Positions 1 to 64,000 of a stretch of DNA of 64,000 nucleotides are shown here, in pieces (the stretch's first letter is position 1; each line of letters begins with the position of its first letter). Origin of the DNA: an uncultured Chloroflexota bacterium. Its GTDB lineage: Bacteria > Chloroflexota > UBA11872 > VXNJ01. Location: contig CAJWLF010000014.1 of assembly GCA_913043205.1 (NCBI GenBank), positions 226-64,225 on the forward strand, in the 5' to 3' direction. The position numbers and the translations under genes are program-made. The notes below the pieces were generated by a model that had not been told where the DNA came from, searched no databases, and saw only the letters and a list, made by a program, of their open reading frames with translations.

Positions 1-922
1 GCCCCGCAATATCAAAGGCAGTCCCATGAGCAGGAGTTGTTATCGGAAATGGTAGCCCTCCATGCACCGTAACACCACGGTCAAAACCCATCAGTTTTAA
101 AGCAATCTGTCCTTGGTCATGATACATCGCTACGACCCCATCAACCTCGCCAGCTCGAGCCTTCAGGAAAATCGTATCCGATGGCATCGGTCCACATACA
201 TCAATCCCAGACGACCTTAATTTAGCTAAAGCAGGATGAATTATTTCGATCTCCTCATCACCAAAACTACCACCCTCTCCGGCATGCGGGTTCAAAGCCG
301 CAACAGCTATTCGAGGGCTATCTATACCAGATGCTTTCAGTGTCTTATTCAACAGCAGTACCGCTTTGCAGATCCCCTCCTCAGTAACTGAGCAAGCCAC
401 ATCCCGCAGAGCCATATGACTTGTCACACGACTCACCCATAACCCATCCAGAGTATTCAGTTCTGTTACAAAGCCATTAACCTTCAGTTTTTCTGCCATG
501 TAATGCAGTTCATCAGCGTGTCCCAATCCAGCCATGTGCATAGCTTCTTTGTTAAACGGAGCAAACACCAGACCATCAATAATGCTGTCCTGTAACAAGC
601 CAAGGCTCACATCTAAGGTGGCTATTACCGATCGACCAGATGCCTTGGTAGATTTGCCGATATCAACTTCGTAAGGCTGAATACTTTCCGTGGGATACCA
701 GGGCAGGCCTGATTTTCCCTGCCAATCATCGAATTCGAGATTACATTCTTCCAATTTAATTTCGACTGTTGCCTGCTTTGCCCCCTTCATAAACACGTGC
801 CTGTCCCCCACCAACAAAACATCGGCTTGATTCAGTATTTCTTCATTGGCAGAAATCCTGGCAACAAGTTCAGGACCAATACCACTAGGATCCCCTGGGA
901 TGATTGCTAAACGCGGCTTCAA
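1..922 (-). CDS. pdxA: 4-hydroxythreonine-4-phosphate dehydrogenase PdxA family. The gene is partial and its C-terminus lies beyond the window start.
   Basis: Minus-strand translation from TTG at 922 gives LKPRLAIIPGDPSGIGPELVARI..., the classic PdxA N-terminus. A GGAGG RBS lies 6 nt upstream. The ORF runs off the window start, so it is absent from the ORF track. Confidence 0.8.
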   Translation of the reverse strand, partial: MKPRLAIIPGDPSGIGPELVARISANEEILNQADVLLVGDRHVFMKGAKQATVEIKLEECNLEFDDWQGKSGLPWYPTESIQPYEVDIGKSTKASGRSVIATLDVSLGLLQDSIIDGLVFAPFNKEAMHMAGLGHADELHYMAEKLKVNGFVTELNTLDGLWVSRVTSHMALRDVACSVTEEGICKAVLLLNKTLKASGIDSPRIAVAALNPHAGEGGSFGDEEIEIIHPALAKLRSSGIDVCGPMPSDTIFLKARAGEVDGVVAMYHDQGQIALKLMGFDRGVTVHGGLPFPITTPAHGTAFDIAG

Positions 923-1097
923 ATTAGCACCTCCTACAGAATCTGATATGCAATACCGAACTAAATGCAGAAATTCTTACAATCAAAGATAAATAAAGCT
1001 TCGATAAGTAGCCGAAACTACTTAAGGAACTATAGTCTGTACTTAAATACTGTGGATGCCAATGGCAAATCGATAATTACATAGCAGGAAGTGTGTT

Positions 1098-2201
1098 TTG
1101 AAAATAACCAACATCAAGGTGGAAATGTTCGAGTGGACTTCGGAAGGATGGCAGACAGGCGAAGGAATAGCGTTTGGTGACACTCGCCAATTAGGTGTTG
1201 TAGCAGTGGAAACGGATGAAGGGATTACGGGACATTCGTTCTTAGGGTCTTCAAGTGTAGGGGCCGAACACTTTACCCCAGGGTTGATCCAGTTCCTTAA
1301 ACCCATGCTCATGGGTGCCAACCCACAAGAGATCGGTGCACTATGGGGGTCAATGTGGCATACGAGAAAACGTGTTTCCCCGTATGCTATCGGCGCTTTA
1401 GACATATGCCTATGGGACATAAATGGGAAAATTTCAGAGCAGCCAGTACACAGGCTACTAGGTACCTGCAAAAACTCTGTTCCTGTCTATTCAAGCACTG
1501 CTCACCACGAAACCAATGAAGCTTATGTTGAAGAAGCCTTACGGATGAAACACAGCGGACTAACTGCCCACAAGATTCATCCACATGGCGATCCGATAAA
1601 AGACGTTGAGCTTTGCCAGGATATAAGGGAAGCAGTAGGCGATGATATAACACTAATGCTGGATGCAATGTGGGCTTATCGTTACGCAGATGCACTTCAA
1701 GTTGGTCGCGCAATCGAAGCTCTAAATTTTTATTGGTATGAAGACCCTCTTGCACAGGAAGATATCTACAATTACAAAAAATTACATCAGAAGCTTGATA
1801 TTCAACTAATGTCCACCGAATATCTACCAGGTCAGTTCTACAGCATGGCTGAATGGGTCACTGAATACGCTACAGATATTTTGAGAGGCGACGTAGCTAT
1901 TACTGGAGGCATTACCCCATTAATTCGACTCGGCCACCTCGCCGAGGCATTCAACATGCAATGTGAGATCCACCACGGTGGTAACTCCCTCAATAATGTA
2001 GCCAATCTCCATGTAACTATGGCCATACCAAACTGTGAATTCTTTGAATTCTTCCCATGTACGGGCGCAAATATGTTCGGACTAGTGGACGATATTGAGT
2101 GGGATAATGAGGGTATGGTGCATGCGCCAACCAAACCTGGACTCGGCTATCAAATAGATTGGGATCTTCTGAAAAGCACTCAATTAGGAACAATAGAATA
2201 G
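1098..2201 (+). CDS. Enolase-superfamily enzyme (mandelate racemase / muconate lactonising enzyme family, sugar-acid dehydratase-like)
   Basis: 367 aa ORF with an MR/MLE-like N-terminal capping domain and barrel domain (..LDAMWAY..YWYEDPL..). Probable TTG start preceded by AGGAAG. Confidence 0.7.
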   Translation: MKITNIKVEMFEWTSEGWQTGEGIAFGDTRQLGVVAVETDEGITGHSFLGSSSVGAEHFTPGLIQFLKPMLMGANPQEIGALWGSMWHTRKRVSPYAIGALDICLWDINGKISEQPVHRLLGTCKNSVPVYSSTAHHETNEAYVEEALRMKHSGLTAHKIHPHGDPIKDVELCQDIREAVGDDITLMLDAMWAYRYADALQVGRAIEALNFYWYEDPLAQEDIYNYKKLHQKLDIQLMSTEYLPGQFYSMAEWVTEYATDILRGDVAITGGITPLIRLGHLAEAFNMQCEIHHGGNSLNNVANLHVTMAIPNCEFFEFFPCTGANMFGLVDDIEWDNEGMVHAPTKPGLGYQIDWDLLKSTQLGTIE

Positions 2202-2477
2202 GTCCGGGTTGGATAATTCGGCAAAGGCTGCTGCTAGCTTCCACTCTAACGGGGCTTGCAGACCTCGAATCTAAACTTGCGTTCAACTCGGGTTGGAATG
2301 CTAACTTAGAACATCCCATCAACCTTGCCTTTCCAAACCAATCAGGTAGTTCCAAGCACCAAATCAGGTAAGGACCACTCAATACTAATCGTTCAAGAGT
2401 TCTAGTCAACGCATTAGATGTATAGAGATGTACACCATAAAATGATATTAGCCTCCAATAGTCCATGAGATGAGTAA

Positions 2478-3308
2478 ATGTCAGAAGATCTTGGTTACGA
2501 TACAGTCACAGCACTGGCAGAATCTGATGCTACAGGAAAGATAGCTGATATCTTTTCTGACATCCGGCACACGATGCAAATCCCGATTCTCACATCAATA
2601 TGGCGTGTTCTTGCTGATTCAGAAACAGACCTAGATTTGACCTGGAAAGCGGTGAAGCCACTTTACGCAACAGGGCAACCAGAAGCTGGATTAGCTCGTT
2701 TGCGATCGGAGGCTAAATTCCCAGTGCTAGAGCCAGTTTCGTTGAGTGAGATCGACGCTATCGGTATGCCATCCGAAGAATTTCAAAGCGCCAAAGCAGT
2801 TCTTGCCGCGTACAACCGATCCAACAGCTTGAATCTCATTACACTAACTGCTTTATTGACCGATCAACCCGAAGAACATGTTGAATATCCGTCTATAAAA
2901 ACAGCCTTTGTGCCCAACCCTCTTCCAAAGTTGTTACCTCGTGATGAAATTTCGGATTCCGTTTGGGAAACAGTGTTACAGATCAATACTCATGGCACAA
3001 AACATAACCACCCATCATTAGCAACAATTTTCAGACACTTGGCATACTGGCCTAATCTGCTTTCACTTATGGAATCGCGTCTCGCAAACGCACAGAAACC
3101 AGCCGCTATTCCCACTGGGGCCGACAGCGTCGCTAACATCGCAATGGAAGAGGGTTACCGACTGTCATCACTACGTGACGATGCTGCTCTTAGCAAAATG
3201 TCAGTTCATTCATACAACACCATCGAAAACTACGTCGATGGTCCCTTCAAAGTCGCCCGAATAGTAAACATAGGTACAGCATTAATTCGCTCATTAGGCG
3301 AGTATTGA
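2478..3308 (+). CDS. Hypothetical protein with two internal repeats, possibly DehI-like
   Basis: 276 aa ORF with coding-like composition. There is a weak internal duplication (IFSDIRHT..IWRVLA / TIFRHLAYWPNL). The family assignment is tentative. Confidence 0.45.
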   Translation: MSEDLGYDTVTALAESDATGKIADIFSDIRHTMQIPILTSIWRVLADSETDLDLTWKAVKPLYATGQPEAGLARLRSEAKFPVLEPVSLSEIDAIGMPSEEFQSAKAVLAAYNRSNSLNLITLTALLTDQPEEHVEYPSIKTAFVPNPLPKLLPRDEISDSVWETVLQINTHGTKHNHPSLATIFRHLAYWPNLLSLMESRLANAQKPAAIPTGADSVANIAMEEGYRLSSLRDDAALSKMSVHSYNTIENYVDGPFKVARIVNIGTALIRSLGEY

Positions 3309-3772
3309 CATAAATAAGACGTAATTTGTTCCTAAAATATATATTCTCTACTGTTGTCGAAAAAGCAAACATCTTAAACTGCGTTTAAGATCATGTAGTC
3401 TTTCGAGGAGTTTGAAATTGGTTAGTGTTTTGTTTGCCCTAATCGTATTTGCCGCCGGTGGAGTGGTAGTAGCAGTGCGGGTGGCAATGCAAATGGGCAG
3501 ATATATAGAGTCGCTAGAAGTCGAATTATTAGTAAGAACAGGCAGACCAACCACAAAGAATTTCGCTGTATTTCGTCCCCGTTGATTGATGCAAATTAGA
3601 TTAACGATTCATACAGTTTGCGATCTATCGACTGCTATCGACACGAATAAATGTTTAATACAGACGTCAAATAGTATCAATAGGTTGATTCACACATTTT
3701 TCTACGTCACTGTAATACTGCTATCATTAGTATATTATATGCAGTATATAGTAGCCTTGATGTATACACAGA

Positions 3773-4852
3773 GTGAAGTACCTTCGTATGAAGTATGCGA
3801 AATCCGAACACTTACTAAATAAACAAATCTCCCCCCTGCAGACAGGCCAGCCAGTCTTTGCGAAATACGAAATAGTTGGAGGGAACGAAGACACGAACTT
3901 TCTTGATTGTATTGCTCCCAGTGATCTCAAATCCGAACCAATCTTCTGGTATGAGCCTACAAACCGAGACTTTGTTGAAATTTGCTCCGACTTAGCAAAG
4001 TGCGCCGATATCAATTTGGCATGGTTGGCACATCCAGGAAGTACCAAGACGTCCGGATATCAATCCACCGTTCAAACTCTATTACGGTTAGCAAAGAAAT
4101 GGGGAAGCTTAGGATTTGACAACCAAATGAAGGAAAGCAAGCAGGCAGATCAGATTAATATGTTGAATTCAATTTGGCCAGATTATGCCAAAAACATCCC
4201 AGCGTCTCACGATCCTGCAATCTGGATTACGGGACATGCTCGAAATGTAGATTTCATTCTGGAGTGTCTAGCGGTAGCAGCTAGAAGCTGGACTTATGAC
4301 AATATTGAATTAAATCAACAATTGGCTCATCTCTTGTTCCGCTTTGAAACAGGGATATCCCTCCCATTATCCACCTTCGACACACACGATTCATGGAACG
4401 TCAGAAACGCTCACTTTCTACGATTAGACAACACTATCCCTGCCCCCACTTATAACTATGCCGATGGTGTGCAGATTCGGAATGGACTAACCATCCCTCT
4501 CGACTTTGAAGACCCGGAAGACCAAGCTCTCATGCTTATTAGACACATTATTGACAGCAATTTGGCCACAGCGCAAGTGACAGCTAGGGGAATTCGTTAC
4601 ACCAGCCTCATGCAAACAATTTATAGTCACTTAGCAGGGATATACAGTGATGCCGTTGACAATATGTGGTGGGGGCCGGAAAAACCGGATAAGACTTGGG
4701 TGCGCCACTGCCATGAGTGCTCACACGTATTTGTTTCCGTATCGCGTCGACAGAAATTCTGCCCATCTTTGATACGCGGTGCCCGATCTACCTGTAACAA
4801 CACATTCAACAAACGCAGAACCCGCGCAAGAAATAGAAAAGAGACCAGTTAA
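3773..4852 (+). CDS. CGNR-like C4 zinc-finger protein, paralogue of the island gene 14353..15369
   Basis: C-terminus CHECSHVFVSVSRRQKFC-x10-CNNTFNKRRTR resembles the CGNR zinc-finger pattern (C-x2-C..F..S..RR..C...C.N...N.R). The central region aligns with the island paralogue (WG.LGF and GH.R.VD.IL motifs). Confidence 0.55.
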   Translation: MKYLRMKYAKSEHLLNKQISPLQTGQPVFAKYEIVGGNEDTNFLDCIAPSDLKSEPIFWYEPTNRDFVEICSDLAKCADINLAWLAHPGSTKTSGYQSTVQTLLRLAKKWGSLGFDNQMKESKQADQINMLNSIWPDYAKNIPASHDPAIWITGHARNVDFILECLAVAARSWTYDNIELNQQLAHLLFRFETGISLPLSTFDTHDSWNVRNAHFLRLDNTIPAPTYNYADGVQIRNGLTIPLDFEDPEDQALMLIRHIIDSNLATAQVTARGIRYTSLMQTIYSHLAGIYSDAVDNMWWGPEKPDKTWVRHCHECSHVFVSVSRRQKFCPSLIRGARSTCNNTFNKRRTRARNRKETS

Positions 4853-5001
4853 AATCATCTTTTATTTCTTGCAATTACGAACGATAGAATCTACGTTCGC
4901 TAACCAGTTGAATGGTGAAGTGAGAAAACCGGTTGAGCCTTCCTTTTCGATTCACTTTGGCTTCAACCCGTCTAAATAGATCCGTGGTCAATCATGTTTA
5001 G

Positions 5002-5847
5002 CTAGTTGGAATCCAATCTAGCTATGATGTCTTGTGGCATTCGAACACTGTTACTTATTGTTGGAAAATCTTTCTGTCGAACAGCCTCAATGTACTGCTC
5101 AGCGATGTACGTAGTGGCCTTGGCCGAGTCACCAAAGCGCTTTGAATGTCGTGGAAGAAAATCAAGATTCCATCCTGCGATATCATGTAATACTTGGATC
5201 TCCCCGTCACAGTCGGGCCCGGCACCTATTCCGATTGTTGGTATGGAAAGTCGTTCGGTGACAAGCTTACCTAGTTCATGTGGAATGGCCTCGATCACAA
5301 TTGCGAATGCTCCGGCTGCTTCCAACGCGAGGGCGTCATCCAGTAATGCCCGAGCAGTATTGTAGTCACGGGCTTGCGCTTTGAAACCACCGAGTTGGTG
5401 GACCGATTGTGGTGTTAAACCTAGGTGCCCCATCACTGGTACACCGGCTGCCACAATTGTCCGAACACGATTTTCAACAGCCCTTCCGCCTTCCAATTTG
5501 ACGGCCTGCACTTGGCCTCTCTGAATAATCCTGCGAGAGTTGTGCAGTGCCTGTGAATCAGATGCTTGGAAGCTCAGAAATGGCAAATCGGCGATTAGAA
5601 GTGTATCGGGTGCCCCACGAGCTACGGCTCTTGCGTGGTGAACAATATCATTCACCGTCACTTGAGTCACTGAATCATAACCTAGAACATTCGTTCCAAC
5701 GCTGTCTCCAATTAAGATGGCGTCGATTTCAGCAGCCTCGAGAGCCCGGGCAGTCGGCGCATCATAAGAAGTTAACAATGCGAGCTTCTTGCCTGAAGAC
5801 TTACGGGCACGAAACTCAGTAATTGTCATGGCCATGGGCCCTACCAC
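5002..5847 (-). CDS. panB: 3-methyl-2-oxobutanoate hydroxymethyltransferase (ketopantoate hydroxymethyltransferase)
   Basis: 281 aa with strong PanB-like sequence (LTSYDAPTARALEAAEIDAILIGDS...GHLGLTPQS). Confidence 0.9.
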   Translation of the reverse strand: MVGPMAMTITEFRARKSSGKKLALLTSYDAPTARALEAAEIDAILIGDSVGTNVLGYDSVTQVTVNDIVHHARAVARGAPDTLLIADLPFLSFQASDSQALHNSRRIIQRGQVQAVKLEGGRAVENRVRTIVAAGVPVMGHLGLTPQSVHQLGGFKAQARDYNTARALLDDALALEAAGAFAIVIEAIPHELGKLVTERLSIPTIGIGAGPDCDGEIQVLHDIAGWNLDFLPRHSKRFGDSAKATTYIAEQYIEAVRQKDFPTISNSVRMPQDIIARLDSN

Positions 5848-6044
5848 CTATCATCATGTTATGTCTGCATTCTCTACCGAACTACCAATATCAACGTGTC
5901 AGTCAAAAAAGCTTAGCAGAGTAACATTCGAGGACAGCAAATTAGCGCATCTCCCGAATGTTCAATGTTTGTTCATTTTCAAGAGGAATAGAGAGGCTTC
6001 TAAACCAATGTTTTAATTTGCGTGGCAGGGACGGTGGTAGGGAT

Positions 6045-6186
6045 AACGAGTTATTTACCTGTTTTCAGGCGTGATGCAGAGACTAATAATCAGGTCTGTT
6101 TTGCGATTTTGAACCTGTGGCGGAGACGCATGCGAGTAGAACGCACCTGCCCTCTTCATAAGACGGCACATCGGATTTGAAGTCCG
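6045..6186. repeat. Left island boundary direct repeat (attR-like). It contains a displaced 3' fragment of tRNA-Sec plus 72 bp of flank.
   Basis: 142 bp nearly identical to 17494..17635, with one visible mismatch in the T-loop (gagtAgaac vs gagtCgaac). 6118..6186 corresponds to the tRNA CCA end through the anticodon stem on the minus strand. Confidence 0.85.
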
Positions 6187-6415
6187 TTCAAAGGGGCTTT
6201 TTACTGCACCGTGCTGCACTGTAAAGGCCCTCTTCCCCTGTAGCTCTACCCCTTAGGATCAGTAGTGCACTGTCGTTGCACCCGACTGCACTGCTCAAAG
6301 TTGGGGCAAAAGTTGGGGCAAAGCCCTAGGTCTATAGAAATTCGGGTAAAGGGTTTAACCAGATCGCCGCTCGGGCTATATATCTAGCTTAGGTGTCGAG
6401 AAAGCAAAACCAAAA

Positions 6416-6470
6416 ACAGGGCACCCCCCAAAAACAAAATTAGGTCTAAAATAGCTTTACAGATGTCCAG
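6416..6470 (+). promoter_or_regulatory. Copy a of the recurring island intergenic module (variant lacking the GCGATGCGTGGAG head)
   Basis: cagggcaccccccaaaaacaaaattaggtctaaaatagctttacagatgtc, immediately upstream of the 6487 gene. It matches copies at 8346, 10649 and 11601. Confidence 0.5.
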
Positions 6471-6486
6471 CAGGGATGGCAGATAG

Positions 6487-7449
6487 ATGACGTTATATAA
6501 AGTTTCAAAACAAGGTCTTTCCGAAGTCAATAGGGATAGGTTTGCTACTGAGCTTGAGATACAACAGCTGGTAGAAACCAACGTCGATTCCATATTTAAC
6601 CTAGAGTTGATCTCTAGCGAATTTATGATCGGTGACTTTCGCTTGGACTCCCTCTGTTGGGATGAAGAAGCAAAAGCCTTTGTGGTTATCGAGTACAAGC
6701 GTGGTAGTAGCTACTCTGTGATTGACCAAGGTTATTCATATTTATCGACCATGCTGAATAACAAAGCGGAGTTTATTCTTGAGTACAACGAGAAAATGGA
6801 CACTTCGCTAAAACGCAACCAAGTTGATTGGACTCAATCAAGAGTCATATTTGTAGCTCCAACATTTAATTCCTATCAGAAGAACAGCGTTAACTTTAAG
6901 GACGTGCCTTTTGAGCTTTGGGAGATTAAGAGGTTTGACGGAGACCTTGTCTCACTTGAGCAGCATGTTTCCAGTTCCAGTGAAAGTATTGCCGCAGTAG
7001 AGCGTGGTAGCACGGCTGTCTCTAAAGTCAGCGCAGAGGTAAAACAATACGATGAAAGCTATCACTTGGAAAAGACTAGCGACCAAATTAAGCAGCTGTG
7101 GAGTGAGCTATGTTTACGCCTAAATGAACTCGAAGGTACAACCCTGTCATTTAGAAAGCGAGCGATCAGTCTAAAGACAGAGAACAACACTGTGGTTGTG
7201 AGTTTCAATCTTAGGAAGTCCTATATCAGGACTAGTATCCATAGAGGAAGTATTTATCCTGACGGTACTAAAACAGGGCAGTACGGTTGGTTCACCTTGG
7301 ATGATCCTAAGGGTGTGTGCCACGAAACTAAAAAATGGTACATGAACTCGCATGACATCGTTTATTACCGCTTTGAGATAAAGACTGTAGAAGAGATCGA
7401 TTACACAATGCTGTTGATAAACCAAAAACACCGATCTGTTTTGAGTTAA
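6487..7449 (+). CDS. PD-(D/E)xK nuclease-fold protein (NucS/DUF91-like N-terminal nuclease motif) with an uncharacterised C-terminal domain. It is a candidate defence gene.
   Basis: GDFRLDSLCWDEEAKAFVVIEYKRG...VIDQGYSYL matches the D..(D/E)xK / EhK-RG motif of NucS-like RecB-family nucleases. Located inside the island and A+T-rich. Confidence 0.55.
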   Translation: MTLYKVSKQGLSEVNRDRFATELEIQQLVETNVDSIFNLELISSEFMIGDFRLDSLCWDEEAKAFVVIEYKRGSSYSVIDQGYSYLSTMLNNKAEFILEYNEKMDTSLKRNQVDWTQSRVIFVAPTFNSYQKNSVNFKDVPFELWEIKRFDGDLVSLEQHVSSSSESIAAVERGSTAVSKVSAEVKQYDESYHLEKTSDQIKQLWSELCLRLNELEGTTLSFRKRAISLKTENNTVVVSFNLRKSYIRTSIHRGSIYPDGTKTGQYGWFTLDDPKGVCHETKKWYMNSHDIVYYRFEIKTVEEIDYTMLLINQKHRSVLS

Positions 7450-7470
7450 GAATTACCTTGAGCAGGGGCA

Positions 7471-8346
7471 ATGAGAGTTTCTAAAGACGAATATATCCTG
7501 AGAAACCTCTCGAAAATCAGGCATAAAAAATGGGAACTGTTTGTTATTACCAGAATAATTCATTTACTTAATGATCCCGATATTGAATTTGTCTGTCAGC
7601 AACTAATTAGATCTCGAAATGGAAAGCGTTATTTGACGGACTTATGTTTTCCATCGCTCAAGCTTTACTATGAAATTGATGAGCTTCAGCATGCCTCAGA
7701 ACCCCACCGAATAACTGATCAAATTCGGCAAAGAGAAATAGTCGATGCGACAGATTTCATCGAAAAGCGAATACAGGTCTACGACACACATCGCAAGGAT
7801 CGGGATTTAGATCAGATAACCAAAGAAGTCGATCAGTTTGTTGCGTATGTAAGACGACGAAAAGAAGAGCTTGTGTCAGAAGGTGAATTTACACCATGGA
7901 ATTACGAGACTAGATTCGACCCAGCTACGCACATCAAAAGAGGCTTCATCGATGTAAAAGATAATGTCATGTTTCTTAACCATCGAGATGCAATGAGGTG
8001 TTTTGGATATGAGGGTGGGCACTTTCAGAGGGCGTTTTGGAGGATCCCTAACAGTAACAACAAAGCAATTTGGTTCCCAAAGCTCTATGAAAATAACGAA
8101 TGGATTAATTACCTTAGTGACGATTCCAAGAAGATATTTATGAAGGAAAAGACGGGTGCAAACTTGGACACCCTCTTAGGGCCGCAAGAAGAGTGGGAAG
8201 CGTTAGTTTTTGCCCACTACAAAGACCATTTGGGACAGATCGTGTACAAGTTTCTCGGTGAATTCCATGATTCTTTGGAAGAATCCACTTGTTATGAGAG
8301 AGTGTTTGTCAGGCGGAAATCAAAGGTTAATCTCGGGGAGTTTTAG
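7471..8346 (+). CDS. Hypothetical protein with a possible restriction-endonuclease-like D-x(n)-EIDE-Q motif. It is the partner of the upstream nuclease gene.
   Basis: 291 aa, with a 21 bp gap after the upstream gene, so probably co-transcribed. RYLTDLCFPSLKLYYEIDELQH is suggestive but not diagnostic of a BglII/BamHI-type PD-(D/E)x(K/Q) site. Confidence 0.4.
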   Translation: MRVSKDEYILRNLSKIRHKKWELFVITRIIHLLNDPDIEFVCQQLIRSRNGKRYLTDLCFPSLKLYYEIDELQHASEPHRITDQIRQREIVDATDFIEKRIQVYDTHRKDRDLDQITKEVDQFVAYVRRRKEELVSEGEFTPWNYETRFDPATHIKRGFIDVKDNVMFLNHRDAMRCFGYEGGHFQRAFWRIPNSNNKAIWFPKLYENNEWINYLSDDSKKIFMKEKTGANLDTLLGPQEEWEALVFAHYKDHLGQIVYKFLGEFHDSLEESTCYERVFVRRKSKVNLGEF

Positions 8347-8416
8347 GGCGATGCGTGGAGATTGAGGGTATACCCCCCAAAAAACAAAAAGTCCTTAAAA
8401 TAGCTTTACAGATGTC
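8346..8416 (+). promoter_or_regulatory. Copy b of the recurring island intergenic module, with the palindrome GGGTATACCC at 8366..8375
   Basis: gggcgatgcgtggagattgagggtataccccccaaaaaacaaaaagtccttaaaatagctttacagatgtc directly follows the stop of gene 7471..8346 and precedes gene 8438. Confidence 0.55.
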
Positions 8417-8437
8417 GAGCTTTAGGGGGTTGGTATC

Positions 8438-9100
8438 TTGAGCAGCACAGATCAGCTTATCGTTTTTGGAGTTATGGTAGTTGCGATTCTCTCCTTTTTT
8501 TTGCCCCTCGTTTTGCTAAAAGGGAAACGTGAAAAAGAAGAAGAAGAAGAGCGTCGTAAAAAAGAAGAAGAAGAGCGTATTGAATTATGCGACGCTACCA
8601 TTCACATCCGTCAAGAATCTCAACTATGGAAATGTACTAATTGCGGTGCAGAGATGGCTAACGCCAGAAAGTTTTGCACCCAGTGTGGTACCAAACGATT
8701 TATCTCTCCAGTGCGACCAATCGAATGTCAAAATTGCAATGCGCCCCTAGATCCAAAATGGGACTTTTGTGGAGACTGTGGCGAAACGATAGGCATGATT
8801 AATCCTGATGAGAAACCCCCTTCACCTAATCCGATAAGTGATCCTTTTGTCAGTCAGCAAACAGGACAAAGTAGTTCAGCAACAACACCAGTAGCAACTC
8901 AAAGCAAAGAAGGTCGTCCGAGTGCTTTTTATGCCCTTTGGTTTGGGGTTGTTGGTGGGGTTGTAGCATTAGCTGTCACCCAAAATCCAAACTTGCCTGC
9001 TGGTCAATTACCAGTGCTGGATGGAATCGTGGGGTTTGCGCTTTGGTTTTTTGTTTCGTGGGGGATCATTGCTGCAATTAGGGCGATGCGTGGAGATTGA
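8438..9100 (+). CDS. Membrane protein with an N-terminal TM helix, a KE-rich linker, two zinc-ribbon motifs and a C-terminal hydrophobic domain
   Basis: CTNCGAEMANARKFCTQCGTKR and CQNCNAPLDPKWDFCGDCGE are double zinc-ribbon motifs. Hydrophobic segments lie at both ends. Its 3' end encodes IRAMRGD* using the module head sequence (gggcgatgcgtggagattga at 9081..9100). Confidence 0.55.
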   Translation: MSSTDQLIVFGVMVVAILSFFLPLVLLKGKREKEEEEERRKKEEEERIELCDATIHIRQESQLWKCTNCGAEMANARKFCTQCGTKRFISPVRPIECQNCNAPLDPKWDFCGDCGETIGMINPDEKPPSPNPISDPFVSQQTGQSSSATTPVATQSKEGRPSAFYALWFGVVGGVVALAVTQNPNLPAGQLPVLDGIVGFALWFFVSWGIIAAIRAMRGD

Positions 9101-9119
9101 AAAACATTGATGTTTTAGT

Positions 9120-17279: not shown

Positions 17280-17493
17280 GCGTCACCTCTATATTCATTG
17301 ATGTATCTTTTATCAATACAGGTCTCATTAATTCCTCTATCAATTAATATAGGAATATATCGATCCCATCCACACGAGTTTTGTGTCGTTATTAGAGCGT
17401 ATATAACATTGAGATCTCTCTCTCGTGAGGTCTGAAAATATTGGGAGTAAATACCTAAATCAGAAGTCGAAGTTGGGGCATAAGTTGGGGCAG

Positions 17494-17635
17494 ACGAGTT
17501 ATTTACCTGTTTTCAGGCGTGATGCAGAGACTAATAATCAGGTCTGTTTTGCGATTTTGAACCTGTGGCGGAGACGCATGCGAGTCGAACGCACCTGCCC
17601 TCTTCATAAGACGGCACATCGGATTTGAAGTCCGT
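17494..17635. repeat. Right island boundary direct repeat (attL-like). It is the island-derived 3' part of the reconstituted tRNA-Sec plus 72 bp.
   Basis: Identical, apart from one mismatch, to 6045..6186. Sequences diverge immediately after gaagtccg on both sides. Confidence 0.85.
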
Positions 17636-17662
17636 GGGGACCACCGGGTCCCATGCATCTCC
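17566..17662 (-). tRNA. selC: tRNA-Sec (selenocysteine tRNA, anticodon UCA) with an encoded CCA
   Basis: The minus-strand sequence is GGAGATGC-AT-GGGACC-CGGT-GGTCCC-..ACGGA-CTTCAAA-TCCGA-(long variable arm)-GTGCG-TTCGACT-CGCAT-GCGTCTCC-GCCA. It has an 8 bp acceptor stem, a 6 bp D-stem with a 4 nt loop, and U33-UCA-A37. The GGACTTCAAATCC and TTCGACTC blocks match E. coli selC. Confidence 0.75.
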
Positions 17663-17670
17663 AGACTATA

Positions 17671-18330
17671 TTAGCCAGATGGAACACCCTGAATAGTTTC
17701 GCTCACCCAAAACCCAACAGTCTGGGCAACCACTCCTTCAATCAAGACTTCCGCCGAATAACTACCTATCGAATTACTTGTCGGAGGATCAAAATAGAAG
17801 CCAAAATAGCCTCTCGTAAAAGTCAGTCCAACAGGCTGCTCATACGTAAACAATACCTCATCCCCTTTTTTCCAGCGCACTCCTACAGATTCTCCACTGC
17901 GAATACCAACAAATTCAACCGATACGTAAACCCGTTCTCCAACACCGAAGACACTAATCGGGTCAGCAGGTCTTTGTCTTGAATCTAAATTACTGGTAGG
18001 AATAGCCCGTAACACCCTACCTTCTGTCAAATTTGTTTCAGGCAGCAGACTTTGTTCGGAATTAGAATCCAACGCAACATCTGATATTTCTATTGTTGTA
18101 ACAGGGGATAGAATAGGTGTTGCAGCAATCGTTGCACTGCGGTCAACAGTCTTACTTTCAACCCCAATAGCTCGAGTAGGAACAACTATCACTGTGGCGG
18201 CCGGCTCCAAATATCTAATCGTTGGAGCCAGATTAATCGTTTGACCATCTCCTTGATCACCAGATCCACAGGCAGTAACAACGCTAGTTATCATAAACAC
18301 AAAGAGATAAGACAGGATTCGTATAAGCAT
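17671..18330 (-). CDS. Hypothetical lipoprotein
   Basis: Signal peptide plus lipobox (VVTACGSG). No recognised domain. Confidence 0.5.
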   Translation of the reverse strand: MLIRILSYLFVFMITSVVTACGSGDQGDGQTINLAPTIRYLEPAATVIVVPTRAIGVESKTVDRSATIAATPILSPVTTIEISDVALDSNSEQSLLPETNLTEGRVLRAIPTSNLDSRQRPADPISVFGVGERVYVSVEFVGIRSGESVGVRWKKGDEVLFTYEQPVGLTFTRGYFGFYFDPPTSNSIGSYSAEVLIEGVVAQTVGFWVSETIQGVPSG

Positions 18331-18645
18331 TTAGGTACACCTTAGTGCACGAATTATATTAGTCCTTATCGAGCATTTAACCGTAGTTGTTTTAAGCAAT
18401 ACAACACCTCTGCATCACAAACCGTACTTAATTGTGAGATGTTACTCCCAAAAGTTACTGCATTATCAACTATTTTATTGCAGTCGGATACATATAAAAT
18501 CAAAGATCTATACTTCATAATCTATCATGCATTCTTACTATTTATGGCTTGGCCAAAACCGGATGACATTCTAAAATAAAGCCATTGAGTTGTTTAATCT
18601 CACGCCATTTGGTGTAAGTTTTAGTGTGAAGAGTCTAGGTGACAA

Positions 18646-19041
18646 GTGCAAGACACAGAGCAAATAGAAATATCGTTAACCCAGTCCGCTGCAACCGCAT
18701 TCAAGACCATTGTGGATGACCGGGAATACGATAATGCTGCACTCAAGGTTTCGGTGGCTCCTGGGGGATGCGGAGGATGGGAATACCAATTAGGGATTGC
18801 CCGGCAACCAACGGACACCGACTTGGTGACAAAGTCTCGAGGCATTAGTCTGTACGTTGACCGAGAAACCCTACCTATGTTCAACGGGGCAATAATCGAT
18901 TTTAAAGATGGTTTAATGGGGAAAGGTTTTGCAGTAAGCAACCCTAAGTCCAAGGCAGATTGTGCATGCGGACAGTCTTTCAAAATGACCGAAGGATCAG
19001 TGGATAGCGGTTCCTGTACTTCAAAAGTTGCCGGTAACTAA
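18646..19041 (+). CDS. HesB/IscA/SufA-family iron-sulfur cluster insertion protein
   Basis: C-terminal signature CACGQSF plus a conserved Cys earlier (GGCGGWEY), at the length expected for an A-type carrier. Confidence 0.75.
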   Translation: MQDTEQIEISLTQSAATAFKTIVDDREYDNAALKVSVAPGGCGGWEYQLGIARQPTDTDLVTKSRGISLYVDRETLPMFNGAIIDFKDGLMGKGFAVSNPKSKADCACGQSFKMTEGSVDSGSCTSKVAGN

Positions 19042-19092
19042 CCAAAAACACTCTCTAAGAACCGGCAGCCATTCGGCAAAGAAATATGCAGT

Positions 19093-20586
19093 TCACCTAT
19101 CGTAACCTAATGATGAAAGCGCCTTCAACACTATAGGAACCTCATCCCATGGCAAGTTTTGATTTTCGATAATCATGGTTTTTTCATGACCTTTACCAGC
19201 AAAAACCACTGTATCTTTCGGTAACGCTATAGAACACGCATGACGAATAGCTTCTCTACGGTCGTGAATTACTTCCACAAAGCCTTTATGGTCCGACCCA
19301 TCGAATCCATCAAGTATCTGTGTTGCTATTAAATCCAGATCTTCGCCCCGGGGATCTTCCATAGTTATGATTGTATGATCAGCTGATTCAGCCGCGATGC
19401 GACCCATAATAGGTCTTTTTTGTGTGTCCCGTTCGCCCGCACTACCAAATACAACAATGACACGTCCACTAGTTAACGCACGAACGGTGTCCAACACGGC
19501 CTTTAGCCCGGCCGGAGTATGAGCATAGTCGACTAAAACCCTGAATGGCTGACCTGCATCTATTTGCTCCATGCGACCCGGAACACCTGCAAAACACGAT
19601 AACGCCTCGAGTGCTGATTCTGCCGGAACACCAAGAGACCCCACACAAGCTATCGCTGCCAGACAATTTTCAATATTGAATGCCCCATGTAATGGAACCC
19701 GCACCCTATGGCGTCCCCACGGCGAATCCAATGTAAAGGCAAGTCCATCATCAAGTAATTCAGATTGTGAGGACTGTAAATCTGCCGATTGAAATCTACT
19801 ATAGGACAAGACGGGTACTCGAGCACGCTCTCGTAGAAATTGGTAGGCTCCATCATCCGCATTAAGCACCGCAACTTTTCCATATTCACTCACAGGCGAA
19901 GATGATACTAGGTCGAGCAAAAGGGCTTTAGCTTCAACATATGCTTCGTAACTCTTGTGGTATTCCAAGTGCTCATGGGTGATACGGGTGTAAACAGCCC
20001 GATTGAATGCAAATCCTTCAACTCTCTTTTGAGCAAGACCATGAGATGTCGTCTCTAATATGGCCCATTTCTTGTCATTATTAACCATGTCAGACATGAG
20101 GCCCTGTAATTCCAACGACGATGGGGTCGTTTGATGAATTTCATTAACTTGATCCACATCCCCAACCCGTCTTGAAGCTGTAGTGACGAACCCTGTAGTA
20201 ATACCAACAAAATCCAGTATTGCCGCAATTAGAGCTGACGTAGTTGTCTTGCCATCGGTACCCGTAACTCCAATCAACCCAAGCTGCTCGTCTGCACGAC
20301 CAAAAAATCTTCTAGCTACGTGGGACAGAGCACCACGACTGTCGGTCACCTGAACACGGGCCACCGATGACGGTAAGACCATATTCCTTTCTAATATCAC
20401 AGCGACACAGCCAGCTTCTACAGCTGAATTTACGAAATCATGCCCATCCAAGTCCTCTCCATCTACAGCTACAAAAAGAGAGCCTGGCCCAGCTGCACGT
20501 GAATCAAAAACTATAGTTTTGATTACAGGATCAGGACCTCGATGCTCAGCATCTGGTAAATCTTGAATGAGTTGTGTTATTCGCAA
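19093..20586 (-). CDS. murE: UDP-N-acetylmuramoyl-L-alanyl-D-glutamate--2,6-diaminopimelate (or L-Lys) ligase
   Basis: Mur ligase motifs GVTGTDGKTTT and DYAHTP. The length of 497 aa fits. Confidence 0.9.
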   Translation of the reverse strand: MRITQLIQDLPDAEHRGPDPVIKTIVFDSRAAGPGSLFVAVDGEDLDGHDFVNSAVEAGCVAVILERNMVLPSSVARVQVTDSRGALSHVARRFFGRADEQLGLIGVTGTDGKTTTSALIAAILDFVGITTGFVTTASRRVGDVDQVNEIHQTTPSSLELQGLMSDMVNNDKKWAILETTSHGLAQKRVEGFAFNRAVYTRITHEHLEYHKSYEAYVEAKALLLDLVSSSPVSEYGKVAVLNADDGAYQFLRERARVPVLSYSRFQSADLQSSQSELLDDGLAFTLDSPWGRHRVRVPLHGAFNIENCLAAIACVGSLGVPAESALEALSCFAGVPGRMEQIDAGQPFRVLVDYAHTPAGLKAVLDTVRALTSGRVIVVFGSAGERDTQKRPIMGRIAAESADHTIITMEDPRGEDLDLIATQILDGFDGSDHKGFVEVIHDRREAIRHACSIALPKDTVVFAGKGHEKTMIIENQNLPWDEVPIVLKALSSLGYDR

Positions 20587-20597
20587 TGCTAAGCCAA

Positions 20598-21671
20598 CTA
20601 TTTGCCAGCATCTCGGCGAAGATGCAGTGAATCTTTAAAGCTCCGCAATGGTATCAATAGTTTATTGATGAAAAAGTATCCATACTTGTTGACAACAAAG
20701 TCATACGTACCAGGATGCTCTATTAGAGTAGGATTAAACCCATGCTTGAACCTCCCGACTCCACGCATAGGATCTGAATCATCCTCCGGATCATCCATAC
20801 CCCAAAAATCGTATATACGACACCCCATTTCTTGAGCCCATTTAATTGCTTCCCATTGCAACACATGACTTGGCATCATATTTCTGTGTATAGCCCTGGA
20901 AGCACCATACAAATAGGTAGCCACTTCGCCAAATTTTATAACAAGTAGAGACGCAACATCTACGTTCCCATAGGAGGCAATAAGGAGGGCACCAGCATTA
21001 GGATGATACGATTGCCAGACAGAGTGATAGTAATCTTTACTGTGAACTGCAAATCCATCTCGGAAGCCAGTCTCAACCGTGTTTTCATAAAAAGACTGAA
21101 AATCTGTGGAATTCGATGCTATGCGGACCGCAACTCCTTTTCGAATGCCTAAACGGATATTGTATCGTGTTTTAGACTTAAAATCAGACATGATCTTATC
21201 TAAATTCGGAACTAGATCTATGTGTCCAGTATGCCTTATTTGCACAAAATTAGGGCTAGGTTTATATCCATTAGTAATCAGTAGATCAGAGTAATCAAAA
21301 TTGACGTTATACGCCGGTTCTACACGTAAAAAAGATACTCCCTTTGACTTCGCATACAATCGAGCATAATCCAAAAGAGCCATGCTGCGACTATCAGTCA
21401 AATCACCAATTGGACCCCTAGGAATATAGGCTAAGCCTACGTTCAACCTGCCAAAAAAAGCGGCGCGCACGCGGAGCATCATCTGAATACCGGCGATGGG
21501 AGAATTGTTATCATCAAAAACACAAAACCGTGCAATTGTCCATCCAAATTGACGCTTGACCTCTCCCCAGTTCCATCCTTGCATAAATGACGCTACATCT
21601 GATTTATCTGTCAGACAATCCCAAGTCTCTTTGTCTTTAACAAGACGTATATCGGTTTCTTTATAATTCAT
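20598..21671 (-). CDS. FemAB-family peptidoglycan interpeptide-bridge aminoacyltransferase
   Basis: FemAB-like sequence downstream of murE in an operon-like arrangement. The start is moved to MNYKETD (21671) to avoid a long overlap with ubiE. Confidence 0.65.
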   Translation of the reverse strand: MNYKETDIRLVKDKETWDCLTDKSDVASFMQGWNWGEVKRQFGWTIARFCVFDDNNSPIAGIQMMLRVRAAFFGRLNVGLAYIPRGPIGDLTDSRSMALLDYARLYAKSKGVSFLRVEPAYNVNFDYSDLLITNGYKPSPNFVQIRHTGHIDLVPNLDKIMSDFKSKTRYNIRLGIRKGVAVRIASNSTDFQSFYENTVETGFRDGFAVHSKDYYHSVWQSYHPNAGALLIASYGNVDVASLLVIKFGEVATYLYGASRAIHRNMMPSHVLQWEAIKWAQEMGCRIYDFWGMDDPEDDSDPMRGVGRFKHGFNPTLIEHPGTYDFVVNKYGYFFINKLLIPLRSFKDSLHLRRDAGK

Positions 21672-22338
21672 CTTGGTCCGCTCGAAGGGCCTCATGAATA
21701 GCGACACTACCAAATCCATGACGCCTATACGACACATCTTTAAACCCAGCGGCAACCAAATCGTCAGTTAGCGCTTCTGCCGAAGGGAACCTCTCTACTG
21801 ATTGAGGAAGATAACTGTAAGCCGATGGATGACCACTGACAATGCGACCAAGTATTGGAACAATACGCCCGAAGTAGAAACGAAAAAGCTGTGCTAATGG
21901 CCCTCCACCCATGGGGGTCATTTCCAAAATTACTAAGCGGCCACCGGGACGTAAAACATCCGCAAAACCCGAAAACAACATTTGTCGTTCTTGTATATTA
22001 CGGATTGTGAATGCCGTAACTATACAATCTATACTACCTACTGGAACGGGCAGTTTTCGAGCGTCTGCCTGCACATAAACACTACTGGTTCTCCTTTGAG
22101 CAACACTGAGCATGTTGAACGCAAAATCCAGGCCCAAACAAATTTGAGGAGATTTTGCATGCCTACTAACGATCTGGCTCAAATCCCCCGTCCCTGCACC
22201 TATATCTAGTAGAACGGTCGGCTGGTCTTTTAAAGCCATGTCGACCAAACGTCTACGCCACGATCGATCCATCCCAAAACTCATTAATATATTCATCAGG
22301 TCATAGCGTGAAGCTATGTCTTCAAACATATCTTGCAC
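21661..22338 (-). CDS. ubiE: Demethylmenaquinone / ubiquinone C-methyltransferase (UbiE/MenG family)
   Basis: MQDMFEDIASRYDLMN...DIGAGTGDL... is a class I SAM-MT with the UbiE N-terminal signature. Confidence 0.85.
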   Translation of the reverse strand: MQDMFEDIASRYDLMNILMSFGMDRSWRRRLVDMALKDQPTVLLDIGAGTGDLSQIVSRHAKSPQICLGLDFAFNMLSVAQRRTSSVYVQADARKLPVPVGSIDCIVTAFTIRNIQERQMLFSGFADVLRPGGRLVILEMTPMGGGPLAQLFRFYFGRIVPILGRIVSGHPSAYSYLPQSVERFPSAEALTDDLVAAGFKDVSYRRHGFGSVAIHEALRADQDEL

Positions 22339-22363
22339 TTCCTCAGAAGTTAGCAGACCTTTT

Positions 22364-23362
22364 TCAGGCGATCCGGTTGAACACGTAATAAGTTAAATCC
22401 TCCAACGCATCTGTGTATTCAGATTGCGGAAGTCCTTCGAGAGCGGCACGTGCACGCACTGCAAACTTGTCAGCTATTTCAAGTGATTCTCGTACAGCAC
22501 CAGATTCTTCTAATTCAACGATCGCATCATCAATGTCGGACGTAGATGGCTGCAGTGTCCCATCAATAAGACTATGTACTAGCGAGTCACTTGACACACT
22601 ATTTTCCAAGTAATGAATGATAGGTAAAGTCAACAGGCCTTGGCGGAGATCATTTCCTATAGGCTTGCCAGTAAGATGGATATGTCCTCGGACATCAAGC
22701 ACATCATCTGCTATCTGGAATGCTAATCCTAAATTAGTGCCATATTGCCGCATGCATCGTTGCTCATCTTTCGATTTACCACTGAGATTAGCAGCTGCCT
22801 CGCAACACAACGCCAACAGTGAAGCAGTCTTACCACCTATTTTAGACATATATTGTTGCCTCATGGTCGTCCCATCACCGGAAGAACCAGGTGATTCGAA
22901 TTCGCTGCGTGACATATGCATAATCGTGTCTGCAAACATACGGACAATACTAGGTCTCTCAAGCTCTGCCACCAAATCTGCTGATACTGCAAACAGGTAG
23001 TCTCCAGACAACACTGCCGCAGCGGATGACCAAGCAACATGAACAGCATCCTGCCCTCGTCGTGAAGACGACTCATCCACCATATCGTCATGTATCAGCG
23101 TGGCTGAGTGCAGGCACTCGGTAGCAGCAGCCAGATCAACAGTTTCTGTGTTAAGACGGCCGAACATACCAGAGGTAAGGAAAACAAGCGCAGGTCGTAG
23201 TCTTTTACCAGGTGCTCCAAGAGTGAAGCCAAGCACCGTACCTAATAGGGAACTATCTTCCCTAGCAGCAATTCTATTCAATTTTTCGTTGCTTAGATCT
23301 ATCCATTCTGATACAGGATCAACTATATCTTCTAACTGCAATATTGATTTATCCATTGTCAC
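22364..23362 (-). CDS. Polyprenyl diphosphate synthase (hepta/octaprenyl type, trans-IPPS)
   Basis: Two aspartate-rich motifs, LIHDDMVD and FQIADDVLD. Confidence 0.85.
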   Translation of the reverse strand: MTMDKSILQLEDIVDPVSEWIDLSNEKLNRIAAREDSSLLGTVLGFTLGAPGKRLRPALVFLTSGMFGRLNTETVDLAAATECLHSATLIHDDMVDESSSRRGQDAVHVAWSSAAAVLSGDYLFAVSADLVAELERPSIVRMFADTIMHMSRSEFESPGSSGDGTTMRQQYMSKIGGKTASLLALCCEAAANLSGKSKDEQRCMRQYGTNLGLAFQIADDVLDVRGHIHLTGKPIGNDLRQGLLTLPIIHYLENSVSSDSLVHSLIDGTLQPSTSDIDDAIVELEESGAVRESLEIADKFAVRARAALEGLPQSEYTDALEDLTYYVFNRIA

Positions 23363-24177
23363 CGTGTTTGCCCCAATCCAAACAATCGCCGCGCATTGCC
23401 GGTAGTCATAGAAGCAAAGTCGTCTACATTCATCCCTATTGTTTCAGCAGCAACACTCGCCACCTTCACAACATAGGAAGGTTCATTACGACGACTATTT
23501 ACACCCCGCGGTGTTAGGTACGGTGAATCCGTTTCAATAACTAACTTATCAGACGGCACAGAACTCAACGCCCCTCTCACTAGTACCCCAGATGAGTATG
23601 TAATCAGACCTGCGAAAGAAACATACAATCCCAATTTGACCAATTCCCCAACTTCCGATCTGTTCCCGGAAAAACAGTGTGCAACAGCTACTCCATCAAA
23701 TTGCTGCAAATTATCTAAAACATCATCAAATGAATTACGCACATGAATTATCGCAGGTTTATCATGCTTCACAGCCAAATCCAAGTGCCACAAAAACGCT
23801 TCTCCTTGCACCTCCTTAGCATAACCTTTCCGATAGAAATCCAGACCTGTCTCCCCGATCGCAACCACAGATGGGTCATCAGCCAACTCACTAATCGCGC
23901 ACCTAGTTTCTGTGTCCAAATCACCTGCATCTAGAGGATGTATGCCGACAGCAGCGTAAACGTGATCAGGATAAGACCGTGCCAACTCTACGGCCCGATA
24001 ACTTGAATTCAAGTCATATCCAGCCACCAAAAACTGACATACCCCGACCGACTTTGCTCGCCGAATAACATCCGCAACATCCTCGGTAAAAGCATCTGCA
24101 TTGAGATGAGTATGTGTGTCGAAAAAGACAGTCATAGGAGCCAGGTTAGTCGATACGTGGAAAGATTGGCTTGCCAC
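23359..24177 (-). CDS. tatD: TatD-family metal-dependent hydrolase / DNase
   Basis: FDTHTHL ... IGETGLDFY ... are TatD motifs. Confidence 0.85.
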   Translation of the reverse strand: MASQSFHVSTNLAPMTVFFDTHTHLNADAFTEDVADVIRRAKSVGVCQFLVAGYDLNSSYRAVELARSYPDHVYAAVGIHPLDAGDLDTETRCAISELADDPSVVAIGETGLDFYRKGYAKEVQGEAFLWHLDLAVKHDKPAIIHVRNSFDDVLDNLQQFDGVAVAHCFSGNRSEVGELVKLGLYVSFAGLITYSSGVLVRGALSSVPSDKLVIETDSPYLTPRGVNSRRNEPSYVVKVASVAAETIGMNVDDFASMTTGNARRLFGLGQTR

Positions 24178-25672
24178 CAGGCACCAAAGAACCTGGAGCT
24201 AGCACATTCCATGAAGAATGCTCTTCCCAAGAGCCATCCGAAAGGTTGCCCGCACCCAGTTGACTAAATACACGCTCTGCCGTGTGTGGCATAGCAGGAG
24301 CAATCATTACGGCTATCTGACGCACGGACTCGGCAAGGTTAACTAATATCGTATCGAGCCGATCAGAAGCAGAATTATCTTTGGCCAAACGGAACGGTTG
24401 AGTCGCATCCACGTAACGATTAGCAGCCGCAACAAATACCCAAACCGCACTTAAAGCTTCACTAAAATCCCACTCCGAATAACATCTATCTACAATAGCC
24501 CAGGTTCTACTGGCTGCCTCAAAAAGAACCTTGTCCTCATTAGATGGGTCTTTAGCCTCGGGCAATACCCCGCTACAGTACCGCTCTATCATAGACACTG
24601 TCCGGTTAAGCAAATTGCCCATGTCGTTTGCCAAATCACTGTGATAGCGCCTGTGAAGATTTTCCCAGACAAAGCTACCATCCCCCTTAAACTGAACTTC
24701 CCTAAGTAAGTAATATCTGAGCGGGTCAACACCATACTTTTGCGTTATTTCTCTCGGATCCAACACGACCCCTCGAGTCTTACTCATCGCTTCACCTGCA
24801 ATATCGATCCATCCGTGTCCAACAATCTGAGATGGTAAGGGTAGGCCAACTGACATAAGCATAGCTGGCCAATATATCGCGTGAAACCTGAGAATATCCT
24901 TACCAATAACGTGAGCATCTGCAGGCCACCATCGATCAAAGACACTATCGTCTTTACATCCAAATCCAACTATCGTGCAGTAACTGATTAATGCGTCAAA
25001 CCAAACATAAATAACTTGCTCAGGATCACCAGGCACAGGGATACCCCATTTAGCGTCAGATCGAGACACACTGAAATCTTTGAGTCCGCTACGGACAATG
25101 TTTAACACCTCATTGCATCTAGATTCTGGCACGACAAAATTAGGATTTTGTTCAAAGTGGTTTATAAGGCGGTCCTGATATTTAGACAACGAAAAAAAAT
25201 AATTTTCCTCAGAAAACCATTCTGGATTCGTCGCATGCACAGGACATAATCCGTCATCGAGATCAGCTTCTAAATAGTAATTTTCGCAAGAAAGGCAGTA
25301 CCATCCCTCATACTTGCCCTTGTATATATCGCCAACATCCATTGCCCGCCGGAAAAATTCTTGCGCAGCCGCAACATGCCTATCTTCAGTAGTCCGGACA
25401 AATTCTGTGGCTGATATATTTAGATGGTCCCATAGGCTTTTAAATGTAGGCGACATCCGATCTACAAAATCTTGAGTATCCTCACCAGCTGCGCCGGCAG
25501 TCCTGTCAACATTTAGGCTATTCTCGTCCACACCCGTGGCCAAAAATGTTTCATAGCCCTTAAGCCTCTTGTATCGAGCGACACAATCCGCACCAACTTT
25601 TTCAAACGCATGACCCAAGTGTGGCTCACCATTTGGGTAATCCATGGCACAGGTTAAGTAATACTTGGACAA
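24146..25672 (-). CDS. metG: Methionyl-tRNA synthetase (short form)
   Basis: Class I HIGH-like PHLGHA and KMSKS-like AMSKTRG motifs, plus a Zn knuckle (CLSCENY...CPVH). Confidence 0.9.
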   Translation of the reverse strand: MSKYYLTCAMDYPNGEPHLGHAFEKVGADCVARYKRLKGYETFLATGVDENSLNVDRTAGAAGEDTQDFVDRMSPTFKSLWDHLNISATEFVRTTEDRHVAAAQEFFRRAMDVGDIYKGKYEGWYCLSCENYYLEADLDDGLCPVHATNPEWFSEENYFFSLSKYQDRLINHFEQNPNFVVPESRCNEVLNIVRSGLKDFSVSRSDAKWGIPVPGDPEQVIYVWFDALISYCTIVGFGCKDDSVFDRWWPADAHVIGKDILRFHAIYWPAMLMSVGLPLPSQIVGHGWIDIAGEAMSKTRGVVLDPREITQKYGVDPLRYYLLREVQFKGDGSFVWENLHRRYHSDLANDMGNLLNRTVSMIERYCSGVLPEAKDPSNEDKVLFEAASRTWAIVDRCYSEWDFSEALSAVWVFVAAANRYVDATQPFRLAKDNSASDRLDTILVNLAESVRQIAVMIAPAMPHTAERVFSQLGAGNLSDGSWEEHSSWNVLAPGSLVPGGKPIFPRID

Positions 25673-25896
25673 ATTTTATCAACATTCTCAAAAGATATGG
25701 ACCTGAAATGCTAGCACGTCTTTAGCCTTTCATTGGACCGATTTTGAAATTCTTCAGAGTGATCAGTCATCTTATTATTGCCAAAACCAACAGTTCTCTA
25801 ATATTATCTACTAAATCGCTATATTTCATTAGTTATTATTACTTTGTTTGGTATCCCTTGAGACGGTAGACGGCCACATCACTTAAGGAGAATAAA

Positions 25897-26424
25897 TTGC
25901 CCAGTATTCAATTATGGTTGGTTGAATTGCATAATTTCAACAATAGCAACCTCACGACAGATGAGTTGGTAAAACTGAGTACATCCTCTGCAAAGTCATC
26001 GAACATCCAGGTTGAAGAGACCGTGATATCAAGCAATCAAGACCGTATTTATTTGGTCTTGAGTCACGATCAACCGGAGGACATCTTACGACTATCCAAG
26101 TCATTACCTAGCGATTTTGATGGGCCTCATAAAGTTCGTTTCATTGGCACACCCAATAACCAAGAGGTTGCTAACCCGGACTATCTTGTCGAATGGAAAC
26201 TTCCCTCTGAACTGACGATGGAACAATATTTAAAACGAAAAAAAGAGAAAGGCCCTAGGTACGCAAGAGTTCCAGAAGTTACTTTTCTGCGGACCTATGT
26301 TAGAGAAGACATGAACAAGTGTTTATGCCTTTATGGGGCCACCTGTGAGGAAGACGTTGTAAAAGCAAGAGCGGCAGTCGAGACTCCATTTGACAGCATT
26401 GTGGAGATTCAACCCAACACATGA
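25897..26424 (+). CDS. Hypothetical protein, possibly a tandem DUF4242-like protein
   Basis: The C-terminal half (..VPEVTFLRTYV.ED.NKCLCLY.A..EEDV..A..AV..PFDSIVEI) resembles the DUF4242 pattern. This is a weak call. Confidence 0.35.
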   Translation: MPSIQLWLVELHNFNNSNLTTDELVKLSTSSAKSSNIQVEETVISSNQDRIYLVLSHDQPEDILRLSKSLPSDFDGPHKVRFIGTPNNQEVANPDYLVEWKLPSELTMEQYLKRKKEKGPRYARVPEVTFLRTYVREDMNKCLCLYGATCEEDVVKARAAVETPFDSIVEIQPNT

Positions 26425-27488
26425 ACCACATCGCCGTCTCCATCGAAAACACAAGTCGTTCCATACTGCCAAATGAGATAGCCTCCCACATTAACAATCG
26501 TGCGCGCACATTGGATCGTGGAGATGAAAGAGCATTTTCTAACGTCCAAATACTCAGCCAATCCTCAATCTCCGATATGGGGTTACCCGGTGAAGCTAGT
26601 CGCATCTCTGAAATGGCTAACGTTATTGTGTCTGTGGCTGAGTTATGCATGAGCTCTGCTTTTTCTTTGTGGGCGCACCGGATGGCAATCGAGTACCTAC
26701 ACCGTTGCACAAACGCAAATCTACAACATTTATTACAGCAACAAATTCGCCCTGCAAAGGTAGCAGGATCAACCGCATTAGCCACTGCATTCATGGACAC
26801 CCTTGGCCTAAGATCCATGCCCGTACAATACAGGCGCAATAATGATCACATCATCTTAAACGGATCAATCCCATGGGCATCCAATCTTCGAGCTGAAGGT
26901 TTTGTCGCAGTTCTCGGAGCTGCAGGTGATTCCGGAGATCGAATAATCGTAGCTGTTCCTTCTAATGTAGAAGGGTTGGTGGTGGATCCATACCCGGACC
27001 TGATGGCACTACAAGCAACTGACTCTTCTTCGTTTGGGCTATACGACTGCCAAATTAGCCTCGACCACATAATTTCGTATGAAGCCGCCGATTTCCTAAA
27101 GGCCGTTCGCCCCACTTTCTTAACCCTTCAATCAGCTTTATGTTTTGGAATTGGGAATGCTGCTAAGAAGTCTGCTGAAGAAAGCTTGTCAGGAATAGCA
27201 AAGGAGTTCCATAGCGATTACGACTCCCTGTGTAAGTCATGGGAATCGCTGAGGTCTCGTTATGAGAACACTTTGGATAATCAGGACAACACAAATCTTG
27301 TAGAGTTGCTCAGTATACGCTTGGCATCTGCACAAGTAGCACAGTCTCTTGTCACGCTGGAAGCCAAGATACTTGGCGGACGGGCATATGTGAACACCTC
27401 CCCCACCGCTCGGAGGATGCGTGAAGCAGCCTTTCTACCAGTGCAATCTCCTACAGAAGCACAATTGCTTTGGGAACTACAACAGTAA
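26421..27488 (+). CDS. Acyl-CoA dehydrogenase-fold family protein
   Basis: A middle beta-domain motif ILNGSIPWASN (cf. LNG.K.WITN) and a helical C-terminal domain. The catalytic base is not obvious. Confidence 0.5.
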   Translation: MNHIAVSIENTSRSILPNEIASHINNRARTLDRGDERAFSNVQILSQSSISDMGLPGEASRISEMANVIVSVAELCMSSAFSLWAHRMAIEYLHRCTNANLQHLLQQQIRPAKVAGSTALATAFMDTLGLRSMPVQYRRNNDHIILNGSIPWASNLRAEGFVAVLGAAGDSGDRIIVAVPSNVEGLVVDPYPDLMALQATDSSSFGLYDCQISLDHIISYEAADFLKAVRPTFLTLQSALCFGIGNAAKKSAEESLSGIAKEFHSDYDSLCKSWESLRSRYENTLDNQDNTNLVELLSIRLASAQVAQSLVTLEAKILGGRAYVNTSPTARRMREAAFLPVQSPTEAQLLWELQQ

Positions 27489-28258
27489 CCTTGCGGGGGG
27501 CGACCCGCGTACATACAAACAAAGGTGCATCCACTACAGCTTTCAGCAACCTGGACTTAGAAATTCTCCAAGGCGAACTTTTTGCTGTAGTGGGGCCGAG
27601 TGGTTCAGGCAAGTCAACATTACTAAAAGTAATTGCAGGGCTAGAGCAGTTAACAGAGGGTGAAATATTGTTTCACCATGAATCCGGCAATAACCCCCGA
27701 GCATCATTAGTTTTTCAAGAGCCTTTGTTATTACCATGGCTAAGCATCAGGGAAAATATAGCCTTAGGATTTCGATATCAGTCTAACTCTCATGCCAAGG
27801 ATGACGAGTACCTAGACCACACACTCGACGCCTTTGGCCTGTCAGTAATAGCGAACAAGAAGCCTAAACATGTTTCCGGCGGACAGGCACAAAGGGCTGC
27901 ATTAGCTAGAGCAGTGGTCGTGAATCCCAAAATACTGCTACTCGATGAACCATTCTCGGCCCTAGACCCAGCCACACGCAAAAGACTGCAAGATTGGCTG
28001 TTGCAAATCCGAGACAAATTTCAACTCACTGTAGTACTGGTAACACATGACGTAGACGAAGCTCTCTACCTTGGCGATCGAGCCGGACTTCTGCGCGCTG
28101 GGGCTGGATTCGAACGAACCTGGAATTTGTCCAACAGGAATGATCAGTACAGTAGAGAAGTAAGGACAGAATTGATATCGCTCTACCAATCAGATCTCAG
28201 CCAGGACGCCCTTGAGCGGACAGTATCACACCGAGGTTCAACAAACTACACAATTTAG
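27470..28258 (+). CDS. ABC transporter ATP-binding protein (NitT/TauT family)
   Basis: Walker A GPSGSGKST, signature LSGGQAQR, and Walker B LLLDEPFSALD. Confidence 0.9.
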   Translation: MGTTTVTLRGATRVHTNKGASTTAFSNLDLEILQGELFAVVGPSGSGKSTLLKVIAGLEQLTEGEILFHHESGNNPRASLVFQEPLLLPWLSIRENIALGFRYQSNSHAKDDEYLDHTLDAFGLSVIANKKPKHVSGGQAQRAALARAVVVNPKILLLDEPFSALDPATRKRLQDWLLQIRDKFQLTVVLVTHDVDEALYLGDRAGLLRAGAGFERTWNLSNRNDQYSREVRTELISLYQSDLSQDALERTVSHRGSTNYTI

Positions 28259-28269
28259 ATATACAGCAA

Positions 28270-29514
28270 ATGGAGGAACTACATATGAAAAAACCCATAA
28301 AACTAACGAAGAAACCGGCTATTCGCTTGCCACGAAGACAAGTGTTAAAACTGGCCATGGGTAGCACTATCGGTGCTGCAGTACTAGCAGGTTGCTCAAA
28401 CGTAAGTGAGAAGAATCCGGAACCAAGCACCAAAATCGCGCCGAGTGGACTCGAGGCTAAAGTTGGCTACTTGCCAATTACCGATGGAACATCAATCGTG
28501 CTGCCGCATGCACTGGGTTATTACGGAAACGAGGGAATAAAAGTAGAACGCCCCAAGCTGATTCGAGGTTGGTCCGGAATAATTGAAGCCTTTCAAAGCC
28601 GGCAAATAGACATTGTGCATGTATTGATGCCTATAGCTGTCAATCTGAGATTTGGACAGGATTTTCCTGCAAAGGTGGTGGCTTGGGCGCACACAGACGG
28701 ATCTGCACTGACCGTCCGGAAAGACATTGACTCTGTGGAAGAACTAGCCGGAAAAACCGTAGCTGTACCGTTTTGGCACTCCATTCACAACGTGGCAATG
28801 CAAATGTTGCTCCGAAAAGCTGGTCTCGAACCAGTAACGTCCGGAGAGATACCCAAAGATTCTCGGTCGGTCAAACTTGTTGTAATGGCACCACCAGATA
28901 TGCTGCCAGCACTGGCCAACGGATCAATAGCAGGCTACATAGTAGCCGACCCTTTTAATGCTGCAGCAGAGGTAAAGGATGCAGGCAAAGTACTCCGATT
29001 TAGTGGCGACATATGGCTAAATCATGCTTGCTGTGTAGCGATCGCACATGAGGACATCACTAAACGTAATCCTGACTTAGCTCAAGGTTTGGTTAACGCA
29101 ATATCCAAATCTCAGCTATACGCACGAAACAATAGATCCGAAACCGCAGCAATATTGTCGAAAGACGGAGAAGGGTATCTCCCTCAACCACTTGCCGCTA
29201 TCGAAAGAGCGTTGACCCACTACGATAAGACAGAGTATCAATCCTCTGGGGCAATTCAGCATTCAGCTTGGGAAAATGAGCGCATAGACTTTCAGCCATT
29301 TCCCTACCCCTCATACACCAAGTCGTTAGTAGACCATATGAAGAACACAAAGATTGATGGAGACCAGTCCTTCCTTCAGCAACTAGAATCCGCTTCTGCA
29401 CACGAGAAGCTCGTAGATGATCGATATGTGAGAAATGCCATAAAATCTTTGGGAGGACCGTCTGCATTCGATATACCAGACTCGCTCGCACGCGAGGAAA
29501 CCATTGAGGTATAG
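28270..29514 (+). CDS. ABC transporter substrate-binding lipoprotein (NitT/TauT / NMT1-like) with a Tat signal
   Basis: RRQVLKLAMGSTIGAAVLAGCSN is a twin-arginine signal plus lipobox. SsuA/TauA-like fold. It lies between the ATPase and permease genes. Confidence 0.75.
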   Translation: MEELHMKKPIKLTKKPAIRLPRRQVLKLAMGSTIGAAVLAGCSNVSEKNPEPSTKIAPSGLEAKVGYLPITDGTSIVLPHALGYYGNEGIKVERPKLIRGWSGIIEAFQSRQIDIVHVLMPIAVNLRFGQDFPAKVVAWAHTDGSALTVRKDIDSVEELAGKTVAVPFWHSIHNVAMQMLLRKAGLEPVTSGEIPKDSRSVKLVVMAPPDMLPALANGSIAGYIVADPFNAAAEVKDAGKVLRFSGDIWLNHACCVAIAHEDITKRNPDLAQGLVNAISKSQLYARNNRSETAAILSKDGEGYLPQPLAAIERALTHYDKTEYQSSGAIQHSAWENERIDFQPFPYPSYTKSLVDHMKNTKIDGDQSFLQQLESASAHEKLVDDRYVRNAIKSLGGPSAFDIPDSLAREETIEV

Positions 29515-29595
29515 CTATGGTGAAGACTAGGGCAAAGCAAGACTCTCGAAAGTGAGGGCATAATTAGACGCTTAGGCCTGCCCTGTTTAGGGATC

Positions 29596-30321
29596 ATGTT
29601 AGGGTCGTCATTGTGGTGGCTGACCACCTCAGTGCTAACTAATGATGACCATCTACTGACAAGATTTGGCCCCGTAGACACCGTGGAAGCCCTACACACA
29701 TTCTTTTTCGCCTATGATGGCGTTAGTCAGGTCGTAGCTAGCACTCAGAGACTGTTAGTAGGTCTCCTGATTGCGTCCTTAGTCGGTGCGCCAATAGGAA
29801 TAGCTATTGGAGTCAGTAGGCCTCTAGAATCGGCTAGCAGTGTGTTAATGCAGTTCTTACGGATGATATCACCCCTGTCCTGGACTCCAATAGCTCTCAT
29901 TTTGTTCGGAATCGGAGATACACCGGTATATTTTTTAGTTGCAATTGGATCAGTATGGCCAATTGTCATTAACACCGCTGCAGGAGTTAAATCTGTAGAT
30001 CCGCGCTGGAAATTACTCGCAAAAAGCTTAGGGGCTACTCCCATGGAAACTCTAATCTCTATCATACTTCCAGCTATACAAACGCATGTTTTGACAGGGA
30101 TAAGAGTAGCCTTAGGAATTGGATGGGTAGTGTTGGTGCCAGCAGAAATGCTCGGAGTAGATAATGGACTTGGATACTCTATTTTAGATGCTAGAGATCG
30201 TCTGGAATACGGAGAAGTGACCGCAGTTATATTAGTCATCGGCTTTATAGGCTTTGTTATGGATCTTGCTTCCCGCAACTTGCTATCAAAAGTCAATAAC
30301 GAATCCCTATCAGCGGCGTAA
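29596..30321 (+). CDS. ABC transporter permease (NitT/TauT family, BPD_transp_1)
   Basis: Multiple TM segments and an EAA-like loop (AKSLGATPMETLISIILPA). Confidence 0.85.
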   Translation: MLGSSLWWLTTSVLTNDDHLLTRFGPVDTVEALHTFFFAYDGVSQVVASTQRLLVGLLIASLVGAPIGIAIGVSRPLESASSVLMQFLRMISPLSWTPIALILFGIGDTPVYFLVAIGSVWPIVINTAAGVKSVDPRWKLLAKSLGATPMETLISIILPAIQTHVLTGIRVALGIGWVVLVPAEMLGVDNGLGYSILDARDRLEYGEVTAVILVIGFIGFVMDLASRNLLSKVNNESLSAA

Positions 30322-30403
30322 TCATTTTGTCAGATTAATAGAATTCACAACACGATGCTGCCAAGTGCACGACTAACTTATATCATTAGAATAACCAGTC
30401 TCA

Positions 30404-31072
30404 TTGAACACTAAGGCACATATCAATTCGATAGGATTTATTATGCCCGGTCAGAGGCCCACAAAACGCGAACGACGCCTTTCAGCGCGAGCAAAAAAAA
30501 ATGCAGAACAACGCCGCACGCGTAGAATGCAAAAAATACGATCCACTATCTGGCTAATCGTGATATTTGGAGTAATCGGCTTCGTGCTCTTTTTAATAGG
30601 AAGAGATCCCAACCCCTCGTCTTCTGAAGCGACATCCATCGTATCTAACCGTTACATGGTGGAAAATCAGGGTGATAATCACGTGCCTCAAGGCACTTTG
30701 ATAACATACGACCGCCTCCCTCCATCGTCAGGAACCCACTACGCTAATCCTTCACAACACGGGGTGTTCACCGTACCTGTGTCTGAAGGAAACTGGATTC
30801 AAAACCTAGAGCAAGGAAGTATCGTACTTTTGTACAAATGCACTAATCCGGATGAATGTGAAGATACAGCTGACAAAATCAGAGCCGTCTATAATTCTTT
30901 GCCAAAAGGTGCGTCGGGCGAGATACAATTCTTGGCCACACCATACACCAACTTACCATCGGCATATGCCTTACTAGCTTGGACCTGGCAAGAAGACATG
31001 GCGGTACTCGAACCTGCTCGGATCGAACGTTTTTATCGAGACTTGGTCGACAACGGACCAATCAAACAGTAA
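30404..31072 (+). CDS. DUF3105-like membrane-anchored protein
   Basis: A basic N-terminus, one TM helix, and a PPSSGTHY motif typical of DUF3105. Confidence 0.45.
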   Translation: MNTKAHINSIGFIMPGQRPTKRERRLSARAKKNAEQRRTRRMQKIRSTIWLIVIFGVIGFVLFLIGRDPNPSSSEATSIVSNRYMVENQGDNHVPQGTLITYDRLPPSSGTHYANPSQHGVFTVPVSEGNWIQNLEQGSIVLLYKCTNPDECEDTADKIRAVYNSLPKGASGEIQFLATPYTNLPSAYALLAWTWQEDMAVLEPARIERFYRDLVDNGPIKQ

Positions 31073-31112
31073 TAGGGTAAAGATAAACACTCACTCATAA
31101 ATAGACTCCAGA

Positions 31113-32936
31113 TTGGAAGGATGCCTGATGAAAGCTGAACACCCCACCCCTACTAGTAGTGCTGATGGAGTCGCTTGGGATTTAAGCGATCTGTATGCGT
31201 CTACAGACGACCCTAAGATAGCCTCTGATCTTCAGGAGGCGAAGTGCCGTGCCGATTCGTTCGCTCAACAATACCGAGGCCAATTAGCACAATTAGACAA
31301 TTCTAGTTTTTATACTGCCATTGCAGAACTGCAGTCGATTCTCGAACAAGCGGATGCGCCCGTAATTTTCGCCCACCTGTTACACGCTTCGAAAAGTGAC
31401 AATCCTGACCACGGAAAATTGTTGAGCACCGTCATGGAGCAGAGCTCGATCATTAGAACAAAATTAGTGTTCTTTGAATTAGAATGGAGTCAACTAGATG
31501 AAAATATAACTACTAAATTCATCAATGCTGACGAATTACAACCATTTCGGCACTTCCTTGAAAAAGAATTACTATTCCAACCACACCGATTAGATGAATC
31601 AGTAGAAACAGCACTTGAAATAAAATCAAATACCGGTAGCAGAGCTTTCTCAAGACTTTTTGACGAAATTACTGGGCGAATCCAGTGTGAGGTGGAACTT
31701 CCAAAAGAAACTAAGCGACTCAATGAATCTGAAACTCTCGCGCTACTACATGACCCTGATAGAGAGGTACGTAAAGCAGCATCAATAGCTTTAACTCGAT
31801 CTCTGGACGACAACCAGCACGTACTCACCTATATCTTTAACGTCTTACTGCAAGATCACAAAGTGGATGACCAACTCAGATCCTTTAAGTCGCCTATGGC
31901 TTCACGCAATCTTGCCAACGAAATTGACCAGAATACCGTCGATGCATTGATGACCGCCAGTGAGAATGCATATCCAACAGTACAGCGATTCTATCGCTTA
32001 AAGAAAAAATTGTTAGGCCTTGATGAATTATTTGACTATGATCGATACGCCCCCATATTCCTCGATCAACCTTCCGTAGAATGGAGTATGTGTCGAGAAA
32101 TAATCACTGAAAGTTACCGACAATTTTCCCCAGAGGCCGGGGAGATAGTAGAAATGTTTTTCGATAAGAAATGGATCGATGCCGAACTGCGGTCCGGAAA
32201 GCGAGGTGGGGCATTTAGTGCTAGCGGTCCGTCTCGAGCACATCCATACATCCTATGTAATTACACGGACCGGATGCGGGATGTCATGACTGTCGCTCAT
32301 GAACTCGGGCACGGTATACACCAATACCTGTCCCAAGAGGTCGGATATTTGCAGGCCCATACACCCCTTACCACTGCTGAAACAGCCTCCGTATTTGGCG
32401 AAATGATCGTATTTCACCGCTTAATGGAAGGAAGCAAAAGTCCAAGAGATCGACTAGCCCTTTTGACAGGAAAAATTGAGGATGCTTTTGCCACAGTATT
32501 TCGACAGATAGTACTCAGTCGATTTGAACAACTTGCCCATACTGCCAGAAGGAGCGAAGGCGAACTAAATCCTAATCGCATTGGAGAATTATGGATCGAG
32601 GCAAATTCCCCAATGCATGGGGATACCGTAACACTTACTGACAATTACTCGAGGTGGTGGAGCTATATACCGCACTTTATCCATACTCCTTTCTACACAT
32701 ACGCCTACAGTTTTGGTGAGCTCCTTGTACTGGCCCTATACAGAACCTACGAGATTCGGGGGGCAGACTTTGTTCCAGACTACATGGACATGCTCAGAAA
32801 AGGTGGTTCTGTCGGACCTGCAGAACTCGTAAGGCCTCTAGGGATGGACATTTCGGACGCAAGCTTCTGGAACAAAGGGTTATCACTACTCGAAGTTATG
32901 GTTAAAGAAGCTGATTCTTTGGCAGATGAGTTATAG
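31113..32936 (+). CDS. pepF: M3B oligoendopeptidase F family metallopeptidase
   Basis: HELGHGIHQ zinc motif. The ~600 aa length fits PepF. Confidence 0.85.
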   Translation: MEGCLMKAEHPTPTSSADGVAWDLSDLYASTDDPKIASDLQEAKCRADSFAQQYRGQLAQLDNSSFYTAIAELQSILEQADAPVIFAHLLHASKSDNPDHGKLLSTVMEQSSIIRTKLVFFELEWSQLDENITTKFINADELQPFRHFLEKELLFQPHRLDESVETALEIKSNTGSRAFSRLFDEITGRIQCEVELPKETKRLNESETLALLHDPDREVRKAASIALTRSLDDNQHVLTYIFNVLLQDHKVDDQLRSFKSPMASRNLANEIDQNTVDALMTASENAYPTVQRFYRLKKKLLGLDELFDYDRYAPIFLDQPSVEWSMCREIITESYRQFSPEAGEIVEMFFDKKWIDAELRSGKRGGAFSASGPSRAHPYILCNYTDRMRDVMTVAHELGHGIHQYLSQEVGYLQAHTPLTTAETASVFGEMIVFHRLMEGSKSPRDRLALLTGKIEDAFATVFRQIVLSRFEQLAHTARRSEGELNPNRIGELWIEANSPMHGDTVTLTDNYSRWWSYIPHFIHTPFYTYAYSFGELLVLALYRTYEIRGADFVPDYMDMLRKGGSVGPAELVRPLGMDISDASFWNKGLSLLEVMVKEADSLADEL

Positions 32937-32955
32937 CTCACCAAACTATAGTGAC

Positions 32956-34014
32956 TTATACCGGCTCAAAAAGATGGTGCACCACAACCCATTCCCGCCC
33001 TCCCTGATAAGCAAACAATTCCTCGCATGCTATGAGAAATAATCTCCAGCGAGCCACCCATAATAAACAATCTTTTGGCCCATAGAATTCGCGGAATATT
33101 CCCAGAACTGCTTCGCGATTCATATCAAGGTTGCAAAGCCATGCGCGAAGAGTTCGTGCATAATGCTGGCCATTAAGCACCCATCTCTTAACGGTCTTCA
33201 ATGTTGTTATTTGACTATCATAATGGTCGATATTCGGCATCATGCCGCCACTAAAAAACCACTTAGCCATCCAACCGTCCTCAATCTCAAATGTATATGT
33301 ATGCTTCATATGGCTAAAAACATGTGCAAAAATGCATCCCCGGCGCTCAAGAATTTGACTCAAATAGTCGAGCACAGGCCCAGCATTTCTAATGTGCTCC
33401 AGCATTTCCACACTCACAATCCGGTCGAAACGACCGTCAATCCCTAAGTCTAAAGATGCCACGTCTCTCCTCATCACAGTCAGATTCGTTAGCTTCAAAG
33501 TTGCTGCTCGAGATCGGATAAATTCTTCCTGAGTCCTAGAATTGCTTATAGCCGTAATTTCCGATCTGGAATACCTTTGCGCTGCCCATATTGAAAACGC
33601 CCCCCATCCGCTACCTAAATCTAATATTCTTTGCCCATCTTCAAGCGCTGCCCGCTCCGCCATTGTTTCCAGCATTGCGTCTTCAGCACTTGCGAGATCA
33701 GTATCAAAGTCGGGCCAAAATGCACTACTGTACTTAAGGCGCGGACCAAGTATGAGCCCAAAAAATTCGGTTGGAACTTCATAGTGCTGTCTATTTGCTT
33801 TACTCGTTTCAACAGCAATAGGATCATCAGCAAAACTTACTTTTAGCGAATTAGATTTGGCGACTGTACCCTGCTGCTTCAAACGACTTTTAAGCGCTGC
33901 TCGTACGGCAATACGGATAAGGCTATCGGGCATCAATTTAACCCCAGCAAGCCATTCATATCTTGCCAGCCAATTTGTGTAAGAACTAGAACCCACCCAA
34001 CCCTCTACTATCAA
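32956..34014 (-). CDS. Cyclopropane-fatty-acyl-phospholipid synthase family SAM-dependent methyltransferase
   Basis: HYEVPTEFFGLILGPRLKYSSAFW is a CFAS signature. The SAM motif is ILDLGSGWG. Confidence 0.8.
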   Translation of the reverse strand: MIVEGWVGSSSYTNWLARYEWLAGVKLMPDSLIRIAVRAALKSRLKQQGTVAKSNSLKVSFADDPIAVETSKANRQHYEVPTEFFGLILGPRLKYSSAFWPDFDTDLASAEDAMLETMAERAALEDGQRILDLGSGWGAFSIWAAQRYSRSEITAISNSRTQEEFIRSRAATLKLTNLTVMRRDVASLDLGIDGRFDRIVSVEMLEHIRNAGPVLDYLSQILERRGCIFAHVFSHMKHTYTFEIEDGWMAKWFFSGGMMPNIDHYDSQITTLKTVKRWVLNGQHYARTLRAWLCNLDMNREAVLGIFREFYGPKDCLLWVARWRLFLIACEELFAYQGGREWVVVHHLFEPV

Positions 34015-34841
34015 TCATCTTGGATTTCAATCCCTAATTTGTAGACTCGACCGCGAGAAATAGAATGCTTTGCCGCCAAATGTATAGAAGCATCTCTATG
34101 GGTCATCCCTTTATCAAAAAGCCCCTTAAGTTCGGATTTCAAAGCCCTATCCGAGATCTCCAACGCAGTAACAGGCCCTGGATTTACGACCAGAGTATAT
34201 TCACCTCGCCCCACAGTTATTACAGGTTCGTTAATCACCTTACCAATAGCACAACTAACCACCTGCTCATGCATCTTAGTCAGTTCCCGACATATAGTGA
34301 CTTGCGTATCTTCTCCTAATCGCTCCGACAACTCAATTACTGTCGCCATTACGGCCTTTGGACCTACAAATATAACTATAGGAAGGCCTATGGACAACGC
34401 TGAATCAAGTATTTCTAGACGCTTTGATTTACGTTCCGGTAAAAACCCTAAAAACGTTGCTCCAGTCGATTCAAAGCCGCTTACAGACAAAGCCGTTGAC
34501 AAAGCTGACGGCCCAGGAACAGGTACGACTGCATGGCCTGACGTGCGTGCTGCTTTGACTAGGATTGCCCCGGGATCAGAAAGGCCAGGGGTGCCGGCGT
34601 CTGTCACGTAAGCAACATCACCATCTTCCAATAGTGACACTACATAATCGACCTTTTTTTTATCGCTATGAGCATGCAATGATTCTACAGATCCTCCAAT
34701 ATCAAAATGTTTAAGTAAACGTCTTGTACGGCGTGTATCCTCCGCCACTACAAAATTAACTTGCTGGAGTATCCTTTGAGCTCTTGGAGAGAGGTCCTCT
34801 AAATTGCCAATCGGAGTACCTACAAGATACAACTGAGCCAT
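34011..34841 (-). CDS. rsmI: 16S rRNA (cytidine1402-2'-O)-methyltransferase
   Basis: LYLVGTPIGNLEDLSPRA...VVAEDTRRT is a TP-methylase N-terminus typical of RsmI. Confidence 0.85.
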   Translation of the reverse strand: MAQLYLVGTPIGNLEDLSPRAQRILQQVNFVVAEDTRRTRRLLKHFDIGGSVESLHAHSDKKKVDYVVSLLEDGDVAYVTDAGTPGLSDPGAILVKAARTSGHAVVPVPGPSALSTALSVSGFESTGATFLGFLPERKSKRLEILDSALSIGLPIVIFVGPKAVMATVIELSERLGEDTQVTICRELTKMHEQVVSCAIGKVINEPVITVGRGEYTLVVNPGPVTALEISDRALKSELKGLFDKGMTHRDASIHLAAKHSISRGRVYKLGIEIQDD

Positions 34842-34893
34842 AATCTGCCCTTCTTTACAAATTGTGCATAATCAGCAATTAACCAGCTTTTCA

Positions 34894-35865
34894 CTAACTA
34901 TAAACACCATTTGCCACCACTTGATCAGGCCAGTCCCCCGATTCCACGGCTAAAGCATTGTCTACACACATTCTCGCAACTTCTCGCTGCGTTTCTGCAG
35001 TAATTCCTGCGACATGTGGGCTGACTATTACATTATCCATAGCTAATAATTCGGAATCTGGATTTGGCTCCCCAATGAAAACATCGAGCCCGGCGCCAGC
35101 TATGGATCCTGATATGAGTGCTTTTTTGAGGGCCCCCTCATCAATCAAAGCCCCTCGAGCAGTATTAACGAGGTAAGCACTAGGCTTCATCATGTCGAGC
35201 ATAGGGGTTGTCACTATCGTTCCAATGTCTTCGGATGCTGGCAAATGCAAGGTGACGAAGTCTGACGTGGCAAATAGATCGTTCAGCTCTACTAAATCAA
35301 CACCCATACCATCTAACTCTTCCTTTTTTACGAACGGATCGTACGCACAAACCTGCATGTTAAATGCATTCGCCCGTCGTGCAACAGCACGTCCTATTCT
35401 GCCCATACCAACAATTCCCAGCACTTTGCCATGTACATTGTTGCTACCTACAGGACTCCAATCCCCATCGCGCAAAATAAGGTGGTTAGATAGCAATTTG
35501 CGAGAAAGACCCAACATAAGGGCAAACGTCATATCAGCAACTGTCTCTGTATTAGCGCCTGGAGTTATACACACCGGAATCCCTCTTGCCTTAGCTTCCT
35601 CTACATCCACACAATCAAATCCTACACCGGTTCGAAATATCCCTTTTAAATCAGTTGCAACACGAATGACTGAAGATGAAACAATATCTGTACCATTAGC
35701 AAAAAGATGTGTAACACCATCGATATCTTTCAGATAATCCGCTTCACTTAACGGTGGAGCAGCAGCACTGACTACCACTTCCCAATTTGCTGCATACAGA
35801 CGGTCCAATTGATCACGCTGAAGCCACGCTTCAGCCATGGGCTTCCCCATAAGAGCCTTGGCCAC
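34894..35865 (-). CDS. D-isomer-specific 2-hydroxyacid dehydrogenase (PGDH / glyoxylate reductase-like)
   Basis: NAD-binding GIVGMGRIGRAVA plus the catalytic R/E/H region. Confidence 0.85.
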   Translation of the reverse strand: MAKALMGKPMAEAWLQRDQLDRLYAANWEVVVSAAAPPLSEADYLKDIDGVTHLFANGTDIVSSSVIRVATDLKGIFRTGVGFDCVDVEEAKARGIPVCITPGANTETVADMTFALMLGLSRKLLSNHLILRDGDWSPVGSNNVHGKVLGIVGMGRIGRAVARRANAFNMQVCAYDPFVKKEELDGMGVDLVELNDLFATSDFVTLHLPASEDIGTIVTTPMLDMMKPSAYLVNTARGALIDEGALKKALISGSIAGAGLDVFIGEPNPDSELLAMDNVIVSPHVAGITAETQREVARMCVDNALAVESGDWPDQVVANGVYS

Positions 35866-35955
35866 GCAATTTACTCCAATTATTTTTTAGCTTATCGTCA
35901 TAACAATTAGAACGGGACTTGACGATACACACAAGACCCAAATCTAAAAAAGGAG

Positions 35956-36318
35956 ATGATTAAATTGCCCTTCATAGACTTAGAGAACGAAGAATGGACC
36001 CACATAATGCCTGGTGTCCGAGCCAAAACCCCGCATGGCGAAAAGATTATGCTGTCATACGTGAAATTTGACAGTGGGTCTTCTGTTCCAGAGCATTCAC
36101 ACCCTCATGAACAGGCATGTCGTGTTCTTGAGGGAGAATTAGAGTTCGTTCTAGGTGGGGAGAAAAAACTTTGCAAGCCAGGTGATATGCTGATCATACC
36201 CGGGGGAGTTCCACATAGTGCTGCAGCTCCAAATGGACCGGTCCTATGTTTAGACATATTCAGTCCGCCGCGCGAAGACTACGCAAACAAACAAAATTCT
36301 TTCATGAGTGATGACTGA
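35956..36318 (+). CDS. Cupin-domain protein
   Basis: Two His-containing cupin motifs (PEHSHPHEQ ... PGGVPH). Confidence 0.65.
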   Translation: MIKLPFIDLENEEWTHIMPGVRAKTPHGEKIMLSYVKFDSGSSVPEHSHPHEQACRVLEGELEFVLGGEKKLCKPGDMLIIPGGVPHSAAAPNGPVLCLDIFSPPREDYANKQNSFMSDD

Positions 36319-36334
36319 AAAATAATTAAATACT

Positions 36335-37198
36335 TCAAACACCCCAATCTCGAGGGTACCTGAACTCCCGCTCAATAGTGCGTTCAGAAATCTTCGCAAT
36401 TATCGGAGGCCTACGTTTGAATTGATTGCGACGCACACGGCTAATTAATTGATCAACAAATTGCAGCTCGATACCCGAAGATGTTATTTCTGGCACAGAC
36501 CAACGCTCATCTATCAATAAGTACAAAAGCCTATCTATATCGCGATATGTAAAGCCAATCTCATCTTCGTCTTGCTGTCCTTCCCATAGATCTGCACTAG
36601 GAGCTTTGTTTACAATAGATTCAGGCAGTTCCATAGCTTCAGAAATTTGGCGAACTTGCGTTTTATATAAATCTCCAAGCGGGTTTATTGCACTCGCCAT
36701 GTCCCCATAAATAGTCCCATATCCCAACAGCAATTCAGTTTTGTTAGAAGTTCCTACAACCAACCCAGTAAATTCTTCGGAGTGATCGTACAAAGCGATC
36801 ATTCGAGCACGGGCCATCACATTTCCTTTACGGATATTGCTCAGTTCATACTCATTCACATAAGCATCAACCATATTGCTAACGTCAATGATTTTTGATT
36901 GAACACCCAGTTTTTCAACTAGTTCCTCTGCGTCATTGCGGCTGGCAGGACTACTAGTGCGGTATGGCATCAATAGCGCTAAAACATTCCCAGGACCCAT
37001 GGCACGAGCAGCTACTGCTAGGCTCAACGCGGAATCAATCCCTCCAGACAACGCTACGACCGCCTTGCTAAACCCAACTTTATTCACTTCATTGCGAATA
37101 AACCCCTCAAGAACACCAATAGCCAACTTAGCATCTAGACACAAATTGTCATCGATTCGATCGATGAAACCACTCTGCGCCGAAGAGAAAGGATTCAC
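36335..37198 (-). CDS. nadE: NAD+ synthetase (synthetase domain only)
   Basis: PP-loop SGGIDSAL. NadE family. Confidence 0.85.
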   Translation of the reverse strand: MNPFSSAQSGFIDRIDDNLCLDAKLAIGVLEGFIRNEVNKVGFSKAVVALSGGIDSALSLAVAARAMGPGNVLALLMPYRTSSPASRNDAEELVEKLGVQSKIIDVSNMVDAYVNEYELSNIRKGNVMARARMIALYDHSEEFTGLVVGTSNKTELLLGYGTIYGDMASAINPLGDLYKTQVRQISEAMELPESIVNKAPSADLWEGQQDEDEIGFTYRDIDRLLYLLIDERWSVPEITSSGIELQFVDQLISRVRRNQFKRRPPIIAKISERTIEREFRYPRDWGV

Positions 37199-38052
37199 TG
37201 TGAACGCTCTGTCTTGATCCGCCGCAATTCCTCAATAGTTAGTTCGAGTTTCTCATCACGCCTTAGCGGTGTCGAAATTCGTGCACGTCTAAGTGCACCA
37301 TCGGTCAAGTCAGCAGCGATCAAGCATTCTTCGTCAGCAGGAGCCTCCGCCAGTATTGCTCCGTCAGGCCCCACTATTTGTGATAGTCCGTAGTAATTGA
37401 TCCCATCCTCATACCCAACACGATTTGCAAATGTCCCATAGTTAACAAACATCTGTGAATATGTACGGGTAAGATCGTGCCAGGTCCTACTTGAACCCAA
37501 TTGCTGAGAACTACCAGAAACCCCTCGTCCAGGACTAGCAGCGGGAGCATGAATAATGTCAGCTCCATCACCGGCAGCTATTACCATTGAAGATGGATGC
37601 CACAAATCCTCGCAGATCAGCACAGCTTGTCTCCCAAATTTTGTATTGAAAGCCCTGATACGATCGCCAGGGGCACAAAATCGCCCTTCATCGAACAACC
37701 CATAGGTCACTAGATACACTTTGTGGTGCACGTGCACAATTTCACCATCTTCAAAGTAAGCCGAGGCTATTTTGAATTGGTGATCCGAAGTGTGGTGAAT
37801 AAACCCTGCAATAATCGAAACGTCGCCCGAACATTCTCTCAGCCTATTAATTGCGGAGGATTTAATATCCACGGCCACGTCGTATGATAAATCTTCCAAT
37901 ACATAACCCGTGAGTGACAACTCCGGAAAAACCACTAGTCCGCATTTGTCATCAACAGCACGGCGTATGAATTCCAGGTGCTTGTCAACATTGGCTTCAA
38001 TATCCCCCAACACCGGATTGATCTGGGCTATTCCAATTCTGACATCACGCAA
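37195..38052 (-). CDS. Carbon-nitrogen hydrolase (nitrilase superfamily). It is the probable glutaminase partner of NadE.
   Basis: A CN-hydrolase E-K-C triad region (VVFPELSLTGY ... CEDLWHP). Its stop overlaps the nadE start (ATGA). Confidence 0.8.
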   Translation of the reverse strand: MRDVRIGIAQINPVLGDIEANVDKHLEFIRRAVDDKCGLVVFPELSLTGYVLEDLSYDVAVDIKSSAINRLRECSGDVSIIAGFIHHTSDHQFKIASAYFEDGEIVHVHHKVYLVTYGLFDEGRFCAPGDRIRAFNTKFGRQAVLICEDLWHPSSMVIAAGDGADIIHAPAASPGRGVSGSSQQLGSSRTWHDLTRTYSQMFVNYGTFANRVGYEDGINYYGLSQIVGPDGAILAEAPADEECLIAADLTDGALRRARISTPLRRDEKLELTIEELRRIKTERSQ

Positions 38053-38369
38053 TCTAGCTTTTACCTGCCAATCTGATCTTTTTTGGCTCTAAATTCTATC
38101 GCGACCAATCTCAAAGATCGTGTTTTAAGTTAATTCTATAGTTCAAATATACGATCGGTTGTATAAAAGTACCGAATTATGAGCTATGGCAGATTATTAC
38201 TGGCGTGGGTACTAAGTTAGGCTTGCTATGAATTTGACCACTTCAGTTTAGCTTGCTGTTACTTTAGGTTCTGGGAACTTCTCAGTTCAACAAATGGAAG
38301 AAACAAGTTACAGTGACAGGCAACTATCCAAATTCTTAGACCAGTTATACAAAGACGAGGAATATTGAG

Positions 38370-40253
38370 ATGACCAAATTAATTAAAGTGATTTTGGCTG
38401 CGGTAGTTCTGTCAATGTTAGGTCTGACCGTGGTTTTTGGATCTACAGGACTTCCCGACGAAGAACCTTTACATAATGGACGCTTTTACCGGCAGACTGG
38501 AGAAAATACAGGCAACGGATTTGCTGTCAGTAATGCTAACGGCATCCCATTCTGGACCACATTTAGATCGATGGGGCTACAAAAGATTGGATACCCAGCC
38601 TCACATAGATTTGAGTACAAGGGATTCACTGTACAGGTGTTCCAAAAAGCAGTTCTGCAGTGGAATCCAGCGACCAAGAACGTGCAGTTCTTAAACATAC
38701 TGGATGAACTAAACGCAGCCGGCAAAGATGTTGACCTCCGCAACGGTGACGTAGTTCCTAATCATGCGGTTCTAGCCGCCGATGCAGGGTTGGATCCAAC
38801 AACCCCTTCTGGGTTCAAACAAATCAAGAACAATCACTTGGCTCTGCTTAATCAAGCACCCTTAGTCCAAAACATATTCAACAACGAGCCTCGATGGATG
38901 GATCTTTACGGTCTGCCTTTAAGCGTTGCGACAATCGATGGAGTCCTTGTAGTACGAGCACAACGACAAGTTTTTCAGTGTTGGCCACAAGGCAATGCAG
39001 CAGGCTTGCCATCGAATAGAGCCTTAATGGCAAATACTGGCGACTTCACAAAAAAATACAACCTGTTTACTGGAGATGCAGTGACTCCACACAGTATCGC
39101 CCACGTGAGAACCAGACTTGCGTCAAATATTCTAGTTACAACAAACCCCGTGTTATCTACCTCCACAAATCCCGTTGCTTCTTTAGCCACTCCCATTCCT
39201 ACCGTTACTGCAGCTCCGAGCACGAATTCAATTAGCGGATACGGTATGCAAGCACACCTATTAGGAGGGAATGCGAATCTGGCAACCACAAAAATCGTAG
39301 AGGCCGGATTCAATTGGACCAAGCAGCAGGTTAGGTGGTCTGACATCGAGACCAGTGCAGGAGTCTACAACTGGGCTGCATATGACGATGCAATAAACAC
39401 AGCAGCCAGCCGTAACCTTAAGATGCTGGTGAGCGTCGTTTCCGCCCCGTCTTTCAGACTCGGCCCAGGCAAATCTCATGGACCACCATCGAACTCTGCT
39501 GACATAGGTCCGTTTATGACAGAACTGCTAACTCGCTACAAGGGCAAGATACACGCAGTTGAAGTTTGGAATGAAGCCAATCTAAAGCATGAATGGGGAG
39601 TGATTGACAACAGCGCTTACCTCAAATACGGTCAAATGCTGCAATCAGCGTATACAGCCATAAAAGGTGTGGATAGCTCGGTAGTCGTCCTGTTTGGAGC
39701 ACCCACTCCAACAGGAGTTAACGACCCCAATATTGGTATAGATGATGCTATCTACGTAAGACGCGTTTATGAGAGCTTCCCGACGGTAGGAAATTACTTC
39801 GATGCGATGGGATTGCACCCTAATGGCGGAGCCAATGCACCAAGAGACACCTACGGTGGTTCAAACAATCGTAGTGTTTGGGGGTGGAACAATCACCCAA
39901 GTTTCTTCTTCAACCGATTTGAAGAAATACGATCAATCATGCAGTCCAAAGGGGATGGCAACAAAAATATATGGTTTACAGAATTTGGCTGGAGTTCGAC
40001 ACCAGTTACAGAAATAGTGGCAGGGTACGAATACTCACAGTACAACTCTGAATCTGATCAAGCAGATTTCCTAGCAGATTCCTTTAGCCTTATTCGTGAA
40101 AAATACCCATATGTCACTCACATGTTTGTTTGGAATTTAAACTTCCAGGCTGTAGTAGGCCCATCTGACGAAAAGTATGGATTCGGCATCCTAAATCCCG
40201 ACGGTACCGCGAGGCCGGCCTACAACAAATTGAAAGCTATGCCTAAAAATTAA
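38370..40253 (+). CDS. Secreted glycoside hydrolase family 5-like enzyme with an N-terminal domain of unknown function
   Basis: Signal peptide. The GH5 catalytic acid motif is VWNEAN and the nucleophile motif is FTEFGW. Confidence 0.65.
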   Translation: MTKLIKVILAAVVLSMLGLTVVFGSTGLPDEEPLHNGRFYRQTGENTGNGFAVSNANGIPFWTTFRSMGLQKIGYPASHRFEYKGFTVQVFQKAVLQWNPATKNVQFLNILDELNAAGKDVDLRNGDVVPNHAVLAADAGLDPTTPSGFKQIKNNHLALLNQAPLVQNIFNNEPRWMDLYGLPLSVATIDGVLVVRAQRQVFQCWPQGNAAGLPSNRALMANTGDFTKKYNLFTGDAVTPHSIAHVRTRLASNILVTTNPVLSTSTNPVASLATPIPTVTAAPSTNSISGYGMQAHLLGGNANLATTKIVEAGFNWTKQQVRWSDIETSAGVYNWAAYDDAINTAASRNLKMLVSVVSAPSFRLGPGKSHGPPSNSADIGPFMTELLTRYKGKIHAVEVWNEANLKHEWGVIDNSAYLKYGQMLQSAYTAIKGVDSSVVVLFGAPTPTGVNDPNIGIDDAIYVRRVYESFPTVGNYFDAMGLHPNGGANAPRDTYGGSNNRSVWGWNNHPSFFFNRFEEIRSIMQSKGDGNKNIWFTEFGWSSTPVTEIVAGYEYSQYNSESDQADFLADSFSLIREKYPYVTHMFVWNLNFQAVVGPSDEKYGFGILNPDGTARPAYNKLKAMPKN

Positions 40254-40347
40254 CTGGTCCATTTATAACCAAGTGGCATGTTCGTACTATAAGAAATAGC
40301 AATATAACTTAGCTCTGACACACCACTGAATTCACAAAGGAGGACAA

Positions 40348-41349
40348 ATGAAAGTTGGATTAATTGGTGCTGGCCGGGTAGGTCAAAAGCGAGCACATCA
40401 TTTAGTCGACACAGGGACTGGAGAGTTATCCCTAGTGTCCGATGCAGTACCTGAGCGCGAGGCTCAAATCGCTGAAACATTCGGTGCGAGTATTGCCTAT
40501 GGGTGGCAAGAAGTCGTTAACAATCCCGAAATTGACGTCGTCATAGTATCAGCATCCAATGATTTGCACGCACCAGTCAGTATTGCTGCTCTCGAGTCAG
40601 GAAAAGACGTCTTATGTGAAAAGCCGCTAGCTCGTACGGCAGCCGAATCTCGTACCGTTTGGGAAGCTGTAAATCGTACCGGGCAAACTCTAAAGACTGG
40701 TTTCAATCACAGACATTACGGAAACGTAATGAGGGCCAAAGACCTGGTGGATTCCGATGAGTTAGGGGAACTTCTTTGGATGCGTTGCAGGTACGGGCAT
40801 TCCGGTTCTGGAGCAATCAGTCATAACCCATGGTTCACTGATACATCCCTGTCTGGAGGGGGAACTTTTTTGGACAATGGGGTACATGCATTGGACATAT
40901 GCAGATGGTTCATGGGGGACTTTGCCGAAGCTACAGGATTTGTTGATACAGCCCACTGGCATGACATATCCCCAGTGGAAGACAATGGATTTGGGGTATT
41001 TCGAACTGAGAAAGGCAGAGTTGCTACGCTACATGCAAGTTGGACTCAATGGAAAAATATTTTTTCTGTAGAAATAGGCCTAGACAAAGCTATCCTTGAA
41101 ATCAATGGGCAAGAACACCTTACTATCACATTGCGGGAAAACAACGATACTTACTCCATCGACCGCGAGCACTTTGAAGTGGATTATGATGAGTCATTCA
41201 AGTTGGACTGGCTAGAATTCGTTGCAGCAAGAAATGAGGGACGTCCCCCTCTAGCAGATGCGCGAGACGGATGGAAGGCAGTAGAGATGGCCGAAGCAGT
41301 CTATGAATCCAGTAAAAATGGACGCACCATAAAATTGTCTGATAGTTGA
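40348..41349 (+). CDS. Gfo/Idh/MocA family oxidoreductase
   Basis: N-terminal Rossmann fold KVGLIGAGRVGQKRAH and a family-typical C-terminal domain. Confidence 0.85.
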   Translation: MKVGLIGAGRVGQKRAHHLVDTGTGELSLVSDAVPEREAQIAETFGASIAYGWQEVVNNPEIDVVIVSASNDLHAPVSIAALESGKDVLCEKPLARTAAESRTVWEAVNRTGQTLKTGFNHRHYGNVMRAKDLVDSDELGELLWMRCRYGHSGSGAISHNPWFTDTSLSGGGTFLDNGVHALDICRWFMGDFAEATGFVDTAHWHDISPVEDNGFGVFRTEKGRVATLHASWTQWKNIFSVEIGLDKAILEINGQEHLTITLRENNDTYSIDREHFEVDYDESFKLDWLEFVAARNEGRPPLADARDGWKAVEMAEAVYESSKNGRTIKLSDS

Positions 41350-41368
41350 CCGAACTACAGGACTTACC

Positions 41369-42292
41369 ATGAGCACCAACCCTATAGCCTGGGCAGCTAT
41401 AGCATGCTTTTTGACCGGCCTTTTGATTTTAGATCTAAAGATTTTGCATCGAGGAGGAGGAGAGGTCAGTATCAGGCGTGCAGCTGTCACCGTAGCATTC
41501 TACGTTTCCGCTGCAATCAGCTTCAACATCGTTGTCTACCTAGATTCAGGGTGGGATAGTGCGCTGGAATTCCTCACAGGGTACGTAATCGAATACTCAC
41601 TCAGCGTAGACAATATTTTTGTATTCATTGTGATCTTTACTTATTTCAGTGTACCTGCAGCGCTTCATCATCGAGTGCTGATGTGGGGAATCATAGGTGC
41701 GGTAGTCCTCCGGTTAATCATGATTATTGTTGGAGTGCGCCTCGTAGAAAGCTTCGATTGGATTTTGCTCATATTCGGTGCTTTTCTAATTTTTACAGGC
41801 ATTAAGCTAGCACTTGCACACGATGATTCTCATAACACTGACAATACGCTAGCTGTGAAATTGGCTAGAAAAATACTGCCTTCCATTCCAGATTATCGAG
41901 GCAACAGATTCTTTGTTAAAGAGAACGGCAAACTATTAGCCACACCGTTACTGACCGCACTGATAGCCGTTGAAATGGCTGACGTAATGTTTGCAGTAGA
42001 TTCGATTCCTGCGGTCTTCGCAATTACAAGAGACCCTTTCATAATCGCAACCTCAAACATATTCGCCATAGTAGGCCTGAGATCCCTCTATTTCCTTGTC
42101 TCCGCTTCAATGAAACAGGTGCATTTATTGAAATACGCACTGTCGGCAATACTAGTGTTTGTCGGCGTAAAAATGCTGGCTGAAGACTTTATTCATTTGG
42201 ACCCAATCGTATCATTAGCAATCATTGCATCAATTTTAGTGGCTGCAATTGTGGGGTCGTCTGTAACAACCCGGGATAGGTTCCCTAAATAG
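41369..42292 (+). CDS. TerC family integral membrane protein
   Basis: Multiple TM helices and TerC-typical LSVDNIFVF motifs. Confidence 0.85.
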   Translation: MSTNPIAWAAIACFLTGLLILDLKILHRGGGEVSIRRAAVTVAFYVSAAISFNIVVYLDSGWDSALEFLTGYVIEYSLSVDNIFVFIVIFTYFSVPAALHHRVLMWGIIGAVVLRLIMIIVGVRLVESFDWILLIFGAFLIFTGIKLALAHDDSHNTDNTLAVKLARKILPSIPDYRGNRFFVKENGKLLATPLLTALIAVEMADVMFAVDSIPAVFAITRDPFIIATSNIFAIVGLRSLYFLVSASMKQVHLLKYALSAILVFVGVKMLAEDFIHLDPIVSLAIIASILVAAIVGSSVTTRDRFPK

Positions 42293-42321
42293 ATCGGCAG
42301 TCAGCACACCCTGACTCTGAT

Positions 42322-43173
42322 TTACGGTATTTGATAGTGCAATGCGGCATTTCCACCGAGCAACATATCACGTTGTTGCTCAGTCATATCACCAACAGCG
42401 GCCATGGTTGTATCAAAATTATGCTTATAACTCCCAGCCAAAAGACTAACCGGCCAGTCGCTACCCCACATTAGGCGCTCAAACCCATAATTTTCGATCA
42501 TAAATTGCACTGCAGGCCTCATTATTCCCGCAGAAGGCTCCGGCCCCGCCTCGGTCAGCATCCCAGAAATTTTGAATTTAAGATTCGGTATATCACGTAA
42601 AGGCTCCATTTGTGACGCCCATGGTTCAAAATACCCATCTGTACTAGTCTGCGGCTTAGCCAAATGATCAAGCACCATTGGTAAATCAGGATTTTCCTCT
42701 GCAATTCGTGGCACATGCATCAAATCTTCATGCTTTAGTAGCAGATCCAAAGTTAGTCCATCGCGGAGGCTTAACTGTTTAATACCTCTTCTTATATCTG
42801 CTTGATTCAGGTAGTCAGGATCCCTCTTATCCTGACCGTTAACACGAAGGCCTCTAAATTTGCTATACCTATTAAATTTATCAATGGTCAGGCCTACATT
42901 GGGATCGGCAAAATCCGCAAAAGCAATTACGGCACCAAGCACCTCATTATCGTCAGCAGTATCTAACCAATACAGCTGATCCTCTTCAGCATTCCACGCC
43001 TGAATCAATACTGATTTGTCCACACCAACAGTATTAAATGCCTGGCTAATTTCCTCAATCCCAAAGTCTCGTACAACAACACCACCGGCAGCACGATCCG
43101 TTTCCGATAGCCAATAGAGATCGGAACTGTCAATAAGCCAAAGGTGGTTGTGACTATCAATAACCATCTGCAC
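42322..43173 (-). CDS. Amidohydrolase_2 family (TIM-barrel metal-dependent hydrolase)
   Basis: An N-terminal IDSHNHLW metal-binding motif and a C-terminal GSDWP motif. Confidence 0.7.
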   Translation of the reverse strand: MQMVIDSHNHLWLIDSSDLYWLSETDRAAGGVVVRDFGIEEISQAFNTVGVDKSVLIQAWNAEEDQLYWLDTADDNEVLGAVIAFADFADPNVGLTIDKFNRYSKFRGLRVNGQDKRDPDYLNQADIRRGIKQLSLRDGLTLDLLLKHEDLMHVPRIAEENPDLPMVLDHLAKPQTSTDGYFEPWASQMEPLRDIPNLKFKISGMLTEAGPEPSAGIMRPAVQFMIENYGFERLMWGSDWPVSLLAGSYKHNFDTTMAAVGDMTEQQRDMLLGGNAALHYQIP

Positions 43174-43267
43174 TCCATGTTGCTCAGCGTTGTGTTCGTA
43201 TCACATCTTTAATGCTCAGCATTTTGTTGGAACAGATCTGCCGAGTCAAGAGTCACGCCTAAACCTG

Positions 43268-43354
43268 CGGCGGAGAGGGTGGGATTCGAACCCACGAGAG
43301 CTTTCGCCCTACACGCTTTCCAGGCGTGCGCACTAATCCACTATGCGACCTCTC
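43268..43354 (-). tRNA. tRNA-Ser (anticodon GGA)
   Basis: Minus strand GGAGAGGTCGCATAGTGGATTAGTGCGCACGCCTGGAAAGCGTGTAGGGCGAAAGCTCTCGTGGGTTCGAATCCCACCCTCTCCG. It has a long variable arm and the anticodon loop is CTGGAAA. Confidence 0.85.
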
Positions 43355-43386
43355 CTCGACGGTAGCGAGCATCCAAAAGAAACTTC

Positions 43387-43479
43387 GGCGGAGAGGGTGG
43401 GATTCGAACCCACGTGGCGCTCAACACGCCTATCCGTTTTCGAGACGGACCCCTTATGTCCACTCGGGCACCTCTCCCA
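43387..43479 (-). tRNA. tRNA-Ser (anticodon CGA)
   Basis: Minus strand GGAGAGGTGCCCGAGTGGACATAAGGGGTCCGTCTCGAAAACGGATAGGCGTGTTGAGCGCCACGTGGGTTCGAATCCCACCCTCTCCG. The anticodon loop is CTCGAAA. Confidence 0.85.
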
Positions 43480-43574
43480 AGCATGAACTCACTCCCACCA
43501 CGTCAATCTTATCCAACGTACAATGCTTCTACGATATTCTCCCCATAGACTAGTGAACGATAACTCGAAAAGCC

Positions 43575-43805
43575 ATGCCCTATGCAGAGCGGAGTGAACA
43601 ATTGAGACGTATTGTCGCATGGATTCTGATATGCAGCGGTATAACGGCTACCGTATCCGGAATTATATTCATACTTCAAAGTGCCGGTATTTTAGGACCT
43701 GAAAGCTCATTCATGGTAAGAAACAGTGATTGGACCGGTTACGGCATCATGATCATCAGCGTGGGGCTGGTATTGATTATTGTTGGGAAACGAATCAGAC
43801 AATAA
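43575..43805 (+). CDS. Small hypothetical membrane protein (two TM helices)
   Basis: 76 aa with two hydrophobic stretches. Coding status is uncertain. Confidence 0.35.
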   Translation: MPYAERSEQLRRIVAWILICSGITATVSGIIFILQSAGILGPESSFMVRNSDWTGYGIMIISVGLVLIIVGKRIRQ

Positions 43806-43902
43806 TGATCTGAATTACTCAGGCAAATAATAATCCGTAGTATGTGTCAAGAAATCCATGCCCAGGTGATACAGTAAGTTTCAAACGGGAGGAATTGAAA
43901 TC

Positions 43903-44847
43903 ATGAAAATATTAATCGCAAACGATTATCTCGATGATTTATTCGAACATGCGAAGCAAGAACTTAAAGAACACGATGTGGTGCGCTGTGCAGATACAGA
44001 CCTTGTACACCACGTCAAAGATATCGATGTCCTCATCCCTGTTCGAACACCCACAGGCGCCAAAATCATGGATGCTGCGCCCAAACTACGACTAATACAA
44101 CAATATGCTGTCGGCTTCGACAACATCGATCTGGATGCAGCCCGGAAACGAAAAATACCGGTTGCCAGAGTACCTAGCCCAGAATCGGGAATGGGAAGAT
44201 CTCTAGCTGAAGGAGCTTTATTCCTAATGATCGGTGCAGGTCGGCGATTTGCAAAACTGCAGAAATGCATAGTGAATCAATCTCTCGAGATACCAATGGG
44301 GCACACTCTGTTTGGAAAAACTGTCCTAATTGTAGGACTCGGTAGTGCGGGACAAGCCTTAGCTAGATTACTAAAACCATTCGATTGCCACGTGTACGGC
44401 ATCAAAAGAAACCTTTCCAATTCCCTCTCAACCGAGTTGGGGTTATCCAAACTGGCGGACCCGGACGATTTGATCAGCTTGTTGCCCGACTGTGATTTTG
44501 TAGTAATCACCGTACCACTGACTCCAGAAACCGCAGGCTTACTTGGGTCTCGTGAAATCGAGGCCATGAAACAAGGAGCATGTGTCGTCAACGTAGCAAG
44601 AGGCGGGGTTATAGAAGAACAGCCGTTTAAACAAGCATTGCGTTCCGGGAAAATTGCAGCCGCAGGACTTGATGTATTCTGGAACGAGCCACCGGATCCC
44701 GAAGACGATCTGTTCGACTTGGAAGTGATTTCTATGCCGCACGCTACGGGCACTACAGACTTATTCTTAGGTAAAGCAGCAAAAATGGTTGCTGACAACG
44801 TCCGAAGGATGGAGATTGGTGAAGAAATTTTGCACCGTGTGGATTGA
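43903..44847 (+). CDS. D-isomer-specific 2-hydroxyacid dehydrogenase family protein
   Basis: NAD-binding VLIVGLGSAGQALA and a family C-terminal catalytic region. Confidence 0.8.
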   Translation: MKILIANDYLDDLFEHAKQELKEHDVVRCADTDLVHHVKDIDVLIPVRTPTGAKIMDAAPKLRLIQQYAVGFDNIDLDAARKRKIPVARVPSPESGMGRSLAEGALFLMIGAGRRFAKLQKCIVNQSLEIPMGHTLFGKTVLIVGLGSAGQALARLLKPFDCHVYGIKRNLSNSLSTELGLSKLADPDDLISLLPDCDFVVITVPLTPETAGLLGSREIEAMKQGACVVNVARGGVIEEQPFKQALRSGKIAAAGLDVFWNEPPDPEDDLFDLEVISMPHATGTTDLFLGKAAKMVADNVRRMEIGEEILHRVD

Positions 44848-45320
44848 CAATAAGGAATCATAATGACTACTGCAATATGACGATAGTCGACAAACATTTC
44901 ACAGCAACGGGATTCATAGTACGGCAAAAAGAAGTCTTGCTTTTACACCACCAAAAACTGAACATGTGGCTGCCATTTGGTGGACACTTAGAAGCCGGTG
45001 AAGATCCTGTCCAAGCACTGCTCCGAGAAGCAAAAGAAGAAACCGGATTTGACGTCGAAATAGTCGCAGACGTTCTTGATTTACAAGGCCCTTTCCCAAA
45101 AGTATTGCCCTCCCCAGAAACCATATTGCTGGAAAAGATCGAAGACCATCATTTTCATATAGACCTGATCTATTTCGTTCGCATCGTCGGTGGATCACAG
45201 CGTATCTCAATTACCGAACACACCGAACAAAGATGGTTTTCTGCTGACGATTTAACCAATGGAGATATCGCTGAAGACGTAAAACGATTAGGTTTACTGG
45301 CCATTGAAAAACTGTCTTAA
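44844..45320 (+). CDS. NUDIX hydrolase
   Basis: Nudix box GGHLEAGEDPVQALLREAKEETG. Confidence 0.85.
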   Translation: MTIRNHNDYCNMTIVDKHFTATGFIVRQKEVLLLHHQKLNMWLPFGGHLEAGEDPVQALLREAKEETGFDVEIVADVLDLQGPFPKVLPSPETILLEKIEDHHFHIDLIYFVRIVGGSQRISITEHTEQRWFSADDLTNGDIAEDVKRLGLLAIEKLS

Positions 45321-45428
45321 TTGACCCATAAATCGCATACATATAATTATTGCACATTAAACAAAGAACACTAGAATCAACACCTAGATGCTGCAGAAAT
45401 TCAACCAGAATCATCGAGGGGATCAAAC

Positions 45429-46340
45429 ATGGATATTGTAAATAGGATCTGTGGTGCAATGCCAGCAATGCTGACCCCATTCACTCCAGACCTACACATT
45501 GACAACGAGGGACAGCGCCGTCTCGTGCAATTTTTTCTGCAAAATGGAGTGCATGGAGTCGTCGTCCTAGGTAGTACCGGTGAATTCCAAGGAGCACGCT
45601 GGGAAGAGCGAGCTCACGCTTTGGCGACCGTAGTTGATGAGGTAGATGGAAAAGTACCGGTAATCGCTGGAGCTGGATTGCCTAATTTGTGGGCAACCAT
45701 TGACCAGATTAAGGAATCGGCTGACAACGGAGCAGATGCTATGCTTGTCACGCCTCCGTATTACTTCCCAATTGGACAAGACCAAATTGTTGATTGGTTT
45801 GCTAAGCTTGTTGAAGCCAGCCCTATTCCTATCATGTATTACCACTTCCCTAGGATGACCAAACTTACTGCCGATCCCGACACTATAGTCCGTTTGCGCG
45901 AGGTAGGCGTAGTGGGAGTCAAAGACAGCGGAGGAAATACCGGATGGCTCCATTCAACACTGATTCGAACCCGAGACTACAAGGATTTCAAGCTTTTACT
46001 CGGCAGTGACTTCCACTTGGTTGATGCTCTAATCAACGGAGCAGACGGATGCATAGGCCTTCCGCAAAACGTGGTGCCACACATCTCTGTACAAATGTAC
46101 GAATCATTCCAAAGCAATAATCTTTCCGAAGCAAATCGCCTGCAAAAAATTGCTGTCGACTTTTTGGATGCACTGATGATTAGCCCATCAGGACAGCCAT
46201 ACGCCAAGGGACTTTTAGAGAAAATGGGTCTATGTGATCGCACAGTAGCTCCACCATTTGTAAATGCCACAGATGGTGAGATTGAAAATTTATGGGAAAA
46301 TGTGCGGGAATTGTGTCGTCCGCCTCAACCAGCACCATGA
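45429..46340 (+). CDS. Dihydrodipicolinate synthase / N-acetylneuraminate lyase family (class I aldolase)
   Basis: N-terminal PAMLTPF...GVHGVVVLGSTGEF and a Schiff-base lysine region (VGVKDSGG). Confidence 0.8.
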   Translation: MDIVNRICGAMPAMLTPFTPDLHIDNEGQRRLVQFFLQNGVHGVVVLGSTGEFQGARWEERAHALATVVDEVDGKVPVIAGAGLPNLWATIDQIKESADNGADAMLVTPPYYFPIGQDQIVDWFAKLVEASPIPIMYYHFPRMTKLTADPDTIVRLREVGVVGVKDSGGNTGWLHSTLIRTRDYKDFKLLLGSDFHLVDALINGADGCIGLPQNVVPHISVQMYESFQSNNLSEANRLQKIAVDFLDALMISPSGQPYAKGLLEKMGLCDRTVAPPFVNATDGEIENLWENVRELCRPPQPAP

Positions 46341-47233
46341 ATCATAGTTGACCCCAAGTCCCCACCTATAAAATAGATGATCAAAATAACGAGAAGTAGC
46401 CAAACGGAAACTACGTATCTTATACCTTTATCAGTTAGTACCAGTAGAGAAGGGTTGTGAATCCCTTTGCCAATATTCGCAAGATATAGGTATCTCATTA
46501 CACCGTACAACACTAGTGGCACAGTTAAAACTAAGCCATTACCATCGAACTTAGATGCTGTCACATCCGATACTGTATAAAGCGTATAGCTCACTACCGT
46601 AGATGCCGCAACAACGCCCAACGACATATCCAACACCGATTTATCTGCCATCATAAACGAAGGTCGGTTAACTGATGGCGCGTCGCGCATATCACCAAGC
46701 TCACCCAATCGCTTACCAATGGCTAACAGAACAGCAATAAAGAACGTGCAGATCAGTAGCCACACCGAAAACGGCACATCCAGCACAACGGATCCAGCAA
46801 TTACCCTTAACACAAACCCTAACGCTATCGAAATCACATCAGCAAAAGCAACCCTACGCAAGATTGCCGAATAGGCAATCATCAATACGCTATACAGGCT
46901 CAAGACGATCATCAAAGATCCCGATAGTAGCATCGAACACAGTAAGCAGATTGCTATACCTATACTTGCGACAACAAAAGCAACACGTTGCGTTATTCGA
47001 CCTGATGCAATCGGCCTCATACGCTTCCTTGCATCAAGCCGATCAATTTCACGGTCAAACCCATCGTTTAGGTAGTAAACGCTGGATGAGAGCAAGCAAA
47101 ACAAGACCACAGCCCCAAAACTTGTCAAAACCGATTCTGGATCGGTCAACCGCTCGGCGAAAATCAACGGAGCCAAGACGAAACTATTCTTTATCCATTG
47201 CAACGGCCGAGAAGTTGTGATGAAGTCTCTCAT
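46325..47233 (-). CDS. UbiA-family prenyltransferase (decaprenyl-phosphate phosphoribosyltransferase-like)
   Basis: NDGFDREIDRLDARKRMRPIASG motif and multiple TM helices. Confidence 0.75.
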   Translation of the reverse strand: MRDFITTSRPLQWIKNSFVLAPLIFAERLTDPESVLTSFGAVVLFCLLSSSVYYLNDGFDREIDRLDARKRMRPIASGRITQRVAFVVASIGIAICLLCSMLLSGSLMIVLSLYSVLMIAYSAILRRVAFADVISIALGFVLRVIAGSVVLDVPFSVWLLICTFFIAVLLAIGKRLGELGDMRDAPSVNRPSFMMADKSVLDMSLGVVAASTVVSYTLYTVSDVTASKFDGNGLVLTVPLVLYGVMRYLYLANIGKGIHNPSLLVLTDKGIRYVVSVWLLLVILIIYFIGGDLGSTMIHGAG

Positions 47234-47253
47234 GTCAATTTAGTACACCCTTC

Positions 47254-48354
47254 TCAATAAGATTGAAAAAGACGACCCCAGCCTGTATCCATAGCTTGTT
47301 CAATCCGTCGACGACCATAACAGTTGTACCAATACACATCATGGTACAACCTAGATGCAAGAAATGACCACGGAGCAATCACCGTGCGCAAAAGCAATCT
47401 CTCTAGTATCTGCAATGGACCCCAATAAATGAGTTTCTGACCTCTACTAGCAAATGTCTCCGCATTGGATTGGACCTCCCAAGCCACTTTATCTACATCC
47501 ATTCCAATTACATCCACTTCACATAAATCGGCACATCCTAATCCATTTTCATGAGCGATTCGCAAAAATGGGATCGACATAGGATCGAGCCCCATTAACC
47601 GAGCACTCAGTGCATCAACAGCCACTTGATCTGCGCCTGCGATTAGAAGGTTGCGTTCAGAAACCGTCATACATCGTGGACCGGGCCCCGAGCCTGCAAA
47701 AGCCCCGTCCATAACAGCAAATATGCCAGTATGAATTTCCTTTTGTATTGATAGTAAGTCCACCAATGTTTCATGAATCTGCCGGTGGCACCAATGCCTT
47801 TTCTCATACAAGAGACCACCGAATGCATTTTTCATAGCACCTGTAATGGTAGTAAAAACGTGAGTCTTTACAGTAGGAAGATGGATGACATTCGAACCGA
47901 TCAGCCTACTAGGGATACGTATACCATCAGGAAATATTTGATCCAAAACCAGTAGTTTGCCTTTTGGTTCATAGATCACCCATTCAGGATCCTCATACAA
48001 ATGAATATTGGGAATATTATACTTCTGCAATACAGACAGATGCTTGTTTGCTTTTTCCCCTTTTTTTGCTGAAACTACGACAGTGCGATTGTGTGCACCA
48101 TACATCTTCGAATTAGCGAATCCATCATCAAGCAGTGTTCGAATTACCCCTTCAAGCTGCCAGGGAGCTGTCGAGCACGCTGGATACCAATGTTGCCAGG
48201 AGACATTAATCTTCAGTGCAGTCTGCGAACTTCGGTCCAATGCATCAACATAATTAGCATCACGCATAGCCCTGGCATAATCATCTAAAACAGTCGTAGG
48301 GGAACTAGCCCCTAATACAACCAAGGGCTTTCCTGGACAGCCATAGTTAGACAT
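47254..48354 (-). CDS. DUF362 domain protein
   Basis: ALKINVSW ... KTHVFTTITGAMKNAFG are typical DUF362 blocks. Confidence 0.55.
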   Translation of the reverse strand: MSNYGCPGKPLVVLGASSPTTVLDDYARAMRDANYVDALDRSSQTALKINVSWQHWYPACSTAPWQLEGVIRTLLDDGFANSKMYGAHNRTVVVSAKKGEKANKHLSVLQKYNIPNIHLYEDPEWVIYEPKGKLLVLDQIFPDGIRIPSRLIGSNVIHLPTVKTHVFTTITGAMKNAFGGLLYEKRHWCHRQIHETLVDLLSIQKEIHTGIFAVMDGAFAGSGPGPRCMTVSERNLLIAGADQVAVDALSARLMGLDPMSIPFLRIAHENGLGCADLCEVDVIGMDVDKVAWEVQSNAETFASRGQKLIYWGPLQILERLLLRTVIAPWSFLASRLYHDVYWYNCYGRRRIEQAMDTGWGRLFQSY

Positions 48355-48507
48355 TATCAGACTCTGTATCTATGCTACCAACCATCATACGAATAGATGG
48401 TATCAGGCCATTATCGACATAAAGCAATTTAGGTGAGTACAAAATATGGTATTTTTGTTTGTTACCGTACTGTGACACATAGTGTTCACTGTAACTAGCG
48501 CCAAATC

Positions 48508-50253
48508 TTGCAAATGAAAAACCAATCTAATTCTGTTCCGACCAACGCTGTGCCTGGACTGATAACGGCTATTGATTTCGGCCCTCAAGTCCGTGCCAGT
48601 GCTTATGCATTAATAAACGGTAAACGGCGGCTATTAGGGGAAGGTATAGCCCATTACACCGACAACGCCCCAACTTTCGACTCATCAATCGGAATAGACA
48701 ATGCAATACAAAATCTAAAATTTAATTTGTCTGCATTTATGGGGCGTGACGAAGGTGACATTACTGCTGTAAGTGCCGCGACAGGATCGCGTGGAGGCAG
48801 GCCAATACCGGCCTTGTATGCTGGGGACCTCAGTCACAATCAACTAATTGAATTTGAGTCAATATTGCGAGCCCAAGGGTTTGTCATAACAAGCCGTATA
48901 GGAAGTCTCGGATCACGATTTAACACCAAAATAAGTGCAGAACACCTATCTGATGAGATCTGTAAAACCAGACCAAATCTGATTGCCATAGCATTGACAA
49001 AAGACCGAGGTTGGGAAGATTTATCACTAATCATAGAATCATTGCGCTTTATAGTGCTCAACCAATGCGATACATACCGTCCTGTCATAGCAATCTTCTA
49101 CAATGGCAACCCAGATCAGGTGTTATTAAATGCCTTCAAAGGGCTGCTCGAAGTACGCTTTGTTCAACTTTTCGAACAAGATCAAGAACTAGGCTCCGCT
49201 GAGGCCATTTCGTCCCTGAACGATCTCTACCAATCAGTATCAATTCACAACTGGATGAGGGAGGACAAACCTGAAAATATCCACGGAGCTCCCATAGTCC
49301 CGATAAACGTATCCCTTGGAATATCAACGTTGAACCTATCACAAAAGCTCGATCTATCTGTCACTTCTATTCATTCGGACCCAGCCGGAGTCTGCATAGC
49401 TTGTGCTAGGGAAGGCAGCGTTAATACCGCTATATTTGGGTATTTTTTCAACGGAGATTGTATAGAATCCGTATCATCACTAATCCCAATAGACGAAATA
49501 TTGGAATGGCTCCCTTTATCGATTGATCCTTCTGACGCCCTATCATATTTCGCCAATAAATCAGCCCGTCCATGGACCGAACCAGAATCAAACAGTGAAC
49601 TTTTACTAGATCATGCTTCCACTCAATTTGCCATAACAAAAGCATCACAGACTATTGTCGAAGAAGATTTTCGAACAGATTTGATTGTATGCACTGGTAG
49701 CACATTCACCAATATTGGACGCCCGTTGCAGGCAGCTATCGTTGCTCTAAATGGACTGCTCCCATCAGGTTTTTCTCAGTTTGCTGTAGACCGCAGCAAC
49801 ACATTTGCTGCCATAGGAGGATTAGCTGCAGCAGGATACGAAATCGATCCTGAGGACAATTTGGTTCATGTAGCTACAAGTCTGGGAGTTCGTGGCTTAG
49901 ACAAAATCGGCAAACAGGCTCTTGCTGTCGAACTCACTACAAATCATGGGGAACGCATAGCCCGTAATATCAGTTTCGGTTCTGTAGATAGAATTGCGTG
50001 GCCAAATAGTAGTGCAGGAAAGATAAAGGTATGGCCAGCAGGTCGCCTAGACATTGGAGCCGGACGGGGCCAGGCAGTCGAGTTGAAACCCAAAATACAT
50101 TCGGGTTCTGGTGGCTTTATAGTCGATGCAAGAGGAAGACCATTGTCGTTCCCTAAAGAACCGTTAAAAAAGAAGGCTGCCATATTACAGTGGCTACAAG
50201 GGTCAGGTGCATACGCCCTTGGATCAAGAAACACCGCAATCACTCGTGAATAA
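48508..50253 (+). CDS. Hypothetical 581 aa protein with an N-terminal ASKHA (actin-like ATPase)-type phosphate-1-like motif
   Basis: ITAIDFGPQVRASAYAL resembles the hhhhDhGxxxxR motif of the sugar-kinase/actin fold. No firm family can be assigned. Confidence 0.45.
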   Translation: MQMKNQSNSVPTNAVPGLITAIDFGPQVRASAYALINGKRRLLGEGIAHYTDNAPTFDSSIGIDNAIQNLKFNLSAFMGRDEGDITAVSAATGSRGGRPIPALYAGDLSHNQLIEFESILRAQGFVITSRIGSLGSRFNTKISAEHLSDEICKTRPNLIAIALTKDRGWEDLSLIIESLRFIVLNQCDTYRPVIAIFYNGNPDQVLLNAFKGLLEVRFVQLFEQDQELGSAEAISSLNDLYQSVSIHNWMREDKPENIHGAPIVPINVSLGISTLNLSQKLDLSVTSIHSDPAGVCIACAREGSVNTAIFGYFFNGDCIESVSSLIPIDEILEWLPLSIDPSDALSYFANKSARPWTEPESNSELLLDHASTQFAITKASQTIVEEDFRTDLIVCTGSTFTNIGRPLQAAIVALNGLLPSGFSQFAVDRSNTFAAIGGLAAAGYEIDPEDNLVHVATSLGVRGLDKIGKQALAVELTTNHGERIARNISFGSVDRIAWPNSSAGKIKVWPAGRLDIGAGRGQAVELKPKIHSGSGGFIVDARGRPLSFPKEPLKKKAAILQWLQGSGAYALGSRNTAITRE

Positions 50254-51304
50254 CAACTATATACGCGCCTCAGTCGTAACCGGGAAAATACGTCGCATCC
50301 ATACGTTGACAAGGCAAGGAAGAATAATTGCAAGAATGGGAGAGTCAGTACCGGCAGGGGATATCGTAGGGAATTATGAATCAAAAGGCAGAGTTGTATC
50401 ACTAAACGTAAGCTCCCTAACCAAAACCCCTCCATCAAAGATATTGGGAACACTGCAAATTGCAGTGGATGAGCACGTTGGACCCGGAACAATACTGGCT
50501 AAGGGACCATCTAGATTGTTAGGGAATCCCCAATGGGAAGCCCCTTTTGCAGGATCAATTTGCCACGCTTCAAGCCTATCTGGGCACGCATATTTCAGAG
50601 AATCGACAGATGTAAACAAATTGGCTGCTGTGGTATCAGGCGAAGTAGTCCAGTTACAAGAAGGAAAATCCGCCACTATAGAAGGCTACGGAACGTGTAT
50701 TAATTGTCCAATCGGAAACAACGGGATAGCTATAGGAACGCTATTTGTAGTCCCTGAACAAAGCAAATTCGACCCATCACTGTATATCGAGGAAACCCCC
50801 TTAATATTGGCAACTACAGAATCCGTGACATACGATTGGATAGATTCCTTATCAGGAACTCAGATAGCGGCGGTCATTGCCCCATCCATGCCTGTTGCTC
50901 AAGACTCTACCCACAGCCATCCTCGTAGATTTATAACCAGCCAAAAAATCCCTATCGTATTAACCGAGGGAGTAGGCACAGCGCTAATGCCAAGTTCACT
51001 TCAAGGTCTATTCCGTTCGCACGAAGGTAAATTGGCCACTGTTGTTGCCTCAATCTTACCAGGGCAATCGGAAGTGATACTGGACAAACATATTGTTCAT
51101 AAAAACAGTCATAGCTCGTATAAAGCGACTTCCAGTAGCTTGTTAGGAGCAGAAATTGTTCCAAGGTCTGAAGCTTTAGTACACAGCCGAAATGGAGCTG
51201 GTATATACACCACCGTAGTGGAAATTGGCACTAGAGAGGGAAGCGGTTTATGGATAAACTCCAACAACATAGAATCTATGCCCACTCACTCAGAAGCAAC
51301 ATAA
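50207..51304 (+). CDS. Hypothetical protein. It overlaps and is probably co-transcribed with the upstream 581 aa gene.
   Basis: 365 aa ORF. The real start may be the internal Met (MGESVPAGDIV, about 50334). No recognised domain. Confidence 0.4.
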   Translation: MHTPLDQETPQSLVNNNYIRASVVTGKIRRIHTLTRQGRIIARMGESVPAGDIVGNYESKGRVVSLNVSSLTKTPPSKILGTLQIAVDEHVGPGTILAKGPSRLLGNPQWEAPFAGSICHASSLSGHAYFRESTDVNKLAAVVSGEVVQLQEGKSATIEGYGTCINCPIGNNGIAIGTLFVVPEQSKFDPSLYIEETPLILATTESVTYDWIDSLSGTQIAAVIAPSMPVAQDSTHSHPRRFITSQKIPIVLTEGVGTALMPSSLQGLFRSHEGKLATVVASILPGQSEVILDKHIVHKNSHSSYKATSSSLLGAEIVPRSEALVHSRNGAGIYTTVVEIGTREGSGLWINSNNIESMPTHSEAT

Positions 51305-51315
51305 TACGTACTTTA

Positions 51316-52974
51316 TCAACGTCTCATTTCATCTGGAGCGTCAATCCCCATTAACGAGAGACAATTTGCTAGCACTTGTCGCACTGCACCCACAACTTCC
51401 AACCGATCCCTAGTAATTTGTTGATTTTCGGAAATCACCTTACAGGAATGATAGTAAGAGTTAAAGGCTCCAGCGAGCTCAAGCGCAAAATGTGGCAGAT
51501 GATGAGGTTCCAGGTCTCGTGCACAAGCATTCACGATGTCTGGAAATCGAACCATTATACGTATCAAATCTATATCCGCAGATTGCAGGGATCCAAGCTC
51601 AGCACTCTGATTTAATAATCCTTCTTGTTCCGCACGGCGCAATATACTCACGATACGTGCATGCGCGTATCGAATTTTATGTACGGGATTATCATCAGTC
51701 TGATTACGAGCTAGATCGATATCAAATTCCATTTGGCTGTTGGCGTCGCGTGCTAGCATGAAATACCGAGTAGCTTCCGGGCCAACATCGGCGACAAGCT
51801 CAGATAACAACTCAAATTCCCCACTTCGTTTGCTCTGCTTAATCGGCTGTCCATCTACTACGACATGGACCATTTGGCACAAGACATATTGGAGAGCAGA
51901 TGCTTCAACCCCTAAAGCTTCAAGTGCAGAGTGCATGCGCGGTACATGCCCATGGTGATCCGCCCCCATCACATCTATCACTCTCATAAATCCCCTATTC
52001 TGAAACTTGTCTTGATGGTAAGCGATATCTGCAACCAAATATGTGGGGTCCCCAGTACGTTTGACCAGTACATTTCCACCATCATCATCACGACCAGCAG
52101 CGGTAAACCATGTCGCCCCTTCCCGACGGACAACATACCCACTACTATCCAATCTACTTATAACTTCATCAATAGCACCGGCATTATGTAGCTGTCGCTC
52201 AAAAAACCAATTATCAAAAGAGATATCCATTTCAGACAATACATCTCTGATCGATTTCAGAGCTATCTCTATTCCGTGCTCTACAAAAATAATGGTTTGT
52301 TCATCTGCAGAGAGGTCGACATATTTATCAGCATGATCTCGAATTATCTCGCCTGCCCACTCCCGAACATACTCACCCTGGTAACCTGCAGAAGGCATTG
52401 GCACATCAATACCAAAAGCGGCCAAATAATGGTGCCTCAGACTCTGGCCTAACAAGTCCACCTGGTTGCCAGTATCATTTACATAATATTCACGCTGAAC
52501 CTCATAACCTGAGGCCAACATTATGCGAGAAATCACGTCTCCCAATATCGCACTACGCCCATGCCCAACAGTGAGGGGGCCAGTAGGATTAACACTCACA
52601 AATTCAACCTGAACTTTTGTCCGATCGCCCAAATTGGAGCCACCAAATGAATCTCCATTTTGGGCGATCACATCCAACTGTGATGTAAGCCAGACGTCAG
52701 ACAATCGCATGTTGATAAATCCTGGCCCAGCCACATCGATAGATGCGATCATTTCTGATTTTGGAGCTGAAACAATTATTGCATTGGCTATGTCAATAGG
52801 TGACGATCCGGCAGCTCTAGCAAGACGTAGAGGCAACGTACTGGAATAGTCAGCTTCGGGCACCCTAGATTTCTCAATCCCAAGGTCTATCTGATCTATT
52901 TCTGGCAGCAATCCTCTACTCTGCGCTTCTCTCAACGCAATACGCAAGTATTCTTCAATTTTACGAGTAATCAT
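51316..52974 (-). CDS. argS: Arginyl-tRNA synthetase
   Basis: HIGH-region SVNPTGPLTVGHGR and the ArgRS N-terminal domain. 552 aa. Confidence 0.9.
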   Translation of the reverse strand: MITRKIEEYLRIALREAQSRGLLPEIDQIDLGIEKSRVPEADYSSTLPLRLARAAGSSPIDIANAIIVSAPKSEMIASIDVAGPGFINMRLSDVWLTSQLDVIAQNGDSFGGSNLGDRTKVQVEFVSVNPTGPLTVGHGRSAILGDVISRIMLASGYEVQREYYVNDTGNQVDLLGQSLRHHYLAAFGIDVPMPSAGYQGEYVREWAGEIIRDHADKYVDLSADEQTIIFVEHGIEIALKSIRDVLSEMDISFDNWFFERQLHNAGAIDEVISRLDSSGYVVRREGATWFTAAGRDDDGGNVLVKRTGDPTYLVADIAYHQDKFQNRGFMRVIDVMGADHHGHVPRMHSALEALGVEASALQYVLCQMVHVVVDGQPIKQSKRSGEFELLSELVADVGPEATRYFMLARDANSQMEFDIDLARNQTDDNPVHKIRYAHARIVSILRRAEQEGLLNQSAELGSLQSADIDLIRIMVRFPDIVNACARDLEPHHLPHFALELAGAFNSYYHSCKVISENQQITRDRLEVVGAVRQVLANCLSLMGIDAPDEMRR

Positions 52975-53380
52975 TGTCTAAACCAGCCCGTATTGAACCA
53001 TTTCAGAGCAAAAATCATATAGTCATCCCCAAATCAATGCAGCTGTTCCATTGTAGAAGAGTAATTCGCCAAATCTCGAATTCTGATGATACCGTGATCA
53101 ATTCTATTCTGATTCGCAATTTACCCCTTTCAATACAATTTGGCTGGCTAGATTAAGAGACACAGATGAGCAGATCCTGGTTGATTTTAAGCTCTGCCCT
53201 AATTTAACAGTCTTACGTCTGCATCCAATTCACACCACCAAACATATCCATATCCAATGGTATCCTTGTTTCATTCCATGATCGGTCATGTTGAACATTT
53301 GGCAATTAGAACTCATATTAGGTAGCAACAAGCCATCCAACACTGCCCACTGCCCACAATTTCAAAGCAAGGGAAATTGT

Positions 53381-53893
53381 ATGAAGTCTAAATTTGAAGA
53401 CAACACCTTAAGTTCGGGGACTGTTTATCAACTTAACGTTAAACCAAGGCTTAAAGGCGAGCGAGGAATTCCTAAGTACAAGACAGACACCTTGTTCGTT
53501 TCCCATACAGGCGCGAATAGAGACTACAACCATCACCGGAGTACTAAAGACGACAACAATCTCAACAAGGCCCTACTACTACTACCTATTGAAACAATCG
53601 AATCGTTGCGTTCAGAAAGCTGGCCCGTAGAACCCGGCGATTTAGGAGAAAACATAACTACGTCAGGCATCCGGTATTCGGAATTTAAGGTCGGCCTCAA
53701 ATTCAAAGCTGGGTCTGTCACATTCCAAATATCTGAAGAGAACACCCCGTGCACCGTACTCCACAACCTGCACTATGTGGGTAAGGATAAGGTCAATAGA
53801 TTTGTCCGTACCATGATGGGAAGACGCGGATGGTACGCCTCCGTTATTGAAACTGGTGAAATCCAAGTGGGCGACTCTATTCACATACTATAG
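53381..53893 (+). CDS. MOSC domain-containing protein (YiiM-like)
   Basis: MOSC-like PGDLGENITTSGI...G block. The start is moved to MKSKFEDN. Confidence 0.7.
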   Translation: MKSKFEDNTLSSGTVYQLNVKPRLKGERGIPKYKTDTLFVSHTGANRDYNHHRSTKDDNNLNKALLLLPIETIESLRSESWPVEPGDLGENITTSGIRYSEFKVGLKFKAGSVTFQISEENTPCTVLHNLHYVGKDKVNRFVRTMMGRRGWYASVIETGEIQVGDSIHIL

Positions 53894-53974
53894 GTAAATT
53901 ACCTCGCCTTTACCTTACTTTAGTAGTAAAAACAGCATATTTAGTACGGTGAAGGTAGCGCGGACACTATGACC

Positions 53975-54820
53975 TCAACCTTGTATTACGGGAAGCACTT
54001 CAAGAACTTCGTTTAAGGAGCCAGATCGGTATCCTTCTACGTCGATTGTGACAAATTTGTAACCACATTCCTTGAGCGCAGAACATATTCTGCCATTTCG
54101 TCCATTAGAAAAGAATCGCTCAAACTCTGTAGGGGCTAGCTCTATTCGAGCCACTTCACCATGGTGACGCACTCTGAATTCACGAAAACCTTCACTCCTG
54201 ACAAAGGCCTCCGCAGCCTCTATCTGACTTAGTTTGTCTTCCGTGATGTACTCTCCATACGCAACACGAGACGACAAGCAAGGAGCAGCCGGCTTATCCC
54301 AACTAGACAAACCAAAATATCTAGATAAAACCCGTATTTCCGATTTAGACAAACCAGCATCAATCATGGGCGCTTTTGCACCGGCAATTGTCGCCGCCTT
54401 CATCCCAGGTCTATAATCACCGAGATCATCAATCACAGGCCCGTACACCAATTCCTTAAAACCCGGATATTGCTTACGAAATTCGTCCAGATTTACAAAC
54501 AACTCATTCTTACAGTGGAAACAACGGTTAGAGTCGTTAACCCTGTATTCCTCGTTATCCACCTCTGAAGTATTAACAAACTCATGTCTTATACCGATTT
54601 CTTCAGCGAATCGAACGCCATCCTGACGGTCTTTTTTAGACAAACTAGGGGATACAGCTGTCACCGCCACAGATCGATTACCGAGCACTTTATAAGCCGC
54701 AAACGCTAAAAAGGTGCTGTCGACCCCTCCTGAATAAGCCACTATCACACTGCCCATTCGCTCTAGAGTTTCACAAAGAATCTCAAATTTTCCCGATAGA
54801 TCTGGGTTTAAATTAGTCAT
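53975..54820 (-). CDS. larE: PP-loop ATP pyrophosphatase of the LarE / TIGR00268 family (ATP-dependent sacrificial sulfur transferase-like)
   Basis: PP-loop SGGVDST. The conserved cysteine region is PAAPCLSSR. Confidence 0.7.
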   Translation of the reverse strand: MTNLNPDLSGKFEILCETLERMGSVIVAYSGGVDSTFLAFAAYKVLGNRSVAVTAVSPSLSKKDRQDGVRFAEEIGIRHEFVNTSEVDNEEYRVNDSNRCFHCKNELFVNLDEFRKQYPGFKELVYGPVIDDLGDYRPGMKAATIAGAKAPMIDAGLSKSEIRVLSRYFGLSSWDKPAAPCLSSRVAYGEYITEDKLSQIEAAEAFVRSEGFREFRVRHHGEVARIELAPTEFERFFSNGRNGRICSALKECGYKFVTIDVEGYRSGSLNEVLEVLPVIQG

Positions 54821-54905
54821 TTTCTCATCGTATCAATTGGTATATTGCAGAATACCGCCAAACATCACTGCCAAGATTGTAACCGCAATTCATGTTATTT
54901 AACCT

Positions 54906-55307
54906 CTATACAAAACAAAGCTGTTCTTCCTCATATTCACCATTCCCAATACTGAACAGTCTTATCTCTGGATCATTCATGTCCTCTAGCGACACTATCA
55001 TCATAAGCACTAAACCAATCTTCACTTCACGTATATCGGTTGCAGATGGAATCGCCTCACTATTTGGATGCGAATGAAAAAACCCAATATCATCCAAGCC
55101 ACCTTCGTATATCTGCGCAAAAGCTTGATATTCCTCAGCCGGATCCATTCGATACAACACCGGACTGCTCTCAAGATTTTTCACAGGGAAAATACGTGTC
55201 ACTTCCTCTCCTGAATCGCCTGCTAATACGCCACAAGCCTCGTTCGGCAATACCGATTTGCAGTATGCAATTATTTCATCAGCAAGCTCACGTGAAATCG
55301 ATAGCAA
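54906..55307 (-). CDS. Mov34/MPN/JAMM-family metalloprotease (Mec+-like)
   Basis: JAMM motif E...HSHPNSEAIPSATD. Confidence 0.8.
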   Translation of the reverse strand: MLSISRELADEIIAYCKSVLPNEACGVLAGDSGEEVTRIFPVKNLESSPVLYRMDPAEEYQAFAQIYEGGLDDIGFFHSHPNSEAIPSATDIREVKIGLVLMMIVSLEDMNDPEIRLFSIGNGEYEEEQLCFV

Positions 55308-55349
55308 TTCACTTCCATCCCTTCAATCATAACGACCCCTAAGAAAAAG

Positions 55350-55378
55350 GTAGCAGTCTTACCCATTCGACTGCTAAA
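55350..55378. promoter_or_regulatory. CIRCE-like inverted repeat (TAGCAGTC-N10-GACTGCTAA) upstream of groEL
   Basis: Perfect 8 bp inverted repeat resembling the HrcA operator consensus TTAGCACTC-N9-GAGTGCTAA. It lies about 160 bp upstream of the groEL start. Confidence 0.4.
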
Positions 55379-55536
55379 ATGCTGGCCGGCCCGCAGTCTA
55401 AAGCTGGAGCCTTTGGGGTGGTAGTGCATTATGCCACGTTGTGTAAGCAGCGAACAGAGTGCAGCCGCCTTAGGAATTAAACAATTTAGTGAACAACATG
55501 ATGTTTGCGCACGAGCGCACCACATGAGGAGCTGAA

Positions 55537-57177
55537 ATGGCAAAGCAGGTAGCGCTTGACGCCGATGCACGCGGCAAACTTATTGAAGGTATCGACACTG
55601 TTGCAAATGCAGTGAAAACCACTTTGGGTCCCAAAGGACGCAATGTGGCGTTAGGGAAAAAATACGGTGGACCCACAGTAACCCACGATGGTGTTACTGT
55701 GGCCAAAGAGATTGAACTAGAGGAACCTTTTGCGAATATGGGGGCCCAGTTAATCAAAGAGGCAGCCAGCAAGACCAATGATATTGCGGGTGACGGTACC
55801 ACTACAGCCACAGTACTCGCCCAATCCATATTAAAAGAGGGGCTGAAGAACGTGGCTGCTGGAGCCAACCCAATGATTGTGAAAAGAGGCATCCAGCAAG
55901 GCGTAGACGCTTTGGTTGATGACCTGAAAGGGCAGGCTCGCCAGATAAAAACCAAAGAAGAAATTGCCCAGATCGCCGCTATATCAGCTGCTGACGTAGA
56001 AATAGGCGACATGATCGCAAAGGTCATGGATAAGGTAGGGAAAGATGGTGTTATCACGGTCGAAGAATCCAAAGGGATCGAACTTGAAGACGCCTACGTA
56101 GAAGGAATGCAGTTTGACCGAGGCTATCTTTCCCCATATTTTGTGACTGACCAAGAACGCATGGAAGCTTCGATCGAAGACCCGTACGTGTTAATTACAG
56201 ACGGTAAGATTTCTGCAGTAGCAGACATACTGCCAACCCTCGAGAAAGTCACGCAAGCCGGCAAGAAAGAGTTTGTTGTAATAGCCGAGGACATAGAAGG
56301 TGAAGCTCTAGCCACCTTAGTTGTTAACAAACTTAGAGGGGTCCTCAACTGCTTGGCAGTAAAGGCCCCCGGTTACGGCGACCGACGAAAAGAGATGCTC
56401 CAAGATGTGGCGATTATTACAGGGGGAACGGTTATCTCTGAAGATATGGGCCGTAAACTAGACAGCGTCATCTTAGAAGATCTTGGACAGTCAAGAAGAG
56501 TAGTCGCAACCAAGGATGACACCACTATAGTGGAAGGATCTGGTACGGAAGCCGCTCGTCAGGGTCGTATCAGTCAGCTCGACGGGCAAATACGAGAAGC
56601 TACATCCGATTATGATCGTGAAAAGCTAGAGGAACGAAAAGCCAAATTGTCTGGTGGTGTGGCGATCATCAGAGTTGGTGCAGCAACGGAGACAGAACAG
56701 AAAGAAAAGCAACACCGGGTCGAAGATGCAATATCGGCTACCCAGGCAGCACTTGAAGAAGGTATTGTTGCCGGAGGTGGAGTAGCATTAGTAAATGCAG
56801 TTTCTGCCCTGGATGGTGTAGATGTCTCTGGGGATGAAGCTGCAGGACTACGCGCACTCAGAAGGGCTCTTGTAGAGCCTTTGAGCCACATATCTGAAAA
56901 TGCCGGATATGATGGTGGAGTAGTGGTACAAGAAGTACTTCGCCGACATGAATCAGAAGACAATGATTTTATTGGATTTAATGTGATGTCCGAAGACTAT
57001 GTCGACATGGTTCAAGCCGGAATCATCGACCCACTTAAGGTAACTAGATCGGCCCTAGAAAATGCTGCTTCAATAGCTAGCATGATCTTAACCACAGAAG
57101 CACTGATAGCAGATATCCCAGAGGAAGCTGATGCAGCAGCAGCAGCAGCAGCAGCTGGCGCTGGGATGGGTTATTAG
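55537..57177 (+). CDS. groL: Chaperonin GroEL (Cpn60)
   Basis: [39 protein letters not shown]... with a C-terminal [12 protein letters not shown] tail. No groES lies immediately upstream. Confidence 0.95.
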
Positions 57178-57224
57178 GCGGAGAGATACACCAATCCTAT
57201 AAAGTCTCGCTGCTAAGTAGCAAT

Positions 57225-57262
57225 AACAGGCAGCATCCGACACCCGTCGGATGCTGCCTGTT
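57225..57262. terminator. Strong bidirectional Rho-independent-type terminator hairpin
   Basis: Perfect 17 bp inverted repeat AACAGGCAGCATCCGAC-ACCC-GTCGGATGCTGCCTGTT followed by TTGTC. It lies between the convergent groEL and darA-like genes. Confidence 0.7.
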
Positions 57263-57326
57263 TGTCATCAAACACGGATTAGACAACACAGATACAGAGA
57301 GCTCACATCATCAGCAAACTATTGTC

Positions 57327-57611
57327 TTAAACCCTGGTAAATCGCGAAACTGGCAACACAAACACTGCGGATCCAGAGTCTGATTCTTCATCCGGACGCA
57401 CGTACGATTTTATTTTTTCGATAATTTGGTCAACTTGATCTGCTCGGGCCCCTATCAACACAGTGACATTACCACGCTTCAAAAAACCACCCGCTGAGTT
57501 AATACGCGTAACACGGAAACCATCTTCCAAAAGTGATGCCTCAACTGCATTTGCAGAACTATTAGGCACCACTGCCAAAACAAGCTTTTCATTCTCTGTG
57601 ATTTCAGTCAC
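57327..57611 (-). CDS. PII-like cyclic-di-AMP receptor family protein (DarA/PstA, DUF970)
   Basis: LVLAVVPNSSANAVEASLLEDGFRVTRINSAGGFLKRGNVTVLIGARADQVDQIIEKIK matches the DarA/YaaQ pattern. Confidence 0.6.
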   Translation of the reverse strand: MTEITENEKLVLAVVPNSSANAVEASLLEDGFRVTRINSAGGFLKRGNVTVLIGARADQVDQIIEKIKSYVRPDEESDSGSAVFVLPVSRFTRV

Positions 57612-57691
57612 CAGGATCCTCGTTTACCATTTCCTATGCATACGCACGGTATCACCGCTAATTTTGAAAGGTCAAGAATAGTCAATAAATG

Positions 57692-58918
57692 TTAATCAAT
57701 ACGTATTCGCCCATCTTTATCCAGAATGGACAAATTACTTGTTTTGAACAAGTCTGTATATTTCAGTGCGTTACCAGTACTAAGCAAAACCACTTTGTCG
57801 TCAGGCGATATCTGACGGTCGCTCATTAGCTTGGGCAAAGCAGCAAACATTGCTCCGGCTTCAGGGGCCACGAATACACCTTCAGTACTGGCTACAAGTT
57901 TCGTCATTTCAATTGTGTCCTCATCAGAAACTGCTATAGCATTGCCTTCGGTGGATCGAATGATCCGTAACAATAAACGATCAGCAAATGGCTTTGGTAC
58001 GCGCAAACCAGAAGATACTGTGCTGGCATCGATAATTGCTTCACACCCCTCTACACCCAGTTCAATGGAAGATACGACCGGCGCACAACCTTTAGCCTGT
58101 ACAGCTATCAGTTTCGGACGGTGACCGTTTATCCATCCCAACTGTTCAAGCTCGTCAAAAGCCTTCCATAATCCTATCATCCCTACGCCACCACCAGTTG
58201 GATAAAGAATCACATCCGGCAATTGCCAGTCGAATTGTTCCGCTATCTCAAAACCCATCGTCTTTTTACCCTCCACTCTATAGGGCTCTTTCAGTGTAGA
58301 AACTTCATACCATCCAAATTCCGAACAGGCCGCTCCAACAATAGTTCCCGCATCAGATATCAGGCCATCTACCAGATGGAGTTTTGCTCCACAGGCCGAA
58401 ACCTCTCTCATGTTTACTACTGGGGTGTCATCAGGCATTACTACATGCAATTCCAGGCCAGCCCGAGCACAATATGCAGCCCATGCGCTACCAGCATTAC
58501 CAGCAGTCGGCATCGCTAGTGTCTTTTCACCTAACTCCAACGCTCTGGCCACTCCTACCGCCGCCCCTCGTGCCTTAAAAGTCCCAGTTGGATTCAAACC
58601 CTCGTCTTTAATCCATAAGTGATGCAACCCAATCTGATCAGCATAGGTAGGAATCTCATATATAGAAGTTCCTCCCTCACCTAATGTGATTCTATTCATT
58701 GGATCTCTAATGGGAAGAATTTCAGCGTAACGCCATAAATCAGGAGACCTATCTTTCCAGTCAGATGGCTGCAAGTAATTTCCCAACTGACTTAAATCAT
58801 ACCGAGCCAATAGAGAAGAATTACATTCGGGGCATAAATTGGCACGGGTGTCAGCATCGACAGAACAATCGCACTCTGCACACTCCAAATGAGATAAGTA
58901 ACTTTTAATAACTTGCAA
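57692..58918 (-). CDS. thrC: Threonine synthase (PLP-dependent, with an N-terminal zinc ribbon)
   Basis: PLP-lysine motif TGTFKARG and an N-terminal CxxC...CxxC. Confidence 0.85.
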   Translation of the reverse strand: MQVIKSYLSHLECAECDCSVDADTRANLCPECNSSLLARYDLSQLGNYLQPSDWKDRSPDLWRYAEILPIRDPMNRITLGEGGTSIYEIPTYADQIGLHHLWIKDEGLNPTGTFKARGAAVGVARALELGEKTLAMPTAGNAGSAWAAYCARAGLELHVVMPDDTPVVNMREVSACGAKLHLVDGLISDAGTIVGAACSEFGWYEVSTLKEPYRVEGKKTMGFEIAEQFDWQLPDVILYPTGGGVGMIGLWKAFDELEQLGWINGHRPKLIAVQAKGCAPVVSSIELGVEGCEAIIDASTVSSGLRVPKPFADRLLLRIIRSTEGNAIAVSDEDTIEMTKLVASTEGVFVAPEAGAMFAALPKLMSDRQISPDDKVVLLSTGNALKYTDLFKTSNLSILDKDGRIRID

Positions 58919-59089
58919 TACTTGACCTTTCGAGATTAGGTTATGTAAACCGCAGTCTAATGTTGCTACCCGTCAACTCAATAATCCACTTCAGCAACAA
59001 TCCAACGCTATCATCATAACAATCGTGAATTGTTGGCACGGCTTCCAATAGGATAAAATCCCGACAACCGCTAGAGAGGATTATTAAGT

Positions 59090-59977
59090 GTGGGCCCGAG
59101 AGAGAGCGGTTCAACTGTGACTAATTTGCATAATACCAAAGCTCGTGTTTTACCTAGAGCTCTACTATTTGTCAGCGGATTTTCATTGGTTTTTGCGTTA
59201 GCAGGTACATCTGCTGGCCTAGCTGGGCGTCTACTACAAGATGCACAAACCTGGATCAATCCCTTAGCTGGCATACTATTATTATTGTTAGGTATACACA
59301 CCACTGGAATACCCAGAATTATAGCCCTGCGATTAGCAAAACAGGCAGGAACCAATAAGCGCAATTTCATAGCCATATTGTTTATCGGCTCTGTACAGGC
59401 TCTTTATCGAAACGTCCAAGTTGAATACCGTATTCGGAGATACAATCCTATCTCTTCCGTTGTTGTAGGCATAGCCTTTGCATTGAGCTGGACGCCATGT
59501 GTAGGATTCATTCTCGGCGGTATATTGACAGCAGCTTTCAATGCGAACAATTCACTCACTGCATTTTTTCTCTTGTTATCCTATTCTTTAGGCTTGGGAG
59601 TACCGTTTGTAATACTTGCTGTGTTGGTGGATCGCACTGAACATATAGTACGAAAGCTTAGTCGACACTCCCAAGTCATAAGCATAGCAAGTGGGGTCAT
59701 ACTTGCGAGTTTCGGAGCGATGGTTTTAGCGGACTCAACAGAACAACTCGCTAGATTTCTTGGAACACTTCCATTAATAGACGACTCATTTCTTGCCCAA
59801 CAAAGGGAAAGTGGGCTGGGGATAGGCTGGGTAATACCCTCATTTATAGCTGGTACTATTTCATTCCTATCACCATGTGTGTTGCCATTAGTGCCTGTCT
59901 ATTTAGCCCATTTAGCGGGCTCCATAATCAACAATGATCACAACAAGGTTCCTATGTCCAAGCAACTAAATACATAG
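59090..59977 (+). CDS. ccdA: CcdA/DsbD-family cytochrome c biogenesis thiol-disulfide transporter, with the Cys-motif order apparently permuted
   Basis: WTPCVGFILGGIL mid-protein and SFLSPCVLPLVPVYLAHLAG near the C-terminus. Canonical CcdA has the SPC motif first. GTG start. Confidence 0.65.
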   Translation: MGPRESGSTVTNLHNTKARVLPRALLFVSGFSLVFALAGTSAGLAGRLLQDAQTWINPLAGILLLLLGIHTTGIPRIIALRLAKQAGTNKRNFIAILFIGSVQALYRNVQVEYRIRRYNPISSVVVGIAFALSWTPCVGFILGGILTAAFNANNSLTAFFLLLSYSLGLGVPFVILAVLVDRTEHIVRKLSRHSQVISIASGVILASFGAMVLADSTEQLARFLGTLPLIDDSFLAQQRESGLGIGWVIPSFIAGTISFLSPCVLPLVPVYLAHLAGSIINNDHNKVPMSKQLNT

Positions 59978-60072
59978 GTAAAATAGAATATTAAACGAAC
60001 TTTGCCGTTAGAGTATTGGAAAGGCGAGCCCACGGACAGGCTCATAGATTATTGCTGTGGAGGATAGTTTAG

Positions 60073-61170
60073 TTGAGCGAATCGCTAGAAGATCTGAGAA
60101 ATGAAATAGATCAAGTCGACCATCAGATCGTTGAAGCTCTGAATAGCCGAGCACAACTATCTCAGCGTGTTGGACAATTCAAATCTGATAATGGAGATCC
60201 TGTTTTTGCTCCATCTAGAGAGGCAGGTGTGATCAAGCGCGCCATTGAGCTTAGTGATGGAACACTGCCTGATGACGTCATTGCAGACATATTTCGAAAG
60301 ATTATGGCTTCAAGCAGGGCTCTCCAGCGACTGATGCGGGTAGCTTATCTCGGCCCAGAACTAAGTTTCAGCCATAAGGCAGCAGGAGATATGTTCGATC
60401 AGGGGGGCGAGTATATGGCTGCCCGATCCATATCTGAAATATTTCGCCTTACCAGAAGTGGAGATGTTGAATACGGGGTGGTACCCATTGAAAACACCAT
60501 TGGTGGCACAGTCGGTGACTCGATAGACTCATTCGTAGAGGGCAACGTCGTAATAATTTCGGAGTTTTCCCTTCAGATTATCCATAACTTGATGTCGCAC
60601 TCAGATATAACCAATATACATACTGTGTACTCACACCCTCAAGCACTGGCACAGTGCAACGATTGGTTAAGCAAAAACTTACCTACTGCGCAGCGAGTCG
60701 AAGTAGCAAGTACATCGGCTGCCGCCATTAAGGCCGCCAATGAAGCCGGATCGGCAGCAATAGGTCTGGATACGGCTGCCAAGTCAAACAGTCTTAAGCT
60801 GATCAGACGAGGCATACAAGACGTAGACGAAAACTACACCCGATTCTTCCTAATTGGGCGCCAGCCAAACCCTCCTAGTGGAGATGATCAAACTGCAATA
60901 TGTTTTGCTGTAGCCGATCGTATCGGTGCACTTCACGACGTACTTGGGATAATGCGAAACCACCACATAAGCCTATCTAATATGCAATCCCGGCCAGCGC
61001 GTGGGCGCTCACAGGAACAAGCAGGAGATTATGTCTTTTATGCGGAATTTCCTGGACACGAAAAAGACAATGATATCGCGGACGCACTCAATCAAGTAAA
61101 GTCTTTGTGTACCATGACCAAGGTCCTAGGATCATGGCCTATCGATCGTTCACTGAATTCAATGCGATGA
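60073..61170 (+). CDS. pheA: Bifunctional chorismate mutase / prephenate dehydratase (P-protein) with a C-terminal ACT domain
   Basis: CM helix (LRNEIDQVDHQIVEALNSRAQLSQRVGQFK), PDT domain (VAYLGPELSFSHKAA) and ACT domain. Confidence 0.9.
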   Translation: MSESLEDLRNEIDQVDHQIVEALNSRAQLSQRVGQFKSDNGDPVFAPSREAGVIKRAIELSDGTLPDDVIADIFRKIMASSRALQRLMRVAYLGPELSFSHKAAGDMFDQGGEYMAARSISEIFRLTRSGDVEYGVVPIENTIGGTVGDSIDSFVEGNVVIISEFSLQIIHNLMSHSDITNIHTVYSHPQALAQCNDWLSKNLPTAQRVEVASTSAAAIKAANEAGSAAIGLDTAAKSNSLKLIRRGIQDVDENYTRFFLIGRQPNPPSGDDQTAICFAVADRIGALHDVLGIMRNHHISLSNMQSRPARGRSQEQAGDYVFYAEFPGHEKDNDIADALNQVKSLCTMTKVLGSWPIDRSLNSMR

Positions 61171-61216
61171 AACGACAAGTAATAGATCAAATCAAATCAC
61201 TCATAACCAGATCTCC

Positions 61217-61477
61217 GTGAAAATACTAATCGTATCCAGCCTAGTGTTGGCATTTGGGTTTATTGTTCATTCAGGATTTCGCCGCAGGTTATTGTGGTCG
61301 TTAAAGGTTACGGCGACAATATATGCGTTTTTCTTCGGACTACGCCTTGTCATTTTTCCATTATTCAGTTGGGACCCCGACGCATATTTAGCAGTTGGAA
61401 TCATATCTCTAGTGTGCGTATTGATATGGATAGGCTTGAAATGGCTCGTCGATAACAACTTGGCCTCAAAAAGATAG
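61217..61477 (+). CDS. Small hypothetical membrane protein
   Basis: 86 aa with three hydrophobic segments. Confidence 0.3.
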   Translation: MKILIVSSLVLAFGFIVHSGFRRRLLWSLKVTATIYAFFFGLRLVIFPLFSWDPDAYLAVGIISLVCVLIWIGLKWLVDNNLASKR

Positions 61478-61512
61478 CAATACTGTCTTAAATTCGTGAA
61501 TGGAGTTCACAT

Positions 61513-62682
61513 ATGGGATGGTCCGTCGTACGTCCGACAGGATTAACGCATCATCGCAAGGAATATTCGATCAAAGGATACACTCTTATTACTCCGTTAG
61601 CCGGTTACGCCACATATTTGCTTGATATGCAAGGCCATATTGTCCACGAATGGAAACATAATTTCATTCTACCCCTATTCGCCAAACTACTGCCGAATGG
61701 CAATTTGATGGTAATCGGTACACATAAATCACTTTCACCACCACACCAACCTTCGTCCGAAAGAACCTCACATTCCCTCGGGAATCATGTACGTCAACTT
61801 GGAGGCGCAGCCTCTACATTACAAGAATTAGATTGGGATGGAAATCTGATCTGGAGCTATGACAACCCATTCATACATCACGATTTTTGCCGACTAGATA
61901 ACGGTAATACTCTGATCCCAGAATGGGTTGCGCTGCCTGATGAGATAAGCCACAAAGTTAAAGGAGGAAGAAAGCGCCCAAGAAAACAGATTCCGCCTAT
62001 GCTCGGCGATGACATTATAGAAGTGGACATGACTGGAAACACGATCTCCCGTTGGGAAACATGGAAATTGTTTGACCCCAGAAAAGACCCTATCTGTCCT
62101 CTCGAAAGTCGCTCAGAATGGACCCATCTAAACAGTGTTGATCAACAAAGCAACGGTGACATAGTGATTTCCTGCAGAATTAATCACAGAATCGCAATAA
62201 TTGATCGTCAATCAAAGCAATTCATATGGAAATATGGTGAAGGGATCTTAGGGCATCAGCATCATGCAACAGCACTAGCAAATGGAAATGTCCAGGTATT
62301 CGATAACGGCCTCCATACGCATGATCTTCCCACTTCTAGGGTCATAGAAATTAACCCTCGAACTAACGATATCGAATGGCAATATAATGCTGTTCCAAAA
62401 ACGCAGTTTTTCAGCGCACATTTATCAGGAGTTCAGAGGCTGGCACACGGTAATGTCCTTATATGTGAAGGTACAGGAGGAAGAATCTTAGAGATATCGC
62501 ATACTGGTGATCCCGTATGGGAGTGGATAAGTCCTTTCCTGCATGAAATGCCGAACTATGGAGTGATTAACTGGCTATACCGAGCATATAGATATAATTT
62601 GGATCATCCAGCATTTTCTGACAAATGTTTGGAAGGCCAGGCTTATGGGAACCTTAATAGAGAATACGGGTTGTCTAAATAG
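61513..62682 (+). CDS. Arylsulfotransferase (ASST) family beta-propeller protein
   Basis: Repeated ...HHD/HLNS...NG... blades typical of the aryl-sulfate sulfotransferase family. Confidence 0.6.
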   Translation: MGWSVVRPTGLTHHRKEYSIKGYTLITPLAGYATYLLDMQGHIVHEWKHNFILPLFAKLLPNGNLMVIGTHKSLSPPHQPSSERTSHSLGNHVRQLGGAASTLQELDWDGNLIWSYDNPFIHHDFCRLDNGNTLIPEWVALPDEISHKVKGGRKRPRKQIPPMLGDDIIEVDMTGNTISRWETWKLFDPRKDPICPLESRSEWTHLNSVDQQSNGDIVISCRINHRIAIIDRQSKQFIWKYGEGILGHQHHATALANGNVQVFDNGLHTHDLPTSRVIEINPRTNDIEWQYNAVPKTQFFSAHLSGVQRLAHGNVLICEGTGGRILEISHTGDPVWEWISPFLHEMPNYGVINWLYRAYRYNLDHPAFSDKCLEGQAYGNLNREYGLSK

Positions 62683-62720
62683 GCATAAACAACAAAACAA
62701 ATTGGATTAATGGAGCAATA

Positions 62721-63521
62721 ATGGTAAAAGCTGCCGATACCAATCACCCGAGTGACTCGAGAACAACACTGAGAGATCGCCTGCATGCTGGCGAAACAGT
62801 TGTTGGTCCATTTCTTTCACTACCAAGCCCGGATTTGGTGGAAATATTGAAGATCGCAGGTATGGATTTCTGCGTCATCGATACAGAACATGGGATGTAC
62901 GGGGAGGAAACATCCATCAACCTTGTGAGAGCTGCAGATGCTAAGGGACTACATTCTGTGATCAGAGTACCAGAGGTAAACTCACCACTTATCACTAAGG
63001 CCTTGGACACTGGTGCTGACGCAGTTATGGTTCCACAAATAGGATCCGTTCTGGATGCAGAACAGGCAGTTGCAGCAGCCCGGTTCCATCCAGAGGGCAC
63101 ACGAGGTGTCATGCCACATACCAGAAACGCTCAGTACTCATCCCACGAATGGCCAGATTACTATGCCTACTCAAATAAAAAGGCTGCCGTTATCTTGCAA
63201 ATCGAAGGAGCCGAGGGATTAAGATCCCTGCCAGAATTAGTCGAAGTCCAAGGAGTTGACTGTTTCTTTCTAGGAGTAATGGATCTTTCACAGTCTGTCG
63301 GAGTACCAGGCCAACCTAATCACCCTCTGGTCATAGAAAAGATTTCAGAAACCGTAGCACTGTGCAAGAAAAATAGTCGCTCAGTAGGTATTTATACATT
63401 CACGCCAGAATCAGCTAAGAACTGGGTGGATATGGGAATCCAGTTTATTGGGTATGATACAGACGCCGGTAGTATCTTGAACGCATTTCGCAATATCAGA
63501 AAGTCACTATATTTCATATAG
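62721..63521 (+). CDS. HpcH/HpaI aldolase / citrate lyase beta-subunit family
   Basis: VVGPFLSLPSPDLVEILKIAGMDFCVIDTEHG and downstream catalytic R/E/D residues. Confidence 0.85.
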   Translation: MVKAADTNHPSDSRTTLRDRLHAGETVVGPFLSLPSPDLVEILKIAGMDFCVIDTEHGMYGEETSINLVRAADAKGLHSVIRVPEVNSPLITKALDTGADAVMVPQIGSVLDAEQAVAAARFHPEGTRGVMPHTRNAQYSSHEWPDYYAYSNKKAAVILQIEGAEGLRSLPELVEVQGVDCFFLGVMDLSQSVGVPGQPNHPLVIEKISETVALCKKNSRSVGIYTFTPESAKNWVDMGIQFIGYDTDAGSILNAFRNIRKSLYFI

Positions 63522-63560
63522 CATAATGACGTACCAAAAACACTGTCTCCACAGTTGATA

Positions 63561-64000
63561 CTAGTATCCCGCGTCCAGGTCGACTAAATTAAGAAGAGTT
63601 TGTTTGTTCGCATATCTGCGCAAATTTTCAATAAACAAATCTGCCAGACGCCGGCCTCGCTCAGGGCTATTCCCTCCCAAATGCGGAGTAATGACGACGT
63701 TAGAACGGTCCCATAAAGGATGGTCACTCATAAGCGGCTCCTCCTCCACTACGTCCAAGCCGACTCCAAAAAATCTGTCAGAGTCTAATGCTCGAATAAG
63801 AGCTTCTGTATCGGTTAACCCTCCTCGGGAAACACTAATAAACACAGATCCATTTCGCATCATGGCAAAAGTATCATCGTTCATCATATGGCGAGTAGCT
63901 CTGGTTAAAGGGGCGGCTATGAAAACCGCATCAGATTGCCCCAATAACCATGGCAACTCGGATACAGGACGAATCTCGTCCACATACTCAGACCTAATAT
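63561..64000 (-). CDS. D-isomer-specific 2-hydroxyacid dehydrogenase. Only the C-terminal part is present and the N-terminus lies beyond the window end.
   Basis: VSRGGLTDTEALIRAL...GLDVVEEEP...ITPHLGG is the 2-HADH catalytic C-terminal region. The ORF is open to the window edge. Confidence 0.7.
   Translation of the reverse strand, partial: IRSEYVDEIRPVSELPWLLGQSDAVFIAAPLTRATRHMMNDDTFAMMRNGSVFISVSRGGLTDTEALIRALDSDRFFGVGLDVVEEEPLMSDHPLWDRSNVVITPHLGGNSPERGRRLADLFIENLRRYANKQTLLNLVDLDAGY

Follow-up and report, generated by a model that had tools for sequence, protein, structure and literature searches.

Two adjoining nuclease genes on a tRNA-Sec island of a probable Chloroflexota host belong to known kinds and do not form a new two-gene system

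Two adjoining genes in the 64,000-nucleotide stretch of DNA analysed here (the window), which we refer to as gene 1 and gene 2, are real nuclease genes carried as cargo on a mobile island, and they do not constitute a new two-gene system. Each is a further member of an already known kind: gene 2 belongs to the well-studied PvuRts1I family, and gene 1 to a catalogued candidate defence family. Taken as a whole, our results are probably best explained by two independent, single-gene nuclease defence modules that adjoin one another at the cargo end of an island of 11.45 kb, which has tRNA-Sec as its integration site (Table 1). The host is an uncultured bacterium from the sea, probably a Chloroflexota, an assignment based only on panB relatives with 51-58% identity. 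An earlier note on this DNA had suggested that the pair, without a named match, could be an undescribed two-gene system. The nucleases, their motifs and the mobile island that it described stand, while the two-gene system and the lack of a named match do not. With the idea of a two-gene system failing, the main value of the finding is therefore a correction.

Table 1. Features of the island and of its two nuclease genes (positions in the window).
Feature	Position	Strand	Details
Left att copy of the 142-bp direct repeat	6046..6187	.	Contains a duplicate of the tRNA-Sec 3' part; 99.3% identity to 17494..17635
Upstream boundary module, promoter-leader-like (GGGCACCCCCCAAAAACAAAA ... TAAAATAGCTTTACAGATGTCCAGC)	6419..6471	+	Ends 16 nt upstream of the start codon (ATG) of gene 1
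Gene 1, ORF	6487..7449	+	320 aa
Gene 1, NucS-like PD-(D/E)xK nuclease domain	6487..6981	+	Residues 1-165; E22, D54, E69-x-K71, Q81
Gene 1, putative DUF5655 domain, YdhG/YjbR-like 'double-wing' fold	7057..7449	+	Residues 191-320 and stop codon; variable, exchanged by recombination
Gene 2, ORF	7471..8346	+	291 aa
Gene 2, atypical PD-(D/E)XK nuclease domain, PvuRts1I family	7471..7890	+	Residues 1-140; K19, E22, D57, E68-I-D70, E71; Pfam PvuRts1I-like_N (PF21598) 8.8e-21, above cut-off
Gene 2, SRA-like modified-cytosine pocket domain	7891..8346	+	Residues 141-291 and stop codon; Pfam SRA 2.6e-26
Downstream boundary module (GGCGATGCGTGGAGATTGA + GGGTATACCCCCCAAAAAACAAAA + TAAAATAGCTTTACAGATGTCGAGC)	8347..8420	+	Starts directly after the gene 2 stop codon
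Island tyrosine integrase	15353..16483	+	Pfam Phage_integrase, Phage_int_SAM_3
Right att copy of the 142-bp direct repeat	17494..17635	.	1 mismatch to the left copy
tRNA-Sec (selC), integration target	17570..17662	-	ARAGORN; Rfam RF01852 70.4 bits, E 7e-13

Gene 2 encodes a full-length PvuRts1I-family enzyme which, judged by homology, is a type IV restriction endonuclease dependent on 5hmC or glucosyl-5hmC. The protein matches the PADLOC model mREase_II over its full length (1.7e-90), PvuRts1I in the PDB (4oky/4oq2, E 4e-68; 4oky 4.7e-68 over residues 4-288) and AbaSI (9.3e-47 overall, the best aligned stretch being residues 69-267), and it is 44% identical to the crystallised PvuRts1I, collinearly from end to end. 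Its residues E22, D57, E68-I-D70 and E71 do not vary among 39 homologues, and K19, E22, D57, E68, D70 and E71 align to K17, E20, D57, E68, D70 and E71 of PvuRts1I, the majority of which had been probed by mutagenesis (PMC4027163). In the pocket, W201, P203, K204, W211 and N213 correspond to PvuRts1I W205, P207, R208, W215 and N217 and are likewise invariant in the 39 homologues. Three further pocket-lining residues of PvuRts1I, E228, Y237 and R244, lack a clear counterpart in gene 2 (that of E228 is ambiguous because the position falls in an indel region), and the pocket therefore does not define the exact modification preference of the enzyme. Nor is this preference predictable from the family, since the preference among 5hmC, alpha-ghmC and beta-ghmC varies between its members (PMC3627594). 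A BglII/BamHI-type active site, as previously suggested for this protein, was ruled out, the significant Pfam, PADLOC and PDB matches all being to the PvuRts1I family.

Characterised members of this family cut phage DNA that contains hydroxymethylcytosine. By homology, the SRA-like C-terminal domain of gene 2 would flip 5-hydroxymethylcytosine or glucosyl-5hmC into its pocket, and the atypical PD-(D/E)XK domain at the N-terminus, acting as a dimer, would cut the two strands at a distance of about 11-13 nt from the modified base. Phage DNA with hypermodified cytosine would thus be destroyed and host DNA spared, so that a methyltransferase would be unnecessary. In marine metagenomes, enzymes of the PvuRts1I family appear to be common, and here one is found in a likely Chloroflexota host. 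This hints at an importance in the ocean of phages whose cytosine is hydroxymethylated or glucosylated. Such marine enzymes could also supply new tools for the mapping of 5hmC.

Gene 1 belongs to the family catalogued as PDC-S18, COG3586 or 'DUF5655 protein', and its nuclease domain is NucS-like and catalytically complete by its residues. It matches the PADLOC profile PDC-S18 (PDLC04945) nearly from end to end (2e-96, residues 1-314 against profile positions 1-300 of 302). The earlier view that neither gene fits a named defence system is thus overturned, PADLOC giving PDC-S18 for gene 1 and mREase_II for gene 2; NCBIfam and PHROGs searches returned no match for either protein. The nuclease identity of both held up. 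For gene 1, the core fold of the PD-(D/E)xK superfamily is present with E, D and (D/E)xK in canonical positions, and the residues D54 (RLDSL), E69-x-K71 (VIEYKRG) and Q81 (VIDQG), together with E22, Q26 and E30, do not vary among 45 family members. The AF2 model (pLDDT 89.4) consists of two domains joined by a helical linker, with NucS and EndoMS as the best structural matches of the nuclease domain. The NucS-like signature noted earlier is tied to NucS by structure comparison only; in Pfam, NucS_C scored 15.7 bits, under the 24-bit cut-off. Furthermore, phmmer and family-profile searches of PDB sequences with gene 1 yielded no meaningful match and did not find NucS. Since gene 1 lies below the Pfam thresholds for DUF5655 and NucS_C and NucS was not found among PDB sequences, the domain assignments are based on the structure model and on matches at the level of the family. 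It should be noted that PDC systems are defined by their embedding in type I restriction-modification (R-M) systems and that the set consists of candidates (bioRxiv 10.1101/2024.01.29.577857); literature searches revealed no characterisation of PDC-S18 or DUF5655. Membership in this candidate family does not by itself point to a mechanism.

The C-terminal domain of gene 1 differs from the nuclease domain in its evolution. Pfam DUF5655 (PF18899) does not match the window protein at E<=1, yet it matches 21 of the 45 aligned homologues (46-54% identity; best E 1.1e-8), and homologues are named DUF5655 proteins in their sources. The domain is net basic and far more variable than the nuclease domain. 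Between this island and a close relative (L169) it was exchanged by recombination, with the nuclease domain conserved, resulting in a mosaic gene. Double-wing domains of the YjbR type are predicted DNA binders and are found fused to nucleases and to EVE domains (PMC7641849, PMC3424535). In our structure comparison, however, double-wing and frataxin-like folds also occur in proteins that do not bind DNA (type III secretion chaperones, CyaY), and DNA binding by this domain therefore stays a prediction. We infer that it is probably the module for DNA recognition or sensing, by which the cleavage of foreign DNA is directed or licensed. A broader proposal, which we put forward only tentatively, is that PDC-S18/COG3586 could be an unrecognised and widespread group of stand-alone restriction-like nucleases, in which a constant NucS-like cleavage domain is coupled to a diversifying, exchangeable DUF5655 reader of a DNA modification or of a phage-specific feature. 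If true, gene 1 would complement the 5hmC-specific PvuRts1I enzyme and widen the coverage of phages with modified DNA. The mosaic pattern also provides a testable hypothesis for the role of DUF5655, a domain present in thousands of proteins.

A different role for gene 1 would be that of an accessory or back-up to type I R-M, that is, a nuclease or sensor working with HsdMSR or restrained by it, as PrrC is by EcoprrI, and which would be an orphan here with its function altered or lost. At 30 of 75 genomic loci the family member is flanked by hsdM/hsdS on one side and hsdR on the other, all on one strand, an annotated Acinetobacter baumannii plasmid operon has the tightly spaced order hsdM-hsdS-DUF5655-hsdR, and HSDR_N_2 matches fall in the nuclease domain of 13 of the 45 members. 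The embedded PrrC provides a precedent, although the study that cites it treats embedded genes as autonomous systems (bioRxiv 10.1101/2024.01.29.577857). The embedding is also among the evidence for the reading that we favour, in which gene 1 is a defence module. However, no type I genes are found within four ORFs at 45 of the 75 loci, and neither do the island ORFs have a Pfam match to type I R-M components. The longest ORF at 17-64 kb of the window does not exceed 627 aa, compared with roughly 1000 aa for HsdR, and gene 1 is under purifying selection (dN/dS 0.15-0.20) despite its orphan setting. On balance, we consider a type I accessory role unlikely.

The immediate arrangement of the two genes is what speaks for a single obligate and undescribed defence or toxin system whose nucleases act together. 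The ORFs, the quoted motifs and the 21-bp gap between the genes, which share a strand, were all found in the sequence and its translations as the earlier note had claimed. No terminator is predicted between gene 1 and gene 2, one pair of boundary modules brackets them together, and each of the eight contigs with an exact copy of gene 1 also contains gene 2 (8/8). The two are probably co-transcribed, and the short gap, the lack of a predicted terminator and the single module pair leave room for functional cooperation on this island. Nevertheless, the co-occurrence of the pair in other genomes, which had been proposed as a check, went against the idea of one system: a gene-2 homologue within +-10 kb was found at none of 80 gene-1 loci from several phyla, and gene 1 was absent from all 28 gene-2 loci outside this island whose upstream sequence extends for 1 kb or more. 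Linkage of the two is seen only in identical copies of the island. In L169, gene 2 is precisely deleted while gene 1 is intact and under purifying selection. Moreover, each gene fits a single-gene PADLOC model, and PvuRts1I family members are active alone in vitro (PMC3627594). The obligate two-gene reading is thus largely refuted, and we regard it as very improbable. Instead, L169 and the island together offer a clean natural example of an autonomous PDC-S18 gene, which stands alone, outside an R-M operon, and is kept when its neighbour is lost.

The boundary modules appear specific to this island. A 25-nt motif of the upstream module is repeated at 8396..8420, with a degenerate copy at about 10699..10716 and no further occurrence in the whole window. 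In L169, where gene 2 is absent, the downstream module lies directly 3' of the gene-1 homologue. The module was found neither in IMG/VR nor at any unrelated locus. The idea that the module is a structured element, such as an attC site or a riboswitch, was considered and rejected, as the RNA folds no better than shuffled sequences (z -0.2 to -1.2, one +1.3); an Rfam scan of the first 20 kb found only the tRNA-Sec.

That gene 1 is a housekeeping repair enzyme, which would cut mismatches or flaps as NucS/EndoMS-type nucleases do, and has no part in defence is suggested by its best structural matches and by the weak match to NucS_C. Yet that match falls short of the cut-off and a profile search at the sequence level misses NucS, the N-terminal domain of NucS is missing and the nuclease comes first, the composition of the gene is atypical for its host, and the phyletic distribution of the family is patchy, with members that are found on plasmids and islands as well as within R-M operons; we therefore give a repair function hardly any credence. 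The 'predicted transport protein' of JGI annotation, a product name given in JGI/IMG to several gene-1 homologues, is a label to which we assign practically no probability, since it is ruled out by a confident two-domain model that matches soluble nucleases and YdhG/YjbR proteins domain by domain and has no long hydrophobic helix, and it is further contradicted by the invariant PD-(D/E)xK residues and by the prediction of COG3586 as a PD-(D/E)XK endonuclease family (PMC1189080).

The reading that we favour, two independent modules carried side by side, is set within a mobile element. The location on a mobile island claimed earlier was confirmed by the 142-bp direct repeats, the tRNA-Sec target and the tyrosine integrase. 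The right repeat copy overlaps the 3' end of the tRNA-Sec, and a metagenome contig (L005) joins 15594..17635 to 6046..9279 through the repeat, a junction that fits a circular form of the island as well as a tandem copy, between which this contig does not distinguish. The integrase, the repeats with their tRNA 3' end and this junction, circular or tandem, together identify a tRNA-integrated island, in which genes 1 and 2 are the first cargo. The A+T-richness previously ascribed to the region applies only in part: the GC content of gene 1 (0.414) and gene 2 (0.404) is modestly below the window mean (0.454), and GC as low is found in 3.3% and 0.9% of 900-bp windows, respectively, but over its full length the island (0.463) is not rich in A+T. 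Other cargo comprises a Zn-ribbon membrane protein, a trypsin-like protease and PhyH, for which PADLOC gave partial, domain-level matches and no complete system.

Compared with known elements, the island resembles tRNA-targeting islands and satellites with defence cargo, such as enterobacterial selC islands and P4-like satellites, in its tyrosine integrase and in the repeat that duplicates the tRNA 3' end, as well as in its primase (Toprim + DUF3631), SSB and HTH regulator and in the distal placement of its defence genes. In contrast to P4-like satellites and similar elements, no capsid-hijacking or conjugation genes were recognised on it. Gene 2 shares with PvuRts1I and AbaSI (type IV / IIM; mREase_II) the order of a PD-(D/E)XK domain (E-D-EID-E) followed by an SRA-like pocket, the catalytic K/E/D/E/D/E and the pocket W, P, W and N, and it likewise stands alone without a methyltransferase; it differs from the known members in its marine, probably Chloroflexota host and in its setting on a selC island. 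Gene 1 is like PDC-S18 in its full-length HMM match and as a single gene of a family that is often embedded in type I R-M, but it departs from the typical setting of that family, lying outside R-M, on an integrative island and beside a type IV enzyme. From NucS and EndoMS it differs in lacking the NucS N-terminal domain, in the reversed domain order with the nuclease at the N-terminus and in its genomic context. The likeness of its C-terminal domain to YjbR/MmcQ, YdhG and the C-terminal domain of T4 MotA is at the level of the fold only (10-13% identity), and its Pfam family, judged from its homologues, is DUF5655, as opposed to PF04237. Of these, MotA is the only one shown to bind DNA; for YjbR such binding is a prediction. 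The layout that we propose for gene 1, with the nuclease first and the reader second, would be that of gene 2, its domain logic would be like that of FokI, and the proposed exchange of its DUF5655 reader would be like that of the target-recognition domains of HsdS or of the sensor domains of type IV enzymes.

Two adjacent genes had been put forward in an earlier note as a candidate, possibly undescribed, two-gene nuclease defence cassette. The note's observation is confirmed, its interpretation supported in part: the genes are two independent single-gene nuclease defence modules carried as selC-island cargo, gene 1 being a PDC-S18 candidate defence module and gene 2 a PvuRts1I-family type IV enzyme. 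Both belong to known kinds, and real novelty lies only in what the PDC-S18/DUF5655 family does. The reading frames and the quoted peptide motifs were all found as described. The motifs are also functionally meaningful, with residues invariant across relatives of each gene (E22, Q26, E30, D54, E69, K71 and Q81 in an alignment of 45 relatives of gene 1; K19, E22, D57, E68, D70, E71 and H74 among 39 relatives of gene 2). The A+T-richness ascribed to the cassette holds for both genes relative to the window (GC of 0.414 for gene 1 and 0.404 for gene 2 vs 0.454, values among the bottom 3.3% and 0.9%, respectively, for windows of 900 bp), but not for the island overall (0.463).

Window coordinates of the two genes, the island and its repeated elements
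Feature	Position	Strand	Remarks
Gene 1	6487..7449	+	320 aa
Gene 2	7471..8346	+	291 aa; 21 bp from gene 1
Island	6046..17635		11.45 kb; integrated at tRNA-Sec (selC)
Direct repeat, left copy	6046..6187		142 bp; one mismatch between copies
Direct repeat, right copy	17494..17635		142 bp
tRNA-Sec (selC)	17570..17662	-	ARAGORN; Rfam 70.4 bits vs 47-bit threshold
Boundary-module stretches	6419..6471, 8347..8420, 9082..9100, 10649..10716
Motif A	8347, 9082, 10649		GGCGATGCGTGGAGAYTGA; 19 nt
Motif C	8366, 10668; 6419 (degenerate)		GGGTATACCCCCCAAAAAACAAAA; follows A at 8366 and 10668
Motif B	6447, 8396		TAAAATAGCTTTACAGATGTC; 16-18 nt ahead of the gene 1 and Zn-ribbon gene start codons
Trypsin-like protease ORF	9120..10637		linker regions 9301..9412 and 10093..10168
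Replication-type module	11741..13784, 16797..17279	-
Zn-ribbon paralogue, island	14353..15369		overlaps integrase start
Zn-ribbon paralogue, outside island	3773..4852		beyond panB

The proposal of a conserved two-gene system is contradicted from both directions. We scanned the gene 1 family with one genome per species, obtaining 80 loci at 37-51% identity, and tblastn found no match to gene 2 within 10 kb on either side in any of them. In the reverse check of 80 metagenomic loci with gene 2 homologues (51-100% identity), gene 1 lay near gene 2 only in two 100% identical copies of this island, and the remaining 28 loci that extend 1 kb or more upstream lack it. The strongest single case is contig L169, home to the closest diverged homologue of gene 1 (82% amino-acid identity), whose DNA (856..1993) aligns to window positions 6422..7483 and then skips to 8338..8401, with the junction ...GGGGCA ATG AGA GTT TCT AG/GGCGATGCGTGGAGATTGA... 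(slash at the junction). Gene 2 was cleanly deleted in the L169 lineage, with gene 1 intact, because the junction retains the ribosome-binding region, start codon and first codons of gene 2, fused to sequence 3' of its stop. The remnant is a 10-codon ORF, MRVSRAMRGD and stop. The adjacency of the two genes is local to this island lineage.

Judged by sequence, gene 2 is a known enzyme type. The suggestion that it matches no named defence system is contradicted by PADLOC, which assigns its whole length to mREase_II (1.7e-90); Pfam places PvuRts1I-like_N at residues 7-122 (8.8e-21) and SRA at residues 153-278 (2.6e-26), both above the curated cut-offs. It matches crystallised PvuRts1I over residues 3-288 (E 4e-68, 44% identity) and AbaSI (E 9e-47). 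The atypical PD-(D/E)XK site of PvuRts1I comprises Glu20, Asp57 and Glu68-Ile-Asp70, with 'EID' in place of (D/E)XK; mutation of Glu20, Asp57 or Glu71 strongly reduces or abolishes activity, Lys17Ala has residual activity at most, and Glu68Ala is insoluble, so that it could not be assayed (PMC4027163). The equivalent residues in gene 2 (K19, E22, D57, E68-I-D70 and E71) are all family-invariant. The D-x(n)-EIDE motif is real, but not its likeness to BglII/BamHI, since it is the PvuRts1I signature; a BglII/BamHI-type site is ruled out by the PvuRts1I matches together with this residue correspondence.

The SRA pocket of PvuRts1I consists of Trp205, Pro207, Trp215, Asn217 and Glu228 (PMC4027163), the first four of which correspond to the family-invariant W201, P203, W211 and N213 of gene 2. 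Counterparts of E228, Y237 and R244 would lie in a stretch rich in indels and are not clearly conserved, and preference among 5hmC, alpha-ghmC and beta-ghmC varies markedly between characterised family members (PMC3627594); the exact substrate is therefore not callable. By homology, the SRA domain would read a modified cytosine in its flipped state, and cleavage 11-13 nt away would be carried out by nuclease domains acting as a dimer. PvuRts1I-family genes are abundant in marine metagenomes (431 protein clusters, >264 confirmed loci), pointing to relevant pressure in the ocean from phages whose cytosine is hydroxymethylated or glucosylated.

Gene 1 matches PADLOC PDC-S18 over its full length (2e-96). 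The PDC systems are 145 candidates, described as untested, which were derived by 'guilt-by-embedding' within type I R-M, BREX and DISARM loci (bioRxiv 10.1101/2024.01.29.577857). The family comprises >3,256 clusters, labelled in their sources as 'DUF5655 domain-containing protein', 'predicted transport protein' or COG3586, the last being a predicted PD-(D/E)XK endonuclease family noted in 2005 next to a type I R-M cluster (PMC1189080); our literature searches found no paper characterising PDC-S18 or DUF5655. Pfam gave only sub-threshold NucS_C and HSDR_N_2 matches for the window protein, and 45 family members searched singly matched DUF5655 (21/45), HSDR_N_2 (13/45), NucS_C (11/45) and Shedu SduA_C (7/45). 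A confident AlphaFold2 model built from the family alignment (pLDDT 89.4, pTM 0.81) has two domains with a helical linker between them. The NucS likeness noted for the N-terminal domain stands at the fold level, because Foldseek independently ranked EndoMS and NucS top (E 1.6e-5 and 5e-5), but does not extend to NucS family membership: the protein lacks the NucS N-domain, has its domains in reverse order and gives no sequence match that reaches threshold.

The 80 gene 1 loci span Proteobacteria, Bacteroidota, Verrucomicrobiota, Bacillota, Cloacimonadota and Fusobacteria, with none in Chloroflexota, consistent with horizontal acquisition of gene 1 here. When four ORFs on each side were clustered (75 usable loci), HsdM/HsdS and/or HsdR, with identities confirmed by Pfam, lay near the homologue in 30/75, sharing its strand in nearly every case; the usual arrangement has hsdM or hsdS directly upstream of the homologue and hsdR as the second ORF downstream of it. 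Other neighbours seen repeatedly were integrases, C5 and N6/N4 methyltransferases and a Schlafen/AlbA_2 protein. Homologues occur on 31 annotated plasmids, 15 of them from Acinetobacter, and phage records yielded three partial matches only, limited to the nuclease domain. In clinical Acinetobacter, plasmids of roughly 110 kb have hsdM-hsdS-DUF5655-hsdR as a tight operon; in A. baumannii pV_JAB144 (record 54894..61529) the gaps are 10-29 bp. Such plasmids would offer a convenient, culturable setting for tests of PDC-S18 function.

Compared with the L169 homologue (920..1903), the nuclease domain of gene 1 (residues 1-165) has 95% amino-acid identity, dS 0.16 and dN/dS 0.15, and the DUF5655 domain (residues 191-320) 68%, 1.19 and 0.20. 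Both halves are under purifying selection, with very different histories, implying exchange of the C-domain by recombination between the island and L169. Family-wide, pairs of N-domains share 66% identity on average and pairs of C-domains 38%; in gene 1 the net charge is +4 (basic) in the C-domain, against a family mean of +3.3, and -9 (acidic) in the nuclease domain. By analogy with T4 MotA, double-wing domains of the YjbR type are predicted to bind DNA, and in predicted defence genes they are found joined to GIY-YIG and PLD nucleases and to EVE domains, which read modified bases (PMC7641849); the N-domain of McrB, which flips 5mC, is distantly related to YjbR in structure (PMC3424535). Since the C-domain is variable, basic and exchanged, and given these precedents, we propose that gene 1 may be a stand-alone restriction-like nuclease in which DUF5655 would serve as a variable recognition module. 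The island encodes no methyltransferase, so self/non-self discrimination by gene 1 would need modification dependence, recognition of a phage-specific feature or activation on infection.

Cargo cassettes, genes 1 and 2 among them, are flanked by copies of an island-specific module of ~75 nt in three parts (motifs A, C and B). This module was not found elsewhere in the window or in unrelated loci, is absent from IMG/VR and has no significant RNA secondary structure. Motif A forms the last codons of the Zn-ribbon ORF (AMRGD and stop). A natural island variant on contig L006 (1..3600) lacks 9101..10648, containing the trypsin-like protease gene, with deletion end-points exactly at two motif A copies. 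In L169, a protease homologue is directly upstream of the gene 1 homologue, making its cassette order unlike that of the island. The module looks like a shared promoter-leader that may double as a homologous-recombination site and so shuffle cargo.

The description of the genes as island cargo is borne out by the direct repeats, the right copy of which overlaps the 3' part of tRNA-Sec, by the integrase and by a junction on Tara contig L005 (1..5306). There, 15594..17635 is joined directly to 6046..9279 over a single repeat copy, linking the integrase/SSB end to the gene 1 end, an order that would arise from excision as a circle or from tandem duplication. L005 ceases to match the window at Pro/Thr/Ala-rich tandem repeats (12-nt periodicity) in the two linker regions of the protease ORF. 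The window sits within a 188.9-kb Tara Oceans scaffold, and the identical locus occurs on several other marine contigs; judging by one gene, the host is probably an uncultured marine Chloroflexota, because panB, a chromosomal neighbour, has its nearest named relatives in Chloroflexi, Dehalococcoidia and Ktedonobacterales (51-58% identity).

Genes 1 and 2 are followed on the island by a Zn-ribbon membrane protein, the trypsin-like protease, a PhyH-family protein, a Toprim/DUF3631 primase, a 97-aa ORF, an HTH regulator, a 338-aa Zn-ribbon protein, the tyrosine integrase, a 102-aa ORF and SSB. Two paralogues without assigned function (26% identity, E 8e-25), one inside the island and one outside that may be a remnant of another element, share a C-terminal CxxC...C...C Zn-ribbon with a basic tail, and neither has a Pfam or PADLOC match. 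We interpret the CPAH...CHAGC motif of the 97-aa ORF, upstream of the primase, as a CHC2 (primase-type) zinc finger. Neither packaging nor conjugation genes were recognised on the island, and its replication-type module, made up of the Toprim and DUF3631 primase, this ORF and SSB, is like those of phage-satellite or integrative-mobilisable elements.
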